A DNA stretch of 38,134 nt, taken from the IMG/VR virus record IMGVR_UViG_3300025288_000050, positions 1 to 38,134 of that record. One strand, 5' to 3'. A program made the position numbers and the translations under genes. Below the pieces are notes generated by a model. The model saw only the letters and a list, made by a program, of their open reading frames with translations, was not told the DNA's origin and did not search any database. Within the stretch, counting starts at the first letter, position 1. Every line of letters begins with the position of its first letter. Below, one piece after another: positions 1-38,134 of this stretch. This stretch comes from a virus.

Positions 1-127
1 TGGTTTTTCCGCACTGTTACCTATCACTGTGTGGGTAAAGTAGTTAAACGCTTTGGACAATTCTTCCAACTGGAAGATGCTTCTTGGGTAGCGGACAGTG
101 GACGCTTTATGCAAGCCATTAAAGATG
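1..127. repeat. Terminal direct repeat identical to 38008-38134 (circular-assembly overlap)
   Basis: tggtttttccgcactgttacc...gccattaaagatg is present at both extremities, 127/127 identical by eye. Implies a unique length of 38,007 bp. Confidence 0.95.
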
Positions 128-231
128 GAGAACTAAATGAAGTTGAACCAGTCGGCGATATGCTATTGAACATTGAAACTATTGTGGACGCATTTCCTTG
201 GAAACATAAACTACCAAAAAACCAAAGTTAG
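1..231 (+). CDS. Hypothetical protein, 3' part of the junction-spanning gene (114 aa in total)
   Basis: Frame 1 is open from base 1 to TAG 229-231. Bases 1-127 duplicate 38008-38134 in phase with ATG 37894. Confidence 0.6.
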   Translation, partial: WFFRTVTYHCVGKVVKRFGQFFQLEDASWVADSGRFMQAIKDGELNEVEPVGDMLLNIETIVDAFPWKHKLPKNQS

Positions 232-234
232 ATT

Positions 235-510
235 ATGAATATAGTTATCCTAGAAATCGGGTCTAGGTCTAGGTCTAGGTCTTGGTCTAAGTCTAAGTCT
301 TGGTCTGGGTCTTGGTCTGGGTCTAGGTCTAGATCTAGGTCTGGGTCTTGGTCTAAGTCTAAGTCTGGGTCTTGGTCTAGGTCTAGGTCTAGGTCTAGGT
401 CTGGGATTTGGTCTTGGTCTAGGTCTGGGTATTGGTCTAGGTCTGGGTCTTGGTCTGGGTCTTGGTCTAGGTCTGGGTCTAGGTCTGGGTCTAGATCTGG
501 GTCTACATAA
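235..510 (+). CDS. Questionable ORF encoding an (X-Ser)41 dipeptide repeat (X = R/W/K/G)
   Basis: ATG 235 lies 3 nt after the upstream stop and there is no SD. The ORF consists almost entirely of the microsatellite. Four of six frames are open across the array, so openness alone is weak evidence. Confidence 0.25.
   Translation: MNIVILEIGSRSRSRSWSKSKSWSGSWSGSRSRSRSGSWSKSKSGSWSRSRSRSRSGIWSWSRSGYWSRSGSWSGSWSRSGSRSGSRSGST
259..504. repeat. Hexanucleotide microsatellite (NGGTCT) x41
   Basis: 41 head-to-tail 6-bp units. The GGTCT core is nearly invariant (exceptions are aagtct, agatct, gggatt, gggtat) and N is a, t or g, never c. A ~60-bp higher-order pattern is visible (R R R W K K W G W G, then R R R G W K K G W, in the ATG frame). 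Confidence 0.95.
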
Positions 511-950
511 TTAACTCAATTCCCCAACCATTGCAGCACCGCAAGGATTGGGCTGGCACGAGCTTCCACAGGCAGACTGCCATAAGACGGTGGAGATAGC
601 GTCTAACTATCCCAGTGGCCAGGGGGCAGAAGACAGGTCGGTGCAGACCTTGCCCCCTGTGGGATTAACCCCTTCACACGGGCTTGGGTGGAAAATTTAT
701 CAGCCAGAGCTGGTATGAATTCTCCTCCACCTAAGTCCATGTGAGGTGGTTAGTCGCTTGCTTCCAGTGATTGTCTGGCAGAGCCGGATTTTGGAAAGGT
801 TTGTTATGGTGGGTTTTATACCTGTCCGTTGTGAAGAACCCGACCGCTGGAAATAGGCAAGTTAACCCTTCTCCCACCCTCTCGGATGTAAAGAGACGGT
901 CAAGCTCTTTATCGACGCACCACATCCGAGGTGGTAGGAGGGAGGTTAAG
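511..950 (+). ncRNA. Candidate structured RNA / long structured 5' leader of the mini-protein operon
   Basis: About 440 nt, visibly GC-rich, with no ORF that has an SD. Stable hairpins: 619-661 (8-bp GGGGGCA/TGCCCCC helix plus inner AGGTC/GACCT), 727-749 (CCACCT/AGGTGG) and 764-778 (CCAG/CTGG). A long-range 12-13-bp helix pairs 720-732 with 929-942, abutting the SD at 941-945. Confidence 0.35.
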
Positions 951-1169
951 ATGTCAATCGAACGCTCTTTTTTCTACAAAGACGGGAAGCGCGAGTTCTG
1001 TGTCATTAAGTACACGGACAGCCAAGATGGGAGTGTCACAATCGAAAGGAAGAAGTGTGGCGACGGGTGTACGGAGTTAACCCTTTGCTCGCTCTTGCCA
1101 AGGGACATCAAATTCCAACGCTCGGGGGAAAACTATGCCGCTCATTATCAAGCTCCTAAAGTGCTCTAA
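951..1169 (+). CDS. Mini-protein 1 (72 aa, 4 Cys)
   Basis: GGAGG at 941-945 is 5 nt upstream of ATG 951. Sequence: MSIERSFFYKDGKREFCVIKY...KKCGDGCTELTLC. Confidence 0.65.
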   Translation: MSIERSFFYKDGKREFCVIKYTDSQDGSVTIERKKCGDGCTELTLCSLLPRDIKFQRSGENYAAHYQAPKVL

Positions 1170-1365
1170 GTGCTCGGGTCTGGCTGGCTGTATCACTGAA
1201 GATGCCGGTATCTATTCCGTGCTTCGCTACTGCGAGCGCTGCGACAAGAAGGACACCTGCTATCTGCCAGAAGATTTTTTTAACATCTGCTCCCAAAAAT
1301 GCTATAATGATAGCAAGAAGGGAGGAGAGGATGTCACCAAGGAGAAAAAGACTGCCTCGACATGA
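1135..1365 (+). CDS. Mini-protein 2, Cys-rich zinc-ribbon-like (76 aa)
   Basis: GGGGGAA lies upstream of ATG 1135. Motifs CSKC...CERC plus further Cys. Overlaps mini-protein 1 by 35 nt. Confidence 0.6.
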   Translation: MPLIIKLLKCSKCSGLAGCITEDAGIYSVLRYCERCDKKDTCYLPEDFFNICSQKCYNDSKKGGEDVTKEKKTAST

Positions 1366-1567
1366 TGAAGGGTATCTCAGGCGTTGCAAAAAGTGTGGCA
1401 ACACTTCACTCGGCTGTATCTTGTTTCTGATGCGCAAGCTCCAGTATCGGGGCTTCTGCGACATCTGCGACTACATCTTCGACCCGAACTGTCCCAAGGT
1501 CTCGGGTCATCAAGGAGTAGTTTCATCGACTTGCCAAACTTGTCGAGAAAAGGAGACAGCCCGATGA
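1331..1567 (+). CDS. Mini-protein 3, Cys-rich zinc-ribbon-like (78 aa)
   Basis: GGAGGAGAGG lies immediately upstream of ATG 1331. Motifs CKKC...CDIC...CQTC. Confidence 0.65.
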   Translation: MSPRRKRLPRHDEGYLRRCKKCGNTSLGCILFLMRKLQYRGFCDICDYIFDPNCPKVSGHQGVVSSTCQTCREKETAR

Positions 1568-1755
1568 GGAAAACCCACTGTGAAAAATGTCAGCGTCAGA
1601 CACTTCACACTGAAGGGGTGGCACAGCGCGATGGCGGCAAGCTCTTTAAGCCATTGACCTGCATTGTCTGCGGCAAACAGCACTTCGTCGAGAAGGAAGA
1701 CCCCTTGAAGGCGGAGTACCAGCGGTTGATAAGGCGGAAGGAGGTAAAACAATGA
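1564..1755 (+). CDS. Mini-protein 4, CxxC-x25-CxxC zinc ribbon (63 aa)
   Basis: AAGGAG is 8 nt upstream. ATGA start/stop overlap with mini-protein 3. Motifs CEKC...CIVC. Confidence 0.7.
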   Translation: MRKTHCEKCQRQTLHTEGVAQRDGGKLFKPLTCIVCGKQHFVEKEDPLKAEYQRLIRRKEVKQ

Positions 1756-1835
1756 TGGGTTCAGCCATCGTCATTTTCTTCTTCACCTTACTCGCTATTG
1801 CCATCATTACCGGAGGTTTTAGGGGGAAGCGATGA
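1752..1835 (+). CDS. Mini-protein 5, single-pass membrane peptide (27 aa)
   Basis: GAAGGAGG is 7 nt upstream of ATG 1752. Sequence MMGSAIVIFFFTLLAIAIITGGFRGKR. The start overlaps the stop of mini-protein 4 and the stop overlaps the start of mini-protein 6. Confidence 0.5.
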   Translation: MMGSAIVIFFFTLLAIAIITGGFRGKR

Positions 1836-2029
1836 AGATAGGAAAGTGTCCTTTCAATTGCTTTCATTCTTGGTGGTGCAAGCCGAAAGAGGAGAAAGTC
1901 TGCAAGGACTTTATCGGGACTTGTCCCAAAGCTCACGGCAAGATGAAAAAGTTGAAAAGACAGGGCAGTTGGCGTATCTTCAAGTGCCGTGTCTGTGGCT
2001 ATCAGATGGCGGTACAGGAGGAACAATGA
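1832..2029 (+). CDS. Mini-protein 6, CCCH-type zinc-finger-like (65 aa)
   Basis: AGGGGGA SD and ATGA coupling. WWCKPKEEKVCKDFIGTCPKAH gives C-x7-C-x6-C-x3-H spacing. Also CPFNC and CRVC pairs. Confidence 0.65.
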   Translation: MKIGKCPFNCFHSWWCKPKEEKVCKDFIGTCPKAHGKMKKLKRQGSWRIFKCRVCGYQMAVQEEQ

Positions 2030-2247
2030 AATCCCTGAATACCCTAGTGGTGTGTAACTGGTTTGTTCATCTTCACCCCTCACCGGCTCCTTTACTCATT
2101 GGTTGCAAATCAAGCAAAGAGGTGCGCTCATGCCGTGGTTGCCTTGGCGATCCAAAAAGGTGCCTGCAAGAAAACTCACGGTGGAGTCATACCCTTTGTC
2201 CGAAATGCAACGCCCATTTCGAGACGCTTCACATGGACGAAATGTAG
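2026..2247 (+). CDS. Mini-protein 7, Cys/His-rich (73 aa)
   Basis: AGGAGG is 4 nt upstream of ATG 2026. ATGA overlap with mini-protein 6. Motifs CRGC...CPKCNAH. Confidence 0.6.
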   Translation: MKSLNTLVVCNWFVHLHPSPAPLLIGCKSSKEVRSCRGCLGDPKRCLQENSRWSHTLCPKCNAHFETLHMDEM

Positions 2248-2285
2248 AGGCTTGGGACTGGCCTAGAAACAGTCCCAATTATTTT

Positions 2286-2426
2286 ATGAAATGCAAAAGG
2301 TGTCAGGGGAAATTAAAAGAATGTGATAAACTACTTACCGATAGGGTTCATTGTTTAAGATGTTATTTAATTCTTCAACAACTATGCCGGTTATTATCGG
2401 AAACGGAGACGTCGGAAAAGCGTTAA
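2286..2426 (+). CDS. Possible mini-protein 8, CxxC...CxxC (46 aa)
   Basis: MKCKRCQGKLKEC...HCLRCY. No SD, and it overlaps the start of the next gene by about 43 nt. Confidence 0.3.
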   Translation: MKCKRCQGKLKECDKLLTDRVHCLRCYLILQQLCRLLSETETSEKR

Positions 2427-3133
2427 ACAAAGTTCTGAGCAATAAATTTTCAACTGTAGTCTTTGATCGTGAAGACGATTTACTTCCATTGGAAGGTGAA
2501 TCTCTTCATATTTGTTTTCCGTACTCCCAATCTTTTGTTAAGGAAGTTAAACGCTATATCAAATTCTTTAAGCCATCGTTCGTCGTTATTCACTCGACAG
2601 TTCCTTGTGGAACATGTAACAAAATAGATGAATTTGTTGTCCATTCTCCGATTCGGGGAAGACACCAGGAGCTAGAGAAATCATTGAAAACTTTTGTCAA
2701 ATATGTTGCCTCTCATTCCAAAGTTGCCAGGAATCTTGCGCGAAAAGAACTGGAACAAGTAGGATTGAAAGTTAAAACTTTCGATGATCCAAGGATAACT
2801 GAACTGGCAAAGATTTTATCCACAACTTATTATGGGTTGTGTATTATTTTTGCCAAGGAGGTTGAAAAGTTGTGTCAAAAATATAATTTGTCTTTCGATA
2901 AAGTTTATTCTGAATGGAATAAAACTTACAATGAAGGATATTCAAAGATGAATCTGTTTCAATTTGTCAGACCTATTCTTAAAGCAACCGCGGGAGAAAT
3001 CGGCGGCCATTGTGTTATCCCGAATGCCCGGATTTTAAGGGATGAATTTGTTCTTGCCAAACAATTATTGAAATTAAATGACAGTTATGGATTACATCTA
3101 TCCCCATTTGGTTGTAAGGAACGCGAGGACTGA
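2384..3133 (+). CDS. UDP-glucose/GDP-mannose dehydrogenase-family protein, short form
   Basis: N-terminal Rossmann motif PVIIGNGDVG. Central helix ELAKILSTTYYGLCIIFAKEVEKLC and catalytic-Cys-like GGHCVIPN match the family pattern. It ends about 30 aa after that Cys, so the C-terminal sugar-nucleotide domain seems absent. The start could be 2351 or 2360. Confidence 0.55.
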   Translation: MPVIIGNGDVGKALNKVLSNKFSTVVFDREDDLLPLEGESLHICFPYSQSFVKEVKRYIKFFKPSFVVIHSTVPCGTCNKIDEFVVHSPIRGRHQELEKSLKTFVKYVASHSKVARNLARKELEQVGLKVKTFDDPRITELAKILSTTYYGLCIIFAKEVEKLCQKYNLSFDKVYSEWNKTYNEGYSKMNLFQFVRPILKATAGEIGGHCVIPNARILRDEFVLAKQLLKLNDSYGLHLSPFGCKERED

Positions 3134-3281
3134 ATGGATTGAGGAGATGATTGAGCCTTTTATTGATGGCCAACGGGGGATTTTAAATTTCGGCACAAGC
3201 AAATGGTTTAAAGGTTTGGATAATAACAAAATTAATTTCCCCGGCCACCCTGGAGTTGAGGTTGTATATTATGAAAACTGA
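3078..3281 (+). CDS. Hypothetical small protein
   Basis: ORF only. It fills the gap between two confident genes, the start is uncertain and no domain was recognised. Confidence 0.3.
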   Translation: MTVMDYIYPHLVVRNARTEWIEEMIEPFIDGQRGILNFGTSKWFKGLDNNKINFPGHPGVEVVYYEN

Positions 3282-3936
3282 AATTATTGTTGTCACTTAT
3301 AAACAACCTGAGTATGAGGCACGGTGTTTAAAGAGTGTTATTGAATGCACTAAAGATTTTCAACTTACATTATGGGACAATCGAGTAGACAATATCCCAT
3401 TATCTAAACTTTGGAATAAACTGACAGAGGAATCTAACAAAGAATATATTTGTTTGTTGAATTCTGACACTGTAGTCACCCCCAATTGGCTGGAAAAACT
3501 TGAATCGACTCTAGACAATAATCCTGAATGTGGGGCTGTAATGCCTTGTTCAAATGTTGTTGGAGTGACGGAAGCCAGAATAGAAATACCTTATAATCGA
3601 TATACAAAAGACACCCAAGAAGTCTATGATTTCAAGTTTAATCCACTCGGGGAAATAACCGCCGGATGCCTTTCCGGTTTTTGTCTATTATACCGAAAGA
3701 AGGTTTGGGAGGAAGTAGGCAAATTTGACGAGGACTTTATTTTCTACGGTGAGGATTCAGAATTTACTAGACGGATAGCAAAAAGTAATTGGCACTTAAG
3801 AATTAATAAGAATGTTTTTGTCCACCATTACGGGGGAGTTTCGGCAGAAGCAGCCAACGATGATTGCCACGACAAATTTAACCGGCAGGAAATGGTAAAA
3901 TTCTCCCGAGAATTATATAAGAAAAAAATCCTATGA
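3271..3936 (+). CDS. Family 2 glycosyltransferase (GT-A fold)
   Basis: IIVVTYKQPE start, LLNSDTVV (DxD-type) and FYGEDSEFTRR motifs. ATG 3271 preferred over TTG 3256. Confidence 0.8.
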   Translation: MKTEIIVVTYKQPEYEARCLKSVIECTKDFQLTLWDNRVDNIPLSKLWNKLTEESNKEYICLLNSDTVVTPNWLEKLESTLDNNPECGAVMPCSNVVGVTEARIEIPYNRYTKDTQEVYDFKFNPLGEITAGCLSGFCLLYRKKVWEEVGKFDEDFIFYGEDSEFTRRIAKSNWHLRINKNVFVHHYGGVSAEAANDDCHDKFNRQEMVKFSRELYKKKIL

Positions 3937-4460
3937 AATTAAACTTAGGTTGCGGTGGCGACCATAAGGCGGGGTATATAAATGTAGATATTGACCCGAC
4001 TAGCCAACCGGATTTAGTAGCCGATGTTTTAAACCTACCCTACCAAGAGGGAGGTGTTGATGAGATAGTGGCCGAGCACCTTCTGGAGCATTTAACGAGG
4101 GAAGAAGGATTAAAGGCTCTAGCTCATTGGTCTAGTTTGCTTAAGCCCGGAGGGATTATCGAGATTGAAACTCCAGATATTAAACGGACTTGCTACGAGT
4201 TTTCACAATTGACAAATGAAGAGATAAAAAAATTGCATGTCAATTTTAATTCCCCGGCCTATGAAATTGTCGGGCGTGTCCTAAACATTTACGGAAACCA
4301 ACGAGATCCATGGCAGTTCCATAAATGGGGTTATTGGTTAGAGTACTGGGAGGCGATAGTTTCCAATTTAAACCTTACTATAATCGACCATTCTTCCGGA
4401 AAGACTTATCATGAAAAAGAAGAACCATGCTTATGGATAAGACTCCAAAAATTGCCTTAA
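3933..4460 (+). CDS. Class I SAM-dependent methyltransferase
   Basis: MKLNLGCGG motif I near the N-terminus, followed by VDEIVAEHLLEHL. ATGA-type overlap with the upstream GT. Confidence 0.8.
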   Translation: MKLNLGCGGDHKAGYINVDIDPTSQPDLVADVLNLPYQEGGVDEIVAEHLLEHLTREEGLKALAHWSSLLKPGGIIEIETPDIKRTCYEFSQLTNEEIKKLHVNFNSPAYEIVGRVLNIYGNQRDPWQFHKWGYWLEYWEAIVSNLNLTIIDHSSGKTYHEKEEPCLWIRLQKLP

Positions 4461-5392
4461 TTGGAGGTTATAAATTTGCGGCCTTTGCCCACTCTTGGAA
4501 GGGACAGATGCAAGCGTTAAAAAAAATGGACATCCCTCACATCATCCTCGATTCCCGCGATGATTCTTTAGAGCATATTGTCGGTGAGTGTACAGCGTTT
4601 CAGCCGGACATTATTTTGCACGGCCTATCCGATTCGTTCAACACTGATATGATTGACCAATTAAGGGCGAATTGCCCCAAAGCCAAACAGATCTGGTGGT
4701 ATTGTGATTATGCGGCAATAGGGACTGGTGATTTGGAAAATTGTAATGTCGCCAAGAAAAAGCAAACGGGGAATCTTGATTTCATGCTTCTTACCAATTC
4801 GGAACAGATACCCTACTACGAAGAAACCCTAGGCATTCCTTGCTATTTTTTACCTCAAGCGGGATTGCTAATGGACGAGTTACCACCGATTGATGAGAGG
4901 TATTCAAACATTGATGTTTTGTTTGTCGGTAACCTTGAGAAAAATCCAATTCATTCTAAACGCACTCAATTTCTAAATACGATTAAAGATGCTTGCCAAG
5001 CGGGGGGACTGAACTTTCAGGTGTTTCCCCAAGGGATGAATTTAAAGGATTGTTATGACACCCAACATTTAATTTATCGTAATGCTAAGGTAGCTTTGAA
5101 TCTATCCCACCTAAATGATAAAAAGAATTACTCCTCCGCTCGTCTATGGTACGGGGCCTGTGTTGGTGGACTCATGCTTTCAGCAAATTATCCGGGCATC
5201 AGAGACCAATTCCCTATGGTCCCAACATTTAATTGGCCAGATGTCTTGGAATGTTTGGAGAAAATAAGATATTTAATTGAACATCAAGAGGAGATGGAGA
5301 AACTTCGATCTGAGATTTTCACTCACGCTCAAAAATATCACACCTATTTAAATAGGTTTAAAAGCATCTTTGCTTTATGCCGTGGTCAGTAA
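4427..5392 (+). CDS. CgeB-like glycosyltransferase (GT-B, Glyco_trans_1_2/DUF3880-like)
   Basis: DVLFVGN...KRTQFLN...AKVALNLSH...SARLWYGACVGG...YHTYLNRF follows the CgeB-family pattern as I remember it. Confidence 0.65.
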   Translation: MLMDKTPKIALIGGYKFAAFAHSWKGQMQALKKMDIPHIILDSRDDSLEHIVGECTAFQPDIILHGLSDSFNTDMIDQLRANCPKAKQIWWYCDYAAIGTGDLENCNVAKKKQTGNLDFMLLTNSEQIPYYEETLGIPCYFLPQAGLLMDELPPIDERYSNIDVLFVGNLEKNPIHSKRTQFLNTIKDACQAGGLNFQVFPQGMNLKDCYDTQHLIYRNAKVALNLSHLNDKKNYSSARLWYGACVGGLMLSANYPGIRDQFPMVPTFNWPDVLECLEKIRYLIEHQEEMEKLRSEIFTHAQKYHTYLNRFKSIFALCRGQ

Positions 5393-6030
5393 TAATACCG
5401 GTTTGCCTGATTAACGATGAATTGACTGCGATGTTCATTGAATGTTTGGAATCGTTAAACAGGCGAAAGAATAAATTCGAATTGATCGTCGTCGAGAACG
5501 GTTCGGACTTGGTTGAAGCCGATCGGAGAACCAAGGTCATAAAATTCCCTAAACCAATAGGTTACGCTCGCGCCGTGAATGCCGGCCTGAAAAAAGCAAT
5601 GGGAGATAGAATTCTGATAATCAACTCTGATGCTACTTTAGTCACACCGAATTGGCAGGGAGAGCTTGACAAAGTTTTCGATATGTGCTTTAATACGGGG
5701 CTGGTAATTCCCGATTTAAAGAACGCTGGGGAGACTGCATTTACCAGTCAATTAGTGGGACCGTGCTGGGCGGTAAGTAAGAGCATGGTGAATGTCCTCG
5801 GTTTTTTACCTGAAGTCTATGCTGAGGGTTATTATGAAGATACGGAATATTACTTGAGAGCCAAGCAGGATGGCTGGTTAATTAAATCTTGCCGCGATGT
5901 ACGAGTATTGCATAAGGGACAATCAACTTTCAAAGCCCTTTATAACAGTGAAAAAATCCGTTCCCTCTCGGAAAAAAACCACGGGTTATATTTAGAACGA
6001 AATAATTCACAGTTTCCAGAGTTCACTTGA
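5377..6030 (+). CDS. Family 2 glycosyltransferase (GT-A fold)
   Basis: SVIIPV, ELIVVENGSD, GYARAVNAG, LIINSDA and YYEDTEY motifs. Confidence 0.8.
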   Translation: MPWSVIIPVCLINDELTAMFIECLESLNRRKNKFELIVVENGSDLVEADRRTKVIKFPKPIGYARAVNAGLKKAMGDRILIINSDATLVTPNWQGELDKVFDMCFNTGLVIPDLKNAGETAFTSQLVGPCWAVSKSMVNVLGFLPEVYAEGYYEDTEYYLRAKQDGWLIKSCRDVRVLHKGQSTFKALYNSEKIRSLSEKNHGLYLERNNSQFPEFT

Positions 6031-6031
6031 T

Positions 6032-6232
6032 ATGATTAAACGCTATAAAAATGGAACCTACGAGGCGATTGAATCGCCCGGTGAATCGCAAGAAAACTTT
6101 GCGAAGGACCTTTTTATTACCGGACTTCTGGAAACTAACGAACAAAAAAAATCCGGTAACTTAATTTACTTCTGTATAGTCGCCGGATTCGTGGTAATTT
6201 TTCTTGCTGATTTACTTTCTCGCTTCGTATAA
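6032..6232 (+). CDS. Small C-tail-anchored membrane protein
   Basis: 66 aa with a hydrophobic C-terminus (LIYFCIVAGFVVIFLADLL). Last gene of the plus-strand block; overlaps the convergent gene by 21 bp. Confidence 0.45.
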   Translation: MIKRYKNGTYEAIESPGESQENFAKDLFITGLLETNEQKKSGNLIYFCIVAGFVVIFLADLLSRFV

Positions 6233-9200
6233 CTGCCTGACTTGCTGAGAAACTTGAGCTGTCATTAATCCGCCTTTGCGCCATCGGTCAAGGGCGGCGT
6301 TTTTTTCTTCCTTGGTTTTAATTTTCTTTAGCATTCTAGCCATTGATTGGGCACGCTCGCCGTTCTTAATTTGAAGTTTTTCTAATGCGAAATCTTCTTG
6401 AGTAAATCCTAAGGCATATTTTCTCTTAACATCAGAGATCTGAAAAGCGAACTTGGGGTCCTCTTTTCTAATCATTGTCAACAATTGATTAGCTTCTTTT
6501 TTCGGCATTCTAATCAAATCTTCATAGGCCGCTTTCGCACCACGGGCTTTCAGCAAATTTGGCTGGAAGCGCGCATCTTCCGTTTTTATCTTGATTGGGG
6601 ACAAGACGTTCCAAAGTACATCCGGCCGTCGGCTTTCTTCCCCTCGGGGATCAGTATGTGGTGTGACGTAGGTAGATAAAAACGGAATTCCACTGATGAT
6701 TTTCTCCACTGGGGTATTAGCGTCGCGGAAAATCGGGTCGATTGTCCTGGTGACTGCACCGAGAAGCGACCCCAACGGGACTAATTGGCGTCCACCGAGT
6801 TCAAAAAGTTTCTCCAGAACGTTTGTTGGCCGTCCATAAAAAGTACCTTGCATTACTTCAACTAAAGATTGCAAACCTTCCATGTAAGATTGGGAGGAAA
6901 AGAACTCGGAAATTGAACCAATGAACATGCCAACCTGCCTCCAAGCGGGTTCATTTCGGACATATTTGTCATCTTGACTATAATATTTTAGTGCCGCCGC
7001 CATAGCAATTGGGTAGGCCAGCGGGCCGAGGCGAGCATACTGGTACCATTTGTCGCCAATTTTTATAGAGTATTCTTGTTTTTCGGCATAAAAAGCCTGC
7101 CGTTCTTTCTTAGAAGACGGTGCAGACCAAGTGGCATCACCTGTAAAAGCAACCCATCCGGCGCCGGCGAAGACTGTCGAACCGATCAATGCTTTGGAAA
7201 ATTGCTCAGTCTTCTTCGTTGCTCCGAACATGGTCATAAAACCGAGGGGGGAGAATTCAATCCCTTGCTTTAAAATGTTCATCGGCGTCGCAATGAAAGG
7301 AATAAACCAAGAAACAATTTTGCCCGCCCGCTTACTGTTCCTGAGATTTTGAATTTTATCAGTAAAATCATCGATCAAGCTCAAGAGTTCGCCTTGTCCT
7401 TTAGCATTTCTAGCGTCAGTCGGGGCACGAAAAATCCAGTAGGCAGCATCCCTTTCAGCTTGCAGAAGTATTTCCTGTGGATTAATTTTCTTCCCCTGCT
7501 TCGTCGCGCGGGTAGTAAGAGAAGCAACTCCACCCTCTCGGATCAAGGTGCGAAAAAAGACATCTCCTGCCTCCAGGGCATTCAAAACGAAAATGAAAGG
7601 TTTGGTCAGCTTTGAGTTGGTCGGTAAAAACTTTAAATCCGGACGACCTGTGAATCTATTCCCTGCCATTACTTCTGCCGCCTGAGAAAAAGCATCGCCG
7701 GTCGCCGAGAACATACCCCTGAAATAAGCCGGGACTTCAGCGACATAAACCTCTCTATCCTTTCCCTTCAAGGCTGAAGCAAAAAAGTCTACTGTTCCGT
7801 TAACAAATCTAGTTACCGGTTTAAGAGCCACGGCCTGAGCGAGGTTGGTGGCCAAGTTTAATTGGTGGGTTTGTGGGTTGGAAAGTAAATTAATATAGCG
7901 GGCCTCATCTAAGATATCTTTCAATTCAGCGGGGTTATGCCTGCGATAAAATTCAGTGACTTGTTTCTTATTTGTCCAATCCAATTTCTTAGCTTCGGCA
8001 ATAATAGTATTCAATTTTTCAGTGTTCCCTTCAAATTTCTTCATTAAATCATCAATTGCACGGAAAATAGTTTCATCAGCTTCAGGTAGACTTTCAATAC
8101 TGCGAGATAAATTTTGTAGACTCCGTCCTATGTCTGCTCGTTGAGAAGATAAGATTAAGAAATCCTGAAGAATTTCTTCAGTTGGATCACCACTCTTGAT
8201 AGCGGCTGCAATATTCTGCCTTAATTTATTGACCCGAGCCATTGAGTCTATTGATGCTTCGCGTGAAACAACCTGCTTGACAGGCTTAACTAATTTCATT
8301 GCCTCCTCGACTTCCTTCCCAGTAACCGTTGTTCCTCGAATTGCTTGGAGTTCAGACTTAAAAGCGTCAACAAGGTTGTCGAAAATCTTTGCCCCATCTT
8401 CAGTAATTGGCAATAATTTCTTTGATGCTTTCAAACTTTCAATTGCTTTAGCAAAAGAAGTTTCTTCGAGAACGGCTTTCTTAGCTAAAGTGTCCACTTC
8501 TGAAATATCAATCTTGCTTGCCTCTTCAAAAAAATCTTCCAAACCTTTAAACGAAGTCTTTCCGGTTTTAATTTCTTCAACTAATTTCTTAGCATCCGGC
8601 AAATCATTTGCCAACGTATCTATACGCTTCAAGAAAACTTCAAGATCATCGGACTGGCGGGCAACATCAGTAAGATTCTCAAGTTTAATTGCCTCCTCAA
8701 TAAGGGCTTTAACTTTAAATATTTCTTGTTCAGGAAACTTACTTAAATCCTCACCTCTTGAAATAGCCCGAACAATATCTTGAGCTGCCTCGCCTAAAAT
8801 CTCACCGGCTCGCAAGGCAAACTTAGTTTCCTTAACCACTTTAGCAACCTTAAACGGATTTTCAGGAAATAAATCTAGGGCAGAAATACCTAAAACAATT
8901 GCCGGGGCGGAAATCTTAGAGGAGATACCGAATTTATTCATTAGCTTTACTGCATCCCCCGCAAACCCTTGTCCTTCCTCAGCTCGCTTTATTTGTTCAG
9001 AGAAATTAAAAACCTGTCCATCCTTTTCACCTGTTATCCCCGTGCCGAATAGGCTTTTTGTAAAAGGAGAAGCTGGAATTTCAGTCACCCCCCGATTCTT
9101 AGCATAAGCGGTTTCAAGGACAATACTTTGAACCGCCCGAGAAAACGGCTTTAAAATGACTTCTTTCCCCCCAGCCATTAACAGATCTTGAATTGGATTG

Positions 9201-9400
9201 TTCAATTTGATTGATGGAACTGGGGTAGATAATTCTAAAGTGCCACCTTTTTCTATATATTGTTTCGCTTCAATTTCTTTCTTTCCGACTGAAAGTTTCG
9301 GGGCAAGATATTTAGTGAAATCAGAAATTGCCCTAGTGGTTTTTTCCCGGGCCTGCTCTAGAAAACTCTGGGTTTTAGAAATAAAATCTAATAGTGCCAT
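6212..9400 (-). CDS. Large virion-associated protein (putative internal/ejection protein)
   Basis: 1062-aa uninterrupted ORF. Coiled-coil-like N-terminal half and hydrophobic segments in the C-terminal half (IVSWFIPFIATPMNIL, STVFAGAGWVAFTG, LGPLAYPIAMAAAL). It sits at the distal end of the structural operon, like T7 core proteins. No catalytic motif seen. Confidence 0.55.
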   Translation of the reverse strand: MALLDFISKTQSFLEQAREKTTRAISDFTKYLAPKLSVGKKEIEAKQYIEKGGTLELSTPVPSIKLNNPIQDLLMAGGKEVILKPFSRAVQSIVLETAYAKNRGVTEIPASPFTKSLFGTGITGEKDGQVFNFSEQIKRAEEGQGFAGDAVKLMNKFGISSKISAPAIVLGISALDLFPENPFKVAKVVKETKFALRAGEILGEAAQDIVRAISRGEDLSKFPEQEIFKVKALIEEAIKLENLTDVARQSDDLEVFLKRIDTLANDLPDAKKLVEEIKTGKTSFKGLEDFFEEASKIDISEVDTLAKKAVLEETSFAKAIESLKASKKLLPITEDGAKIFDNLVDAFKSELQAIRGTTVTGKEVEEAMKLVKPVKQVVSREASIDSMARVNKLRQNIAAAIKSGDPTEEILQDFLILSSQRADIGRSLQNLSRSIESLPEADETIFRAIDDLMKKFEGNTEKLNTIIAEAKKLDWTNKKQVTEFYRRHNPAELKDILDEARYINLLSNPQTHQLNLATNLAQAVALKPVTRFVNGTVDFFASALKGKDREVYVAEVPAYFRGMFSATGDAFSQAAEVMAGNRFTGRPDLKFLPTNSKLTKPFIFVLNALEAGDVFFRTLIREGGVASLTTRATKQGKKINPQEILLQAERDAAYWIFRAPTDARNAKGQGELLSLIDDFTDKIQNLRNSKRAGKIVSWFIPFIATPMNILKQGIEFSPLGFMTMFGATKKTEQFSKALIGSTVFAGAGWVAFTGDATWSAPSSKKERQAFYAEKQEYSIKIGDKWYQYARLGPLAYPIAMAAALKYYSQDDKYVRNEPAWRQVGMFIGSISEFFSSQSYMEGLQSLVEVMQGTFYGRPTNVLEKLFELGGRQLVPLGSLLGAVTRTIDPIFRDANTPVEKIISGIPFLSTYVTPHTDPRGEESRRPDVLWNVLSPIKIKTEDARFQPNLLKARGAKAAYEDLIRMPKKEANQLLTMIRKEDPKFAFQISDVKRKYALGFTQEDFALEKLQIKNGERAQSMARMLKKIKTKEEKNAALDRWRKGGLMTAQVSQQVRQLYEARK

Positions 9401-9409
9401 AGTTTTATT

Positions 9410-11407
9410 TTAAAGAGTCCAGTTGAGATCATTACCGGATTCAATTTGATATTGCTGCAAGTCTGCCCCAGTTGCTCCACGTTGAGAAAGAAACTCATAA
9501 TAAGCCTTATTAGCATTGTAGAGGGTTTCGGCAACTTCTCGCGGGATTAATTCCGCACCGGTTTGAGGGTCATAGAACATGCCATCTTTTTCAATAAAGG
9601 CGTTATTCCCTCCTAATTCGGCATATCGCTGTTGTAGAGCAGGGCGGATTGATTCCCATTGTTTTGATAATTCAGCAATAACTGAGAAAACCTCAGAGCG
9701 ATCACCTGCTGAAATTTGGGAGATCGGATATCCTTTTAAGACATTTTGAATTAAGGAGGATGACTTATCGCTTACTCCTCCCGAGCTGCTGCTTGAGGAC
9801 GGAATAGCAATCGCTTCCCCGGTAATTGGGTTAACGGCAAACCCCAATAACTTGTAGTAATACTGCATGTCTTCAAACTGCTGTCGAGCATCGGCTTTCG
9901 CCTCCTTACGAGCCGCCTCTTGGGCATTAAGACGATTTTCAAAATCCTGAAGAGCCGAATTGAATAACAACTCTGCCTGGTCCTGAGCCATATTGTGGTT
10001 CTGAACTGCAAAATCTAAGGCATTTCCAAGTTGCTGGAATTTAAAGGCATCCGAATCCCGTTGAATTGAAACAGCCTGGTCAATTAGTTTGGAGCGGCGT
10101 TCCAAATCAACTTCTAAAACGTTCTTCAAATCAGTTATTGGGGCGGCGGCATCCGCGAGTTTTTGCAGTTCGATAGTCCGCTGGCGATCTAAGATACCTT
10201 GAGTAATTTCAGTCCCCTGAGCAGCCTGAAGAGTTGTTGCAGGCACTCGACGCTGAACCGCCAACAGATCAGCTAGTTGTTTATCAACAGTTGATAACTG
10301 GTCCATGATGTCATCAATGCCGGATTTAGCCTCGAGCTGAGTTCTAAAATTTGCAAGATTAGTGGGGTTATAAGACAACAACTGCGATTGTGCCCCCAAA
10401 ATGGCTTGATTAAACGGTTGTAACTGTGAAAGCATGAGGTTCGCCAATTGGGTTGTCGGCGACTCACCGCCCAGAAGACTGCTGATTCCACCAGCGATTG
10501 CTGTGCCTCCTCCGGTTGCTGTACCCCCGCCGGTCACTCCGCCTTGGGGTTGAGCTTGCGCCTGAGCTAGAAACGATCCCGCTTGAGCTAAACCAAGCCG
10601 AGGTTGGTTGACTTCAATTAGACCTTGTGCCGCCAATTGCTTTAGTTGCTCAGGATTTAGAATCTTCTGCGGTTGATTGGTACCTTGGGGGATATAATAG
10701 AGGTCATTTCCATCCTGGAAAATCGGAGACGGCTTACCAATGGAGAGATTAGGGACACCGCCAACTTCGGCTTGTTGATTCTGAGTCAGGAATAAACTTC
10801 CATCAATCATGTTGTCAACCGGGGTCGGAGTTGGTGTAGGACCGCCTGGAATAAATTTTGACACTTCATTAGCCGGGATGAAATTCCCACTGGCATCTTG
10901 AACCAACCCTGGGACTTTGATGCCTAGAGCCGTTGCTTGTTGCTGAGTTGGATCAATTGCGGCCTGCATCTGAGCAGCCTTGGCTTCAAGTGCGGCACGT
11001 TCCGCCGGCGAGGCACTAGCTGGAATAGCTAAAACGTTTGCAATGTTCGACTGCTCATTGGCAATTTTTTCGGCCATGGTCTGCTGGGTGTTAGCATAAC
11101 GCGAAAGGACGCCGGCTCTTAAAGTAGATTGGGGAGTGCCCATCAACCAATCGAGAGCGCTAGATCCTTGAGCTGACCCAAATTCACCGATAGTGGTCAC
11201 TTGGCCGTCCCTGATTCGAGTTGCCCCGGCATCCTGGAGAGCAGATAGGGCAGTTTGTGCCCAATTAACTGGGGTCGCGTTTCCGAGGGAATGAAAAACA
11301 TCTTTGTTGGAGATAATCGACTCCGCTGCTTCCTTAACTCCGGCAGCGGTTTTGTCAAATCCTTCAGTAAAACCACTAGAAATATACTTATTAATATCGA
11401 AAGCCAT
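9410..11407 (-). CDS. Q/A-rich coiled-coil virion protein (putative internal protein)
   Basis: 665-aa ORF with a PTPTPTP linker, a Gly-rich stretch GGVTGGGTATGGGTAIAGG and a long heptad-like region. Confidence 0.5.
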   Translation of the reverse strand: MAFDINKYISSGFTEGFDKTAAGVKEAAESIISNKDVFHSLGNATPVNWAQTALSALQDAGATRIRDGQVTTIGEFGSAQGSSALDWLMGTPQSTLRAGVLSRYANTQQTMAEKIANEQSNIANVLAIPASASPAERAALEAKAAQMQAAIDPTQQQATALGIKVPGLVQDASGNFIPANEVSKFIPGGPTPTPTPVDNMIDGSLFLTQNQQAEVGGVPNLSIGKPSPIFQDGNDLYYIPQGTNQPQKILNPEQLKQLAAQGLIEVNQPRLGLAQAGSFLAQAQAQPQGGVTGGGTATGGGTAIAGGISSLLGGESPTTQLANLMLSQLQPFNQAILGAQSQLLSYNPTNLANFRTQLEAKSGIDDIMDQLSTVDKQLADLLAVQRRVPATTLQAAQGTEITQGILDRQRTIELQKLADAAAPITDLKNVLEVDLERRSKLIDQAVSIQRDSDAFKFQQLGNALDFAVQNHNMAQDQAELLFNSALQDFENRLNAQEAARKEAKADARQQFEDMQYYYKLLGFAVNPITGEAIAIPSSSSSSGGVSDKSSSLIQNVLKGYPISQISAGDRSEVFSVIAELSKQWESIRPALQQRYAELGGNNAFIEKDGMFYDPQTGAELIPREVAETLYNANKAYYEFLSQRGATGADLQQYQIESGNDLNWTL

Positions 11408-11416
11408 AGAGCCAAA

Positions 11417-12688
11417 TTAAACTTGTAATTGAATTAATGTTCCACTGTTCCCATCTTCTCCGTCACCACCGTAATAATTCGGAGTAGGGGGATTAGAAGA
11501 ATTTTTCAAATATCCCGTGCCTCCGGTCCCGCCGGTTCCACCAGCCACCGAAATCGTCCCGCTTCCGGATGAAGCAGAATTGATGTAAACCAAAACTCCG
11601 CCACTTCCTCCACCTCCGCCTCCGCCTCCGCCAGCAAATTCATTAGGGGGATAAGTTCCATCGACTGCACCATCACCTCCATTACCGCCATTTCCGCCGA
11701 TTAAAGAGATCGTTCCGTTATTCACTACATTCTTTGCCGCAAGAAAAATAATTCCTCCTGGGCTTCCACTCCCTCCTCCACCACCACCTCGGCCTCCCCA
11801 GCCTTTCCCGCCTGCTCCACTACCGGAACCAGCGGAAGAACGTAAATAGTCCGGAGTTGGATAGAAATCATACATTAAATAAGCCGCAGTAAAATTTGAG
11901 ATGGAATTATAAATCGTCCCGGTTTTACTTCCCGCAGCGCCACCTTGGGGAGCAGGGTTTCCCGGGTCGTTTCCAAACCCCCCCGCTACCCCATCTGCTC
12001 CAAGGGATTTAGCAACACTATCTCCCATTGTTCCTGCCCCACCACCTCCAGCTGTTCCAGCTTTTCCAGCGATACTCCCTTGCACCGAACCGCTTGCTAA
12101 GGCTGCCCCGGCCGTTCCGCCTGTACCGGAATAGATTGGTCCGGCATTTCCGCCATTTCCACCAGCGTTTCCGTTTCGAGCAATTGTGCCTTCATTAGTC
12201 AAAGTCCCCTTGACAAAAATTCTAAAACCGTTGGGATTTAAATTACCTGCTGCTTCAACCGTCAAATTGTCATAGTACATGTCTCTCGTGAGAGAAGTGC
12301 TTCCTGAAATTGTGACGTCACCATCTGACCCGTCTCCAAAAACATCTTGAAAATTTAAAGACAAATCGTTGATTGTCAAATTTACTCCATCGTACTTCAA
12401 GGAGCCGGAGGAAGAGATGATACTCATCTTAAATACTCCATCGTCATTTCCTATAAAAACTCCATCGTCACCGTAGACCTGGGCTCCAGCCGTCATCGCA
12501 CCCTCCGGCGATACATTAACGACATCATACGCTGTAGAACGAGAAGACAAGGCATTATTCGATTCAGGCAAAGCGTAGTCAGATAAGGTCTCCACCTTAG
12601 TCTCTTGGGAATCAGAATCAAAGGAAGCCGGTTGTTGTGCCGCCTGATCATTAATGGTTTCAATTGGCGTAACCATTTCGCCGGCCAT
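11417..12688 (-). CDS. Glycine-rich tail fibre/spike-like protein
   Basis: 423 aa. Repeated GGNGGNAG / GTGGTAG / GGGGGGGGSGG tracts typical of the glycine-rich domains of phage fibre proteins. Follows the nozzle-like gene. Confidence 0.55.
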   Translation of the reverse strand: MAGEMVTPIETINDQAAQQPASFDSDSQETKVETLSDYALPESNNALSSRSTAYDVVNVSPEGAMTAGAQVYGDDGVFIGNDDGVFKMSIISSSGSLKYDGVNLTINDLSLNFQDVFGDGSDGDVTISGSTSLTRDMYYDNLTVEAAGNLNPNGFRIFVKGTLTNEGTIARNGNAGGNGGNAGPIYSGTGGTAGAALASGSVQGSIAGKAGTAGGGGAGTMGDSVAKSLGADGVAGGFGNDPGNPAPQGGAAGSKTGTIYNSISNFTAAYLMYDFYPTPDYLRSSAGSGSGAGGKGWGGRGGGGGGSGSPGGIIFLAAKNVVNNGTISLIGGNGGNGGDGAVDGTYPPNEFAGGGGGGGGGSGGVLVYINSASSGSGTISVAGGTGGTGGTGYLKNSSNPPTPNYYGGDGEDGNSGTLIQLQV

Positions 12689-12690
12689 AA

Positions 12691-14139
12691 TTAGGTAGTG
12701 GGTTTGGTATCGTAAGAAAATTTCAAAGAAGTAAATTCTGGTGCCACTCCATTCACTGAGTTAATTTCAATCCGCGCTTTAAAAAAGCGCCCAACTGGAA
12801 TCGGTGTGCCATCAGCAAGCTGGGTAACTACTTTTGAAACCTCGCCAGCAGTGCTTGAAGTCATAACAGTTGCCCAAGAAGCGCTATCATCCCGTTTAAC
12901 TTTTACCACTAAAGATTGCCCAGAGATTAGAGCCGAGTGCACAATATGCGCTTTGGACAAAACCTTTTTGAAACCCTCTTGGGTAATTGAACCATGGAAA
13001 TCCAGAGACTCAACATATCCGGTAGCAAATTTTGCTGAAGAATCAACCTTATCAATTCCGTAAGTCGCACCATCACCCCAACCAATGTACATTTCATTGT
13101 CCGCCGCCGTATGGAGAGCACCGATCTTGACATCCGAATCAGTAGCGTCGGTCGAAATCGTGTACTCCATATTCATGGCGTGAGGAAGGTTAGCCCGATC
13201 ACCGCCAAAAGAATAGACACCACGAGTCAAAGAAGCTGCTGTAGCCGCACCAGCAATTCCAAAGTGCGGAATGCCCTGCCAAATAGTTTTTGCCCCGGGG
13301 TAAATGTCAATGTTTTCATCCTTATCCTCATTAATAAACGGAATCTTGCGCCGTTGATAAAGTTCACCATTAGTCAGCTGGTAAATGTTCCCAATCACTC
13401 CAGCAAAAACATTAAGAATATTCTTATCAGTTTGGCACAAGAGAAGATTACCTGCTTGAGAATCGATGACTGCATTGAACCTTGTAGATAAACCATCCCA
13501 AAGGACGAGTTTACCCTTCGATGAGTTTCTAATTGATGATCCCGTCCAACAAGAAATGGCGAGATAATCCCCCCATTCTTCAAAATCTCGGATTATCCAA
13601 CCTGAAGGCATTACTAAACGCGTCCCGGAATAGCCGGCTGAAGCATAATCATAAACAGCCATGTTGCCTTGAGACCCGACACAGAGAAGATTAACTTTAG
13701 AGAAAAGGTGAACAGGATTCCAAGACGAAGCCGTTATCGCCTGCCAGTTATCAACATTTTCTGTTCCCCAAGTTCCGCCGACGGGAAAACGCCCCAGGTA
13801 AGACGCATTAACATAGTATAAATACGAAGCGTCGACACCTAACCCCTGACCGCTAGAGGCGGTGACTGACTTAACGCTTACCCAGGACGCCGCAGCTTTT
13901 CGCTCGAAGATTTTCCCGTTTTGAAGATAAGCGTACTTTATCCCCTGGAGATCACGGATCCAGTGAGGTAAAGCATCAATCGCGGTGGCCGAATCTTTGG
14001 TCAGCTTCTGGTTCAAAGTAATCGCATCATGCTGACGCCGAAAATTCAAATTCTGTGCAAAAGTAAAAGTCGCCTCTCGGTCGAGCTGCTTGCCCTCTGC
14101 TGTTCCCCCGTAGAGGCGTTTTGTCAACCAAGTAGGCAT
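12691..14139 (-). CDS. Putative tail tubular/nozzle protein (beta-rich)
   Basis: 482-aa ORF directly downstream of the adaptor-like gene, a position analogous to T7 gp12. No motif-level identification. Confidence 0.45.
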   Translation of the reverse strand: MPTWLTKRLYGGTAEGKQLDREATFTFAQNLNFRRQHDAITLNQKLTKDSATAIDALPHWIRDLQGIKYAYLQNGKIFERKAAASWVSVKSVTASSGQGLGVDASYLYYVNASYLGRFPVGGTWGTENVDNWQAITASSWNPVHLFSKVNLLCVGSQGNMAVYDYASAGYSGTRLVMPSGWIIRDFEEWGDYLAISCWTGSSIRNSSKGKLVLWDGLSTRFNAVIDSQAGNLLLCQTDKNILNVFAGVIGNIYQLTNGELYQRRKIPFINEDKDENIDIYPGAKTIWQGIPHFGIAGAATAASLTRGVYSFGGDRANLPHAMNMEYTISTDATDSDVKIGALHTAADNEMYIGWGDGATYGIDKVDSSAKFATGYVESLDFHGSITQEGFKKVLSKAHIVHSALISGQSLVVKVKRDDSASWATVMTSSTAGEVSKVVTQLADGTPIPVGRFFKARIEINSVNGVAPEFTSLKFSYDTKPTT

Positions 14140-14141
14140 AG

Positions 14142-14807
14142 TTATTCAGAAAATTCAGAAGCATAAAATCCGTCCCAAGAATCGATGTTACGCTGACCCA
14201 AACCGAGTTTATATTCCTCATTCATCTTTTGAATTTCCGTCTCAGCTAGACGCATGCCAGTAGCATCGCCATCACGCTGTTTCAAGTCCCGAACCATTAT
14301 CTGCACTAGGTTAGGATGCAACTCATCTGGAGTAACAGGGATTTGCGTGGTGGTTGCAAGAGCAGCTGGGCGAGCAATATACCAGTAACTCAAACCACTC
14401 GTTACACTAGCGTCCGGAGTCGGATGCAGTTGAATAATACTGGCTGAATTGTCCGGTTGATTAATGAAAGTATATTTAGGTGCAGATTGAGATTCAGTCT
14501 CGGCATTTAAATTGGATATCTCATTCAAATCTTTACGATAAGCAACATAAGAATTTGAGCCATCATAACTTAACGTGACCTTCTTCAATTGAAGAATGTT
14601 TGATGCCAAGGTGTAAGCATTGGAGCCCGAAACCAGATTGATCGCTGTCCCCGGTTTCAACATGAAGTCCTGACGAAGACCGGAAACCATCTTCACCTGC
14701 TCTGAGATAGAGTCATTTAACAGACGATATAGTTGAGTATCACTAACATCACCGGTATCTAAGTTGGCAATGAAACGGACTTTATCGAAAATTTGTTGTA
14801 CAGTCAT
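14142..14807 (-). CDS. Putative head-tail adaptor
   Basis: 221 aa. The N-terminus FDKVRFIANLDTGDVSDTQLYRLLNDS resembles connector/adaptor N-termini. First gene of the tail block. Confidence 0.4.
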   Translation of the reverse strand: MTVQQIFDKVRFIANLDTGDVSDTQLYRLLNDSISEQVKMVSGLRQDFMLKPGTAINLVSGSNAYTLASNILQLKKVTLSYDGSNSYVAYRKDLNEISNLNAETESQSAPKYTFINQPDNSASIIQLHPTPDASVTSGLSYWYIARPAALATTTQIPVTPDELHPNLVQIMVRDLKQRDGDATGMRLAETEIQKMNEEYKLGLGQRNIDSWDGFYASEFSE

Positions 14808-14817
14808 ATTTTTTAAA

Positions 14818-14917
14818 CTTCCTCTTAATCCACCAATCTTGAAGTAACTCCCTAAAAGCCTATGCCAGCTAAGCGAATGGTGTCAGAGACTCATTAAATT
14901 GGTGGATTAAGAGGAAG
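14818..14917 (-). repeat. Perfect 20-bp inverted repeat with a 60-nt loop (intergenic stem-loop)
   Basis: cttcctcttaatccaccaat (14818-14837) is the exact reverse complement of attggtggattaagaggaag (14898-14917). Immediately flanked by a GGGGG-aaatt-CCCCC hairpin (14917-14931). Confidence 0.9.
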
Positions 14918-15036
14918 GGGGAAATTCCCCCTTAAATTATTCTTCCGGTTCACCAACAACTTCGGACTCTTCGAGAGGACTGTCAACAGTCGGTTCGTCG
15001 ACAGGTTCCAAGACTTCTTCTTCCATAGTCTTTTTT

Positions 15037-15234
15037 TTACTTATTAACAAAATCAGGGACAGGGCTTAACTCAGAAACCCGGGCGAATTTGGCTAGGGCT
15101 GCTAAGACTAAACCTACTACTATTTTAACACTTTCTGCCTCAATCTTAAAGACTGAAATTAAAAACCATGCGACGAGGACGACGACCAAGAGCTCTAAGA
15201 CGTGCATTAAGGTACTGAATAATTCGGCTTTCAT
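15037..15234 (-). CDS. Holin-like small membrane protein
   Basis: 65 aa with two hydrophobic segments (LELLVVVLVAWFLISVF, IVVGLVLAALAKF). Directly downstream of the peptidase gene. Confidence 0.55.
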   Translation of the reverse strand: MKAELFSTLMHVLELLVVVLVAWFLISVFKIEAESVKIVVGLVLAALAKFARVSELSPVPDFVNK

Positions 15235-15246
15235 AAATTTAGATTT

Positions 15247-16272
15247 TTAACGATTAATTAAACTTTCAGGATTAGTGCGTTCAAAATTGAAGTCGAATAA
15301 ATGCTTTCCAGTGCGCCTCCAATTAAAACAATCATTTATAACGTCCCCAGGTTTCCAAATCGGCCACGGTTTATAATAGTGGGAATTGTACGAATCGTAT
15401 GAAATGGCATTGACATAGACTGTCCAAAACTTTCCGGCCGCTTCCCACACACTCTGGTTGTTAAATTTCTTAAACTCGCGCTCCAATTCGTTTGCCACTT
15501 CTTTTTCCTTGCTCAAATTCCTAGGCTTACCATAATGGTCAAGGCAATATTGAAACTCATTTTGTTGGGTTTCTTCTTTTTTCTTACGCCAATCCGGCGG
15601 TAAATCAAGTATGCACCAAGCGTTGTAAAATTCGTAGCTTGCATCCAGGTGATGATACCCGTTAAAACCTAACTCGCGCTCCAAACTGTCAAAAACAATC
15701 CAACTGCCTTCGTCCCAGCCGACCAGTAACACAGCGTGGTTATCCCTAACCTGATTCCGTTTCGCACGATATTCAAAGTAGCCACGGGTTGCATCAACCC
15801 CAACCAGCAAAGCCCCGTATTGAACCACTGCCGATTGTGTTTCTTCGCTGTTATTAGCGACCCTGGCATAACCTGGAATTTTCCATTTACCGACCAACTG
15901 GTCAGAGCGAAGCTTCAAATCTTCCCATTCGGCCAAATCGTATAAATCGCTAGGCATTGGCAATTCTTCATAATCGACCAATCCTTTCGTTCTCGCCGCC
16001 TCAAGAATTGCCCTGAAATATGTCCCTTTCTTATTGCCACCGGACTTAAAGAATAAATCCGCTTGGCTGTATTCGTCTTCAAACTCGCTTTTGGTCTCAA
16101 TCAACTTTGTCCCAGAAAACGCCGCACAGAACGGCCAACCCCCCTGATTCTCAAACCTTAGGTTTGGAATTATGAATTGACTAGGCACTTCAACCGATGA
16201 TCCGGCAACCGGTAATTCATCTAACCACAAATCTCGCTTGTCTATTGGGTTTGGTAGAAGGCCGTAGTTCAT
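15247..16272 (-). CDS. Papain-like (C1 family) cysteine peptidase, candidate endolysin
   Basis: VPSQFIIPNLRFENQGGWPFCAAFSG parallels the papain Q...C-x-x-W-A-F-S active-site block. DNHAVLLVGWDEGSWIVFDS parallels the His block. ATG 16272 preferred over TTG 16281. Confidence 0.6.
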   Translation of the reverse strand: MNYGLLPNPIDKRDLWLDELPVAGSSVEVPSQFIIPNLRFENQGGWPFCAAFSGTKLIETKSEFEDEYSQADLFFKSGGNKKGTYFRAILEAARTKGLVDYEELPMPSDLYDLAEWEDLKLRSDQLVGKWKIPGYARVANNSEETQSAVVQYGALLVGVDATRGYFEYRAKRNQVRDNHAVLLVGWDEGSWIVFDSLERELGFNGYHHLDASYEFYNAWCILDLPPDWRKKKEETQQNEFQYCLDHYGKPRNLSKEKEVANELEREFKKFNNQSVWEAAGKFWTVYVNAISYDSYNSHYYKPWPIWKPGDVINDCFNWRRTGKHLFDFNFERTNPESLINR

Positions 16273-16281
16273 AAGAAACAA

Positions 16282-16911
16282 TTAAGAAGTTAAACTTTTT
16301 TCAACCGACCAACCACTGTTTAACCTGTCCCAGATTAACTTATAACTGATGTTTAGCTGTCTTGCCCATTGGGAAATGGTCTGAGTTCTATTTTTATAAG
16401 TTATTAAACGATTATTACTCTTATTATTGGCTTGTTGTTGAGTAGTAGCCCAACAACAATTTGCTGGCGAGTAATTTTTCTCATTTTCAATTCGATCTAT
16501 GCTAGTTGTCTTGTTGTTTTTCTTATGGAATAAATAACTTTGATACATATCATTCCTAAAATTCTCAAATTTCAACCATCTTTTACAGACTGTAATTCCC
16601 CGACCGCCGTAATATTTATATTGAGGATAATTTTTATTTGTGCAACGAGAAATCATATTTCTCCAGTTTTTATAGAATGCCGTGCTAGTCATCCTGTGGG
16701 TCGAGTTCCTTTTAGAAGCTAGTTCTTTTGCCAAGCAACCGCAACTTCTAGTCCCGTTGGAGCCCTTTAGACTGCTTCCACGGATTACTTTTTCCTTTCC
16801 GCATTCACACAAGCAGAGCCAATACAATTTTTCCCCTTTATTTTTTACTCTTTTCTTAACTAACAATCTACCGAATCGTTTACCATCCAAGGAAATAATT
16901 TTATTTGGCAT
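16282..16911 (-). CDS. HNH-type (homing) endonuclease with C-terminal HTH-like tail
   Basis: GRLLVKKRV...WLCLCECGKEKVIRGSSL...SCGC, YGGRGITVCKRW and SIDRIENEKNYSPANCCWATTQQQANN are the recurrent phage HNH_3-like pattern. Ends with ISQWARQLNISYKLIWDRLNSGWS. Confidence 0.65.
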   Translation of the reverse strand: MPNKIISLDGKRFGRLLVKKRVKNKGEKLYWLCLCECGKEKVIRGSSLKGSNGTRSCGCLAKELASKRNSTHRMTSTAFYKNWRNMISRCTNKNYPQYKYYGGRGITVCKRWLKFENFRNDMYQSYLFHKKNNKTTSIDRIENEKNYSPANCCWATTQQQANNKSNNRLITYKNRTQTISQWARQLNISYKLIWDRLNSGWSVEKSLTS

Positions 16912-16915
16912 AAAA

Positions 16916-17143
16916 TTATTTTATAAAACCTAGATAAATAGGGATTGCTAATACCAAAAATCCTATCACCGCCTGTCCTGCTACGCGCCATCTGCTATTT
17001 TTAATCACTTGGCCGTTAAGCTGTTTCAAGTGAGCATTGACCTGAAGATGAGCCTCAGTATTAGTTTCAAACTGAAGTTTGACTAAAGCGTGCAAACTCT
17101 CAATCCGCTCACAGAGGACTTCGTTTGTTATCCTCGAAGACAT
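16916..17143 (-). CDS. Coiled-coil, C-tail-anchored membrane protein (XhlA-like)
   Basis: 75 aa. Helical N-terminal part and C-terminal TM segment AVIGFLVLAIPIYLGFI, an architecture like the PBSX XhlA lysis-cassette protein. Confidence 0.4.
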   Translation of the reverse strand: MSSRITNEVLCERIESLHALVKLQFETNTEAHLQVNAHLKQLNGQVIKNSRWRVAGQAVIGFLVLAIPIYLGFIK

Positions 17144-17144
17144 A

Positions 17145-18335
17145 TCAAATTATCAGAATCGAATTTTTATGATTCACAAAAATTGATTTTCCTCCTGGAG
17201 TAGAGGGAGGAGTTAATTCAACCGTAAAGGTCTGGACGAAACCGTCAGAATTAACATCAGTCCAGAAACATACATAATGTCCTGCATCTATTTTTACTGA
17301 GCTTAAATCTGTAGCTTGAGTAGTATCAAACTCAAGGGAAGCAGTTGTTGTTGTAATAGCCCAAGTTGAAGTATCTATTGTGAAAACCTGAACATACCCG
17401 TAGAAACTATTTCCAGAGAAGAAATTTATAAAATGATTATCGTCTATTTGCTGACAAGAATGTCTATATCCATTGACGGTATCAAATTCTAATGCACTTG
17501 AAGCAGTAGAAATCGCCCAAGTTGATGTATTTATCGTAACGACTTGAACAAAACCATCACCAGCAGCTCCTTGATAAAATATAACAGCATGATTTGAATC
17601 AATCATTTCAACTGAATTACCACCACCACCGGAACCTACCGCTCCAATTTGAAATTTTGCCTGTGCAGTAGAAATCGCCCAAGTTGAAGTATTAACAACC
17701 ATAACTTGCGTTTGCAAACCTGTCCCTGAAAGTGCCCAGACAGCAAGAATGTGGTTACTATCAATTTGAACACAGGAACTATGTGGAGAATTTAGGGTAG
17801 TTTCAATAGTCAACAATGAACCTGAAGTAGTGACTGCCCAAGTTGAAGTGTTGACTGCAAGAATAATCACATCGAGCTCTGAGCTAGGACCGCCACCGAA
17901 CATACTCAAAAAATGGTTGGCATCAACTCCAACTATTGCATTTACCTCTGGTTCATGGGTAACAGTTGTCGTATCATAAACAAAAGATGAATTTGATGTA
18001 GTAACTGCCCAAGTGGTTGTATTTACTTCAAAGACCTGCGCTCTTGCACTGTTAGTATTACACCAATTTGAAATAAAATGATTTGAATCAATTTGTGCAA
18101 GACCTAATTTCAAACTATTTGTCGTCTGAATACCGACTAAAGCTGTTCCAACAGTAGTAACCGCCCAAGTCGAAGTATTCACTGCAAAAACTTGTAAAAC
18201 AGAATTATTTGCAGTTGCCCCAATAAATGAGTTAACAAAATGATTGGTGTCAATATTGACCGATGAATTGTAAGATCCATTAACGGTATCAAACTCCAAG
18301 CTAGTGGCGGCAGTTGTTACATCATAGGTTGCCAT
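17145..18335 (-). CDS. Seven-repeat beta-propeller-like virion protein
   Basis: 396 aa. About 50-aa repeats, each with an (I/V)D(S/T/A)NH(F/I) block and then QVF-VNTSTWA(V/I)TT. Six clear copies plus one degenerate copy. Confidence 0.6.
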   Translation of the reverse strand: MATYDVTTAATSLEFDTVNGSYNSSVNIDTNHFVNSFIGATANNSVLQVFAVNTSTWAVTTVGTALVGIQTTNSLKLGLAQIDSNHFISNWCNTNSARAQVFEVNTTTWAVTTSNSSFVYDTTTVTHEPEVNAIVGVDANHFLSMFGGGPSSELDVIILAVNTSTWAVTTSGSLLTIETTLNSPHSSCVQIDSNHILAVWALSGTGLQTQVMVVNTSTWAISTAQAKFQIGAVGSGGGGNSVEMIDSNHAVIFYQGAAGDGFVQVVTINTSTWAISTASSALEFDTVNGYRHSCQQIDDNHFINFFSGNSFYGYVQVFTIDTSTWAITTTTASLEFDTTQATDLSSVKIDAGHYVCFWTDVNSDGFVQTFTVELTPPSTPGGKSIFVNHKNSILII

Positions 18336-18990
18336 ACGGATTCCATTTAATCGCCTTCATTTGCGTGAAGTGAATTGGCTTAATGCGTTCGTCCAACCAA
18401 ATTTCAAAGCCGAGATCAACGGCTCGCTCGCAAAACTCAGCGTCCTCGCTCATTGTCCGCCGTTGGCCGTCAACAGTGACATCGCCAAACTCAAACATTA
18501 AGTCCTGATGTTTTTTATTCATCGCCTCCAACACCTTCCGTTTAATCAGCATACAGCCGGTTCCACCTGCATCAATTTTGTGCAAAGGCCCTTCGTCTTT
18601 GAAGGAAACAATGTTCTTATAAATTCTAAGATAATTCTTTTTGATTTTTTTCTTCTCCGAGTAGAAGGCGCAAAGCGAGTAGTTTCCATCGGGATCGGGG
18701 TTTCTGGCTAAAATCGGGGCAATCACTATGTCCTTATCGTCCTCAATGAATTGGGCAAGTGTTTCAGGCGGAACAGGATTATCGTCATCAACCATAAAGA
18801 CATAATCAAATCCGCCCTTTAACGCTTCCATCGCAATTCCATTTCGGCATTTATCAACCCTTTGACGAACAACAGGCAAGAAAGCACAAGGGAACGGTTT
18901 ATGCAGTTGCAGTAAAGACTGAACCATCTCGACTGGAACTTGACCGCTGCCATTTGGCATTCCGATAAGTATTTTCTTGCTATCTGCCAT
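18322..18990 (-). CDS. GT-A fold glycosyltransferase
   Basis: FDYVFMVDDDNPV (DxD) and MSEDAEFCERAVDLGFEIWLD motifs. 222 aa. Confidence 0.65.
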   Translation of the reverse strand: MADSKKILIGMPNGSGQVPVEMVQSLLQLHKPFPCAFLPVVRQRVDKCRNGIAMEALKGGFDYVFMVDDDNPVPPETLAQFIEDDKDIVIAPILARNPDPDGNYSLCAFYSEKKKIKKNYLRIYKNIVSFKDEGPLHKIDAGGTGCMLIKRKVLEAMNKKHQDLMFEFGDVTVDGQRRTMSEDAEFCERAVDLGFEIWLDERIKPIHFTQMKAIKWNPYGNL

Positions 18991-18992
18991 AA

Positions 18993-20198
18993 CTAAGTCA
19001 GATAAGTGTAACGAACGCCATCACCGTTTACTGTCGAATCGATATAAGCCGTAGCTAGGTTGGTGATTTCAAGTTCCACGGCTTCACCGGCGGCTAAGAG
19101 CACACCCGTTCCAGTTGCTTCAGTTGCATCGACACCCGAAGCTCCGATAGCAATCAAACCCGTGTTATCAGTTTGAGCTTGAATAATAACTTTCTTACAA
19201 GCCGTCGAACTAGCTAAAACCACGTCAGTGCCGGCAGTCGTTACTGTCGTGACGCCGTGACCAATTCCAGTTGGAATAGCCACAGCGGTCGAAATTGCAC
19301 TTGAATTCGTTTCAGTAATCGCACCGGAGGAAACAACTACTGCTCCTGTGTTGCAGGCTGTAATCTTTCCATCAATCGAGGTCGTGTCCCCGGCAATCGT
19401 CGCTAAGTTGCCGGCTTCCGTAGCAAGGCCGGTCGTATTACAAGCTGTAATTTTCGTGTCGAGCGAGGTTGTATCTCCAGCAATCGTTGCCAAGTTGCCG
19501 GCTTCCGTAGCAAGGCCGGTCGTATTACAAGCTGTAATTTTCGTGTCGAGCGAGGTTGTATCTCCAGCAATCGTTGCCAAGTTGCCGGCTTCCGTAGCAA
19601 GGCCGGTCGTATTACAAGCTGTAATTTTCGTGTCGAGCGAGGTTGTATCTCCAGCAATCGTTGCCAAGTTGCCGGCTTCCGTAGCAAGGCCGGTCGTATT
19701 ACAAGCTGTAATTTTCGTGTCGAGCGAGGTTGTATCTCCAGCAATCGTTGCCAAGTTGCCGGCTTCCGTAGCAAGGCCGGTCGTATTACAAGCTGTAATT
19801 TTCGTGTCGAGCGAGGTTGTATCTCCAGCAATCGTTGCCAAGTTGCCGGCTTCCGTAGCAAGGCCGGTCGTATTACAAGCTGTAATTTTCGTGTCGAGCG
19901 AGGTTGTATCTCCAGCAATCGTTGCCAAGTTGCCGGCTTCAGTCGCTGCTCCAGTCGGGAGAGCCGAAGCTTGAACATCAACATAAAGTCCGTTAGCTCC
20001 AACAGTAGCTCGCGTATCATCAGTTGCGTTTTTAATTTCAACTGCTCCAATTTCAATGTCACCAGCGGAAAGGGTGAATGAACCGTCAGCATAAACATGC
20101 TGACGTCCGTACTCGTCAATGTACAAATCAACTTCCTGACCGTCAGCCACCGCAGAGGGGGTAGAGGTTTTAGCTCGAAGATCTAACTTAGTAATCAT
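18993..20198 (-). CDS. Thr/Ala-rich structural protein with seven 29-aa tandem repeats (fibre/decoration candidate)
   Basis: 401 aa. TEAGNLATIAGDTTSLDTKITACNTTGLA x6 identical plus one variant. Heptad-like L/I spacing. Globular N- and C-terminal parts. Confidence 0.7.
   Translation of the reverse strand: MITKLDLRAKTSTPSAVADGQEVDLYIDEYGRQHVYADGSFTLSAGDIEIGAVEIKNATDDTRATVGANGLYVDVQASALPTGAATEAGNLATIAGDTTSLDTKITACNTTGLATEAGNLATIAGDTTSLDTKITACNTTGLATEAGNLATIAGDTTSLDTKITACNTTGLATEAGNLATIAGDTTSLDTKITACNTTGLATEAGNLATIAGDTTSLDTKITACNTTGLATEAGNLATIAGDTTSLDTKITACNTTGLATEAGNLATIAGDTTSIDGKITACNTGAVVVSSGAITETNSSAISTAVAIPTGIGHGVTTVTTAGTDVVLASSTACKKVIIQAQTDNTGLIAIGASGVDATEATGTGVLLAAGEAVELEITNLATAYIDSTVNGDGVRYTYLT
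19349..19945. repeat. 87-bp tandem repeat array, six nucleotide-identical units (19408-19929) plus diverged flanking partial units
   Basis: ccggcttccgtagcaagg recurs at 19411, 19498, 19585, 19672, 19759 and 19846 (exact period 87). The units are identical by eye. Confidence 0.95.
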
Positions 20199-20199
20199 A

Positions 20200-22509
20200 T
20201 TAGTTTAAAAACTTATTAAAATTTTCTTGCCATTTTGAGGCTACGTTTTCCCAGGAAAAAACCTTGGCATCCTCTCTAATTTTGTCCCGAGACATTAAAC
20301 GGGCATCGGCGAGAGAAGAGATAAATTCCTCCTGAGCTTTTTTGTTAGAATAAAAATCCCTATAGTCTAATTTTACACCATTTCGGACCGTCTCGTCCAA
20401 CGCACCAAAGGTGGTACAAACTGGAATTGCCCCTAGAGCCTGCGCTTTCATCGCTGAGATGCAAGAGATCTCAGGGAACTCGGTTGGATAAACCCAGAGA
20501 TCGGAAGAAGCTGTCTCTTTTGCTATCTCTTTATGACCAATTCTCCCGCCTTCATGTACCCCTTCCTGCTTCAAAAGCTCCTTGATACTGGCTTTATACG
20601 CCATGCGCTCAGGATTATTAGAATGAGCAGCGTCGTAAGTTTGCCAACCATAATACCAGTACAGCTCCGCTTGGGGATAACTTTTCCTTATCTCTGGCCA
20701 CAGCTCTAAAAGAGTTTTAATCCCGCGTTCAGGGGCCGAAGTATTAATAAGTTTCCATGGGACTCTTTCAACCCTCTGATCCATATCAGGCCAGTGAAGA
20801 CCGTTAGCTGAATAGAGAATTTTTTCTTCGGGAATAGATGGAAATAAAGAACGATGAAACTTAGAAAGCACGATTACCTTGTCCAATTTACTTAATATTT
20901 CAGGAGTAAATTCCGCGTCCGAAATTGCATCGTGCATCCAAAGATATTTAACCTTCGCCTTCAACTGAACGATTTTAAACAACCGCGGTTGCCGCCAACC
21001 GATAAAAACATCAATTGCGTCGTCAGGATTAAACGCCCACCAGGGTTTGTAAATTACCCCCTCATAATCTTTCTCTTCGGGAACAGAATTGTAGACTTCA
21101 ACATTCCACCCTAAGTTCCTCAGTTCCCGTGCCATATGGATTACCGCCTCCTCCGACCCGCCAATGCCGGAGAGTAGCGAATCCGGATTCCAATCCTCGA
21201 CACAGTTTCCACAAAAAATTACTACATCCTTTCCGGTCGACTCCTTCTTCGCCGTAACACTGGAACGCATTTTAATTATTGAAGGGTTACCTTGAATCTT
21301 TTTAGGGATTAATTTAATAAACTCCTTCAACGATTCCTCTCCCCCCTCAGTTTTTATTAAAGCACCGATGGACAAAAAAGACTCAGCCATTTTTCGTTCC
21401 TCTATCATGTCGCCAAAAATCTCCAAACTTTTTTCAACATTTTTATCGCCAGGCATTATCTCCTGACATTTCTGAAAACATTCATATGCCTTGTCAACAT
21501 ACACATCCCCTTCTCCAGCCGCCGCTAGGTTGGCATAGGTGTGCCCCAAGAACCACCAGGGGTTAAACTCATACTCAGCGGGATTATAAACGACAGCTTT
21601 CTTGGAAACACCTTTTATAAAAGATAGCTTAAACCAGTGCTCGGCTTTATGAAATTTTTCCATCATCAGGTATGTTTGTCCGAGAGAAAGGTAAGCGTCC
21701 TTAATTTGCGGATCAATGGATAAGGTTTGAAATCCGTATTCTAACGCCTTGTCTAAATTTCCCAACATCCGATAACAATAAGAGATACGATTCAAAGCCA
21801 CATAAATCTCTTCGTCCCATCCTGAACGGCCGACAAATTCAGAAAAACTTTCAATCGCATCCTCATAACGAGTTAGTCCCAAACACGCATTACCTAAAGA
21901 TAATAAGTTTCGCGGATCAGTTTTCTCTATCCCCTCCTTCTCGATCCAACTGGTAATAATGTCGTAGTTTCGATGAGCTGACTTTTCATTTCCATCATCA
22001 GTTTTGTCGTGGTTGATTTCAAATTTATCAGTCACCCGGATATCAACCTCTCGAATATTAATGATTGCTTCGTGCAAAACACCCTGCCACTTAAACGCTC
22101 CATTATTTTTTAATAGTCGTTCTTTAAGATGTCTGGTGGTACAGAGTCCGTGCTCATTAAAAGCATAATTATAAGTCACCCAATAACCATCGATAATCCC
22201 CTTATCATTATCAATTAAATCCAAAACCCCCTCAGGGCTAATCAACAAATCATCAGCGTCGAGCCAAAGTATCCATTCGCCCGTACATTTACTAAAAGAA
22301 AAATTACGAGCCTCTCCAAAATTAAAAGGCTCTAGTTTCAAATCATAAGTTTTTGCTCCGAACTCTTTGGCGATTTCTTTAGTCCTATCTATCGAGCCAG
22401 TATCAACAATTATTAACTCGTCATAAATACCGCTTAACGAATCTAATGTTTTGGCTAAATGCGCTTCCTCATTTTTAACGATCATCGCGACAGATAATTT
22501 TGGACTCAT
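20200..22509 (-). CDS. Three-domain enzyme: N-terminal GT2 (GT-A), central TPR repeats, C-terminal GT4-like (GT-B)
   Basis: GT2: VAMIVKNEE...ELIIVDTGSIDRT...WILWLDADD. TPR: LGNACLGLTRYEDAIESF...YCYRMLGNLDKALEYGFQTLSIDP...LGQTYLMMEKFHKAEHWF. GT4-like: GIGGSEEAV...EFPEISCISAMKAQALGAIPV. Confidence 0.75.
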   Translation of the reverse strand: MSPKLSVAMIVKNEEAHLAKTLDSLSGIYDELIIVDTGSIDRTKEIAKEFGAKTYDLKLEPFNFGEARNFSFSKCTGEWILWLDADDLLISPEGVLDLIDNDKGIIDGYWVTYNYAFNEHGLCTTRHLKERLLKNNGAFKWQGVLHEAIINIREVDIRVTDKFEINHDKTDDGNEKSAHRNYDIITSWIEKEGIEKTDPRNLLSLGNACLGLTRYEDAIESFSEFVGRSGWDEEIYVALNRISYCYRMLGNLDKALEYGFQTLSIDPQIKDAYLSLGQTYLMMEKFHKAEHWFKLSFIKGVSKKAVVYNPAEYEFNPWWFLGHTYANLAAAGEGDVYVDKAYECFQKCQEIMPGDKNVEKSLEIFGDMIEERKMAESFLSIGALIKTEGGEESLKEFIKLIPKKIQGNPSIIKMRSSVTAKKESTGKDVVIFCGNCVEDWNPDSLLSGIGGSEEAVIHMARELRNLGWNVEVYNSVPEEKDYEGVIYKPWWAFNPDDAIDVFIGWRQPRLFKIVQLKAKVKYLWMHDAISDAEFTPEILSKLDKVIVLSKFHRSLFPSIPEEKILYSANGLHWPDMDQRVERVPWKLINTSAPERGIKTLLELWPEIRKSYPQAELYWYYGWQTYDAAHSNNPERMAYKASIKELLKQEGVHEGGRIGHKEIAKETASSDLWVYPTEFPEISCISAMKAQALGAIPVCTTFGALDETVRNGVKLDYRDFYSNKKAQEEFISSLADARLMSRDKIREDAKVFSWENVASKWQENFNKFLN

Positions 22510-22793
22510 AATTTTTTTGCGACTTTAAATATTGGAAACATCTCAAAAAAATCTTTACTCAAATAATCCTCGCGGTGCATCTCCCCTTGAGTAAAGGCGC
22601 GTAAAATAAAATCGAGGCGTGCAGGAATGTTGGCCGAAAATCTAAAAGCCTCTCCCTTCATCGCCCCAAAATCATTGTTTAATTCCGACCGCTTTTCCCG
22701 AATCAACTTCTCCCAAGTGGCCCATTCATCTGGGTAGTGTTCTTTAAAGCGGGCAATAATCAATTTGTACTGCTGATAATCTTTGTCGGTCAT
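22506..22793 (-). CDS. Hypothetical protein (95 aa)
   Basis: ATG 22793 (MTDKDYQQYKLIIARFKEHYPDEW...). The longer track ORF to 23162 overlaps the capsid gene and is rejected. Confidence 0.5.
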   Translation of the reverse strand: MTDKDYQQYKLIIARFKEHYPDEWATWEKLIREKRSELNNDFGAMKGEAFRFSANIPARLDFILRAFTQGEMHREDYLSKDFFEMFPIFKVAKKL

Positions 22794-22812
22794 AAAGATC
22801 GCAGGTTTAATT

Positions 22813-22838
22813 CTGAGGTTATCCGAAGATAACCTCAG
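22813..22838 (-). terminator. 11-bp stem hairpin with a UUCG tetraloop downstream of the capsid gene
   Basis: ctgaggttatc-cgaa-gataacctcag; on the minus-strand RNA the loop is UUCG. It starts 8 nt after the capsid gene stop codon. No U-tract, so an attenuator or stabiliser rather than a strong terminator. Confidence 0.5.
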
Positions 22839-22845
22839 ATAAAAA

Positions 22846-23763
22846 CTACGATGTAAGGTGGAAACCGTTCGCGTAGATGTTGGTCTTCTCATTCTTGTTT
22901 TCAAGAGTAAGTTCACCAATAACTTGCGCGCGTTCCGAGTCACCAACCTTCGCCAAGGGTTCGAGTTTCGGCTGACGCAAGTAAGCAATTGCCCACTTTT
23001 CAGGACGCAAAGCCAAGAAGCGCTGCGTAGCATCAGTGCCGGAAACAAACACGAAGCGGTGCAAGTGCACACGATGGACACCGAAGTCAGAAACGTAAAC
23101 ATCAACAGCATTAACGGCTTCAGCAGTACCAACATCAATGCTGGTGCCCGTGCGACCTGCAAAGCCGGAAATTTTGCGTTTCATCTTAGCACCGACATAA
23201 ATATCGGTCGCGACTTCGCCGTTGCCATTTTCCCAGCAAAGCTGGAAGAGGCCATTCATGATGGTCTCAGAGAAAATAGTTCCGGAAGCCATGGCGGTAG
23301 CGTTGGTGGTAATACCAGCAATAATACCGGCCATTTTAGTTACCGTGCCGGAAGCTCCGGAAACCAGGGTAGAACGGACAAGATCAAATTCAGTAGCATT
23401 CTTCCAGTCTTCCATCGCTTTCATCGCTTCACGCGAAAACGCACGATCGAAACCAAAATGATCCACGGCATTTTGCGTGCCGGAAACACCAAAGGGGATG
23501 GAAACAATCTGCGTTAAGTTAGTGACACGACTCGGAGTCGTGGTCGCAACTAACGAAGCGTCAGCGCCTTCAGCAACAGCCTTGGAAGCAACAGTGCGAA
23601 GGGTATCGGTCAAGGTGGAGTGAACAGTGTTGATAGCACTCGACTTCGGCAAGGAGGACAAGAGACCATCTTCCAAAGCGGAGAGCATTTCAATTTCGGC
23701 TAATACAGATTCCTTACGAGAAGCTGTATCGCTATATGTTCGTTGATAATTATCAACGGCCAT
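22846..23763 (-). CDS. Major capsid protein (HK97 fold, SU10/DUF5309-like)
   Basis: 305 aa. AEGADAS...TPSRVTNLTQIVSIPFGVSGTQNAVDHFG...AMEDWKNATEFDLVRSTLVSG matches the family pattern. Lies directly after the scaffold gene. Confidence 0.85.
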   Translation of the reverse strand: MAVDNYQRTYSDTASRKESVLAEIEMLSALEDGLLSSLPKSSAINTVHSTLTDTLRTVASKAVAEGADASLVATTTPSRVTNLTQIVSIPFGVSGTQNAVDHFGFDRAFSREAMKAMEDWKNATEFDLVRSTLVSGASGTVTKMAGIIAGITTNATAMASGTIFSETIMNGLFQLCWENGNGEVATDIYVGAKMKRKISGFAGRTGTSIDVGTAEAVNAVDVYVSDFGVHRVHLHRFVFVSGTDATQRFLALRPEKWAIAYLRQPKLEPLAKVGDSERAQVIGELTLENKNEKTNIYANGFHLTS

Positions 23764-23768
23764 AGAAA

Positions 23769-24488
23769 TTATTTCTTAAAGAGCTTGGCATGGAGAGCAT
23801 CTTGAATCGCAGCTCGCCTCCGTACTGGATCATGTTCGGAAGAAAAAGATTTAACAGCTTTTTCGTAATCACGATTTTTAGGAGGTTCTTCTGTGGGAGA
23901 TGAGCCATCCCGATAGCTCGGTTTATAAGTTGCTGCTTTCTTTTCAGGGTTTTCCATATTTGACGCAGAGAGCCGATCTACAATTGTTTTAAAGTCGCGG
24001 TTGTAAACTTCACGAACTGTTTTTCCAGTAGCCTTCGCCAGGGCGACTATTTGGTCGATCACCTCGCGGGCTTCCGGCACTTCGTCAAGCAAATCGCGCT
24101 TATCGACAAGTAACCGTAACTCCTTAACTTCATCGCTTCCGCGACGTTCCTGCAGGACAGGAGCATGTTTATCTAAGGTCTTTCTGGACTGTTCCCTAAG
24201 TAAAGCACGGGCTTCGGCTTTAGTGATGTTCTTTTCAGCGCTCAACGCCTCAACGAATTCATCAGCAAGCGAAGCCTTTTCTTGGAGGTCTTCAACATCT
24301 CCAAGTTTCGATTCGAGCTCACGATATGATTTATACAAATCATCCGGAGTCTTAAACCGTTGGTCGCCTACGAACTTTGATTTCCCCTCCTCGGGATCTT
24401 GTTCTTCGGAACCTGACTCTGTTTCCTCGGGATTGCCCGCCGTCGATTCCTCATCAGACACGGATCCCGAAGTCTCTTCGTCTACCAT
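23769..24488 (-). CDS. Scaffolding protein
   Basis: 239 aa with an acidic, low-complexity N-terminus (EETSGSVSDEESTAGNPEETESGSEEQDPEE) and a helical, charged remainder. Located between the portal and capsid genes. Confidence 0.7.
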   Translation of the reverse strand: MVDEETSGSVSDEESTAGNPEETESGSEEQDPEEGKSKFVGDQRFKTPDDLYKSYRELESKLGDVEDLQEKASLADEFVEALSAEKNITKAEARALLREQSRKTLDKHAPVLQERRGSDEVKELRLLVDKRDLLDEVPEAREVIDQIVALAKATGKTVREVYNRDFKTIVDRLSASNMENPEKKAATYKPSYRDGSSPTEEPPKNRDYEKAVKSFSSEHDPVRRRAAIQDALHAKLFKK

Positions 24489-24504
24489 AATACAATGAAC
24501 TTAT

Positions 24505-24807
24505 TTAATAATCCTCATCGACTTTGCCGGCAGCAAGGTCGACCAACAACTTCTCTGCGGCTTCACCCGCTGAAATACGCTGCCCTAAGAAGTTCATTAT
24601 CTGCTCGATGGCCATACAAGCAGAATGGTACCTCTGAGATTCGCGCACAGCAGCGGAGACATAGTCCGCATAGGTTTGTTTTAAAAATTTTACGAGCTCG
24701 TCACCAACCGGACTGCCTATCAAATCTTTCATTAATTCCCCCTCCTTCACCTGGCTCAACAAGTCTTCCTCGGTCATCTCATGCAAATTGTGATCGTCAT
24801 CGCGCAT
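24505..24807 (-). CDS. Hypothetical acidic protein (100 aa)
   Basis: ORF packed tightly between portal and scaffold. No domain recognised. Confidence 0.5.
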   Translation of the reverse strand: MRDDDHNLHEMTEEDLLSQVKEGELMKDLIGSPVGDELVKFLKQTYADYVSAAVRESQRYHSACMAIEQIMNFLGQRISAGEAAEKLLVDLAAGKVDEDY

Positions 24808-24809
24808 AC

Positions 24810-26621
24810 TTATTGTATTTGTTCAGAACGAGGCGCCCCCGCCTGCGTAAGCATATCCTTAATCGCATCTGAATTTTCCATCGCTGGGTTAGGTTGCGAA
24901 ACCTGACCTGAAACTCCGCCACTTGCCGATCCAGCACCCGGAGGCGCCATCATTGACGGGCGGCGTTTAGTCTTGAGACCTTGCAAGTTCAGCCATTTTT
25001 CAAACAAGTCAGCAAAATCAATCGTCTCGGGGACAGAAGGAATTTGCGCCGCAATCTTCATACCCTCCAAAATCGTCTGGGCAAGTCCAGCCTTGCTCTT
25101 AATCAGCGAGGCATCCGAGTCGATAGTAACATTAAAGTCGCCCTTTAGGAATTTAATTGAGGGAAATTTAATGAAACGCTCGTTGCCAAATTTCTTCATC
25201 GCCACTTGGAATTCTTCCTGAGAAACCGGGGGCAATCCTTCCTCAGCGCGCGCTTTGTTAACTTCCTTCAGCTTGAAGTCATCAAAAACAGCCAACTCCT
25301 CGTCGCGCCCAGTCAACTTAACGACCTGGGATTTAGATAAAAACTTTTTATCCATTTCCATCACCGCTTCAACACAAAGTTTAAACATGCGATTGAGGTA
25401 GGCTTGCGGATCAGCCAAACGATTCCCGGCATTTCGATCGCGAATAGCCGCCTCGGAAGCCGAATTAGCCGAACCGCCGCCGCGAATAAGCTCAGTAGTA
25501 CCGTTCAAACGCTGAACTGCCCCCAACAGATTATTTTCCCCAACGTAGGAGCTTTGCGTAATATCAATCGTCCGCAGCTGAGTCACTTCCGCTGGATTAT
25601 CCACGTCAATCCAGATACCCGAACCAGTCACGCGCTGGCGCGCATCGATGTTCATGCCCCTTCGTTTTAAGAACATGCCGCGGTGCAAAACATCTTCATT
25701 ATCATCTCGGCGATTCACCAATTTATTGTACATAAATTGATAATCGCGAAGTGCCAAGCCGACTCCCAAGCCGTACCAGAGGTAGGGGCGCTTTTGGTAC
25801 CAAGACTCTACAAAACGGTAACGTTGGGATTTGTCAGAAATCTCCACCACCTTTGCGGTCCCATCAATCCACGCTACGGTGATAACACCATCAATCATTT
25901 CATCACTACCTTCCTCAACTTCTTCTTCCCCAGTAAGGAATTCTTTCGGGAAATAGCCGTGACGCTCGTAAAGTTCAACATATTCCAACTCTGTCTTATA
26001 AGACGAACGGCCAATTTCATACTCAAGCGTGCCTGTCCCGCCGTTTTGCTGTGTATCATCGACAGTCTCCTCACCATTAACCTCATCCTTATTTTCATAA
26101 CGATCATTATTTTTAAAATCAGACAACATCACGCGCTTGCGAATTGCGAAGGCTGACGCTTCAGCAAGCGAAGGTTCTTTGGGGAAAATAAAAACATCCT
26201 TCAAATCATGAAAAACGAAATCCGGCTTGTCCTCATCCCACACCATCTCAATTACAGAAGTACCCTCATTTACCCACTGGGCCATCATCGCTTTAATCCT
26301 GGTCCGCCAGTCAATTTTCTCAAACTGGAATTTTAGCAACTCCTCCCAAAGCAATGCTTTACGCTCAAGTCCTGGTTCGTTGGTTTTAACCGAAATCGCC
26401 TCAGGCAATAATTCGAAACGCGGAGCAATCGTGTCGACTTCCTGCCTGGTTAACGGTACAAAAATCTTCCGTTTCCCCGTCGCTTTATCAATTGGGTTAT
26501 CATACTTGCACTCATAATTACGACGAGCGCGCCGCAGAGCTTCGCGCAAATCCTGAGTAGCATCTTCGATTGACTCCTTCTCGGCCTTAACGAAAGTCAG
26601 GGCCTCATCGAACAATTTCAT
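24810..26621 (-). CDS. Portal protein
   Basis: 603 aa, immediately downstream of TerL. Size and position are typical, and the C-terminus is Gly/Ser/Pro-rich. Confidence 0.8.
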   Translation of the reverse strand: MKLFDEALTFVKAEKESIEDATQDLREALRRARRNYECKYDNPIDKATGKRKIFVPLTRQEVDTIAPRFELLPEAISVKTNEPGLERKALLWEELLKFQFEKIDWRTRIKAMMAQWVNEGTSVIEMVWDEDKPDFVFHDLKDVFIFPKEPSLAEASAFAIRKRVMLSDFKNNDRYENKDEVNGEETVDDTQQNGGTGTLEYEIGRSSYKTELEYVELYERHGYFPKEFLTGEEEVEEGSDEMIDGVITVAWIDGTAKVVEISDKSQRYRFVESWYQKRPYLWYGLGVGLALRDYQFMYNKLVNRRDDNEDVLHRGMFLKRRGMNIDARQRVTGSGIWIDVDNPAEVTQLRTIDITQSSYVGENNLLGAVQRLNGTTELIRGGGSANSASEAAIRDRNAGNRLADPQAYLNRMFKLCVEAVMEMDKKFLSKSQVVKLTGRDEELAVFDDFKLKEVNKARAEEGLPPVSQEEFQVAMKKFGNERFIKFPSIKFLKGDFNVTIDSDASLIKSKAGLAQTILEGMKIAAQIPSVPETIDFADLFEKWLNLQGLKTKRRPSMMAPPGAGSASGGVSGQVSQPNPAMENSDAIKDMLTQAGAPRSEQIQ

Positions 26622-26633
26622 ATCTAAAGGTGT

Positions 26634-27935
26634 TTAGTATTCATCGTCATAATCAGCAAACTGGTCAGAACGCTGATGGCCATAAATTGGTTGCAAATTC
26701 CAAACAGCAAGAGCCAAGGAGATGACACAATCATCATGGTAACCGGAAGGAGCAGTGAAAATAATTCGTCCGGAATCCGTCATTTTATAAGTGTAGGCCT
26801 CCAACTCTTTCAAAAGGATCGGCTCATTAGGTATTATAACTTGTTTTTGCTCAATCCTCAACTTTAAATTTTCAATCAATTCCTTCTTTGATTGCGAAGA
26901 AGAAATTTTGTACGGCATCACATTCATTCCCATGCGGGTTAAATCATTCGCCAAGGGATCGCCGACGCCGGTCGCATCCAAAACAATCCGCGCGTGGTTG
27001 TAGCGTTCCGACAAGGCAATCAATTTTAATTTCTGGTACTCCCAATCCAACTTTTGAAAACGCTCGAAGTACACCACCTTCATGTTTTGGTCGATAATCA
27101 TAAAAACAGAGAAGTCTTGCAGACGTGCCAAGTCCGCCCCAATCTGATACGACTTGGAAAATTGCGGATCCTCAAAACACTGCTCCTTCTCCCGCGTCAC
27201 CTCGCGCAAGTGACGGAAAACCGTCCCCTCACCATCCAAAAATTCCGCCAAATATTCTTGTCGGAACGTCTCCTCGGGCAACTCCGTCCGCGCCCGGTCG
27301 ATCATCAACTTGGAGTAAATCCCCGTATCCTCCGCCGAAAAATGATAACTGCGCCAATCGGGCAAATTGCGGTTGTACAATTCAAAAAAATGGTTGCGGC
27401 CAAGGGGAGTTCCAAGGAAAATCGCCCACCCTTTGTAGTCATTCAGGGTTGGTTGTAAAACCGCCTCCCAAACCTTCCTATCCATCATTTCATATTCGTC
27501 CAAAACCAAACCATGCAAACCAACACCGCGCAGGGAGTCCTCATTTTCCGACCCCTTCAAGGCGATTTCCGAACCATTAATAAGCCGAAACGTCAATTCA
27601 TTTTCATTTTTCTTCTTCACCAATTGGGACGGCAGAAACCGCTGCATCAAATCAAAAGCGATAGTCTTCGCCTGCCGATAAGTCGGCGCCACATACCAAT
27701 AACGCCCAGGTTTCTCAATGGCAAATTTAATCAAGTGATTAATTGCCAGAGTCGTCTTCCCAAAACGGCGATGCGCCACAATAACCTTAAACCGCGTGGG
27801 ATCTTGATGCACCAACAACTGCTGCTCACGCGGAGTATAGGGAATCCGAATATGCTGCTTCGGCTTCTCCGGCGTGGAATCAGGAGAAGATTGAGCTGTG
27901 GCAGGCTGTAATTGTGAAGTATTGATATTAGGCAT
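26634..27935 (-). CDS. terL: Terminase large subunit
   Basis: Walker A-like AHRRFGKTT, Walker B LVLDEYE, and C-terminal nuclease-like DATGVGD...YHDDCV. ATG 27935 overlaps the upstream stop by 8 nt. Confidence 0.9.
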   Translation of the reverse strand: MPNINTSQLQPATAQSSPDSTPEKPKQHIRIPYTPREQQLLVHQDPTRFKVIVAHRRFGKTTLAINHLIKFAIEKPGRYWYVAPTYRQAKTIAFDLMQRFLPSQLVKKKNENELTFRLINGSEIALKGSENEDSLRGVGLHGLVLDEYEMMDRKVWEAVLQPTLNDYKGWAIFLGTPLGRNHFFELYNRNLPDWRSYHFSAEDTGIYSKLMIDRARTELPEETFRQEYLAEFLDGEGTVFRHLREVTREKEQCFEDPQFSKSYQIGADLARLQDFSVFMIIDQNMKVVYFERFQKLDWEYQKLKLIALSERYNHARIVLDATGVGDPLANDLTRMGMNVMPYKISSSQSKKELIENLKLRIEQKQVIIPNEPILLKELEAYTYKMTDSGRIIFTAPSGYHDDCVISLALAVWNLQPIYGHQRSDQFADYDDEY

Positions 27936-28410
27936 GGAATCGTCGGCAAAGTTTACACATTTTCGGCTCCAACTCCTTCGGTTTATAACTCTCCTCCTCA
28001 CACAACGGACACACCTTCTCCCCCTCAGGCAAACTCATGGCCGGATAATGTTTGTTTAACCATCTTTTTGGGGGAAGCAAGCGATTGGGGAAATCGGCAT
28101 GGGGGTATTCCGGGGCACCCCCTTCAAAATCATCGTCACTTTGATTACCAAAACGATGATTCCCATCCAAATGTGACATCTTCGCTTCAAAATCATTGGC
28201 CTCAGCAATCCTATCCACTGCGCGTTGAATGGGCGAGGCGTGTTCCTCTTTCCACTGGCGCAAACTGAGTTTGTGAGTTCCTCGCATGTGGGCGGCGAGG
28301 CCGGCGGCGGCGGAACAAGACCGGCCACAGACAGGACAAATCACAGCAGCGAACTTTTTATACAAAGCCTTGGTTTCTTCAGAAGCCGGTTGAAATTCGT
28401 ATTCGGACAT
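27928..28410 (-). CDS. Zinc-finger protein (classical C2H2 spacing plus C-terminal CxxC...CxxC)
   Basis: CPVCGRSCSAAAGLAAHMRGTH gives C-x2-C-x12-H-x4-H. The C-terminus has CPLC-x16-CKLC. 160 aa. Confidence 0.65.
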   Translation of the reverse strand: MSEYEFQPASEETKALYKKFAAVICPVCGRSCSAAAGLAAHMRGTHKLSLRQWKEEHASPIQRAVDRIAEANDFEAKMSHLDGNHRFGNQSDDDFEGGAPEYPHADFPNRLLPPKRWLNKHYPAMSLPEGEKVCPLCEEESYKPKELEPKMCKLCRRFHA

Positions 28411-28464
28411 AGAGAAAATAATTTGTGATTAATGAGGTTTGGCGGTTAGGCGGTAAAACGGGAG

Positions 28465-28504
28465 GAGTGGCTGAGTGGCTGAGTGGCTGAGTGGCTGAGT
28501 GGCT
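28465..28504. repeat. Octanucleotide tandem repeat (GAGTGGCT) x5
   Basis: Five exact head-to-tail copies inside the 345-bp non-coding gap between the terS-like gene and the zinc-finger/terL genes. Confidence 0.95.
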
Positions 28505-28756
28505 AAAGAGAGAAGGGGCTAGCAATGTGGGGTTGTGAGCATACAGGTACCAGGCGAATAATTTTCCAGTGGAACAAATCACAATCGGGACGTTCCCCCC
28601 TTCGATCAAACTAACGGCGTGGGTGTTTTCTAACCTGTATACTCGCGCCGTTTGATGTTTTTTACACAACAAAGCCATTTTTTTAGCTGGGGATAAAGCA
28701 ATTTTTATGCGTCGCACAATGTATATTAGACGACGCATAGCATTTTTTTGGCTAAG

Positions 28757-29191
28757 TTAAGCGGAATCGAACGGAGAAAAATCACCGTTTTGCACCTGCT
28801 GCGCGTTAATATCTAGCATTTTCGGTTGCTCGCCCCAAGACACAGAAAGCTCGCCGGAATGCTGATGTTCGACACGCTTCTCTTGATCCAAAACACCATA
28901 AAGAGAGTAACCGAGCTTCAAAATTATCGCCTCCACCTTATCATTCCCACATTCCAACATTGCTTTATGCTTATCCATCAGCATTTTCATCGGCAACTTT
29001 TCTCGCAACATCGCCTGGAAAGTCACACGGTTAAAAACGTTCTCCCCCGGGCTTTTTGCAACCAAAGGGGAATAACCTGCTTCGAGTGCTATCTCCCGCT
29101 TGTTTATCATCTCCCCTTTTTTTATTTTCTCCGCCGTTATCTCCACAGCGCGAACGAGTCGATCGTTTTTTTGCATTGGTCCTCTTCCCAT
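28757..29191 (-). CDS. terS: Terminase small subunit-like DNA-binding protein
   Basis: INKREIALEAGYSPLVAKSPGENVF resembles the HTH signature (aGYS...A) of Terminase_2-type small subunits. First gene of the packaging operon. The start may be ATG 29176. Confidence 0.5.
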   Translation of the reverse strand: MGRGPMQKNDRLVRAVEITAEKIKKGEMINKREIALEAGYSPLVAKSPGENVFNRVTFQAMLREKLPMKMLMDKHKAMLECGNDKVEAIILKLGYSLYGVLDQEKRVEHQHSGELSVSWGEQPKMLDINAQQVQNGDFSPFDSA

Positions 29192-29305
29192 ATAACTTAA
29201 TCATACCATAAAAAAATTTCGCGCGCCTTTTAACCAATAGGACATCACGGACACCAGTCAAACTTGTTCAAATTCCAACCATAAAATGTATTGCACTCTT
29301 ATATA

Positions 29306-29334
29306 ATTATGCGCGCGACATATCACTCTGTCGA
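29306..29334 (-). promoter_or_regulatory. Candidate leftward sigma70-like promoter (TCGACA-17-CATAAT)
   Basis: The reverse complement of 29329-29334 is TCGACA and that of 29306-11 is CATAAT, with a 17-nt spacer. It lies about 105 nt upstream of the terS-like ATG, and the -35 overlaps a TGTCGA/TGTCGC motif. Confidence 0.25.
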
Positions 29335-29582
29335 CTGTCGCGGATTATTTTGCTAATTTTAGCAAAATGCGACAGGCGCGACAGGCGCGACACCATTTTT
29401 GATAATCCTAATAAATAAAATTTTACCTATAACCTTTTCTCTCTTTTATAATTTATATCCAATTAGAAAAACAGCGTCGCGCCTGTCGCGCCTGTCGCAT
29501 TTTGCTCAACCTAGCCAAAAAAAGCGCGACAGGTCTTTTTTTCACCTGTCGCGCCTGTCGCATTTTGCTCAACCTAGCCAAA
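29315..29582. promoter_or_regulatory. Iteron/operator array: about 12 TGTCGC/GCGACA hexamers, palindrome, AT-rich core and a 38-bp direct repeat
   Basis: GCGACA at 29369, 29378 and 29387 (9-bp phase) faces (T/C)GTCGC at 29475, 29484 and 29493 across an ~80-bp core of about 78% A+T (29393-29473). Palindrome TTTTGCTAA-tt-TTAGCAAAA lies at 29348-29367. cctgtcgcgcctgtcgcattttgctcaacctagccaaa occurs at 29482-29519 and 29545-29582. Confidence 0.8.
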
Positions 29583-29650
29583 TTATCTTCTTATGGTCAG
29601 TTTTTTTTGGTAGTTATCCACAGCATAATTGTTGCGGTCTGTGTATACTC

Positions 29651-29679
29651 TTGACAAGATTATGACACTATGATATATT
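29651..29679 (+). promoter_or_regulatory. Rightward early promoter, TTGACA-17-TATATT with extended -10 TG
   Basis: TTGACA at 29651-56, TG at 29671-72 and TATATT at 29674-79. Followed by AAGGAG and ATG 29702. Confidence 0.6.
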
Positions 29680-29701
29680 TATACCAGAAGGAGAAAAAAC
29701 T

Positions 29702-29854
29702 ATGCGACCAGCTCTTTACTCAGACGGTTCTGTCGTCATTGATACCCGCACCGGCGAAGTTGTCAAAGTTCTTCAACATTTTAAAAAACCGGTTAACAAG
29801 ATCTTACGGACGAAGACTGTTGTCACTCGCAAACTCACTTCAAACCTCCCCTAA
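29702..29854 (+). CDS. Early small protein (50 aa)
   Basis: AAGGAG is 8 nt upstream. Sequence MRPALYSDGSVVIDTRTGEVVKVLQHFKKPVNK.... Preferred over the overlapping low-complexity track ORF 29670-30086. Confidence 0.55.
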   Translation: MRPALYSDGSVVIDTRTGEVVKVLQHFKKPVNKILRTKTVVTRKLTSNLP

Positions 29855-30160
29855 TGGAAACGTTCGGGGGCAGATGCTTAGCGGGCAAGTCCAAAACTCA
29901 AAACTTGCCCCCTATCATATGCTCACTCAAACCAAGGGGTCTAAGACCTCAAAATCCAGTGCCTGCGCCAAAAATGCTCTTTTGGCCAACAGACCAAAAA
30001 CCTTAATCCCCTTGGTTGACTTGGCTCCTTTACTCGCTCTAATTTACCTAAACCATCATTGCGCCCGAATTTATCGGGCCAGTTAAGTCCTAGAACTCTA
30101 ACCCTATGGATATTCAAAACACTATCTATCAAATGCTAACCGAGAACACCGGACGCGCTC

Positions 30161-30364
30161 TTGGCGACTCCGGCGATACTTACTGACGCCAAACTGTTCA
30201 AACTTAAAGACGGTCAATGGCTCAATACGTGCCCCGATGTTGCCGGAATTATTGATGGCGTAGAAGTCTCATCTAACTACAACGGTTATTCACTAACTAC
30301 AAAAAACGGCACGGACATAAATGTCCGTCCTGATTCTAAAATTAACCTAAAACTTTATGTCTAA
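30161..30364 (+). CDS. Hypothetical protein (start unclear)
   Basis: 67-aa ORF with only a TTG start. A 26-aa ATG ORF (30106-30186) overlaps its 5' end in another frame. Confidence 0.3.
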   Translation: MATPAILTDAKLFKLKDGQWLNTCPDVAGIIDGVEVSSNYNGYSLTTKNGTDINVRPDSKINLKLYV

Positions 30365-30470
30365 ACTTCAAAAACAACTCGAAGAATTATTTGAGACCTT
30401 ACTGGCTCTTAACTTCGGGAAGCAAGAAATTGACGAAGCCTTTAGTGTCTTAGAAACAATAAAACTCTAA
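30357..30470 (+). CDS. Hypothetical helical mini-protein (37 aa)
   Basis: ATG 30357 overlaps the upstream stop region. Sequence MSKLQKQLEELFETLLALNFGKQEIDEAFSVLETIKL. Confidence 0.35.
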   Translation: MSKLQKQLEELFETLLALNFGKQEIDEAFSVLETIKL

Positions 30471-30484
30471 CTCCCCCAATCAAT

Positions 30485-30649
30485 ATGCCTACTAAATACT
30501 CACAGGGCTATCGGGCTTGCAACCCGAACCGTCTCAATAGCCAAAATGCTGCGTCGTCACTCTTTTATTCCTTCTTGTGGGTTGCTACTTCGTTGGCCTA
30601 TGGTATAGCAATTCTTGCGGCCTTTAGTGTCCTAAAAATCAATACCTAA
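30485..30649 (+). CDS. Small membrane protein (54 aa)
   Basis: MPTKYSQGYRACNPNRLNSQ... followed by the hydrophobic stretch SLFYSFLWVATSLAYGIAILAAFSVL. Ends 6 nt before the terminator hairpin. Confidence 0.4.
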   Translation: MPTKYSQGYRACNPNRLNSQNAASSLFYSFLWVATSLAYGIAILAAFSVLKINT

Positions 30650-30655
30650 ATCAAT

Positions 30656-30689
30656 GCCAAAACAACGCATTATAATGCGTTGTTTTGGC
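30656..30689. terminator. Bidirectional terminator-like hairpin (15-bp perfect stem, 4-nt loop)
   Basis: gccaaaacaacgcat-tata-atgcgttgttttggc lies between convergent genes (plus-strand small ORFs and minus-strand 30751-31194). Confidence 0.65.
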
Positions 30690-30750
30690 TTCTAAATGTC
30701 CAGGAGTCAATAATGGCCTCCCGAACATTATAAACCCCTAAAATCGCCTC

Positions 30751-31194
30751 CTATCGGCTCACAGCCTCCTTTTCTTCCAACTCCTTCCATTCCCAAGACC
30801 CGCGTACCTTCTCCCCCCTTATGGCCAGCAATCGATCTATATCAATAATAGTGATGTTCCGCGCTTCGTTAGCCCCCACCACTAAAAAACCACCCCCGCG
30901 GCTCACCACTACGCAGTCAGCGGGCTTCAACCCAAGGGCCGAGTCCGATACCTTGTGAGATAGTAGGCCGTGTTTGGCGTGGCGAAGGGCCGCGACTTGA
31001 TGGTCGGCAACACAAGAGTAAGGCAAACGGTTGCCGTGCTTAATCAATTTTAGTTCAAACCAAGCGCCGCTGCCGCAATCGAGCGATGAAAACCACGCAT
31101 CGCCTTCCGGAGTCCTGAGATAGCGCGTAAATTTACCCTGTAGCTCAGCCTCACTCCGCCACGGTCCGGAGTTTTTTAAATCCGCGATCAACAT
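30751..31194 (-). CDS. VRR-NUC / PD-(D/E)XK-fold nuclease-like protein
   Basis: SEAELQGKFTRYL, then D...AWFELKLIKHGNRLPYSCVADHQVAALRHAKHG, follows the D-x(n)-E-x-K ... Q pattern. It is the only minus-strand gene inside the plus-strand block. Confidence 0.45.
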   Translation of the reverse strand: MLIADLKNSGPWRSEAELQGKFTRYLRTPEGDAWFSSLDCGSGAWFELKLIKHGNRLPYSCVADHQVAALRHAKHGLLSHKVSDSALGLKPADCVVVSRGGGFLVVGANEARNITIIDIDRLLAIRGEKVRGSWEWKELEEKEAVSR

Positions 31195-31268
31195 AAAAAC
31201 ATTTTATCACGGATGGTGTTGCTGTGTTGCTGTTTTGTAATTTTGTTTTTTGTCCACAGTTTTTACAA

Positions 31269-31297
31269 TAGACAAAATTAATTTTTGGGCGTATAGT
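31269..31297 (+). promoter_or_regulatory. Candidate promoter TAGACA-17-TATAGT for the replication genes
   Basis: Hexamers at 31269-74 and 31292-97 in the divergent 211-bp intergenic region. Confidence 0.3.
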
Positions 31298-31405
31298 TTC
31301 TCTACTTTCAACCTGCTTGTCGGAGCTAGTAAAACACCGGAAAGGGAATTCAATTTTGGGAGACATCCAAATGCGAAACGACAAGCCCCTTGCCGGTGAT
31401 TTATT

Positions 31406-32773
31406 ATGGCGGAGAAGCAACCCAAAATCCAAGAGATTGGAATGTCCTTTTTTGAGACGCCGCAAGTTTTTAAAGGCCAGCCTTTCATGCCTGAAAGGGA
31501 ATTTTTATTTCATGAAAACGAACAAACATTTTATTTTTATAACCAGAAATATTGGCAGATCATTGATGACAGTAACATCAAAACTGGTGCCATGGCGCGC
31601 CTACTGACTAAATATCTCATCAACAACTATCCCCAAATTAACATTCAATCCAATACGGTTTCCGAATTGAAATATTTCCTAACCAAAACCATTGAGAATG
31701 TCTACGACAAGCCGGAGTTGACTCCATATACGGCCTTTGAGGACTGTGTTCTTGACCTAACTACCTTGGAAACCTTTCCTCACTCCCCCGAACTTCTGGC
31801 TTTCCATTACTTGCCAATTCCTTTCCCTAAAGTCGAACAACCAACCCCTGTTTTCGATTACTTCCTTGAGTGTGCTTTCCCGGGAAATGAAGAAATGAAA
31901 AATCTACTCTATGAAATGCTTGGCTTCTATCTTTCTCCCAGCCCCGCGGGTTTCACCTTTTTTATCTACGGAGCGGCGGCTGCGGGCAAGTCGCAACTCC
32001 TGGAACTCATTAAGATTTTAATCGGCAAACAATTTTATTCCGGAGTTTCCCTGCAATCATTGACGAATTCCAGCTTTTCTGTGGCCGGGTTGTTGGGGAA
32101 GCGGGTGAATATCAAAGATGAGGATGAAAGTGAGTACATCAAAAGCGACAAACTTAAAGCCTTGATTGATCACCGGACCATTCAAGCTGAGAAGAAATTT
32201 TCACAACCCTTTGACTTTGAGCCATTTACCAAATTCCTCTTCGCCAGCAATCAATTGCCAAAATTCAAAATGGTCGATGATGGATTGTTGCGGAAATTAA
32301 TTTTCGTTGAATTCAAAAATCCCATACCGCCGGAGCGACGAGATATCCATCTCTTAAACAAATTAAAGGCCGAATTGCCGGGGATAATTTATAAGGCGCT
32401 TCAAGGTATGCGGCGCTTCTACGATAATGGCGAACGTTTTGTCTTGCCGAAAGATTGCAAGGATGGCGAACATTCCTTCCTCTACACTTCTTTGGCTGCA
32501 ATCCAGTTTTTCGAGGACAATTACATTCTTACTGAAAAGCACCGTGAGGAAAATCAGGATCTCTGGACTAGGAATGAAACCCTATACAATGCCTATAAAG
32601 ATTGGTCTAAAGAAAATGGTAAGACGCCGTTGAACTCAATGAACTTTTTCAAGCAACTCCTCGATAATATCCCGGAACTTAAAACCCGTGCTTTCCATGA
32701 CGGCCGCTTCAAAAACTGTTATCCCCGCTCCGTCCCTAATTACGCCGATTCATCTAAAATGATACCCTTCTAA
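31406..32773 (+). CDS. D5/P4-family primase-associated helicase (NTPase)
   Basis: 455 aa. Walker A FFIYGAAAAGKSQLLELI, Walker B-like VNIKDEDE and FLFASNQLPK follow the P4/D5 C-terminal domain pattern. Confidence 0.75.
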   Translation: MAEKQPKIQEIGMSFFETPQVFKGQPFMPEREFLFHENEQTFYFYNQKYWQIIDDSNIKTGAMARLLTKYLINNYPQINIQSNTVSELKYFLTKTIENVYDKPELTPYTAFEDCVLDLTTLETFPHSPELLAFHYLPIPFPKVEQPTPVFDYFLECAFPGNEEMKNLLYEMLGFYLSPSPAGFTFFIYGAAAAGKSQLLELIKILIGKQFYSGVSLQSLTNSSFSVAGLLGKRVNIKDEDESEYIKSDKLKALIDHRTIQAEKKFSQPFDFEPFTKFLFASNQLPKFKMVDDGLLRKLIFVEFKNPIPPERRDIHLLNKLKAELPGIIYKALQGMRRFYDNGERFVLPKDCKDGEHSFLYTSLAAIQFFEDNYILTEKHREENQDLWTRNETLYNAYKDWSKENGKTPLNSMNFFKQLLDNIPELKTRAFHDGRFKNCYPRSVPNYADSSKMIPF

Positions 32774-32777
32774 TTTT

Positions 32778-33545
32778 ATGGATCTAACTTTGATTGAAAA
32801 CTACTACAATCTCGGTTGGCAAATCATGCCCTTGAAGCCCGGGACGAAGCTGCCGACTTTAACTAAGTGGAAAGACTTGCAATCCGTTCGTTCTGAGCTC
32901 TCACGGGTGCTTGATTACTTTTTTCAGAACCAACAAGCTAACTTAGCCATTATTACCGGTCGCCTCTCAAACCTTACTGTCCTCGACATTGATACTTCGG
33001 GAAAGCAAGCGGAAGATTTTGCCTTAAATTTTCAAACCCCCACCGTTAAAACCCCTAAGGGATACCATGTTTATTTCAAGTACTCCGGCCTGCGTAATGC
33101 CGCGGGAATAGAGATGAATAAGCTCAAGCTCGATTTGCGTTCCGAGGGTGGTTATGTCGTGGCCCCGCCATCCCAAGTTTCCGGGAAGAATTACCACTGG
33201 CTTCTGCCACCCACTTTTCCAATCAAAGATTTTCCTACAACTTTGATTCCGTATTTCGAAATGAAGCGTTCTACCTCCTTGAATTCTGAGCGCTGGGAGC
33301 ATATAATTAATTCAACCGAGGAGGGGGAAAGAAACATGAATGCCGCTTCATTGATCGGTAAACTCCTCCACCATTTACCACCTAAAGATTGGGGAGCGGT
33401 TGCATGGCCGCTTGTAAAATCGTGGAACGATTTCTATGTGACTCCTCCCCTTGAAGAATCTGAATTGTTTCGTACTTTTGAATCGATTGGTAAAAGGCAA
33501 TTACTCGAGCGTCAAGAACATGAGGATAAGTCACTTGACAGTTAG
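32778..33545 (+). CDS. Bifunctional primase-polymerase (PrimPol/AEP) domain protein
   Basis: GWQIMPLKPGTKLP, NLAIITGRLSNLTVLDIDT, GYHVYFKY and LDLRSEGGYVVAPPS are the canonical Prim-Pol blocks. Confidence 0.75.
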   Translation: MDLTLIENYYNLGWQIMPLKPGTKLPTLTKWKDLQSVRSELSRVLDYFFQNQQANLAIITGRLSNLTVLDIDTSGKQAEDFALNFQTPTVKTPKGYHVYFKYSGLRNAAGIEMNKLKLDLRSEGGYVVAPPSQVSGKNYHWLLPPTFPIKDFPTTLIPYFEMKRSTSLNSERWEHIINSTEEGERNMNAASLIGKLLHHLPPKDWGAVAWPLVKSWNDFYVTPPLEESELFRTFESIGKRQLLERQEHEDKSLDS

Positions 33546-33563
33546 ATATATATGTGTTATATA
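33535..33563 (+). promoter_or_regulatory. Promoter TTGACA-17-TATATA with extended -10 TG
   Basis: TTGACA at 33535-40 (inside the PrimPol 3' end), TG at 33555-56 and TATATA at 33558-63. Same architecture as the 29651 promoter. Confidence 0.5.
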
Positions 33564-33565
33564 TA

Positions 33566-33584
33566 GATTATCAGAAAGATAATC
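33566..33584. promoter_or_regulatory. Inverted repeat GATTATC-agaaa-GATAATC (candidate operator)
   Basis: 7-bp arms immediately downstream of the -10 and just upstream of the RHH gene. Confidence 0.4.
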
Positions 33585-33599
33585 AAATGATAATACTAT

Positions 33600-33752
33600 A
33601 TGAATAAGGTGTCACCACTGTGTACTACAGCGGTTCGCTTGCCTACTGACGAATATATTGAAATGCGTAAACGGTTACTTCCCTTGCACATTTCTTTCTC
33701 GGCTTGGGTGCGTACCAAAATGCATGAAGAGCTAAGTCAAAAAAACAATTAA
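33600..33752 (+). CDS. Ribbon-helix-helix (Arc/CopG-like) DNA-binding protein (50 aa)
   Basis: TTAVRLPTDEYIEMRKRLLPLHISFSAWVRTKMHEEL fits a strand-helix-helix layout. Not in the ORF track because it is under 60 aa. Confidence 0.5.
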   Translation: MNKVSPLCTTAVRLPTDEYIEMRKRLLPLHISFSAWVRTKMHEELSQKNN

Positions 33753-33764
33753 CAACTTAAAATT

Positions 33765-34232
33765 ATGTCCGAAGACTTTTTCTCCTCAGCTAATGTCGCC
33801 AACATCCCTTCTAATCCCTATTTCAAATTAGAGAAAGTTGGGGATAAATGCCGAGGATGGTTGGTCACTACCTCCCTTCGCGATAACGACATGAAACCGG
33901 GAACTAAACAAACCGTTTACACTATTCAAGTCCCGGATGGGGAAATGTATCCGGCTTATAAAGGCGGAGAACGCGTGGAAGTTCAAGGCGGAGGTCTCAT
34001 CGATGTTTATGGCCGCATGCCGGTTGAAAAGAACGGGCAAATCGTCACCATCATTGCTGGTTTGGATAACTGTAAAGTTGGCCAGATGATTGGTTTTAAA
34101 TTTACCGAAGAACGCAAAGGCGACAAAGGTTTTGCCGCTAAAATTCTGACCGGTTTTAAGTCAGAGGAGTTTAATGACTCAATTTTAGAGAAACTCATGA
34201 AGCCGGAGAGTTCTGAGGGACAGCCCTTTTAG
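33765..34232 (+). CDS. Hypothetical protein, possibly SSB-like
   Basis: 155 aa and beta-rich. The acidic C-terminal tail ends ...PESSEGQPF, reminiscent of the SSB C-terminal ...IPF tip. Lies in the replication module. Confidence 0.35.
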   Translation: MSEDFFSSANVANIPSNPYFKLEKVGDKCRGWLVTTSLRDNDMKPGTKQTVYTIQVPDGEMYPAYKGGERVEVQGGGLIDVYGRMPVEKNGQIVTIIAGLDNCKVGQMIGFKFTEERKGDKGFAAKILTGFKSEEFNDSILEKLMKPESSEGQPF

Positions 34233-34395
34233 GTAAAGTGAGGTGTGCTGACGAGATTTATGCATCGTCTGCATACTCTACTGATCAAGACGTCCGCTAT
34301 TAACTCCAAAACCTGCGGGTTAGATCATCTCCTGTAGTGCGGTTTAACAGCAACCCTTGATTGGTGGAGCATGTACATGTAATTAGAACTTCTCT

Positions 34396-34548
34396 ATGTC
34401 TTTTTATTTCGAATACTTGTCGGTTCTTAAAGAAATAGAGCCTGAAGCCTATGAGGTTTTAGGCAAAATGATTAAAGGTTCCTGTTGCCCGCATGAACGG
34501 TTGGATGCTTTTGGAACCTGCCTCGTTTGTTATTTAGACATCACTTAA
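34396..34548 (+). CDS. Cys-rich mini-protein (50 aa)
   Basis: MSFYFEYLSVLKEIEPEAYEVLGKMIKGSCCPHERLDAFGTCLVCYLDIT. The stop is 2 nt before the next ATG. Confidence 0.35.
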   Translation: MSFYFEYLSVLKEIEPEAYEVLGKMIKGSCCPHERLDAFGTCLVCYLDIT

Positions 34549-34550
34549 AT

Positions 34551-35273
34551 ATGGCGGGGTTCAAACTAAATAAGCGTAACTATTTTAGTAAGAAGCGTCC
34601 GCATCTTTCGGTCTCACAAATTAATGATTATATTTTCAATCCAGAATATTACAAAGCTAGGTACATAAATCTTTCTATTACCACCAAAGTTACCGACGCC
34701 ATGAAACTCGGGACTTTAGTTGATGAATTATTAACTGAAGGGAAGACGCGATTGAAGCGGGGTAAGAAATCAAAAAAGCTGACCGAACACCAGTTGGAGA
34801 AAGTAGTTAGTGAAACTATCTGGGAACGCGGCCAAGCGATTGCAGAATTTGTTTCCAAACATCCGTTTTGGCAGTCCCTAATGGGAAAAAAGGGGGTGAA
34901 AAAACAGTTAATTTTGGAGGGGTTTTTGGATGGTTTATTGATTTGTGGTAAACCCGATTTGGTGATTGATCCCGACATCTTAATTGATTTGAAGGTTTCT
35001 GGAGCTACGCATGTTAAAAACCCAAATAAATGGCATTATCATTGTCTTGATATGGGTTATTACCGGCAATTTGCCATGTATAAAACACTTCTCGGGCAGT
35101 CTTTTGAGACCCCTTCATACCACCTAACGGTGTCCGAAACCGCTCCAGAGTTTTATGAACTGAAACTTTTCAAAGCTGATTATGAGTATGTCAAAATTGC
35201 CTTTGATGAGATTAAAGACGCCGTAAGTGGGATTAAGGAGGGGAAGTTCAACGCAAAAGAGTTAACTTTATAA
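34551..35273 (+). CDS. PD-(D/E)XK nuclease (RecB/Cas4-like exonuclease fold)
   Basis: GKPDLVIDPDILIDLKVSG gives D...D-x-K. Tyr-rich C-terminal part YYRQFAMY. ATG 34551 preferred over TTG 34527. Confidence 0.6.
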   Translation: MAGFKLNKRNYFSKKRPHLSVSQINDYIFNPEYYKARYINLSITTKVTDAMKLGTLVDELLTEGKTRLKRGKKSKKLTEHQLEKVVSETIWERGQAIAEFVSKHPFWQSLMGKKGVKKQLILEGFLDGLLICGKPDLVIDPDILIDLKVSGATHVKNPNKWHYHCLDMGYYRQFAMYKTLLGQSFETPSYHLTVSETAPEFYELKLFKADYEYVKIAFDEIKDAVSGIKEGKFNAKELTL

Positions 35274-35371
35274 TATGGCTGCCAAACATATTTTGTGTAA
35301 TGAGTGTTGGAAAATCGTCAAGCAACTTTATGTTTCGGTTTTTGAGGATGAAGATGGGGTAGTTCACCTTT

Positions 35372-36712
35372 ATGATCATGGAGATAAGCGGAAGGATAAT
35401 CTTAAGTCAACTGACAAAAAAAGCAGCCGATGATATTAAGTCGGCTTTAACTTTGGATAACCCGGCCTATTGGCGGGCAGTCAGGAAGAATCCGAAGGCA
35501 AAATACGCCTTGTCCCCAGTGTTTAAATATTATGTTGAAAAAGAAAATAAACTCATTGTCGGACGAGGACTTGAAGAACGAATTAAAATTTATTGTCGGG
35601 CAAACTTTACTCCATTACAAATCATTGATGCGCGGACTAAAACGCCTGCGGGAATTCAGTCTACGATTTCGCTACGTCCGTATCAGGTTGGAATTCCGGA
35701 GGAAATTGTTAAAAATTACACCGGAATTGTACGACTTGGGACGGGATTTGGAAAAACTATTATCGGACTTCGAGTCGCCGAACTCCTCGGACAAAAAACC
35801 TTGATTGTCGTTCCAACCTTAGACATTTTAAATCTATTCTATGAAGAAGTACAAAATTACTTCGGCACTCCTCCGGGTGTCATTCAAGGGAAAAACTTTG
35901 AGGTCAAAGATGTTACTGTGGCTACTATTCAGAGTCTTAAGAAAGCCGTCAATCGAGGCCTCCAGCCTGACGACTTCGGCACAATCATTGTTGATGAGTG
36001 TCACAAGTTTATCTCTAAGCAGGCACAAACCGTTTTTGAATATTTCACTCCAACTTACTTCTACGGACTCACTGCCACCGCAGACAGGTCAGACGGTCAA
36101 GGAAAAGCAATCGGATTTTATTTCGGGAATATTATCGTCTCTCGGGAACTTGAACAACACTCCCCAAAAGTTGAAATCGTTGAATACCCGGAAAAATATG
36201 ACGGGGTTGAATACTACGAAATCATCGAGGCACAAACCAAGAGTGAGGAAAGGAATAGACTTATCGTTGAAAAAGTGAAAGCGGAAATTAGTTCTGGGCG
36301 TAAGGTTTTAATCCTAACTAAAAGAATTGCCCATTATGAAATTATTAAGGAGAAACTTCTCGCTTCAAAAATCAAAAATGTCTTCACGCTTAACTCCAAA
36401 GATACTCGAAAAAATCGAGCCGAAAAACTTTTGGGCCTCCGTTCTGGGGAAACTGACTTTACTGTCCTTCTTGGCACTTTTAGTTTACTTGGCACTGGTA
36501 TCGACATACCTCGCTTGGATACTCTCATCCTTGCTGGCGATCTACGGAGTGAAGTTTTGACCAAGCAATCGGCCGGGCGCATTCGCCGTATCCTGACTGG
36601 CAAGAAGCAACCGAAAATAATTGATTTAGTGGACACTGGGAATAGAATATTGCACTATCAAGGAAAACAAAGGTCGAAGTTCTATAAAAGTGAAGGTTGG
36701 AAAATAATTTAA
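35372..36712 (+). CDS. Superfamily 2 DNA helicase (DEXH, ResIII-like)
   Basis: Motif I GTGFGKT, motif II IVDECH, motif III LTATADR and motif VI QSAGRIRR. Confidence 0.8.
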   Translation: MIMEISGRIILSQLTKKAADDIKSALTLDNPAYWRAVRKNPKAKYALSPVFKYYVEKENKLIVGRGLEERIKIYCRANFTPLQIIDARTKTPAGIQSTISLRPYQVGIPEEIVKNYTGIVRLGTGFGKTIIGLRVAELLGQKTLIVVPTLDILNLFYEEVQNYFGTPPGVIQGKNFEVKDVTVATIQSLKKAVNRGLQPDDFGTIIVDECHKFISKQAQTVFEYFTPTYFYGLTATADRSDGQGKAIGFYFGNIIVSRELEQHSPKVEIVEYPEKYDGVEYYEIIEAQTKSEERNRLIVEKVKAEISSGRKVLILTKRIAHYEIIKEKLLASKIKNVFTLNSKDTRKNRAEKLLGLRSGETDFTVLLGTFSLLGTGIDIPRLDTLILAGDLRSEVLTKQSAGRIRRILTGKKQPKIIDLVDTGNRILHYQGKQRSKFYKSEGWKII

Positions 36713-36719
36713 TTCCCCC

Positions 36720-36735
36720 ATCCCCCTTCGGGGAT
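36720..36735 (+). terminator. Short GC hairpin after the helicase gene
   Basis: atcccc-cttc-ggggat, 8 nt after the stop. No U-tract. Confidence 0.35.
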
Positions 36736-36843
36736 ACAATCTATTAGCGACTCAAGACTGCTAAGTCAAGGTCGCCTTCCTAAAAAGAATGGCATTTAGC
36801 TATTCTTAGGGGAGGTGGGGGAAGTAAAAAAAGGGAGAGTCAA

Positions 36844-37659
36844 ATGGCTAAGAAGGAAGAAGCCTTGGCATTGCGCGATGGTAAACCCAAGCACGGCACG
36901 ACCCGTATCGTTTCCTTGGACATCAATAAGGACAACGGCTCGGGGCCGAGAGCTCAGGTAATGCTCATCGGTGATGCCCACATCGGTTCGCCGCAGTGTG
37001 ATGAGGTGCTTTTGAAGCACAACATCGATCTGTGTCTCGAAAAGAATATTTACGTCATTTTGATGGGGGACATTGTTGAGTGTGCGACTAGAAACTCGGT
37101 CGGGGCTGGCGTCTATGAGCAATACGGAACGATTGACGACCAGATTGACCGGGCAGTCGAGTTCTTTATCCCACTCGTCAAGCCTGGTCTGCTTCTTGGA
37201 AGCATTGCTGGGAACCATGAGGCACGCGGCTACAAGGACATTGGCCACAATCCAACCAAGAACATGTGCCGTTTGCTTCAAATTCCTTATTTGGGCCCGA
37301 ATAAACACTTCATCATGAAGGTCGGGAAGCAGACCTACACGCTCTATGTGACCCATGGCTCCTCCGGGGCAACCACCATCGGCGGGAAAATCAACTGTTT
37401 GATGCGCGTGGCCAAGAACACTACGGCCGAGATTGTCGCCCACGCCCATGTCCATGAGCTCTTATCCATTACTTTCTTGCACTTTGACTTCGTGCACAAC
37501 AAGAAGCGTTTCGGGTCAGTGCCTCGCTACGGGATTCTGACTGGCCATTTTCTTCGGTACGGTGGGTACGGACAAGAGAAGGACTTTCAACCTACTCGCT
37601 GCGGTTCGCCTCTCCTCATCCTCTGGGCAGACCGACACGAAATCCGCGTAATGACTTGA
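36844..37659 (+). CDS. Calcineurin-like metallophosphoesterase (nuclease or phosphatase)
   Basis: LIGDAHIG, ILMGDIVE, GNHE, VTHG and AHAHVHE are the five canonical metallophosphatase blocks. AGGGAGAG lies upstream of the ATG. Confidence 0.75.
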   Translation: MAKKEEALALRDGKPKHGTTRIVSLDINKDNGSGPRAQVMLIGDAHIGSPQCDEVLLKHNIDLCLEKNIYVILMGDIVECATRNSVGAGVYEQYGTIDDQIDRAVEFFIPLVKPGLLLGSIAGNHEARGYKDIGHNPTKNMCRLLQIPYLGPNKHFIMKVGKQTYTLYVTHGSSGATTIGGKINCLMRVAKNTTAEIVAHAHVHELLSITFLHFDFVHNKKRFGSVPRYGILTGHFLRYGGYGQEKDFQPTRCGSPLLILWADRHEIRVMT

Positions 37660-37693
37660 AATATCAACTTTGCTTGGATACTTCAAGTGGCCT

Positions 37694-37715
37694 GGGCGGA
37701 GCCACAAATCCGCCC
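37694..37715 (+). terminator. 7-bp GC hairpin after the phosphoesterase gene
   Basis: gggcgga-gccacaaa-tccgccc, followed by cttcaatt. Confidence 0.35.
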
Positions 37716-37735
37716 CTTCAATTAAATCTATACCT

Positions 37736-37864
37736 ATGCCTAAATCAGAAGCTTTCAATCTCTATAAAACTCTAAAGGATGACCCTGAAGCGGTAATCAA
37801 ATGGGCGGAGAGTGAGATAGCCGAATATCAAAAGTTAATCGAGCTGATTAAAAACAAAACCTAA
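37736..37864 (+). CDS. Hypothetical helical mini-protein (42 aa)
   Basis: ATG 37736 (MPKSEAFNLYKTLKDDPEAVIKWAESEIAEYQKLIELIKNKT). The TTG-extended track ORF would run through the hairpin. Confidence 0.4.
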   Translation: MPKSEAFNLYKTLKDDPEAVIKWAESEIAEYQKLIELIKNKT

Positions 37865-37893
37865 TTCTTAGATAACTAACTAACAAATATCTT

Positions 37894-38134
37894 ATGTCGC
37901 CCACAATTGAAATCTCAGAGGAAATATTAAACAAAATCAAAGAACAGTTAGGTGATGACTACAAGTTGAAAGAGCTTGATTGCCTTGATGACCTTATTGG
38001 TCAAAAATGGTTTTTCCGCACTGTTACCTATCACTGTGTGGGTAAAGTAGTTAAACGCTTTGGACAATTCTTCCAACTGGAAGATGCTTCTTGGGTAGCG
38101 GACAGTGGACGCTTTATGCAAGCCATTAAAGATG
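37894..38134 (+). CDS. Hypothetical protein, 5' part of a junction-spanning gene (continues at position 128 on the circular map)
   Basis: ATG 37894 opens MSPTIEISEEILNKIKEQLGDDYKLKELDCLDDLIGQKWFFRTVTYHC..., which runs off the window end in the same frame as ORF 1-231. No domain recognised. Confidence 0.6.
   Translation, partial: MSPTIEISEEILNKIKEQLGDDYKLKELDCLDDLIGQKWFFRTVTYHCVGKVVKRFGQFFQLEDASWVADSGRFMQAIKD
38008..38134. repeat. Terminal direct repeat identical to 1-127
   Basis: Same 127-nt string as the window start. Confidence 0.95.

Follow-up and report, generated by a model that had tools for sequence, protein, structure and literature searches.

Region 511-950 of an aquifer phage genome: a string of predicted stem-loops whose last hairpin may gate translation of a mini-gene cluster

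RNase III processes polycistronic mRNAs of phages at hairpins such as the T7 R sites and the lambda N leader, and in the latter cleavage relieves inhibitory structure around the ribosome-binding site (RBS). In phage T4, long early transcripts contain an upstream helix that sequesters the Shine-Dalgarno sequence (SD) or AUG of genes e, soc, 49 and I-TevI (PMC3014915). The window analysed here, a 38,134-nt stretch of viral DNA (IMG/VR record IMGVR_UViG_3300025288_000050), contains a strongly folding region at 511-950 that resembles these T4 genes and Aeh1 mobE in that an SD and start are buried with upstream sequence on a read-through polycistronic transcript (PMC3014915), here as a prediction. 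However, T4 late promoters in or just before the structure give a shorter, translatable mRNA, whereas a sigma-70 scan found no promoter-like site in 860-950, that is, inside or just before the 3' arm of the last hairpin, H7. The present stem is also much longer (~30 bp), has six more hairpins ahead of it and is known from its predicted fold. The likeness to RNase III sites lies in the long, nearly continuous intercistronic stems (H5 ~40 bp, H7 ~30 bp) on a predicted early transcript; both hairpins offer the ~20 bp or more of near-continuous double-stranded RNA associated with this enzyme, a feature that is necessary and not diagnostic. Our tentative reading, to which we give a probability of roughly 40%, is that 511-950 is a modular, cis-acting intercistronic leader in which the last hairpin gates translation. 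The features referred to below are as follows; L001 is a variant locus from the same aquifer population.

235..510, + strand: hexamer microsatellite forming the upstream boundary, a (Ser-x)n ORF (TRF, 41 x GGTCTA)
511..950, + strand: intercistronic region, ORF-free, strongly folding, 52.7% GC (folding and stop scan)
523-552, + strand: H1, small stem-loop (z -1.7)
554-582, + strand: H2, small stem-loop (z -1.2)
588-617, + strand: H3, small stem-loop (z -1.7)
620..659, + strand: H4, G+C-rich two-tier hairpin (9 + 5 bp; -25.4 kcal/mol, z -3.84)
659..806, + strand: polymorphic module, in whose place L001 has a 277-nt copy of sequence like that at 34347-34622 of the window (blastn, L001 sequence)
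663..755, + strand: H5, ~40-bp imperfect hairpin (-51.8 kcal/mol, z -7.49)
756..862, + strand: H6, three-way junction domain (-37.3 kcal/mol, z -3.20, 9 G-U pairs)
TTG 758 to TAG 854-856, + strand: candidate 32-aa ORF (peptide LLPVIVWQSRILERFVMVGFIPVRCEEPDRWK)
862..949, + strand: H7, long hairpin with SD and spacer of mini-protein 1, mp1, as its 3' arm (-39.0 kcal/mol, z -4.03)
863..870, + strand: site where L001 carries an inserted DNA methylase gene (243 aa, 0.74 kb) (blastn, L001 sequence)
937..953, + strand: SD GGAGGGAGG (937-945), spacer TTAAG and ATG (951-953) of mp1 (read from sequence)
951..2426, + strand: seven overlapping or abutting mini-genes (27-98 aa, 6/7 Cys-rich) in the same GC-rich island (ORF list)

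Coding potential, composition and fold

The initial annotation had seen no credible ORF in 511-950, and this holds under any genetic code. In all six frames TAA is accompanied by TAG and/or TGA, and no recoding rescues any frame because several kinds of stop occur in each. Two 1-nt indels within 511-658, between the window and its closest relative, further argue against a coding frame, which would not tolerate them. A hidden long ORF or an alternative genetic code was rejected on these grounds. Likewise, tblastx of the region against 85 related loci returned only matches at E>=0.3 and hence no pseudogene remnant. ARAGORN detected no tRNA or tmRNA, no intrinsic terminator was predicted in 511-950 on either strand, and a sigma-70-like promoter scan of the region, which does not extend to phage-specific promoter types, was negative. 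The iteron-and-palindrome region at 29,300-29,600 is a far better candidate for the origin of replication, which makes 511-950 less likely in this role.

The GC-richness that had been attributed to the ORF-free part is real (52.7%) but not peculiar to it: the microsatellite (48.6%) and the mini-gene cluster at 951-2300 (49.1%) share it, whereas the remaining genome has 43.7% and the immediate downstream sequence 31-39%. High GC is thus a property of the whole island at ~240-2300. The motif TTAACCC, singled out earlier as recurrent, occurs 6 times in the window where 6.05 occurrences are expected. The adjacent microsatellite is in itself a (Ser-Arg/Gly/Trp)n gene, conserved in 53 of 74 loci (the window and 73 related ones), and as such the more widely conserved oddity of this neighbourhood.

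Dense self-complementarity was confirmed on both strands. The minimum free energy (MFE) of the + strand is -187.6 kcal/mol compared with -147.1 +/- 5.6 kcal/mol in 100 dinucleotide shuffles (z -7.26), none of which folded as well, and the - strand reaches z -5.40. The + strand fold contains 19 G-U pairs, the mirrored structure on the - strand loses 58 kcal/mol, and the overall + strand preference is strongest for H5 and H6. As modelled, the signal stems from independent hairpins, a string of stem-loops, not from one globally folded RNA. H1-H3 (523..617) are not significant singly against shuffles. The helix first noticed at 619-661 reappears as H4, with pair probabilities of 0.92-1.0 and a z of -3.8; it was not called as an intrinsic terminator, its 3' flank GUGGGAUUAACC being without a U-tract. 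The apical loop of H1 (536-540, GCACC) is the exact complement of that of H4 (640-644, GGUGC) over 5 nt, identically so in L001, and the two may form a kissing interaction. Outside the microsatellite, no 110-nt stretch of the + strand folds more stably than H5, which has feet GATTAACC...GGTTAGTC and stacks of 8+7+13+5+6 bp separated by single-nt interruptions; the pairs of its 13-bp core (680-692:726-738) have a probability of about 1.0.

This core bears directly on the model of the initial annotation, in which CCACCT (727-732) pairs alternatively with AGGTGG at 744-749 or with AGGTGG at 929-934, as a riboswitch-like or protein-controlled switch. Both complementarities exist, and the duplex 716-735 x 926-946 amounts to -20 kcal/mol. 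However, the local helix (727-732:744-749) and the long-range one (720-732:929-942) each have an ensemble probability of 0.0, as does a further helix that had been proposed at 764-767:775-778. CCACCT is instead locked in the 13-bp helix with 680-692 (P about 1.0), and stronger local competitors exist at 677-695 x 721-742 (-24.6 kcal/mol) and 861-885 x 926-946 (-24.7 kcal/mol). Enforcing the long-range helix takes the MFE from -189.4 to -167.0 kcal/mol, a cost of 22.4 kcal/mol; mutually exclusive helices are thus thermodynamically negligible, with no second fold of comparable stability. Nor is a single 440-nt domain closed by the long-range helix supported, as L001 is without 659-806, and with it segment 720-732, and carries the methylase insert at 863-870, yet keeps H1-H4 and H7. 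The covariance models of Rfam 15 gave 0 matches at gathering thresholds over the whole window, which leaves the suggested kinship with GOLLD, ROOL, raiA, introns and riboswitches unsupported and the switch without an aptamer family; at E<=10 the sole match in 511-950 was MIR868 (16.4 bits against a threshold of 200), which is noise. Riboswitches and attenuators share with this leader a 3'-most helix predicted to occlude the SD, whereas 511-950 lacks an alternative fold of comparable energy, a conserved aptamer and a terminator/antiterminator pair. We regard the switch as very improbable.

H5 and H7 have in common TTAACC...GGTTA feet and a 3'-arm motif, CATnnGAGGTGGT; the 3' arms are related by repeat D16 (738-750 vs 923-935, 85%). 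An SD-like GAGGTGG (743-749) lies in the 3' arm of H5, 8 nt ahead of TTG 758, in the way that the mp1 SD lies in H7. One could therefore imagine H5 as the SD-masking head of the 32-aa ORF, with 663-862 and 862-1169 as tandem units of hairpin plus mini-gene, all the more as the downstream cluster has a hydrophobic gene of similar size (mp5, 27 aa). Against this, the ORF starts with TTG, has no homologue, lies inside the significantly folded H6 and is of a size expected by chance; it is destroyed in L001, where the retained 807-870 is in a different reading frame. A concealed micro-gene cassette of this kind appears improbable.

The hairpin over the mini-protein 1 SD

H7 combines an anti-SD-like 5' arm, TTAACCCTTCTCCCACC, with a 3' arm that is the SD and spacer of mp1. 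Within the 5' arm (862-900), the segment 866-874 reads CCCTTCTCC. The helix of ~30 bp is built from stacks of 7+5+8+6 bp with single-base gaps and one internal loop, and ensemble calculations place the probability of being unpaired at about 0-0.07 for 937-942 and 944-948, covering most bases of SD and spacer. The predicted fold thus holds the SD in a stable helix with upstream sequence, as in RBS-sequestering hairpins of the T4 type. The earlier remark that structure touches the SD of mini-protein 1 stands in so far as the SD is masked, but the mask is H7 and not the 720-732:929-942 helix. The - strand version of H7 is slightly more stable. Across the phage family, SD-masking duplexes are not enriched (85 real vs 74 shuffled at <= -22 kcal/mol, 1211 starts), and H7 is a case-by-case device. 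Another SD of the same genome, AAGAGGAAG, lies inside a perfect 20-bp inverted repeat (14818-14917), 10 nt ahead of the ATG of gene 14807..14142.

The mini-gene cluster matched no Pfam or PHROG family; mp1 is an orphan whose search matched only itself, and mp2 gave no word match. An exhaustive search with mp3 yielded a single relative (54%), on L090 (sample ERZ28593311), where mp2-mp3-mp4 have counterparts at ~52% amino acid identity; this 871-nt contig begins at mp2 and is thus without the leader. Alignment-based scans of IMG/VR and GTDB with the mini-proteins added nothing new. The starts of mp2 and mp3 overlap the preceding gene by ~35 nt.

An analogue of H7 was sought with structure models, R1 comprising H1-H4 and R2 comprising H7. 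R1 had no match in the 85 related loci. The best non-self match of R2 was a hairpin in a distant relative, L003, at 19.7 bits and a marginal E of 0.097 (633 kb searched). There, a 20-bp stem at 4295-4397 (-51.2 kcal/mol, z -6.75) conceals GGAGGAGG, located 4 nt ahead of the ATG of the first gene in that locus's own GC-rich, Cys-rich cluster. This gene has an N-terminus like that of mp2 (CxxCxGLxGC, pairwise E 0.01), and the 114-aa protein upstream of the hairpin is 74% identical. From H7 to the L003 hairpin, paired changes convert TTAACC/GGTTAA into TTATCC/GGATAA and CCACC/GGTGG into CAGCC/GGCTG. MAFFT misaligned the 3' arms of the two hairpins. The L003 hairpin is best described, on the modelled fold, as an analogous SD-masking hairpin heading a similar mini-gene cluster; part of its likeness to H7 follows necessarily from pairing with an SD.

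Variants and the origin of the hairpins

The region itself has an extremely narrow distribution. Neither blastn against GenBank phages, nor the GTDB genomes, nor nhmmer over the 85 related loci provided a homologue; an exact-word search of IMG/VR recovered only L001, and a scan of JGI metagenomes only L089, at the same locus. These copies are 97-100% identical and belong to the same aquifer population. Eight groundwater runs, searched for covariation, showed only the two known haplotypes. The empty result in the 85 related loci counts weakly against a conserved structure, no diverged relatives having come to light. An apparent inverted second copy in L001 proved to be an artefact, L002 being the reverse complement of L001 4671-5870.

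Between sequences otherwise 97-99% identical, the region is the most polymorphic spot. The L001 patch in place of 659-806 is coding DNA with a truncated nuclease gene start and is non-functional; both forms of 659-806 occur in the same groundwater runs, and L089 has the window form on an L001-like backbone. The methylase gene of L001 is flanked by TAACCCTT / TAACCCCT, an imperfect 8-bp direct repeat, and metagenome contigs have loose ends at 863/870; relatives of this cassette are <=43% identical, and its junction could not be traced to a source. L001 retains only H1-H4 and H7. H5 is missing, and the H6 domain cannot form because only its 3' part (807-870) is kept. H1-H3 are retained with one wobble change (A582G) and two changes that break pairs (C528A; C613A plus an inserted A), and H4 with a 1-nt insertion. 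H7 is the sole long hairpin kept in all variants, even with the methylase gene directly 5' of it, and with two 5'-arm substitutions it reaches -41.1 kcal/mol and z -5.84 in L001, vs -39.0 kcal/mol in the window.

Such exchange, together with the 1-nt indels, would also be expected if the region were a DNA-level relic, i.e. a hot spot of module exchange littered with recombination scars and imperfect inverted repeats, with no function of its own and with the hairpins as either palindromes in decay or traces left by small mobile hairpin elements. The non-functional replacement patch fits this view, as do the good folds of both strands (z -7.3 and -5.4) and a substitution level in 511-658 (~97% identity) no lower than in the flanking genes. 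G-U vs A-C mismatches in the arms number 5:2 in H5 and 3:2 in H7, with no significant strand bias, and such counts do not prove RNA-level over DNA-level selection; on the other hand, 7 of the 8 H5 arm mismatches are transitions, which preserve G-U pairs on one of the strands. With their similar feet (TTAACC...GGTTAA) and their position at the borders of gene-sized insertions, the imperfect 90-nt hairpins recall REP, MITE and IS200-605 PATE elements and attC sites, and as read from sequence the H5/H7 feet match the R''/R' cores of attC at 6/7 positions. However, MITE and PATE elements are dispersed, whereas each hairpin here is single-copy: no repeat of H5 was found inside the window, and 21-mer and 20-mer words sought in IMG/VR, JGI metagenomes and GTDB genomes occurred only at this locus, so that no MITE-like family is visible. 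Unlike in integrons, the mini-genes overlap without intervening hairpins in place of one attC per gene, and the ORFs scanned, a set that leaves out some structural ORFs, encode no recombinase domain, transposase, integrase or reverse transcriptase. Moreover, compact phage genomes seldom keep 440 nt of junk, and H7 sits precisely on an SD and was kept through two rearrangements. A relic is a sizeable possibility, although we consider it unlikely.

A further possibility is a new class of free-standing RNA (H1-H6, ~350 nt) that is expressed, or processed from the early transcript, and acts in trans, for example as a decoy or in anti-defence, with H7 as a separate translational operator. A z of -7.3 for 440 nt is within the range of bona fide structured RNAs, and the + strand bias, notably of H5 and H6, and the potential H1-H4 kissing loop point the same way, as does the carriage of the region on a GC-rich island that moves horizontally. 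Opposed to this are the absence of an Rfam family, of any homologue by nhmmer or covariance model in the 85 related loci and of a predicted flanking promoter or terminator, as well as H1-H3 that singly do no better than shuffles and a circulating variant without H5 and most of H6. The loop-loop match has a chance expectation of roughly 10-20%, as an estimate and not a computed value. GOLLD and ROOL are likewise found in phages, extend over hundreds of nt and have high predicted structure, but they are conserved in many genomes with covariation, whereas 511-950 occurs in one near-clonal population and is partly dispensable. We judge a trans-acting RNA to be doubtful. Its fuller version is slightly more doubtful again: H1-H6 (~511-862) as an autonomous, previously undescribed ~350-nt RNA, possibly compacted by the kissing loop and serving, for example, as a decoy in trans against a host RNA-binding defence or regulator, sharing with the Cys-rich mini-protein operon a GC-rich island that is passed among aquifer phages of unrelated backbone.

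Possible working of the leader and its meaning

The reading as a modular leader is supported by hairpins that are strong, local and independently significant, with P(unpaired) about 0 over SD and spacer; by the retention of H7 in all variants, where the 5'-arm substitutions of L001 leave the stem intact or better; by the analogous L003 hairpin, ranked first by the H7 covariance model; by the second SD within an inverted repeat of the same genome; and by the precedent of T4 genes e, soc, 49 and I-TevI (PMC3014915). Against it, the ~300 nt of extra structure in H1-H6 exceeds the needs of an SD mask. A near-consensus sigma-70 promoter (11/12, TG-extended) lies at 29651-29679 ahead of the + strand operon, and in combination with the lack of a promoter or terminator in 511-950 it implies read-through transcription. 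A long + strand early transcript, probably from 29651-29679, would then read through the genome junction into 511-950, and H7 would pair the SD and spacer of mp1 with its anti-SD-like 5' arm. Initiation of mp1 on this read-through mRNA would be blocked until the stem is opened or cut, and that of mp2 and mp3 would be blocked with it via coupling through the ~35-nt start overlaps. Candidate openers are RNase III-type cleavage, a helicase or other protein, or a shorter transcript without the 5' arm. H4, H5 and H6 would most likely act as processing or stability barriers; given the motifs common to H5 and H7, they may also be remnants of a former cassette head of the H7 kind.

The case carries a warning, in that stacked independent hairpins, and not one ornate RNA, may lie behind very high folding z-scores in the intergenic DNA of phages. 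The practical value is modest, H7 being a candidate translational operator for reporter work. If the leader reading is true, it would provide a natural SD-masking gate outside T4 and lambda, with a long hairpin, in an uncultivated phage of the SU10-capsid type, and the gated block would consist of horizontally acquired, tiny zinc-ribbon-like early genes. Such leaders would be modular, and new genes such as the methylase could land in them.

Local folding of the ORF-free segment

As the initial annotation had stated, no credible ORF is found in 511-950: stop codons of two or three kinds interrupt each of the six frames, which no single codon reassignment would therefore open, and two single-base indels inside 511-658 separate the window from its closest relative (L001). 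The GC-richness also reported there was confirmed (52.7% vs 43.7% in the rest of the genome), but is not specific to the ORF-free part. The upstream GGTCTA microsatellite (48.6%) and the mini-gene cluster (49.1%) share it, while the DNA directly downstream has 31-39%; GC-richness thus marks an island of approximately 240-2300.

The + strand gave a minimum free energy (MFE) of -187.6 kcal/mol against -147.1 ± 5.6 for shuffled sequences (none of 100 as good; z -7.26), and the - strand -174.6 kcal/mol (z -5.40). In the minimum-energy structure, seven local elements follow one another in a chain.

Predicted hairpin elements within 511-950
523-552, + strand: H1, -12.8 kcal/mol, z -1.7
554-582, + strand: H2, -8.4 kcal/mol, z -1.2
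588-617, + strand: H3, -10.6 kcal/mol, z -1.7
620-659, + strand: H4, -25.4 kcal/mol, z -3.8
663-755, + strand: H5, -51.8 kcal/mol, z -7.5
756-862, + strand: H6, -37.3 kcal/mol, z -3.2
862-949, + strand: H7, -39.0 kcal/mol, z -4.0

Microsatellite excepted, H5 is the most stable 110-nt + strand fold genome-wide (score -53.0 vs a mean of -21.7 ± 7.1). The previously noted helix at 619-661 reappears as H4 (P 0.92-1.0). Conversely, the ensemble probability is 0.0 for the proposed hairpins 727-732:744-749 and 764-767:775-778 and for the long-range pairing 727-732:929-934, because the local partners form stronger duplexes (-24.6 and -24.7 kcal/mol vs -20.0 for the long-range helix): CCACCT 727-732 sits in a 13-bp helix with 680-692 (P ~1.0), and AGGTGG 929-934 and the Shine-Dalgarno sequence (SD) of mini-protein 1 (mp1) pair with 862-881. 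Enforcing the long-range helix raised the MFE from -189.4 to -167.0 kcal/mol. What survives of the suggested translational switch is the predicted burial of the mp1 SD, in H7; the arrangement would be a simple mask, and a two-state switch is barely credible. The recurring TTAACCC is not enriched (6 observed, 6.05 expected). Structure accounts for two of its three local copies: one forms the 5' foot of H5 and pairs with GGTTAG (748-753), the other forms that of H7, where its partner GGTTAA (944-949) is the spacer from the SD to the ATG of mp1. The idea of a known RNA class (GOLLD, ROOL, riboswitches) found no match in an Rfam 15 search.

The + strand of 511-950 outfolds the - strand. Mirroring the helices onto the - strand costs H5 24 and H6 23 kcal/mol (6 and 9 G-U pairs); H7 is slightly better there and H4 is symmetric. 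The arm-to-arm G-U:A-C ratios (H5 5:2, H7 3:2) are not significant, and transitions make up 7 of the 8 arm mismatches of H5. The strand and mismatch data lean towards RNA-level structure on the transcribed strand; decaying DNA palindromes would be compatible. The apical loops of H1 (AGCACC) and H4 (GGUGCA) share a 5-nt complementarity (GCACC 536-540/GGUGC 640-644), unchanged in L001, and a kissing-loop contact between them is possible, the chance expectation being not negligible.

Recombinant copies of the region

Exact-word scans and protein-anchored searches recovered only two other copies.

Other copies of the region
L001: IMGVR_UViG_3300025018_000165, 60.9-kb IMG/VR contig, sample type as for the window
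L089: 2.8-kb JGI contig, the second other copy

L089 is identical to the window over 517-960 with an L001-like upstream backbone, and is a third recombinant beside the two. L001 is 97-100% identical to the window over 1-658, 807-870 and 863-2318, with window 659-806 (H5 and the 5' half of H6) swapped for 277 nt (L001 4835-5111). This patch duplicates window-like sequence (97.8% identical to 34347-34622) and holds a 50-aa ORF and the first ~25 codons of a PD-(D/E)XK nuclease gene (truncated start). At 863-870, L001 furthermore carries an inserted gene for a compact 243-aa DNA methylase (L001 5175-5912; nearest relatives ≤43% identical), flanked by TAACCCTT and TAACCCCT.

Both forms co-occur at similar depth in the same groundwater runs; phages that lack H5 and H6, and have an insertion of 0.74 kb separating H7 from H6, are thus viable and in circulation. 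Their existence speaks against a single global fold of the 440 nt, and in particular against the earlier-proposed domain closed by 720-732:929-942. H1-H4 and H7 are retained. With its two 5'-arm substitutions, the L001 H7 stem is at least as good (-41.1 kcal/mol, z -5.8); in H1-H4, A582G keeps a wobble, and C528A and C613A plus an inserted A break pairs. All copies are ≥97% identical, too close for covariation. The patch and insertion bear on the possibility that 511-950 is a non-functional recombination scar, which the retention of H7 renders unlikely. A free-standing new ncRNA formed by H1-H6 would fit the strong folding of the region, and appears still less probable given the forms lacking H5 and H6.

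Outside the shared GC-rich island (window 37706-38134 plus 1-2318, L001 3885-7374) and a lysin-like gene (window 15232-16274, L001 7802-8840), both at 95-98% nucleotide identity, the two backbones have diverged, the neighbouring phosphoesterases sharing only ~51% protein identity. Such a pattern speaks for a recent exchange of modules in a single aquifer community.

Genome setting and predicted masking of the mp1 start

The window ends are identical over 127 nt (1-127 = 38008-38134), which implies a complete, circularly permuted or closed phage genome of 38,007 unique bp; the gene at 37894-38134 runs on across the junction at 128-231 (114 aa). Encoded are an SU10-type major capsid protein, a T4-type large terminase, a D5-like primase-helicase, a Prim-Pol, a PD-(D/E)XK nuclease, an SF2 helicase, a metallophosphoesterase and several glycosyl- and methyl-transferases. 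The source is groundwater/aquifer metagenomes; no cultured relative was found, the sole GenBank match being a 45% partial one to an uncultured Caudoviricetes record. The + strand genes run from a near-consensus sigma-70 promoter at 29651-29679 (TTGACA-17-TATATT with TG) over the junction to ~6,030, which places 511-950 inside a predicted long early/middle transcription unit, between the hexamer-repeat ORF (235-510) and seven tiny genes (951-2426), six with Cys-rich products.

That promoter adjoins 29,300-29,600, which separates the divergent late and early units, has the genome's strongest fold (200-nt z -11.6 and -9.0) and carries 66-nt inverted repeats (85% complementary) and repeated GCGACAGGCGCGACA iterons. 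It is likely an origin or master regulatory region, and a much better candidate for the replication origin than 511-950, where one is unlikely. Repeats elsewhere include a 6.5-fold 87-nt unit (98% identical; 19377-19940, within gene 18993-20198) encoding 29-aa protein repeats, and a perfect intergenic (GAGTGGCT)x5 array at 28465-28504, upstream of small-terminase-side genes.

The mp1 SD GGAGGGAGG (937-945) and spacer are paired in H7, with P(unpaired) ~0-0.07 at nearly all bases. Our tentative model (probability about 0.4) is that 511-950 would be a modular intercistronic leader on a read-through early mRNA, with H7 as a translational mask for mp1. Since mp2 and mp3 start ~35 nt within the preceding gene, H7 would probably also control the first genes of the cluster through coupling. 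The mask might be lifted if the long stem is cleaved, by a helicase or other protein, or on a shorter transcript, and H4, H5 and H6 may serve in processing or stability. H5 and H6 may instead be what is left of an older 'hairpin + mini-gene' unit: H5 and H7 share feet and the CATnnGAGGTGGT motif (repeat D16), and an SD-like GAGGTGG in H5 lies 8 nt before the TTG of a 32-codon ORF (758-856). A hidden micro-ORF cassette, although compatible with the leader model, is improbable, as no conservation support was found for this ORF. The RNase III sites of T7 and the lambda N leader offer a possible analogue of such a leader. Among documented mechanisms, the nearest is the ribosome-binding site (RBS) sequestration of T4 genes e, soc, 49 and I-TevI (PMC3014915), from which 511-950 differs in having no detectable internal promoter. 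Inside mp2, just upstream of mp3, a near-consensus sigma-70-type promoter (1280-1308; TTAACA-17-TATAAT with TG, 11/12) could allow mp3 and the genes after it to be expressed without the H7-masked leader.

The wider family and the adjacent repeat gene

The 114-aa gene just upstream has 1,881 homologues, in contigs of ~37-46 kb. Among loci taken around it (80 from IMG/VR plus several assemblies), nhmmer and tblastx found no likeness to the DNA of 511-950 or the mini-gene cluster, nor did an H1-H4 covariance model find a match; the island is thus an accessory module of this particular population. The mini-proteins have almost no relatives: among 5.8 billion proteins mp1 matches only itself, and an exhaustive HMMER search with mp3 gave one relative (54%). 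The contig that encodes it is the only diverged relative of the cluster; this visibly G+C-rich 871-nt contig (ena:ERZ28593311) has mp2-, mp3- and mp4-like genes (~52% aa identity) and an mp5-like hydrophobic peptide; it begins at the mp2 start, and the leader is therefore missing. Its composition is consistent with an origin of the island in a higher-GC phage.

A distant relative, L003, shares the window's layout: 114-aa gene, repeat ORF, one extra gene, ~200 nt non-coding, and a locally GC-rich cluster of Cys-rich mini-genes. The gene opening its GC-rich part (4396-4602) weakly resembles mp2 at the N-terminus (CxxCxGLxGC, pairwise E 0.01). Ahead of this gene, a 20-bp stem (4295-4397; -51.2 kcal/mol, z -6.75) covers GGAGGAGG, which lies four bases upstream of the ATG. 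This hairpin is the best non-self match of the H7 covariance model in 633 kb (19.7 bits, E 0.097), with both sides of the outer stem changed (TTAACC/GGTTAA to TTATCC/GGATAA; CCACC/GGTGG to CAGCC/GGCTG); the likeness is supportive but no proof of homology, being partly forced by SD complementarity. Family-wide, SD-masking duplexes are not enriched (85 real vs 74 shuffled at ≤-22 kcal/mol, 1,211 starts), and masking is used case by case. A further clear case in the window is a perfect 20-bp inverted repeat (14818-14917, - strand), in which the SD AAGAGGAAG of gene 14807..14142 is part of the 3' arm and stands 10 nt from the ATG; the rest of the 440-nt gap here (14808-15246) has small uncalled ORFs, one of them holin-like and another acidic. 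An intergenic multi-branch fold at 36708-36828 (-56 kcal/mol over 36700-36850), closed by TTCCCCCATCCCC...GGGGAGGTGGGGGAA, closely precedes the free SD of the phosphoesterase gene (36844) and contains GAGGTGG, as do the 3' arms of H5 and H7; the word occurs 6 times (2.8 expected).

In combination, the structure of 511-950 is real and striking, and consists of independent hairpins stacked along a leader that is an orphan and partly dispensable. H7 is the only one for which a function can be defended and for which there may be an analogue elsewhere.

The GGTCTA 'microsatellite' (235-510) is itself a gene, found also at L003 3071-3307, L007 1061-1400 and ~50 other loci (53 of 74, counting the window and 73 related loci). 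The ORF (29-101 aa) starts 0-20 nt past the conserved 114-aa gene, and its product has a short hydrophobic stretch at the N-terminus and then (Ser-x)n, where n reaches 44. Both Ser codon families are used (TCG 420, TCT 406, TCA 163, AGC 210, AGT 90), which implies protein-level constraint; x is R, G or W (479/364/363), codon NGG, suggestive of a constraint on the nucleotide sequence. Two to three tandem copies occur in some phages, and length differs by hexamer steps among near-identical phages. No published account of this gene was found in the literature, and it is a more surprising feature of the neighbourhood than 511-950.

What the first reader, a model, noticed from the sequence alone, without database searches (positions are those of the whole stretch)
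951..2426. Operon of seven to eight translationally coupled mini-proteins (27-78 aa), six of them Cys-rich, one with CCCH-finger spacing
Each of the first seven ORFs has its own GGAGG-type SD, and four consecutive junctions are ATGA-type start/stop overlaps (1564, 1752, 1832, 2026). These look like real genes, not noise among the many overlapping track ORFs. Six carry paired CxxC or C/H clusters (zinc ribbons). Mini-protein 6 has C-x7-C-x6-C-x3-H (WWCKPKEEKVCKDFIGTCPKAH), the spacing of CCCH RNA-binding fingers that are mainly known from eukaryotes. One is a 27-aa membrane peptide. Such a dense battery of zinc mini-proteins behind a structured leader suggests a host-takeover, anti-defence or RNA-binding module that has no annotation-level explanation.
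Basis: partly seen in the sequence, partly recalled or inferred. Interest (0 to 1): 0.6.

Follow-up and report, generated by a model that had tools for sequence, protein, structure and literature searches.

The report
Mobile cassette of phage zinc mini-proteins
An uncultured 38-kb phage carries a tightly packed, horizontally exchanged block of seven tiny genes (plus an eighth next to it), most encoding cysteine-rich, probably zinc-binding proteins with no known relatives; they look like real accessory genes, but their function is unknown and the proposed eukaryote-like RNA-binding finger is not supported.

Summary
Window 951-2426 carries eight small + strand ORFs of 72, 76, 78, 63, 27, 65, 73 and 46 aa, with four consecutive ATGA stop/start overlaps. 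Five of the first seven have a clear SD. Cys makes up 8.8% of residues, against 1.0% in the phage's long genes, and there are 12 CxxC motifs against 0.4 in shuffles.

New here: m1-m7 form a discrete mosaic block (863-2280). It is GC-richer than its flanks and SD-rich in an almost SD-free genome. It starts at an 88-nt hairpin that pairs the m1 SD and ends at a terminator-like hairpin. The block recurs at about 98% identity in a different phage of over 60 kb that shares only patches with this one. In some variants an orphan DNA methyltransferase gene sits exactly at its 5' edge.

m8 lies outside the block. Its diverged homologue (36% identity) keeps both CxxC pairs.

No mini-protein matches Pfam, PHROGs, NCBIfam, PADLOC or PDB. 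An exhaustive HMMER search with m6 found only its own variants. The m4 model is a generic zinc ribbon. The CCCH reading of m6 rests on spacing alone.

Best reading: a moron-like accessory operon of ORFan zinc-ribbon mini-proteins, probably host-directed. The function is inferred, not shown. It is a new member of a known kind, of moderate interest.

The parts
862..949 (+). 88-nt hairpin at the 5' edge of the cassette; it pairs the m1 SD (GGAGGGAGG, 937-945) with CCCUUCUCCC (866-875)
   Evidence: dG -39 kcal/mol, z -4.3, 0 of 200 shuffles fold as well. The high-identity block with L001 begins at 863. The only paired-position change among variants (869 U to C) turns U-G into C-G.
951..1169 (+). 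m1, 72 aa, 4 Cys (C-x18-C-x3-C-x5-C), strong SD
   Evidence: SNPs: 2 synonymous, 1-2 non-synonymous. A public gene call gives exactly this ORF.
1135..1365 (+). m2, 76 aa, 8 Cys (CxxC-x5-C-x13-CxxC-x5-C-x9-C-x3-C), weak G-rich SD, overlaps m1 by 35 nt
   Evidence: The in-frame 6-nt indel variant keeps both Cys.
1331..1567 (+). m3, 78 aa, 8 Cys with spacing nearly parallel to m2, basic N-terminus, strong SD, overlaps m2 by 35 nt
   Evidence: Two SNPs in the m2/m3 overlap are synonymous in m3 and non-synonymous in m2.
1564..1755 (+). m4, 63 aa, classical CxxC-x23-CxxC zinc ribbon plus C-terminal helix; ATGA overlap with m3
   Evidence: pLDDT 77.8; best match NrdR N-terminal zinc ribbon, Z 4.2, rmsd 2.7 A over 43 aa. 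3 of 3 SNPs are synonymous.
1752..1835 (+). m5, 27-aa hydrophobic peptide with RGKR tail; ATGA overlap with m4
   Evidence: Identical in all variants.
1832..2029 (+). m6, 65 aa, 7 Cys and 2 His (CPxxC ... C-x7-C-x6-C-x3-H ... CxxCG); ATGA overlap with m5
   Evidence: only near-identical variants among 1.84 billion representatives. Three non-synonymous SNPs cluster in residues 40-46; none is at Cys or His.
2026..2247 (+). m7, 73 aa, 7 Cys and 5 His (CxxC-x6-C-x11-CxxC-x2-H); ATGA overlap with m6
   Evidence: Public gene callers took a 149-aa TTG extension instead.
2252..2285 (+). Terminator-like hairpin (9-bp stem, 9-nt loop) followed by a U-rich tract; 3' edge of the high-identity block
   Evidence: dG -15.5, z -2.4. 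Identity with L001 decays from 2281 on.
2286..2426 (+). m8, 46 aa, CxxC-x6-C-x9-CxxC-x7-C, no SD; overlaps the next gene (start 2384) by 43 nt; outside the mobile block
   Evidence: The homologue in L001 (5455-5565) has 36% identity (z 6.0 against shuffles) and keeps the two CxxC pairs only.
863..2280 (.). Mosaic block shared at about 98% nucleotide identity with an otherwise dissimilar phage contig of over 60 kb and with four short metagenome contigs
   Evidence: GC is about 0.50, against 0.35-0.42 downstream.

Best explanation
Shown: the window is a complete, circularly assembled phage genome of about 38.0 kb. Positions 863-2280 form a self-contained accessory cassette of seven translationally coupled genes (m1-m7). 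It is bounded by a 5' hairpin that sequesters the first SD and by a 3' terminator-like hairpin. It differs from its flanks in composition and is exchanged at about 98% identity with an otherwise unrelated phage.

Five or six of its products are ORFan, basic, cytoplasmic mini-proteins with paired Cys knuckles of the zinc-ribbon type. One is a 27-aa membrane peptide. m8 is a separate, older zinc-ribbon gene just downstream.

Inferred: the cassette behaves like a multi-gene moron. Its products most likely act as small stoichiometric binders of host components (nucleic acid or protein), in host takeover or counter-defence. They are less likely to be regulators of the phage's own genes. Translation of m1 would be gated by opening of the hairpin, and the downstream genes would follow by termination-reinitiation at the ATGA junctions.
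For: Coding signals are described under the observation check.

The block edges coincide with the two hairpins. GC is 0.50 against 0.35-0.42 downstream.

Only 2 of 25 long phage genes have an SD core, against 5 of 7 cassette genes. The flanks in the second phage are likewise SD-poor and AT-rich.

The second phage (G001, 60.9 kb, CheckV 84% complete) shares only patches with the window.

An N6_N4 DNA methyltransferase gene (PF01555, E 1.8e-43) is present or absent exactly at 862/863 among variants. This marks the site as a variable accessory locus.

The m4 model is a zinc ribbon. The m8 homologue keeps its four knuckle Cys. All eight proteins have pI 8.1-12.

Exchange between phages with different replication and structural genes argues for a host-directed role rather than a phage-specific one (inference).
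Against: There is no functional evidence at all. No homologue of known function was found.

Metal binding is inferred from motifs only. One of the two folds failed (m6, pLDDT 62).

No promoter-like site was found upstream on the + strand, so independent transcription is not shown.

Codon usage fits the phage poorly. Strong SDs in an SD-poor genome could mean the block is a recent, poorly expressed arrival.

Relatives are all at least 97% identical, so conservation of Cys and His is not really tested. None of about 13 amino-acid changes hits one, but by my own arithmetic on the counts the chance of that is about 0.2.

Paralogy among the mini-proteins is not significant after correction.
Confidence: 0.55

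Rival explanations
1. The mini-proteins are regulators of the phage's own gene expression. They would be small zinc-finger activators of late transcription or translation, in the manner of P2 Ogr / P4 Delta or Mu Com. m8 would control the glycan cassette whose first gene it overlaps.
For: The phage has no RNA polymerase gene among its long ORFs, so it needs factors to redirect the host enzyme. m4 has Ogr-like C4 spacing and size. m8 overlaps the start of the next gene by 43 nt. The proteins are basic. The atlas look-alikes of m6 include a cluster auto-named Ogr/Delta-like, at a score of 0.87, which is lead level only.
Against: No Ogr_Delta, Com or DksA/TraR family appears in Pfam even at E<=1. 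The cassette is swapped at 98% identity into a phage with different replication and structural modules, which is unexpected for regulators tied to specific phage promoters. The m8 homologue in that phage is the last + strand gene and has no glycan cassette behind it.
Confidence: 0.2
2. The cassette is a recent foreign arrival that is poorly or not at all expressed in this host. It would be effectively neutral cargo or decaying genes.
For: Its GC content and SD usage are foreign to both carrier phages. Its codon-usage score is below that of every long gene for most ORFs. It is found on only a handful of contigs from related samples.
Against: All eight frames are intact in every variant. Synonymous changes are in excess (P=0.009). 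The indel in m2 is in frame and keeps both Cys. The block is kept in two different phages and in recombinant variants.
Confidence: 0.12
3. One reading: m6 carries a genuine CCCH (C-x7-C-x6-C-x3-H) RNA-binding finger of the eukaryotic type.
For: The spacing is present at C16, C24, C31 and H35. From my own knowledge, it equals that of muscleblind-type fingers. One aromatic residue (F27) lies between the second and third Cys.
Against: No CCCH family hit in Pfam at E<=1. No PDB sequence hit to CCCH proteins at E<=10. The AF2 model is of low confidence and is helical over residues 18-35. Exhaustive phmmer found no CCCH protein. With 9 candidate ligands in 65 aa, a spacing match is weak evidence.
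Confidence: 0.06
4. The Cys-rich peptides are substrates of the downstream glycosyltransferase/methyltransferase cassette. They would be glycocin-like or RiPP-like modified peptides, or secreted disulfide-rich peptides.
For: Glycosyltransferase (GT2) and methyltransferase genes lie immediately downstream at 2384-6030. The peptides are small and Cys-rich.
Against: A terminator-like hairpin and the mosaic boundary separate the two blocks. The second phage has the cassette without the glycan genes. There are no signal or leader peptides, protease or exporter genes. CxxC pairs are typical of zinc knuckles, not of glycocin helical hairpins (my own knowledge).
Confidence: 0.03
5. m2, m4 and m7 are parts of one 372-aa protein read with TGA as Trp, as in one public ENA gene call.
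For: The three ORFs share a frame, with only TGA codons (1363, 1366, 1753) between them. P0022 is such a call.
Against: The phage's long genes are complete under table 11. The linker stretches are R/L/S-rich, typical of out-of-frame translation, whereas m3 and m6 in their own frames carry zinc-knuckle patterns, SDs and ATGA junctions.
Confidence: 0.02

Closest known systems
Small uncharacterised zinc-ribbon proteins of phages, and the N-terminal zinc ribbon of NrdR / MqsA-type proteins
   Same: m4 has two CxxC knuckles flanking a beta-hairpin, followed by a helix. The best structural matches are the NrdR zinc ribbon (Z 4.2, rmsd 2.7 A, 43 aa; Foldseek E 0.29) and many phage proteins of 50-75 aa in BFVD (best E 6e-3).
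   Different: There is no sequence-level relationship. The matches are weak and generic. NrdR and MqsA carry further domains that give them their function, and m4 has none.
Morons of tailed phages (accessory units flanked by promoter and terminator, with deviant composition; definition as given in PMC4378225)
   Same: The cassette lies between the replication and glycan modules. It has deviant GC and SD usage and a terminator-like 3' end. It is present in unrelated phages at near identity.
   Different: It holds seven coupled genes rather than one. No promoter was recognised. The carrier looks lytic (no integrase was seen in the ORFs scanned), so lysogenic conversion is unlikely.
P2 Ogr / P4 Delta late-gene activators and Mu Com translational activator
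   Same: These are single-domain C4 zinc proteins of 60-75 aa encoded by phages. Com overlaps the gene it controls, as m8 overlaps the next gene.
   Different: The Pfam models are not matched. The m8 homologue in the other phage has no downstream partner. The cassette is not linked to a late operon.
Zinc-finger micro-proteins of haloarchaea (CPxCG type, e.g. Brz, PMC2253796; small-proteome survey PMC10117724)
   Same: They are stand-alone proteins under 80 aa built from one or two C(P)xxC(G) knuckle pairs. Several act as regulators.
   Different: They are cellular, dispersed genes, not a coupled viral array. No homology is detectable.
Eukaryotic CCCH zinc fingers (TTP, muscleblind; reviewed in PMC5031192)
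   Same: The C-x7-C-x6-C-x3-H spacing occurs in m6.
   Different: There is no profile match and no fold support. m6 has extra Cys and His, and the stretch sits between the two knuckles of a likely zinc ribbon.

Membership tests
CCCH zinc finger (Pfam zf-CCCH and related) | C-x(7-8)-C-x(4-6)-C-x3-H ligand spacing | tested here: met
   m6 has C16-x7-C24-x6-C31-x3-H35.
CCCH zinc finger (Pfam zf-CCCH and related) | Match to a CCCH family profile | tested here: not met
   hmmscan against Pfam-A at E<=1 lists no CCCH family for m6. phmmer against PDB at E<=10 lists none.
CCCH zinc finger (Pfam zf-CCCH and related) | Compact loop-rich fold with the four ligands around one zinc | tested here: inconclusive
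   The AF2 single-sequence model has pLDDT 62.4 and a helix over residues 18-35. It is too poor to judge.
CCCH zinc finger (Pfam zf-CCCH and related) | Binding of single-stranded RNA | not testable with these tools
   Needs biochemistry.
Zinc ribbon (two CxxC knuckles on beta-hairpins) | Two CxxC-type knuckles separated by about 10-25 residues | tested here: met
   Present in m2, m3, m4, m7 and m8. m6 has CPxxC ... CxxCG.
Zinc ribbon (two CxxC knuckles on beta-hairpins) | Beta-hairpin fold resembling solved zinc ribbons | tested here: inconclusive
   The m4 model (pLDDT 77.8) has four strands plus a helix. The best matches are NrdR, TFIIB, Rpb9 and TFIIS ribbons, but with Z only 2.6-4.2 and Foldseek E 0.29. 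The other mini-proteins were not folded, or folded poorly.
Zinc ribbon (two CxxC knuckles on beta-hairpins) | Ligand Cys conserved in diverged relatives | tested here: met
   Tested for m8 only. The 36%-identical homologue keeps C3, C6, C23 and C26 and loses C13 and C34. For m1-m7, only variants at least 97% identical exist, which is uninformative.
Zinc ribbon (two CxxC knuckles on beta-hairpins) | Stoichiometric zinc binding | not testable with these tools
   Needs metal analysis.
Phage moron | Nucleotide composition different from adjacent genes | tested here: met
   GC is 0.49-0.52 in 501-2000, against 0.35-0.42 in 2501-6000. SD core: 5 of 7 cassette genes against 2 of 25 long genes.
Phage moron | Own terminator | tested here: inconclusive
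   A hairpin at 2252-2278 plus a U-rich tract, z -2.4. The loop of 9 nt falls outside the scan's rule. Function is not shown.
Phage moron | Own promoter | tested here: inconclusive
   No sigma-70-like site on the + strand in 511-950. The host's promoter type is unknown.
Phage moron | Present in some and absent from other related phages | tested here: inconclusive
   The block is shared by two otherwise dissimilar phages. No close relative lacking the block was found. A distant relative (MW202497.1) has no comparable array.
Ogr/Delta and Mu Com zinc-finger activators | Match to the family profile (Pfam Ogr_Delta, Com) | tested here: not met
   Neither is listed for any of the eight proteins at E<=1.

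The most novel reading that the evidence does not exclude
The block is a mobile 'arsenal' of several new zinc-binding protein families that passes between unrelated phages of one host and disables host defence or takes over host machinery. Its expression would be gated by an SD-sequestering hairpin and would depend on SD-led reinitiation in a host or phage background that otherwise hardly uses SDs.
Probability: 0.2. Interest if true: 0.6.

Novelty: new member of a known kind. Interest (0 to 1): 0.35.

Why it matters
Small ORFan genes in variable phage loci are where many anti-defence and host-takeover proteins have been found. A compact, clearly bounded and recently exchanged cassette of seven such genes is a convenient unit to clone and screen.

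The contrast between an SD-rich cassette and an SD-poor genome may also bear on how foreign genes are translated after transfer. As it stands, though, this is a set of uncharacterised zinc-ribbon mini-proteins, which is common in phage genomes. No specific new mechanism is demonstrated.

Tried and rejected
Searches that found nothing credible:
- Rfam, at gathering thresholds and at E<=1, gave nothing for 200-2500. No tRNA was found.
- Pfam, PHROGs, NCBIfam and PADLOC gave no credible hit for any mini-protein.
- PDB sequence searches with m3, m4 and m6 found nothing below E 0.2.
- tblastn of m1, m4 and m6 against 50,697 phage records found no match at E<=1. blastn of 500-2500 against the same records found none either.
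- The word-index protein search returned nothing for m3 and m7, and only m1 itself for m1.
- Exhaustive phmmer with m6 returned its own 95% variant plus four long repetitive Cys-rich proteins matched in short stretches. I judged these spurious.
- The ESM Atlas gave only sub-0.9 look-alikes of generic viral zinc-ribbon clusters.

Other steps that led nowhere:
- The genome-contig scan with m3 gave one hit in an Anaerolineales MAG. It lies antisense inside a 441-aa gene, so it is a chance match.
- The search for related loci with the neighbouring 249-aa gene found no relative in IMG/VR.
- Paralogy among m1-m8 by shuffle-controlled local alignment: m2/m3 (p 0.03) and m4/m6 (p 0.006) do not survive correction for 28 pairs.
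- A search for a comparable Cys-rich array in the nearest database phage by capsid (MW202497.1) found none.
- A Bacteroidota-type promoter pattern has 0 matches in the genome, so there is no host inference.
- The AF2 model of m6 was too poor to use.
Full report
CONTEXT

The window is the whole record. Its first and last 127 nt are identical (family D3), so it is a circular assembly of about 38,007 bp.

It is a tailed phage. A major head protein, portal, large terminase, SU10-type adaptor and an HNH endonuclease lie on the - strand. The capsid protein is only 28-34% identical to the nearest database phages.

The + strand runs from a divergent control region near 29.3 kb, through primase/helicase, primase-polymerase, exonuclease and helicase genes, across the record's ends. 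It then passes a hexanucleotide microsatellite (about 235-510, D1), a GC-rich ORF-free stretch (511-950), the mini-ORFs, and a glycosyltransferase/methyltransferase cassette (2384-6030).

THE OBSERVATION

All eight ORFs, their lengths and the four ATGA junctions at 1564, 1752, 1832 and 2026 are present as described. The m1/m2 and m2/m3 junctions each overlap by 35 nt.

A strict SD core is present for m1, m3, m4, m5 and m7. m2 and m6 have only G-rich runs, and m8 has none.

The Cys content is not chance. The mini-ORFs have 44 Cys in 500 residues and 12 CxxC motifs. Shuffles give 0.40 CxxC (maximum 4 in 2000). The phage's long genes have 2 CxxC and 1.0% Cys in 9,566 residues. Genome-wide, five of the eight stop-to-stop frames with at least two CxxC motifs lie in this 1.5 kb.

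Codon usage supports the annotated frames only weakly. Its score is below that of the phage's long genes.

RELATIVES AND POPULATION VARIATION

The only relatives found are near-identical. One is a 60,928-bp IMG/VR contig (loci L001, L006 and L007). The others are four short metagenome contigs (L002-L005), at 97.5-99.3% identity.

Among six aligned variants, 7 of 13 SNPs are synonymous in the annotated frames, where 21% is expected (P 0.009). In any single fixed frame, 3-4 of 13 are synonymous. In m4, 3 of 3 are synonymous.

A 6-nt in-frame indel changes the first knuckle of m2 from CxxC to CxxxxC and keeps both Cys.

No amino-acid change touches a Cys or His. With about 13 changes, this is not significant.

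Public gene callers independently called m1, m2, m4 and m6 exactly as here. They called m7 and m8 with N-terminal extensions.

THE CASSETTE AS A UNIT

The 60.9-kb contig (CheckV 84% complete) shares only patches with the window: 1-658, 863-2318, 15232-16274, 17214-18980 and a few short pieces. The two are therefore different phages that have exchanged modules recently.

High identity starts at 863 and decays from 2281. Both edges coincide with RNA hairpins.
- 862-949 folds into an 88-nt hairpin (dG -39, z -4.3) that pairs the m1 SD with CCCUUCUCCC.
- 2252-2278 is a 9-bp hairpin followed by a U-rich tract (z -2.4).
- The one variant position within a paired part of the 5' hairpin changes U-G to C-G.

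The block has GC of about 0.50, against 0.35-0.42 downstream. It uses SDs in a genome where only 2 of 25 long genes have one. The flanks in the other phage are likewise AT-rich and SD-poor.

In L001 and L003, a 243-aa N6_N4 DNA methyltransferase gene (PF01555, E 1.8e-43) is inserted so that its stop codon lies in the first bases of the hairpin. Window 659-806 is replaced there by a copy of window 34347-34622.

So the long 'structured leader' (511-955, z -5.7) is not a conserved unit with the operon. Only its last hairpin is.

This fits the published description of morons as accessory units with deviant composition and flanking signals (PMC4378225). The differences are that there are seven genes here and that no promoter was recognised.

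m8

m8 starts 8 nt after the hairpin, has no SD and lies in the AT-rich part. In the other phage it is replaced by a 37-aa homologue of 36% identity (z 6.0 against shuffles). That homologue keeps the two CxxC pairs but not the two extra Cys.

This is the only real test of ligand conservation, and it is met. There the homologue is the last + strand gene, so m8 is not tied to the glycan cassette whose first gene it overlaps here.

WHAT THE PROTEINS ARE

No mini-protein matches Pfam, PHROGs, NCBIfam or PADLOC, PDB sequences or 50,697 phage genomes.

phmmer of m6 against 1.84 billion representatives returned only its own variant, plus spurious repeats. The word-index searches with m1, m3 and m7 returned nothing else.

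m4 folds with moderate confidence (pLDDT 77.8) into four strands plus a helix. Its best matches are zinc ribbons (NrdR N-terminus at Z 4.2; TFIIB, Rpb9, TFIIS) and many small phage proteins. All are weak and generic.

m2 and m3 share an eight-Cys spacing, and m7 and m8 share CxxC-x6-C-x9/11-CxxC. Sequence-level paralogy is not significant.

All eight proteins are basic. m5 is a 27-aa hydrophobic peptide.

THE CCCH CLAIM

The spacing in m6 is real. However, no CCCH profile is matched, the model is poor (pLDDT 62.4, helix over 18-35), and m6 has nine candidate ligands. A CPxxC ... CxxCG pair could form a ribbon with a second site inside it.

The literature notes that CCCH fingers are essentially a eukaryotic RNA-binding device (PMC5031192). 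A spacing match alone does not place m6 among them.

MECHANISM

Shown: the genes are real. They form a bounded, mobile, compositionally foreign block. Their motifs are of the zinc-ribbon type.

Inferred: m1 translation is gated by the hairpin. Ribosomes ending at the methyltransferase stop codon, where that gene is present, would open it. Downstream genes are then translated by reinitiation at the overlaps.

Also inferred: the products are small binders directed at host components. The argument for a host-directed rather than a phage-directed role has two parts. The block moves between phages with different core genes, and it sits in a locus where another typical counter-defence gene (an orphan methyltransferase) comes and goes. 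This is guilt by association only.

RIVALS

Five rivals were considered: phage-directed regulators, silent cargo, a genuine CCCH finger, substrates of the glycan enzymes, and a TGA=Trp fusion (P0022). They are weighed in the Rival explanations section.

VERDICT

The feature is a new member of a known kind: ORFan zinc-ribbon mini-proteins in a moron-like phage cassette. Its function remains open.

Noticed in passing
whole window; starts of 25 long genes versus 951-2247: The phage's own genes almost never have an SD (2 of 25 with a GGAG/GAGG/AGGA core at -18..-4; their upstream regions are A/T-rich). The cassette has strong GGAGG-type SDs at 5 of 7 genes. The second carrier phage is SD-poor as well. 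The source of the cassette and the host's mode of translation initiation are unknown.
   Followed up: partly
L001 3297-4028 (inserted at window 862/863); also in L003: A 243-aa orphan N6_N4 DNA methyltransferase gene is a presence/absence polymorphism exactly at the 5' edge of the cassette. Its TAA stop lies in the first bases of the SD-sequestering hairpin, which suggests coupling of m1 translation to it.
   Followed up: partly
window 2103-2426: The frame of m8 is open from 2103. ATG 2130 has an SD-like GAGGTG 5 nt upstream. The resulting 98-aa ORF overlaps m7 by 118 nt and reads through the terminator-like hairpin. Public gene callers called it (P0026). The single SNP there (2192) is synonymous in this frame and non-synonymous in m7.
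   Followed up: partly
window 1135-2247: m2, m4 and m7 share one reading frame with only TGA codons between them. One ENA gene call (P0022, 372 aa) reads them as a single protein with TGA=Trp, most likely a code-4 artefact on a short contig.
   Followed up: yes
window 1280-1308: The best sigma-70-like site of the first 6.5 kb (TTAACA, 17 nt, TATAAT, with TG; 11 of 12) lies inside m2, just upstream of the m3 SD.
   Followed up: no
window 235-510 versus L001 2534-2797: The hexanucleotide microsatellite differs in length between variants (ORF of 91 against 87 codons, a 12-nt difference), so the array is length-polymorphic in the population.
   Followed up: no
window 34347-34622 versus L001 2948-3224: A 277-nt segment holding a 50-aa ORF lies in the replication module of the window. 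In the other phage it sits directly upstream of the cassette at 98% identity. This is further shuffling of small modules.
   Followed up: no
window 1-127 and 38008-38134: An exact 127-nt terminal overlap shows the record is a circular assembly. The 114-aa gene ending at 231 starts at 37894.
   Followed up: yes
window 15232-16274 and 17214-18980: Two further blocks (a 344-aa gene, and the repeat-protein gene together with the neighbouring 222-aa ORF) are shared at 95-98% identity with the 60.9-kb phage, although the surrounding structural genes are not.
   Followed up: no
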